A model generated the notes under the pieces. That model was not told the origin of the DNA. It made no database searches and saw only the letters and a list, made by a program, of their open reading frames with translations. The position numbers and the translations under genes are program-made. From the NCBI GenBank assembly GCA_039630415.1, contig JBCNVB010000010.1, positions 1-13,362 on the forward strand: a DNA stretch of 13,362 nt, read 5' to 3'. Below are positions 1 to 13,362 of the stretch, piece after piece (positions within the stretch are counted from its first letter, which is position 1; every line of letters starts with the position of its first letter). This DNA comes from a bacterium. Its GTDB lineage: Bacteria; DRYD01.

Positions 1-189
1 GAGGAAAGCTAGAATAAAGATTAGAGCTATTAAGGAAGCTAAGGTTATTTCTAGTATAATGAATCCTTTAATAGTGTTTGTATGTCGAGGTGGCCGGACT
101 CGAACCGGCGACCTCAGGCCCCCCATGCCTGCGCTCTTACCAAACTGAGCTACACCCCGACTTGCCCCTCCTATTCTATCTTCTCCCAT
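1..189 (-). CDS. Putative type IV prepilin/pseudopilin-like protein, 5' part only (runs off the left edge); the leader is encoded across the tRNA-Pro gene
   Basis: Manual minus-strand translation from ATG 189: MGEDRIGGASRGVAQFGKSAGMGGLRSPVRVRPPRHTNTIKG|FIILEITLASLIALIFILAFL, 63 codons with no stop. It has a class III signal motif: K-G|F, Glu at +5, then a hydrophobic stretch. An in-frame TGA at 213-211 bounds it upstream, and a purine-rich RBS-like tract (AAGGG, 200-196) lies 6 nt before the ATG. A second in-frame ATG is at 126. It is missing from the ORF track, probably because the stop is outside the window. Start position uncertain. Confidence 0.6.
   Translation of the reverse strand, partial: MGEDRIGGASRGVAQFGKSAGMGGLRSPVRVRPPRHTNTIKGFIILEITLASLIALIFILAFL
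85..159 (-). tRNA. tRNA-Pro (anticodon GGG), CCA not encoded
   Basis: The reverse complement folds as a cloverleaf: CGGGGTG TA GCTC AGTTTGGTAA GAGC G CAGGC ATGGGGG GCCTG AGGTC GCCGG TTCGAGT CCGGC CACCTCG A. C1-G72 and A73 are typical of bacterial tRNA-Pro. It is followed by CATA rather than CCA. Confidence 0.97.
173..178 (-). promoter_or_regulatory. Possible -10 element (TAGAAT) for the tRNA-Pro gene
   Basis: TAGAAT (5/6 match to TATAAT) ends 13 nt upstream of the tRNA 5' end. No good -35 at 17 bp spacing. Confidence 0.3.
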
Positions 190-224
190 CTTATACCCTT
201 TCCCTCCCTTTCAAATAATAACTT

Positions 225-1640
225 CTATTCTAACTTAATAACAAAAGTTCTAAAAATACCTCCACTCCCAAAAGTTACTCCAGTTAGATAAATAAAATTA
301 TTCATATCAATGAATAAAGAACGTCCTTGGTCAGCATTACCAGTTAAACTATCAAAAACCAATATCCCGTCATTAAAAAAACTGTTATCTAGCGTTCCAT
401 CAGGATTTAATCTCATCAACACCAAACTTATACGATTATTAACAACACTAATCCCAGTTACATAAATCCTATTATTGTTATCAATAGAGATTGATCTTGC
501 TATATCCTCTCTATTTCCAGCCTCAATATCAAAAATAGCAATTCCATTATTTCCAAAATTTGCATCAAAACTTCCATCGTAGTTCAATCTAATTACAACC
601 CATTTAGATTCAGTTCCCCACCACATAGAAGTACCTGCTATGTATACTTTACTGTTATTGTCAGGGTAGATAGATAAAGCATGATTGTAATATAGCGGAT
701 CAGGTACAATATTTGAAATTATTAAGATACCATCTCCAGAAAAGGTATTATCAAAACTACCATTATTGTTTAACCTTACAACAAGCATTTGCCAGGTACT
801 ACTTATATCAATATCTCCACAAGCATATATTTTATCATTTTTTAAAGCTATAGAGCGAATATAAGAATTGTATGATGAATATGGAGAAATATTAAGTCTT
901 ACTATACCTGAATCTCCAAAGTTATTATCGTAAGTTCCATCATAATTTAATCTGAGAATTGCCATTTTGGCCCAACTCCAACCGCCAACATAAATCTTAT
1001 TGTTATTTACCACAATGGAGTTACCAACATCCCAATCATCTACATTATTGTTGTAAGTATTTATCATTTCACCAATAAATATTCCATCCGTATTAAAAGA
1101 ATTATCTAAATTTCCATATTCATCCAGCCTTAGAACTATTAAATCAGGATTTTCAACTCCAGGTATATAACTGTATCCAGTGATATAAGTTTTGTTATTA
1201 TCATCTACATAAATAGCAAAACCTAAATCTCCGGAATTTTGACCAATAATGTTATCAAAAACAGCAACTCCATCCCCTGAAAAACTGTTATCATATGTAC
1301 CATCACTGTTAAACCTAAAAACCATAAGATCATACATATTATTCAAAAATCTTGTTCCTACTAGGTATACTTTATTGTTTTTAACATATATAGAACTTTC
1401 TGTACCCATATCATCCTCAACAAATACATTATCGATAAGAATATACGAGTCATTATCACCATCTAGGTCTATATCTCTTTGTTGGTCAGGGCCAAAGTTA
1501 TCAGATACTTCATTTACAGTAGTGTTTTCTATTGTATTTTGTGTTAAGCATATTAAACTCCTGTATTTGCATGAATATAGAAATACTATTTTTATAAACA
1601 AAAGTACGAATATGGAAACTATAATTAAAGTTCTAAACAT
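225..1640 (-). CDS. Secreted or membrane-anchored delta-60 repeat (DUF5122-type) beta-propeller protein
   Basis: Six copies of the R[LF]NxDGxxDxxFxxxG motif (RFNSDGTYDNSFSGDG, RLDEYGNLDNSFNTDG, RLNYDGTYDNNFGDSG, RLNNNGSFDNTFSGDG, RLNYDGSFDANFGNNG, RLNPDGTLDNSFFNDG), each preceded by a [KR][IVT]Y-x-x-G strand. Hydrophobic N-terminus. RBS-like GAAGGGAAG before the ATG. Confidence 0.85.
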   Translation of the reverse strand: MFRTLIIVSIFVLLFIKIVFLYSCKYRSLICLTQNTIENTTVNEVSDNFGPDQQRDIDLDGDNDSYILIDNVFVEDDMGTESSIYVKNNKVYLVGTRFLNNMYDLMVFRFNSDGTYDNSFSGDGVAVFDNIIGQNSGDLGFAIYVDDNNKTYITGYSYIPGVENPDLIVLRLDEYGNLDNSFNTDGIFIGEMINTYNNNVDDWDVGNSIVVNNNKIYVGGWSWAKMAILRLNYDGTYDNNFGDSGIVRLNISPYSSYNSYIRSIALKNDKIYACGDIDISSTWQMLVVRLNNNGSFDNTFSGDGILIISNIVPDPLYYNHALSIYPDNNSKVYIAGTSMWWGTESKWVVIRLNYDGSFDANFGNNGIAIFDIEAGNREDIARSISIDNNNRIYVTGISVVNNRISLVLMRLNPDGTLDNSFFNDGILVFDSLTGNADQGRSLFIDMNNFIYLTGVTFGSGGIFRTFVIKLE

Positions 1641-1750
1641 AACTTCCCTTCTAATATATCTTTCTTCTATTACCTATCTTTTCCCTTACTCTACGCCCTT
1701 GTAATACCAAAAGGGTAATCAGAACATAAATAAAATTATTAATCTTAGAA

Positions 1751-1757
1751 AGGAGGT
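1751..1757 (+). promoter_or_regulatory. Shine-Dalgarno site of the HD-domain gene
   Basis: AGGAGGT, then an A8 spacer, then the TTG start at 1766. Confidence 0.8.
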
Positions 1758-1765
1758 AAAAAAAA

Positions 1766-2446
1766 TTGACCTATTTGAAGCAAGTTCTTTATGAGCTTGA
1801 GAGAAATCCAAAAGTTTTGTTTACTTTGCAAAAAGCTAATTCCAATTTAAAGGCATGGGGTTATACAGAGCACGGAATAAGGCATGCTAAAATAACATCA
1901 CAAAGAGCTATATATATTCTCCAGAAACTATCCTACCCCGAAGAAGAAGTATACCTTGCAGGTATAGCAGGTTTCCTACATGATATAGGAAACGTAATAT
2001 CAAGATCAAACCACGAAATTAGTGGTGCACTCCTAGCTATGGAAATCCTTAAGGAAATGAACGTAAAGTATGAAGATATTATAAGAGTAATGTCTGCAAT
2101 AGGGTCACATGAAGATAATAGCTTCCTTGATATACCAGATAGTATAGCAGCTTCATTAGTAATAGCAGATAAAAGTGATGTACACAGAAGCAGAGTGCAA
2201 AACACAGATATCAAATCTTTTGACATACATGATAGAGTCAACTATGCAGTAGAAAAAGATGTACTAATCATCAACAAAAATCACAATAAAAACGATATTA
2301 TCCTTGATCTAACAATCAACACAAACTATTCATCAATAATAGAATACTTTGAAATTTTTCTTCACAGGATGAAAATGTGCAAAAGGAGTGCAGAGATAAT
2401 CTCTTCGGAATTCCACTTAATTATCAACGGCCAGAGAATGGCATAG
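1766..2446 (+). CDS. HD-domain metal-dependent phosphohydrolase
   Basis: Motifs TEHGIRH, GFLHDIGN, AIGSHE and IADKSD give the H...HD...H...D signature. TTG start with a strong SD. Confidence 0.88.
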   Translation: MTYLKQVLYELERNPKVLFTLQKANSNLKAWGYTEHGIRHAKITSQRAIYILQKLSYPEEEVYLAGIAGFLHDIGNVISRSNHEISGALLAMEILKEMNVKYEDIIRVMSAIGSHEDNSFLDIPDSIAASLVIADKSDVHRSRVQNTDIKSFDIHDRVNYAVEKDVLIINKNHNKNDIILDLTINTNYSSIIEYFEIFLHRMKMCKRSAEIISSEFHLIINGQRMA

Positions 2447-2458
2447 GGAGGGATAAAG

Positions 2459-2791
2459 TTGGAAAACTGCATCTTCTGTAAAATTGTTAAAAAAGAAATA
2501 CCTTCAGAAATAATATATGAAGACGAAAGTACCATAGTTTTTAAGGATATAAACCCCCAAGCACCTATTCACTGGTTAGTAGTACCCAAAAAACATATAC
2601 CCACTCATATGGAAATAACACCCCAAGACAAAGAATTAATGGGACACCTACATCTAGTTACACAAAAAATAACCCAACAAAATAATATAAACCACTATAA
2701 ACTCGTTATGAACTGTGGGTATGAAGCTGGTCAAAGAGTATTTCATATTCATCTTCATATCTTGTCTGGTAAAAAACAAGGAGAAGTATAA
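2459..2791 (+). CDS. hinT: Histidine triad (HIT) nucleotide-binding protein, HinT/PKCI-like
   Basis: N-terminal CIFCKI, FKDINPQAPIH, and GQRVFHIHLHIL (HxHxH triad). TTG start after GGAGGG. Confidence 0.93.
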   Translation: MENCIFCKIVKKEIPSEIIYEDESTIVFKDINPQAPIHWLVVPKKHIPTHMEITPQDKELMGHLHLVTQKITQQNNINHYKLVMNCGYEAGQRVFHIHLHILSGKKQGEV

Positions 2792-4122
2792 TGTCTTCAC
2801 AAAACATAAAGAACTACCTCAAGGTTTTAGAATTATACGATCTTACTCCCCAGTTTGAAACTATTTTAGTTACAGGAACAGCAGGGAAAAGTACTACCTG
2901 CCACTACTTATCCCTACTACTTAATAAACTAGCACCCAATATATCAATAGGTCTCTTTTCTAAACCACATATTAAAACACTTAACGAAAGATTCAGAATT
3001 AACTACAAACCAATACCACAAAATCTACTTGAATACTATCAAAATCAAGTGGAGAAAATAAACAGTAAATATAATCTAAACCTGAATTGGTTTGATAAAT
3101 TAGTAGCAGTAGCGATAAACTATTTTATCGATCAAAAAGTAGACTTATCTATTTTTGAGATAGGAATTGGTGGTTTAAATGATTCTACTAATGCACTCAA
3201 ATCAGATCTAAACATTATAACCAACGTATCTTTAGAACATACAGATATACTTGGTAAAACCATAAGGGAAATAGCTACTCAAAAAGCAGGTATAATAAAA
3301 AATCAATCTATAGTCATAACCAATGCAACTAAAGGTTCAAAAGTAATAAAGCAAAAATGTAAAGAAACTAATTCAGAATTGCTTCAACTAAAAGATCATA
3401 TCAAAATAATTCCTTTAGGTTGTAAATTCCCGTTCTACACTTACAAGTTAAAAATTTTACCTTTACAGACTGAACAAATATTGTCATTTAACTCTTACTA
3501 CTTAGTAGAAAATTTTAGCATAGCTTTGCTTGCAGCTATTAAGTACCTAGAATCCAAAAAAATACCCTTCAAAATAGATTCACTTCAATCAGTAATTGAT
3601 AACCTTCAACTACCTCTTAAAAATCAAGTGTTGATATATAGAGACAAAACTCTACTCCTAGACACAGCTAAAGATTTCCTATCCCTAATGAAACTCTTTA
3701 AACATACCCTAAAACATTGGAGTAATTTCGAGGTAATTCTTGCTTTTTCAAAAGGGAAAGAACCAAGATTAATAACAAAACTACTAGAGTTTCTACTACA
3801 AAATGGTATTAGAGTGTACCTTTCTGAACATAACATAGAACCCAAAAAACTACCAACCGAGCAAGTTCTAACCTACTTTAAAAAACATTTCTTAAAAAAG
3901 AATCCCGAAAAAAACATAGAGTTAGCTTTTAACAATATAATACCGCTAGGTCCAATAAAAAATATAGAAAATCTAGACCAAGTGTTATATCGAGCCAAAT
4001 CTGATAAAATTTTAATAACAGGCTCACTATACTTTACCAGTGAGATATATAACATGGTGGAAAGTGAGTTGGAAAGGCAAAATGAAGAAAGGCTTATTAT
4101 TTGGAACAGCAGGGATACCTAA
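2791..4122 (+). CDS. folC: FolC-like folylpolyglutamate/dihydrofolate synthase (Mur-ligase fold), divergent
   Basis: P-loop VTGTAGKST, SKPH..ERFRIN, FEIGIGGLNDSTN, SLEHTDILG, QKAGIIK and C-terminal ITGSLYF. The start overlaps the HIT stop (TAATG). Confidence 0.8.
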   Translation: MSSQNIKNYLKVLELYDLTPQFETILVTGTAGKSTTCHYLSLLLNKLAPNISIGLFSKPHIKTLNERFRINYKPIPQNLLEYYQNQVEKINSKYNLNLNWFDKLVAVAINYFIDQKVDLSIFEIGIGGLNDSTNALKSDLNIITNVSLEHTDILGKTIREIATQKAGIIKNQSIVITNATKGSKVIKQKCKETNSELLQLKDHIKIIPLGCKFPFYTYKLKILPLQTEQILSFNSYYLVENFSIALLAAIKYLESKKIPFKIDSLQSVIDNLQLPLKNQVLIYRDKTLLLDTAKDFLSLMKLFKHTLKHWSNFEVILAFSKGKEPRLITKLLEFLLQNGIRVYLSEHNIEPKKLPTEQVLTYFKKHFLKKNPEKNIELAFNNIIPLGPIKNIENLDQVLYRAKSDKILITGSLYFTSEIYNMVESELERQNEERLIIWNSRDT

Positions 4123-4906
4123 TAGCTCTAAAAAAGATACATTTTCCGGAATATCCAGATTAAGAGAGCTAAACTTAGATGCGATGGAACTAGAATTCGT
4201 TCATGGAGTTAACATATCCTATGTAAATGCTCAAAAAATAAACATGTTCTCTCAAAAAAATAACATACATTTATCCTGCCATGCACCATACTATATAAAT
4301 CTCAATTCCTTAGATCAGGAAAAAATTGAAGCTAGCATACACAGGATAATTAAAACAGCAGAAATTTCACATGTATGCGGAGCAAAAAATATAGTCGTTC
4401 ACCCCGGCTACTACCATAATATGGATAAACTACAAGTATACAACAATATAAAAAAGTCATTGGAAAAAGTACTAGACGAAATAAAAGATCTTAACATAGT
4501 GATTAGAATAGAAACAATGGGAAAGTTAAGTCAATTCGGTTCACTTGAAGAAGTTCTAAACTTATGTCAAGACTTAGGGCCACAAATAATGCCCTGTATA
4601 GATTTTGCTCACCTACACGCTAGAAATATAGGGAAAATAAATACTTACCAAGAGTTTTGTAAAGTATTAGATGACGTACAACATAAGCTTGGTAAAAAAG
4701 CTCTTAAAGACCTACATATACACGTTTCCGGAATAAAATATTCCGATAAAGGAGAACTACATCATCTCAACCTAAAAGAATCCGATTTTAATTACATTGA
4801 TCTAATCAAAGCACTAAAAGATTTAGAAGTAGAGGGTATGTTGATTTGTGAAAGTCCAAATCTTGAAGAAGACTGTATGATGCTAAAACAACTATACCTA
4901 AATTAA
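4082..4906 (+). CDS. nfo: Endonuclease IV-like TIM-barrel AP endonuclease (archaeal-type Nfo family)
   Basis: Motifs FGTAGIP, ELEFVHGV, HAPYYINL, VHPGYY, IETMGK..QFG, IDFAHLH, HIHVSGI, GELHHL and ICESP. The ATG at 4082 (MKKGLLFG, preceded by GAAAGG) is preferred over the ORF-track start at 4040. Overlaps the folC end by 41 nt. Confidence 0.85.
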   Translation: MKKGLLFGTAGIPNSSKKDTFSGISRLRELNLDAMELEFVHGVNISYVNAQKINMFSQKNNIHLSCHAPYYINLNSLDQEKIEASIHRIIKTAEISHVCGAKNIVVHPGYYHNMDKLQVYNNIKKSLEKVLDEIKDLNIVIRIETMGKLSQFGSLEEVLNLCQDLGPQIMPCIDFAHLHARNIGKINTYQEFCKVLDDVQHKLGKKALKDLHIHVSGIKYSDKGELHHLNLKESDFNYIDLIKALKDLEVEGMLICESPNLEEDCMMLKQLYLN

Positions 4907-4914
4907 CTATCGTC

Positions 4915-6117
4915 TTACTGGTTATTACTGTAGTAAATTTTGCTTATCTGCCTCAAAGCAAACGGTGCTATAAAAGTGGTTATTAGAACTACAAAAATAA
5001 TCACAGCGTAAAGAAGATCATTAAATATTTTAGCTTGTCTACCAAATTCAGCAAAAATAAGTCCAACTTCACCTCTAGGTAGCATGGAAAAACCTATCAT
5101 TAGTTTCTCCCTAAAACTGACATTAACAAAAAATCCAGCTATTACTTTAGATACAATAGCGACTAATCCTATAACAAAAGACAAAACCCAAAATTCATAT
5201 GATCCAAAATTAATAGCTTTCAAGTTTACCTGCAGCCCAATGAAAACGAAAAAAACAGGAGTAAATAGCCAGATTAGAGGAAGTATAGAGTGTTCCACTT
5301 TTTCAGCTGTTTGTTTTTTAGTTGACAGAAACTTTAAGTAAGGTATGTTAAATCCCCTAGATAAAGCTAGTCCAACAATAAATGCTCCTAATATTTCAGG
5401 TGATCCAAACTTGTAGGCAAGAAAAGAAAATATAAACACGACGGAGATAACAGCTGCAGGAATGAAATCCAAGTTTTCTAACTTTTCAGACAATACCTCT
5501 ACGAACTTAGTCATGATTTGTGCTACCAGTGGAGCTAAAATAAAGAAAGTAAGTATGTATCCAACCAGGGTGGCTATTGCATCCACTTGAAAGCTAAGTC
5601 TACTAGACAATTGAGCGAGTGCTGCAAGAGCTATTACACCAAAAATATCATCTATAACAGCTGCACCCAAAACAACCTGTGCAAAATTATCTTTCATCCT
5701 TCCCAAATCCTTTAAAACTCTTACTGTTATTCCTATGCTAGTTGCCGCTAATGTACCACCAATAAACAGAGAAGTTATTGTATTCATTCCCAATAGCCAA
5801 TGACATATAGGGAAAGAAAGGATTATGGGCATAATTGCTCCTACAGTTGCTACTATCAAAGCGTTAACACCTACCATCCTGAGTTGTTTAATATTAGCCT
5901 CCATTCCTACCTGAAACAGTAGCAAAACCACTCCTATTTCTGCAAGTATTTTGATTACTTCATTGGGTTTAACTAAACCCAGAACACTTTGGCCCAGTAT
6001 TACTCCAACCAGTATTTCACCAATAACGGATGGGTATCCAAATCTAGCTAGAGTATCTCCTATAACTCTAGCTAACAAAACTATTAATCCCAGATATAGA
6101 AATATGCTGTGATCCAT
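4915..6117 (-). CDS. CPA2-family cation:proton antiporter (NapA-like Na+/H+ antiporter)
   Basis: About 12-13 hydrophobic segments. Motifs AATSIGIT, GAAVIDD (DD pair), ILGAF, PVFFV, a Lys in AIVSKV, and MLPRGEVGL. Confidence 0.9.
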   Translation of the reverse strand: MDHSIFLYLGLIVLLARVIGDTLARFGYPSVIGEILVGVILGQSVLGLVKPNEVIKILAEIGVVLLLFQVGMEANIKQLRMVGVNALIVATVGAIMPIILSFPICHWLLGMNTITSLFIGGTLAATSIGITVRVLKDLGRMKDNFAQVVLGAAVIDDIFGVIALAALAQLSSRLSFQVDAIATLVGYILTFFILAPLVAQIMTKFVEVLSEKLENLDFIPAAVISVVFIFSFLAYKFGSPEILGAFIVGLALSRGFNIPYLKFLSTKKQTAEKVEHSILPLIWLFTPVFFVFIGLQVNLKAINFGSYEFWVLSFVIGLVAIVSKVIAGFFVNVSFREKLMIGFSMLPRGEVGLIFAEFGRQAKIFNDLLYAVIIFVVLITTFIAPFALRQISKIYYSNNQ

Positions 6118-6143
6118 AGCAAAGATGAATTAGTAATTTAATT

Positions 6144-7154
6144 TTATACTTTAAGTATTTGTTTAGCCATATAGTGAACTAGATCTGCGACTCTGGTGGC
6201 ATATCCCATTTCATTGTCGTACCAGGCTAATATCTTTACCATATTTTGGTTTATAACTTGAGTAGATAGTCCATCAACAATAGAAGAGTAAGTAGATCCT
6301 TTGAAGTCCATAGAAACAAGAGGTTCTTCAGTATAAGCCAATATACCTTTAAGATAAGTTTCTGAAGCTTCTTTAAGTGCTTGATTAACTTGCTGTGGAG
6401 TAACTGTCTTTTCGGTTAGTACTACAAAATCTACGAGTGAGACGGTAGGAGTCGGAACTCTGATTGCTATACCCGTAAATTTTCCTTTGAGTTCTGGTAT
6501 TACTTTTTCAACGGCTTGAGCTGCTCCGGTAGTAGTTGGTATCATATTCATAGCAGCAGCTCTTGCCCTTCTTAGATCTTTGTGAGCTATATCTAGTATT
6601 CTTTGATCATTCGTATATGAGTGAATAGTAGTCATATGTCCTGCTACTATACCAAAATTTTGGAAGATTACCTTAGCTACTGGAGCAAGACAGTTAGTAG
6701 TGCAGGAAGCGTTGGATATTATAGTGTGTTTAGAAGGGTCGTAACTTTTTTCATTTACTCCAAGAACTATGGTTATATCTTCACCTTTTGCAGGGGCAGT
6801 AATTATTACCTTCTTAGCACCAGCTTTTAAATGTTTTTCTGCTTTTTCTCTGTCTGTAAACTTACCTGTGGACTCAATAACTACGTCTATGTTTAGGTCT
6901 TTCCAAGGTAATTTTTCAGGATCAGATTCTTGGAAAACCTTTATCTTTTTGCCATTTATTTGTATATAATCTTGACCGTAAGATACCTCACCCTCATATG
7001 TTCCATAGGTACTATCATATTTAAACAAGAAAGCATTGGTTTCAGGGTCAACCAAATCATTTATAGCTACTAATTCAAACTCTGGATATTTAGATAATAT
7101 AGCTTTAGCGGTTAGCCTTCCGATTCTTCCGAAACCGTTTATAGCTATTTTCAT
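6144..7154 (-). CDS. gap: Type I glyceraldehyde-3-phosphate dehydrogenase
   Basis: INGFGRIGR, catalytic [16 protein letters not shown] and WYDNE. The start is moved to ATG 7154 because the ORF-track GTG (7163) lies inside the SD AGGAGGT. Confidence 0.98.
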
Positions 7155-7161
7155 TCTTGGC

Positions 7162-7168
7162 ACCTCCT
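7162..7168 (-). promoter_or_regulatory. Shine-Dalgarno site of gap
   Basis: AGGAGGT 7 nt upstream of ATG 7154. Confidence 0.85.
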
Positions 7169-7175
7169 ATATTTT

Positions 7176-8630
7176 TTAGTATTTGATAGATTCTTTAAGA
7201 TAACTACTTGTTATTGGGGAGTTTTGCTTTATGTACTGTACAATAATATCTCTTGCGTATCCATAATTTTGTATTATTGGGCATGAAGAAAATTCAGTGT
7301 ATCCATCTCCTCCGTAGTAGAGAAAGTCCACAGTTGCTATAGTATATTCGTTTTCGTCTTGTATGGGTTTTCCTTTTAAGAACCATTTACCCTCTTTTTT
7401 TTCGAGATCTATGTTATAATGAAGCCTAGTTTTTTTAGATTCTAGATTGTCTAGTAGCTTTACTATTTGTTCTCCTTTCATTTTGAATTTAACTACTGTA
7501 TTTTCGAAGGGTAAGATGCTAAATACTTGTCCATAAGTTATGTCGCCTTTGTTGAGTGTATCTCTAATACCTCCGTGGTTATAGAAAGCTATATCTGAGT
7601 TAGTATAAGCAGCTATTACGTTGGTGATAAAGCTTCCCAAGTTGGTTTCTATTGACTTACTGTTTTTATCAAGCGTTACTTCTGACTTACCAATTATTTG
7701 GTTTGCTTGTTTTTGTGCTTCTAGGATATAGTTTTCTATTTTTTTTGATGCTTGTTTATCCGGAGTTATTATAGCATTTATTGTAGGGTAGAGGTTACAG
7801 ATAAAGTTTTTTATTTGTTTATCTTGAATATGTAGTTTTATATGACCTACATACCTTCCGTAGGATCCTGCTTGCACGATATAGATTTTTTTGTTATTAT
7901 TTTCAACGATGATGGGTTCAAACAATTCTGTGTGGCTATGTCCACCAATGATGATATCGACGTAGTCTACTTCTTTTGCTATTTTTTGATCTTGTTTTAT
8001 TCCACAGTGTGAAAGAGCTATAACTAGATCGGGATTATGATTTAATATTTCGTTTTTGTATTTTAGGAGCGTTTCTACGGGGTCAAGAATAGTTCTACCC
8101 CCCAAGGCTCCAGGCATAGTTATATATGGTGTTTCGGGTGTTATCAAACCTATTACAGCAATCTTGATATTAGATCTATTCAGGATAGTATAAGGCTTAA
8201 CTTTGTCAAATAATGGAGAAGAATTAGCACATAGTACTTCACTTTTTAGATTATTAACCATAGAAACAAAAGCTTCATATCCAAAATCAAACTCATGATT
8301 ACCCAAACAGATTGCGTCGAAACCAATATAATTGTATAGTTCCACTACACTTTTACCTTGAGATAGGTTTGAGTATATAGTCCCTGCACTAAAATCACCT
8401 ACATCAAAGACCAATACGTTTTTATTATTCTCTCTGAGATATTTTATTATTGAAGAGATGTATTCAGCACCAGCTACTGTATAACGGTAGTCCTTGTATA
8501 TCCTCTGCACTTCAGGAACTACTCTACCGTGAAAATCATTGATATGAATTATGTTTACTTCCTGAGCAAATACCGTCAATAAAGTTAGTAGGAATACTAT
8601 TAGTGTTGTCAAAATCCTGATCATATTCAC
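7176..8630 (-). CDS. Secreted bifunctional metallophosphoesterase/5'-nucleotidase (UshA-like)
   Basis: Signal peptide ending VFA-Q. Calcineurin-like motifs NDFHG, DVGD, GNHEFD, LSH and GGHSH. C-terminal 5'-nucleotidase domain with NHGGIR, ILPFEN and GGDGY. GTG start after GGAGG. Confidence 0.92.
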   Translation of the reverse strand: MNMIRILTTLIVFLLTLLTVFAQEVNIIHINDFHGRVVPEVQRIYKDYRYTVAGAEYISSIIKYLRENNKNVLVFDVGDFSAGTIYSNLSQGKSVVELYNYIGFDAICLGNHEFDFGYEAFVSMVNNLKSEVLCANSSPLFDKVKPYTILNRSNIKIAVIGLITPETPYITMPGALGGRTILDPVETLLKYKNEILNHNPDLVIALSHCGIKQDQKIAKEVDYVDIIIGGHSHTELFEPIIVENNNKKIYIVQAGSYGRYVGHIKLHIQDKQIKNFICNLYPTINAIITPDKQASKKIENYILEAQKQANQIIGKSEVTLDKNSKSIETNLGSFITNVIAAYTNSDIAFYNHGGIRDTLNKGDITYGQVFSILPFENTVVKFKMKGEQIVKLLDNLESKKTRLHYNIDLEKKEGKWFLKGKPIQDENEYTIATVDFLYYGGDGYTEFSSCPIIQNYGYARDIIVQYIKQNSPITSSYLKESIKY

Positions 8631-9597
8631 TTCTACCTCCCGAACTATTTTTTGAAATCTGTAGTTCTAATATTTTTTGGTATGGTATAGAGTCAAAAAC
8701 TTGCCGATATTTGATGTAATTTTGTGCTTTGATAAGAGATACGTGTAATATCACACTAAGTATGATTAAAAATATGATTTGGTGGTAAAGAATAGAAAGA
8801 GGGATAAATAACAGAGAAATATAAGCCCCTAGTTTAAGGATGTTAATTCTTGCATTTATTTTATCGATATCTCCTCCTTTTATAATAGGCAAGATTAATA
8901 TATTTTTCAGGAGCCAGAATATTCTTGAGTAGTTATAGTGACTTTTCCCGTAAAACCTTTTAGAGTGATTTACAGGAATGTTTAAGATTGATTTTTTATC
9001 AGCTTTTGCAATTATTGGCAGGAATCTGTGGTAACCCGGAGGTAGTCTAGTATCTTTTATGGTATAGTTTTTGTATACTTTTAATGAACATCCCACGTCT
9101 TTTACTTGATATCCTGATATTATTCTGATGAGTAGATTTCCTATAGAACTTATTTTTGCTCTAGTAGTTTCCTTTCTTTGTACCCTATATCCACTTACGA
9201 TTTCCACTTGATTTTGAGTTGTTATGGTTTTGAGTAGTTTAACAAGATCTTCTGGGTCATTTTGTAGATCGGAATCGATTGTTGCTATATATTTTCCTGA
9301 AGCTTTGGAAAATCCCAAACTAAGAGCAGCAGATTGACCTTCATTATACTTAAATTGATATATCTTAACAATCACGTTAAAATCATACTGTTTTTGATAA
9401 ATTTTATTTGTTTCATGTATAGTTTTGATAAGAAGTTGAGTGCTTTGGTCAGTACTACCATCATCAATAAATATTATTTCAAAATTTTCAAAATCCAGTT
9501 CTTTGTGTATTTTATCGAAAGTTTGGAGTATCCTTTGGTAAAGTAATACTAGGTTAATCTCTTCATTATGGTATGGTACAATTAAACTCAGTTGCAT
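8536..9597 (-). CDS. Family 2 glycosyltransferase (polyprenol-phosphate glycosyltransferase, DPM1/ArnC/GtrB-like)
   Basis: IVPYHNEE, IDDGSTD, NEGQSAAL, IDSDLQNDPED (DxD), VSGYR, DVGCSLK, HRFLP and RFYGKSHY, then C-terminal transmembrane segments. Confidence 0.9.
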   Translation of the reverse strand: MQLSLIVPYHNEEINLVLLYQRILQTFDKIHKELDFENFEIIFIDDGSTDQSTQLLIKTIHETNKIYQKQYDFNVIVKIYQFKYNEGQSAALSLGFSKASGKYIATIDSDLQNDPEDLVKLLKTITTQNQVEIVSGYRVQRKETTRAKISSIGNLLIRIISGYQVKDVGCSLKVYKNYTIKDTRLPPGYHRFLPIIAKADKKSILNIPVNHSKRFYGKSHYNYSRIFWLLKNILILPIIKGGDIDKINARINILKLGAYISLLFIPLSILYHQIIFLIILSVILHVSLIKAQNYIKYRQVFDSIPYQKILELQISKNSSGGRSEYDQDFDNTNSIPTNFIDGICSGSKHNSYQ

Positions 9598-9600
9598 AGC

Positions 9601-10227
9601 TTAATTATGGACTATATGTTTTTCTGCTAGTGCGATTAGCATATCAAGAGCTGCTTTGAAGCTCTTTTCATTTTGTATTATTATATCTGCATATTTTTTA
9701 GTTGGTTTGACATATTCAACATACATAGGTCTTACATAGTTTAGGTATTGGTCTATTACTTCATCTATAGTCCTTCCTCTTTCTTTTATGTCTCTGTATA
9801 TTCTTCTTATTAGTCTTATATCATCTGGTGCTTCCACGAAGATTTTGATATTACTAATCTTCCTTATTTTATCGTCATAGAGAGCAAACATTCCTTCTAC
9901 TATGATTACTGATGCAGGATACACTATTTCGTATTCATTTGTTCTTGTATACTCTGAATAGGAGTATATAGGTTTTTTTACAGGATTTCCTTTTAGAAGT
10001 TGATCCAAGTGGTTATAAAGCAATTCCCAGTCTATTGAAGAGGGGTGATCAAAATTAGTCTTTTTTCTTTCTTCCAATGAAAGATGCGAAAGGTCTTTAT
10101 AGTATGAATCCATATTAATGAGTGATATTTTACCATGTATTCCTTTAGAAGCTAGTATTTTTATTATATTGTTTGCTACTGTTGTTTTACCTGATGCAGT
10201 TCCACCAGCTATTGATATTACTAGCAT
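9601..10227 (-). CDS. udk: Uridine kinase
   Basis: P-loop IAGGTASGKTT, DSYYKD, NFDHP, IIVEG, RLIRRIYRD..ERGR and YADIII. Confidence 0.95.
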   Translation of the reverse strand: MLVISIAGGTASGKTTVANNIIKILASKGIHGKISLINMDSYYKDLSHLSLEERKKTNFDHPSSIDWELLYNHLDQLLKGNPVKKPIYSYSEYTRTNEYEIVYPASVIIVEGMFALYDDKIRKISNIKIFVEAPDDIRLIRRIYRDIKERGRTIDEVIDQYLNYVRPMYVEYVKPTKKYADIIIQNEKSFKAALDMLIALAEKHIVHN

Positions 10228-10230
10228 TTA

Positions 10231-10533
10231 CTACTTTCCTTTGTAGAATTCTTGCCATTTTGCTTTAAATTCTTCTTTATTGAGTTTGTAGTAATCCTTG
10301 TTTATTTCTATGTATATTTTGTATTCTTCAGGTACATCTTCTTCTGGGTAGATTGCTTGGACTGGGCAAACGCTTTCACAAGCTCCACAGTCGATACAAA
10401 CATCTGGATCTATATATAGTTGTGTTTCTCCTTGATCTTCTGATTCTGTTGGGTGTATGCAATCAACCGGGCATACGCTTACACATGATCTATCCTTGGT
10501 TCCTATACATTTACCAGTTATTACTCTAGTCAT
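10231..10533 (-). CDS. 7Fe ferredoxin ([3Fe-4S]+[4Fe-4S]), Azotobacter FdI/Thermus type
   Basis: C-x7-C-x3-CPVDC and C-x2-C-x2-C-x3-CP motifs. The start is placed at ATG 10533 (MTRVITGKC) with AGGAGG 8 nt upstream. The ORF-track extension to 10614 overlaps the upstream gene. Confidence 0.92.
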   Translation of the reverse strand: MTRVITGKCIGTKDRSCVSVCPVDCIHPTESEDQGETQLYIDPDVCIDCGACESVCPVQAIYPEEDVPEEYKIYIEINKDYYKLNKEEFKAKWQEFYKGK

Positions 10534-10534
10534 C

Positions 10535-11656
10535 TTATTTCCCTCCTTTCTTTTTGAGTATGTAAACCTTAACTTTTCTTCTTCCCCATTGCATAGCTTG
10601 GTTATAATCTTCAAAGTAAAGATCTATTTTGAAGCCTTTTATAGCGGATCCTATATCGAGGGCTTTGGCATATCCATATCCTTCAACGTATAATTCTGTT
10701 CCTAGGGGTATGATAGAGGGGTCAACTGCAGCTACTCCTCTTTTAACTCGATGTCCTGTATAAGTGTAATATCCAACTCCTCCAACACCTGCAGTGTATC
10801 CCGTACTTTGCATTATTAAATAATCTTTACCGTGTATATCTTTTAGCGGGCCTATACCTATCTCTACTACCTCGTTAACCGGATGAGTAAGAATCTGTTC
10901 TCTTACTAGTTCTTTTGTTTTACTTCCATCATAATCTAGTTTTAATTTATATAACCTTATTACTTTTCCTTTTTTACCCTTTCGCACTAATTTTCTACTT
11001 CCTTGAGGCAATTTATCGGTGTAAACATATTTTACAGAATAGTCTACGTATTCTTGACTCTTTTCTTGATAGGTTACATTTACCCCAACTTCGGAAGGTA
11101 GCTTATAAGCATATGAAACGAGTAGAAAATCTTCTTCAAGATCTACCAAATCTATCGATTTTATGTTTTTTATTCCCATTTTTTTGATATCCCTACTTAT
11201 GACATAGAGTATATCTTTTTTGATAGTGTCTATAGAGTAGAATGAGAAATAAGAAATAGTATATTTTTTGTTGTTAAATATTACTATCAGCTGTTTAGGT
11301 GTGTATAGTTTTTGTTTATCTAGGGCAAATGATGAAGCATGTACATTTATCCTTACGATTTTTCCTTTTCGGTAGGCATATATTCGCTTAGTTTGTTTTA
11401 TTCTTTTCAAGACATCTCGTACACTTTCTGAGAAGTCAGTGAAGATAGAATATTTTTTCCCATCAATTGTGAATTGTAATTTATACTTTTGGTATATATT
11501 AACTTCACCTATTGAGTTAAATCCAAGTTTGATTTGTTGATTATAAATACCGTGTTGATCATAGTAGTTAACGACATAGAAACTGGGTTTTCTGTATAAA
11601 ACAAAGGATAGAGTTACTAAGAGTACGGTTATTACTATTTTACTTAGTATCTTCAT
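10535..11656 (-). CDS. G5- and 3D-domain cell-wall protein (YabE/Sps-like putative lytic transglycosylase)
   Basis: N-terminal signal/anchor. G5-like segment (LPQGSRKLVRKGKKG...PVNEVVEIG). 3D domain STGYT, AAVDPSIIPLGTELYVEGYG, ALDIGSAIKG and KIDLYF, with all three Asp present. Confidence 0.88.
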   Translation of the reverse strand: MKILSKIVITVLLVTLSFVLYRKPSFYVVNYYDQHGIYNQQIKLGFNSIGEVNIYQKYKLQFTIDGKKYSIFTDFSESVRDVLKRIKQTKRIYAYRKGKIVRINVHASSFALDKQKLYTPKQLIVIFNNKKYTISYFSFYSIDTIKKDILYVISRDIKKMGIKNIKSIDLVDLEEDFLLVSYAYKLPSEVGVNVTYQEKSQEYVDYSVKYVYTDKLPQGSRKLVRKGKKGKVIRLYKLKLDYDGSKTKELVREQILTHPVNEVVEIGIGPLKDIHGKDYLIMQSTGYTAGVGGVGYYTYTGHRVKRGVAAVDPSIIPLGTELYVEGYGYAKALDIGSAIKGFKIDLYFEDYNQAMQWGRRKVKVYILKKKGGK

Positions 11657-11843
11657 CTTCTTCCATATCCTCCTCAGTTTCTATTAATCCGTACTCTTCG
11701 AGGGTTTTTTCCAGAAGCTGTATGTATAGACTTCTTTCTATGTAGCCAAGGATATAAAATACTTCTTCTTCATCCAATTTATATCCAACTAGTAAATCCA
11801 TAACTTCTTGGGCTATATCTTCTAGCTTATCTAGAGTTCTCAT
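11640..11843 (-). CDS. Small acidic hypothetical protein (67 aa)
   Basis: ATG with SD AAGGGGTG. It fills the gap between its neighbours and overlaps the next gene by 17 nt. No family recognised. Confidence 0.7.
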   Translation of the reverse strand: MRTLDKLEDIAQEVMDLLVGYKLDEEEVFYILGYIERSLYIQLLEKTLEEYGLIETEEDMEEDEDTK

Positions 11844-11856
11844 AATAACACCCCTT

Positions 11857-12594
11857 TTAGTTAACAGAGATTATTTTGTACTTAATGCTTCTATCCTGTA
11901 CCTTTAGATTGAACTCTTTTCCTATGAGAGCTTGGAATATTTTGCTTGAATCTATTTCCGCTTGTTTTAGAAATAGGTTTAGTTCTCTTAATAGTTTTTC
12001 CTTGTCACTAGCTAGTTCTCTTATTTTTTTAGTAAACTTGGAGTGATTAGATATAACTATCCACTCATTCATATTTTCTATTTGCATAGCAATAGATTCT
12101 GGGTTAGTTTCAGTAGATAAAATTTTTTCTATTTTTCTTTCGATTTCCGGTATGAATCTTTGTATTATTCTTTCTATCATCTTGGATAAGGGAGACTCGG
12201 TTGTTATTGAATATGAATTTTGATCTGGGTTAGCTTCTATTTCCTCGTATAATGGAACTATTGTAACGATTATTGTTTTAGATTGATTGGTATGTTCATC
12301 TGTTACTTCTAGGCTAAATTTTCTGCCTACAATAGGAACATCTATTGATTTCCTTATTCCCTTTACTTTTGTATATTTTTTTTCTTTCTCTTCTTCAATT
12401 TGTTCTAATCTTGATTGTAGATCAGATTTTTGTTGTTTTATTCTTATCAGATCAGCAAGAGAGAATTGATAGTCTTGATTATCTAGTGTGTCTCCTCCCT
12501 CCAGTTTAGCCTGATGAACTTCTTCCTGTTTTTCTTTTTCTTGTTGTTCTAATTTTTTTAATTTTTCGATGATTTTCTTTTTGATATCTTCCAT
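11857..12594 (-). CDS. Divergent GreA/GreB-like protein with a large insertion
   Basis: N-terminal coiled-coil hairpin with tip AKLEGGDTLDNQDY (cf. GreA ARxxGDLSENAEY). C-terminal elements IVG-x4-L, TIV..EANP..SITTESPLSK and ALIGK...YKIISV. SD GGAGGG. The CDS is solid, but the family call is by-eye alignment. Confidence 0.6.
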   Translation of the reverse strand: MEDIKKKIIEKLKKLEQQEKEKQEEVHQAKLEGGDTLDNQDYQFSLADLIRIKQQKSDLQSRLEQIEEEKEKKYTKVKGIRKSIDVPIVGRKFSLEVTDEHTNQSKTIIVTIVPLYEEIEANPDQNSYSITTESPLSKMIERIIQRFIPEIERKIEKILSTETNPESIAMQIENMNEWIVISNHSKFTKKIRELASDKEKLLRELNLFLKQAEIDSSKIFQALIGKEFNLKVQDRSIKYKIISVN

Positions 12595-12610
12595 GGTTTA
12601 CCCTCCGTGG

Positions 12611-13362
12611 TTATATATTCAAAAGTTTTCTTGCTTGATCTATTGTGGCTATGGGTCTTCCTATTTCGTTGGCAATTTTAACTATTCTTCTAACTAATTC
12701 TTGGTTAGTTGCAAGTACTCCTTTTTTGTAGTAGATATTGTCTTCTAGACCAGTTCTTACAAATCCTCCCAGAATTATAGAAGCTACATTTATGGGTAAT
12801 TGATTTTTACCTATTGCTGCAGCAGACCAAGTAAATTGTATTTTTCTTTTATTTAGTTCGTTAATCATAAATAGTAGGGTTTCCAAGGTTGCAGGTGCTC
12901 CCCACCTTACACCCAGAACAAAATCTACGTGTACTGGTTCATCCACTAAACCTTCCTTTACCAAATACTCTACCATTCCTAACATACCGATATCATACAC
13001 TTCTAATTCAGGCTTAATTTTTAACTCTTTCATTTTTAGAGCCAACTTTTTTATATATTGTGGAGTATTTACAAAAACCTCATCACCGAAGTTTAAGGTA
13101 CCAAGATTCAAAGTAGCCATATCAGGTTTTAGTTTCAGGGGTTCCATTCTCTCTTCCTCAGTCATTCCAACTGCTCCACCAGTTGTAAATTGTATTATCA
13201 TTGGTACTTCCTTTTGTATTAATTCCTTTACTTGCTTAAAATATTCCACTTTACTAGATGGAGCACCATCAGGTTCTCTTACGTGTATATGAGCTATCGT
13301 TGCACCAAGATGATAACACTCTATTGCCTGACTAGCTATTTGTTCAGGGGTTATAGGAAGAT
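12611..13362 (-). CDS. kce: 3-keto-5-aminohexanoate cleavage enzyme / BKACE (DUF849) family, 5'-truncated by the window edge
   Basis: The frame stays open to the window edge: LPITPEQIASQAIECYHLGATIAHIHVREPDG (Zn-binding HxH). Also TTGGAVG, ATLNLGTLNFGD, KPELE and VRTGLEDN. The ORF-track start at 13249 is internal. Confidence 0.9.
   Translation of the reverse strand, partial: LPITPEQIASQAIECYHLGATIAHIHVREPDGAPSSKVEYFKQVKELIQKEVPMIIQFTTGGAVGMTEEERMEPLKLKPDMATLNLGTLNFGDEVFVNTPQYIKKLALKMKELKIKPELEVYDIGMLGMVEYLVKEGLVDEPVHVDFVLGVRWGAPATLETLLFMINELNKRKIQFTWSAAAIGKNQLPINVASIILGGFVRTGLEDNIYYKKGVLATNQELVRRIVKIANEIGRPIATIDQARKLLNI

Follow-up and report, generated by a model that had tools for sequence, protein, structure and literature searches.

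A minor-pilin gene that most likely begins on ATT just behind tRNA-Pro, and recurrent abutment of tRNA and protein genes in a family of hot-spring bacteria

The window analysed here, 13,362 nucleotides of bacterial DNA, is an entire contig (C2 of genome G000), and its left end holds a tRNA gene followed, on the same minus strand, by the beginning of a protein gene. The tRNA gene, tRNA-Pro(GGG), spans 84–159 (−) according to ARAGORN and 85–159 (−) according to Rfam (RF00005; 61.5 bits, gathering threshold 29); it is taken here as 85–159 and has no encoded CCA. Its anticodon is consistent with the cloverleaf model, and the pair C1:G72 and the base A73, which we take to be bacterial tRNA-Pro identity features, are readable from the window. 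Across six relatives the gene is 93–96% identical. Continuing 3′ of the tRNA, the minus strand reads CGA, CATACAAACACT, ATT (72–70), AAA, GGA (66–64), TTC and onwards. The 12-nt spacer between the discriminator base and the ATT (73–84) contains no G and no Shine–Dalgarno (SD) sequence, and the translation that follows, IKG↓FIILEITLASLIALIFILAFL (with ↓ marking predicted cleavage), runs to the contig end. As a first-pass annotation of this DNA had noticed, a prepilin-type N terminus lies just behind the tRNA, and the stretch from the tRNA to the Gly codon has no in-frame ATG, GTG or TTG; ATT72 (70–72), which we propose as a non-canonical initiation codon, is the sole near-cognate in-frame codon in that interval. 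On the 5′ side of the tRNA, at a distance of 13 nt, TAGAAT (173–178) is a candidate −10 promoter box. Further upstream on the same strand, a gene for a 471-aa delta-60-repeat/DUF5122 beta-propeller protein (225–1640; TIGR02608, 176.7 bits; PF17164, 117.5 bits) stops 65 nt short of the tRNA.

In a class III signal the leader is short and basic and ends in Gly or Ala (−1); after it come a hydrophobic +1 residue, Glu as residue +5 and a run of about 20 hydrophobic residues. Such a signal is present in the window as K-G↓F-I-I-L-E-ITLASLIALIFILAFL, with GGA (64–66) encoding the −1 Gly of the predicted cleavage site for prepilin peptidase, Phe +1 encoded by 63–61 and Glu +5 by 51–49. The orthologues have N termini of the form MKG↓FS(L/I)(I/T)E or, in genome G001, ...NKA↓FSILE. 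The window's first 24 codons (1–72, I/M-K-G↓F-I-I-L-E...) encode a fragment with no Pfam or NCBIfam match at E ≤ 1. The N_methyl match expected of such a gene is visible as a signal in the orthologues, but below the curated thresholds: PF07963 scores 13.8–15.4 bits against a cut-off of 21.2 in three of four orthologues, with no match for the window fragment, and TIGR02532 reaches 13.8–14.9 against 16.3 and ComGE 33.6 against 49. With so short a leader, part of the profile is lost.

An AF2 model of an orthologue (pLDDT 76.9) consists of a helix (residues 6–56) and a three-stranded sheet, and a VIA-align comparison with 48,161 PDB representatives places minor pilins or pseudopilins in all of the top six positions, with Z scores of 5.5–7.8 that are under the tool's caution line of 8 and that it rates as middling. 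The best match is XcpV (5bw0_B; Z 7.8, r.m.s.d. 2.4, 81 aligned), and EpsI (2ret_A; Z 7.3) and GspI (3ci0_I; Z 6.9) are further matches. With Foldseek, no PDB entry matched at E ≤ 0.001, the top rows being unrelated phosphatases with no pilin among them, and a PDB sequence search with the orthologue profile returned nothing relevant (best E 0.45). In the ESM Atlas the top match of an orthologue (0.97) belongs to a PilV family cluster. The fold model and the language-model neighbours both point towards a minor pilin of the PilV/GspI type. The predicted protein resembles the PilV/GspI minor pilins and pseudopilins (XcpV, EpsI) in its G↓F...E5 N terminus and, in the modelled orthologue, in its predicted long N-terminal helix and small sheet; it differs from them in that the window's leader would be just Met-Lys-Gly and that the sequence-model scores lie below cut-offs. 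Components of a pilus system are found elsewhere in the genome: a Peptidase_A24 gene (C16:24086–24442; 56.3 bits, cut-off 26.5), a GspF-like and a pilin gene, both on contig C8, a T2SSE ATPase gene behind tRNA-Thr, and at least 15 further ORFs with a prepilin motif and a Met-led basic leader.

The pilin gene cannot be followed leftwards within the window, because the window is the whole contig, and among the other contig ends none overlaps positions 1–150 (k = 15–55, and likewise by suffix–prefix comparison). When the orthologues are used as tblastn queries, they match both C2:72–1 and C23:3–377, with five alignment columns (around 13 nt of DNA) absent between the two. The segment C23:3–383 carries the ORF on for 126 aa without a stop, at 65–70% identity to the orthologues, and is probably the remainder of the window's gene; the join between the contigs, whose ends do not overlap, is drawn from the orthologue alignment. 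The full ORF and the pilus-type neighbours anticipated by the first-pass annotation therefore exist, the ORF intact but on another contig, and the neighbours, other minor-pilin-like genes adjoining the pilin remainder, on C23 rather than in the window. Orthologues are present in 9 of the 11 genomes of the class; for one relative, the public set has a version of the protein that begins at an internal Met. Among the orthologues, the G000 part included, nonsynonymous sites differ at about 20% and synonymous sites at about 77%, and the gene is under purifying selection.

Alignment of the junctions places the start of this gene in a single column, which holds ATT in G000, TTG in G003, GTG in G004 and L035, and ATG in G005, followed in each case by an invariant AAAG. 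L035, a metagenome contig nearly identical to G004, was the sole locus obtained from a search for related loci. In G003, G004 and G005 the start precedes AAA GGN TTY and lies 7–8 nt past the tRNA end called by ARAGORN, and in G004 an in-frame TAA stands immediately 5′ of the GTG. In run X1 another strain shows TTG AAA GGA TTC some 10 nt behind the tRNA, and TAA GTG AAA GGA stands in a contig from run X16. The ATG of G001 lies 10 nt behind the tRNA and opens the leader MLIHSNKA; there and in G005 the phase of the pilin frame relative to the tRNA is not that of the window. A leader as short as MKG has a parallel in G000 itself, where it is forced on another prepilin-like ORF (C23:923–2014) as the first start after the stop. 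The position of the start is established by this column, and the pilin gene of the window most likely starts at ATT72, 12 nt behind tRNA-Pro. The first-pass annotation had listed this ATT start (MKGF...), without an SD sequence and possibly on a fragment freed by processing of the tRNA 3′ end, as its second choice, and the comparative data support it.

A second gene lacks a canonical start at the same kind of junction. An ABC permease gene lies behind tRNA-Lys(UUU), and in five of the six genus genomes examined there is no ATG, GTG or TTG before its conserved first transmembrane helix. In G003, G004 and G005 an in-frame stop follows directly after tRNA-Lys, and the possible starts are ATT, ATC or ATA only. 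On these sequences, at least two tRNA-abutting genes, the pilin and the permease, appear to start on AUU or AUC.

The main competing explanation for the ATT is that the true or ancestral codon at 72–70 is ATG, TTG or GTG, and that ATT is either a consensus error or a recent inactivating mutation that would leave the gene poorly translated or untranslated. A single substitution would turn ATG into ATT, and of the six aligned junction sequences only that of G000 has ATT. The contig ends about 70 nt beyond the codon, positions 1–74 of the window are outside the Logan contigs of runs X1, X21, X22 and X16, and the adjoining Logan contig has a word depth of about 9×. Elsewhere in the assembly there is a chimeric join at tRNA-Pro(UGG), where contig C23 passes into sequence that shares 97.7% identity with G004, and a 695-aa ORF that follows tRNA-Trp is shifted out of the frame of its ATG by a single T within a run of ten. 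In a large protein search, the G000 pilin gene had no match of 90% identity or more besides itself. Three observations argue against such an error or loss. First, the rest of the pilin ORF is intact and carries a purifying-selection signal like that of its orthologues, although a very recent loss would escape detection. Second, ATT or ATC is the sole available start of the tRNA-abutting permease gene in five independent metagenome-assembled genomes of the genus, and near-cognate starts are therefore evidently used behind tRNAs. Third, tRNA-abutting genes, the pilin gene included, show turnover of their starts among ATG, GTG and TTG between species. We infer that the ATT is not an assembly error, and we regard an erroneous or inactivated start as unlikely, while giving it appreciable weight.

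The arrangement seen in the window recurs throughout the genome. Counting every same-strand ORF of at least 60 aa that starts no more than 25 nt after a tRNA, 29 of the 42 tRNA genes of G000 abut such an ORF, against 14% of random positions (n = 5,000). Abutment is also frequent in other genomes of the family (19/30 tRNA genes in G003, 18/27 in G004 and 14/31 in G008); the comparison genomes gave 4/27 (G010, from the sister family) and, among unrelated small genomes, 1/34 (G015) and 4/36 (G030). The abutting ORFs of G000 have a Pfam match at E ≤ 1e−5 in 24 of 32 cases, and DnaA, ClpP, AccA, TopA and IF-1 are included. In G004, 16 of 20 abutting ORFs match one from G000, and all 16 lie behind a tRNA with the same anticodon; tRNA–gene pairs are conserved across two genera. 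The abutment is a general architecture of the family, in which most tRNA genes stand alone, next to a downstream housekeeping gene. Source records name the homologous proteins Candidatus Calescibacterium sp., and the family consists of hot-spring bacteria. We found no description of genome-wide tRNA–ORF abutment in a bacterium in the literature consulted (among it PMC4633059, PMC3848588, PMC4227106, PMC4791363 and PMC11696919), with a coverage that was incomplete and is not proof of unpublished status. Metatranscriptomes are reported from one spring in which Calescibacterium accounted for 10.8% of the community (PMC11696919).

The spacers between tRNA and ORF are 6–25 nt long and poor in G. 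Only 15 of the 490 bases (3%) in 32 spacers of G000 are G, and SD-like GGAG, GAGG or AGGA occurs in 2 of the 32; ordinary ORFs are G-rich at −20 to −1. We also considered a specific pairing between G-rich 5′ and C-rich 3′ flanks of the tRNAs and rejected it, as cognate and non-cognate flanks gave duplex energies of −14.45 and −14.33 kcal/mol, respectively (p = 0.56).

How such genes might be expressed is suggested by what surrounds the tRNAs. TAGAAT occurs 4–35 nt upstream of 12 of the 42 tRNAs, against 2.1% of random positions, for a motif that was chosen post hoc; before tRNA-Pro(GGG) it occurs in four of five congeners (G000, G001, G003 and G005). A generic sigma-70 scan listed two promoter-like sites where 1.3 would be expected, not a significant excess, and the TAGAAT at 178–173 was not among them. 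Scanning for terminator-like sites between the tRNA and the pilin ORF found none. The genome has an RNase P RNA, and the best RNase Z score, 18 bits, is below the cut-off in an assembly that is 89% complete. No RNA sequencing run was found to contain this stretch. We propose that a promoter just 5′ of the tRNA, with TAGAAT as its −10 box, would drive a single transcript containing the tRNA and the pilin mRNA. RNase P would then cut at the 5′ end of the tRNA and some endonuclease at its 3′ end, freeing an mRNA whose leader, about 12 nt long, has neither G nor an SD sequence. Translation of this mRNA would be SD-independent and near-leaderless, and tolerant of GUG, UUG and even AUU or AUC starts.

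Alternatively, the pilin mRNA could arise from a promoter inside the tRNA gene or at its 3′ end, in which case it would be leaderless, or have a very short leader, with no involvement of tRNA processing. Leaderless mRNAs with GUG or UUG starts are common in some bacteria, with 29% GUG and 3% UUG starts among the leaderless mRNAs of P. acnes (PMC3848588), and the short spacers (6–25 nt) would suit such transcripts. However, the scan revealed no promoter-like site inside the tRNA or the spacer, an internal promoter would be needed in each of around 30 different and highly conserved tRNA sequences, and the −10-like box that recurs is found on the 5′ side of the tRNAs. We consider an internal promoter improbable.

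Finally, the first-pass annotation had proposed that the prepilin is translated from ATG189 (187–189) or ATG126 through the tRNA, so that the tRNA would be overprinted in a disposable leader of 42 or 21 aa and one RNA would be either translated or cut. Its reading of the frame was accurate: no stop interrupts the G000 frame between ATG189 and the pilin motif, the tRNA included (a 63-aa ORF), the frame has ATGs only at 189 and 126, ATG189 is preceded by a purine-rich stretch, and in G003 the same frame is open across the final 30 nt or more of the tRNA. Such an open frame is nevertheless unremarkable, because one of the three sense frames and three of all six through this G+C-rich tRNA are stop-free by chance. 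ATG126 belongs to the conserved anticodon loop, and ATG189, which we reject as the pilin start, is non-conserved and lies upstream of the TAGAAT box. Neither the phase between tRNA and pilin nor the stop-free frame is conserved in relatives: the in-frame TAA separates tRNA and start in G004 and L035, the phase differs in G005 and G001, and every orthologue has a start codon of its own after the tRNA. The sister-genus orthologues have ordinary leaders of 8–14 aa and no adjacent tRNA. These comparisons contradict both the overprinting and the exclusive fates of the RNA, which leaves translation through the tRNA barely credible, and they do not support tRNA-Pro as part of the pilin coding region.

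The reading that we favour, with rather better than even confidence, is that the coding region runs from ATT72 with the leader Met-Lys-Gly and with the tRNA outside it, that tRNA and pilin mRNA would share a transcript from which excision of the tRNA would leave an SD-less message, and that this is one instance of a family-wide architecture. More tentatively, and with somewhat less than even confidence, Candidatus Calescibacterium and its sister genus may express much of their housekeeping complement by a mitochondria-like tRNA punctuation, in which tRNAs with promoters of their own would serve as 5′ modules of mRNAs and initiation would be relaxed towards AUU and AUC.

Mitochondrial tRNA punctuation (see also PMC11775629 and PMC8437803) was reportedly described by Ojala, Montoya and Attardi in 1981. 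The shared features are tRNAs that abut the 5′ ends of coding regions, the lack of an SD sequence and, here by prediction, little or no leader and starts of the AUU/AUA type. In the Calescibacterium family, as in mitochondria, tRNA excision would define the 5′ end of the mRNA. Unlike mitochondria, the lineage is free-living and bacterial, with around 1,400 genes; the protein gene abuts only the 3′ side of the tRNA, at a distance of 6–25 nt, and in the window the upstream gene ends 65 nt away; and each tRNA seems to own a promoter, rather than belonging to one long polycistron. Among bacteria, the thrU-tyrU-glyT-thrT-tufB locus of Escherichia coli is a tRNA–mRNA operon whose protein gene is transcribed from the tRNA promoter. 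The protein gene likewise follows a tRNA here, and would likewise share its transcription, but tufB-type operons are isolated cases with a normal SD leader, whereas here 29 of 42 tRNA genes, as single tRNAs, are followed by G-free, SD-less spacers in conserved pairs. An AUU start is known from E. coli infC, where it has an SD sequence, is read by the initiator tRNA and serves the autoregulation of IF3. The near-cognate AUU start proposed here recalls it, but the ATT or ATC codons lie 7–12 nt behind a tRNA, have no SD sequence and belong to minor-pilin and ABC permease genes. Leaderless mRNAs of Actinobacteria and Deinococcus (PMC3848588) share with the messages proposed here SD-independent initiation at or near the 5′ end and tolerance of GUG and UUG. 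Their 5′ ends are transcription starts; here removal of the tRNA would make the 5′ end and leave a G-free leader of 6–25 nt.

For annotation, the arrangement means that standard gene callers probably mis-start or truncate tRNA-abutting genes, and that assemblers break or mis-join contigs at their tRNAs. The claim of a tRNA overprinted in a protein leader should be dropped, and in its place stands a free-living lineage in which about two-thirds of the tRNA genes would be fused, at the level of the transcript, to the protein gene that follows. Should co-transcription and processing hold, the lineage would offer a bacterial parallel to the tRNA punctuation of organelles and a natural system for SD-independent, near-leaderless initiation and for start-codon fidelity at high temperature. 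On the more tentative, mitochondria-like reading, the supply of tRNA would be coupled to the output of around 30 genes, among them dnaA, topA, clpP, infA and pilus genes.

The bin that holds the window, which is its full contig C2 (13,362 bp), amounts to 1.40 Mb in 31 contigs, with 32% G+C, 89% completeness and 1.65% contamination. The sole tRNA called in the window is a tRNA-Pro(GGG) on the minus strand, at 84–159 by ARAGORN and at 85–159 by Rfam (61.5 bits against a gathering score of 29). On the same strand, a G-free spacer of 12 nt separates its discriminator base from an ATT codon (ATT72) that opens a prepilin-like 5′ end, ATT(72–70) AAA GGA(66–64) TTC ATT ATA CTA GAA; translation from 72 gives I-K-G|F-I-I-L-E and then a hydrophobic run up to the contig end. 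The first-pass annotation had noted that the stretch behind the tRNA lacks an in-frame ATG, GTG or TTG, that the frame is open across the tRNA and that its only in-frame ATGs are at 189 and 126, all of which the window sequence and our ORF reading bear out. Little can be concluded from the open frame, as three of the six frames through the G+C-rich tRNA are stop-free. Positions 1766–13249 of the window hold ordinary housekeeping genes with no pilus genes among them, encoding HIT, Mur-ligase-like and AP-endonuclease-fold proteins, a Na+/H+ exchanger, GAPDH, 5′-nucleotidase, GT2, uridine kinase, ferredoxin, a G5/3D protein and BKACE.

From these observations, the annotation had proposed mainly that the tRNA is nested in a 21- or 42-residue prepilin leader and, alternatively, that translation starts at ATT72. 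We located the corresponding loci in congeners through the tRNA and its downstream sequence, measuring distances from the ARAGORN tRNA end. The pilin start lies 7 nt past the tRNA in G005 (ATG AAA GGT TTT, encoding MKGFSIIE...) and G003 (TTG AAA GGT TTT), 8 nt past it in G004 (GTG AAA GGA TTC, with an in-frame TAA immediately before the GTG) and 10 nt past it in G001 (ATG, with the leader MLIHSNKA|F). The TAA-GTG form recurs in a metagenome contig nearly identical to G004 and at a loose public contig end from sequencing run X16; another such end, from a different strain in run X1, reads TTG AAA GGA TTC about 10 nt past the tRNA. In a MAFFT alignment, the ATT of the window shares its column with the ATG, TTG and GTG of the relatives, and an invariant AAAG comes next. 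The post-tRNA starts of the relatives, the TAA in G004 and the phase relative to the tRNA, in which G005 and G001 differ from this genome and G003, contradict a nested tRNA. Because the relatives' starts align there, after the tRNA, the pilin coding region by this comparison begins at the position of ATT72. The annotation's observation was thus right; its headline interpretation gives way and its alternative stands. Orthologues from the sister genus and sister family have no adjoining tRNA and carry ordinary ATG-led leaders of 7–14 residues. Apart from its own product, a large protein set had no entry that reaches 90% identity to the pilin gene of this genome. No RNA run was found to contain this stretch, and public contigs from the best run leave window positions 1–74 uncovered.

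Non-canonical starts recur at an ABC permease gene (C4:32811–33560, minus strand; BPD_transp_1, 35.7 bits; orthologous loci L237–L241) behind a tRNA-Lys(UUU) at C4:33568–33642. Of the ten family genomes searched, nine have orthologues at 57–70% identity; in the genus's seventh genome, G002, the best match reached 32% identity and no such locus was obtained. Of the six genus genomes read, five (G000, the genome under study, and G003, G004, G005 and G006) have no ATG, GTG or TTG ahead of the conserved first transmembrane helix. An ATT is available at +7 in G000 and a TTG in G001, and the sister genus uses an ATG about 70 nt downstream. In G003, G004 and G005, an in-frame stop directly behind the tRNA leaves ATT, ATC or ATA as the only possible starts: ATT or ATC at +9, or ATT/ATA a few codons further. 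As five independent assemblies agree, the missing canonical starts are not assembly errors, and the recurrence of ATT/ATC-only starts makes ATT72 credible as a working start, short of proof for the G000 pilin gene.

The rest of the ORF, sought beyond the edge of the window, probably lies on another contig. In tblastn searches of G000, four orthologues matched C2:72–1 (residues 1–24) and the start of contig C23 (C23:3–377, residues 30–154, 65–70% identity), where C23:3–383 is an open frame of 126 codons. Five columns of the protein alignment, about 13 nt of DNA, are absent between the two fragments, and we infer the join, since the contig ends have no overlap. In every comparison, the G000 part included, differences affect about 20% of nonsynonymous sites and roughly 77% of the synonymous ones, where change is saturated, a contrast that indicates purifying selection on the gene.

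Sequence models give weak evidence that the product is a pilin, with scores below cut-off for N_methyl (13.8–15.4 bits against 21.2), TIGR02532 (13.8–14.9 against 16.3) and ComGE (33.6 against 49); the case from structure and neighbours is stronger. For the G003 orthologue, an AlphaFold2 model computed on an alignment of eight sequences (pLDDT 76.9) combines an N-terminal helix of 50 residues with a sheet of three strands. Foldseek returned no useful match to this model. In an independent structure search of 48,161 PDB representatives, the top six matches were all minor pilins or pseudopilins (XcpV, Z = 7.8; EpsI, 7.3; GspI, 6.9; Streptococcus sanguinis PilB, 6.2; two Thermus pilins, 5.7 and 5.5), with additional pilins lower in the ranking; these Z values fall in a range that the tool calls middling, and the weight rests on the agreement of the top rows. 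ESM Atlas neighbours belong to PilV-family and N_methyl clusters (best score 0.97). The genome also encodes a prepilin peptidase, a T2SSE ATPase and many further prepilin-motif ORFs, and a gene for a GspF-like protein adjoins a pilin gene. We file the gene as a putative PilV/GspI-like minor prepilin that fails curated HMM thresholds. Convergent to it, C23:420–5308 (minus strand) holds four prepilin-like ORFs (121, 212, 363 and 168 residues), all with HMM scores under cut-off, and a 749-residue FG-GAP repeat protein, a cluster that resembles a minor-pilin or PilY1-type operon beside the inferred remainder of the gene.

The junction is one of many in this genome. ARAGORN called 42 tRNAs in G000, nearly all single, and we counted those with a same-strand ORF of at least 60 residues opening downstream with ATG, GTG or TTG: 29 of 42 have one within 25 nt and 17 within 12 nt, compared with 14% and 7.8% of 5,000 random G000 positions. 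Roughly two thirds of the tRNA genes are single and have a same-strand housekeeping ORF within 25 nt. For the relatives, a tRNA was counted only if it lay in one of the 29–30 best loci of its genome and had 300 nt or more of sequence behind it; at 25 and 12 nt, respectively, the counts were 19/30 and 13/30 in G003, 18/27 and 16/27 in G004, 14/31 and 8/31 in the sister genus (G008), and 4/27 and 1/27 in another family of the order (G010). Two unrelated small genomes gave 1/34 and 0/34 (G015) and 4/36 and 0/36 (G030, which also has ordinary tRNA clusters). The trait is common to both genera of the family and was not seen in the sister family or these two unrelated genomes.

Examples include a tRNA-His (C23:96298–96373) with an ATG at +7, a tRNA-Arg(CCU) (C10:55524–55599) followed by dnaA at +18 and a tRNA-Thr(GGU) (C26:28754–28825) followed by topA with a TTG at +9. 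The ORFs behind tRNAs are, by homology, real genes, because 24 of the 32 that start within 40 nt of a tRNA in G000 have Pfam matches at E ≤ 1e-5, among them DnaA, ClpP, AccA, UPRTase, guanylate kinase, HemE, topoisomerase I (Toprim aligned from residue 2), IF-1, YbaB and T2SSE ATPase. Judged by sequence matches, the tRNA–gene pairs are also conserved: of 20 tRNA-abutting ORFs in G004, 16 have a counterpart among those of G000, all 16 behind a same-anticodon tRNA, and in the sister genus 7 of 15 have one, with the anticodon agreeing for 6. Orthologues behind tRNAs often switch start codon among ATG, GTG and TTG. The dnaA gene lies directly behind a tRNA in both genera and the tRNA differs, being Pro(CGG) in G008 (L091) and Arg(CCU) in G000 (dnaA at C10:55618–56910), G003 and G004.

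Some tRNA loci are anomalous. From the first base of a tRNA-Pro(UGG), C23:109066–116961 is 97.7% identical to contig C6 of G004 over the 1.6 kb compared; upstream of the tRNA there is no match to G004, and the syntenic orthologous locus lies on contig C8 at 80% identity, which suggests that C23 is a chimera in which two co-occurring congeners were joined at a tRNA they have in common. The locus that carries tRNA-Pro(UGG) in congeners, C8:6194–6269 (plus strand; L003:1529–1604), has in G000 a class I tRNA of 76 nt that differs from the C23 tRNA-Pro(UGG) only by G35A. This change makes its anticodon UAG (Leu codons CUA/CUG), and an error in the consensus, a strain variant and an anticodon-shifted tRNA are the candidate explanations; an ordinary class II tRNA-Leu(UAG) is at C10:57139–57226. 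No tRNA-Pro(CGG) was found in G000; G001, G003, G004, G005 and G008 have one. Behind a tRNA-Trp (C18:14233–14307, minus strand), a 695-residue ORF whose N-terminus resembles a signal peptide does not share the frame of an ATG 8 nt past the tRNA; the offset, one T in a T10 run, reflects either an indel error or slippage.

Base composition changes sharply across these tRNAs. In G000, the 100 nt 5′ of the 42 tRNAs are almost C-free (mean GC skew +0.55) and the 100 nt 3′ are G-poor (−0.38), a flip also seen in the window (160–260 versus 1–84), G004 (+0.49, −0.21) and G008 (+0.58, −0.19) and not in G015 or G030. Specific complementarity between the flanks was rejected (cognate −14.45 versus non-cognate −14.33 kcal/mol, p = 0.56). 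The 32 spacers contain 15 G in 490 bases (3%), with an SD-like tetramer in 2 of 32, and in the first 20 codons behind them G makes up 10% and C 22%; ordinary ORFs of 200 or more residues are G-enriched at −20 to −1 (GC skew +0.33). The motif TAGAAT, picked after data inspection, lies 4–35 nt upstream of 12 of the 42 tRNAs, versus 2.1% of random positions. It precedes tRNA-Pro(GGG) in G000 (178–173, minus strand), G001, G003 and G005, and the ATG at 189 lies upstream of this candidate −10 box.

In the literature searched, we found no description of a bacterium with genome-wide tRNA–ORF abutment. For P. acnes, the available text describes tRNAs that are transcribed singly and numerous leaderless mRNAs that begin with GUG or UUG, not such abutment (PMC3848588). 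Homologous proteins carry the source label Candidatus Calescibacterium sp., and the available text on Calescamantes and Calescibacterium populations does not mention the arrangement (PMC4791363, PMC11696919).

The simplest model would be a single transcript bearing both tRNA and mRNA, because the 6–25-nt spacers are too short for a promoter or terminator, a scan of the junction found no terminator-like site, a −10-like box recurs just upstream of the tRNAs and an RNase P RNA is present (type A, C19:7860–8172, 197 bits). Many G000 tRNA genes lack an encoded CCA, and no RNase Z (TIGR02651) scored above cut-off in the 89%-complete bin (best, 18 bits). Excision of the tRNA would leave a short, G-free, unstructured mRNA leader, translated without an SD sequence; G depletion may keep the start region unpaired and unable to anneal to the C-rich 3′ half of the tRNA. 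G000 yielded no anti-SD word GGATCACCTCC, and its 16S 3′ end is therefore probably missing from the assembly. Mitochondrial tRNA punctuation, with its leaderless mRNAs and AUU or AUA starts, would be the closest analogue. Among bacteria, tufB as a single tRNA–mRNA operon and infC with its AUU start are known instances of the separate ingredients. The putative ATT-start junction opens onto what appears to be a lineage-wide tRNA–ORF gene architecture.
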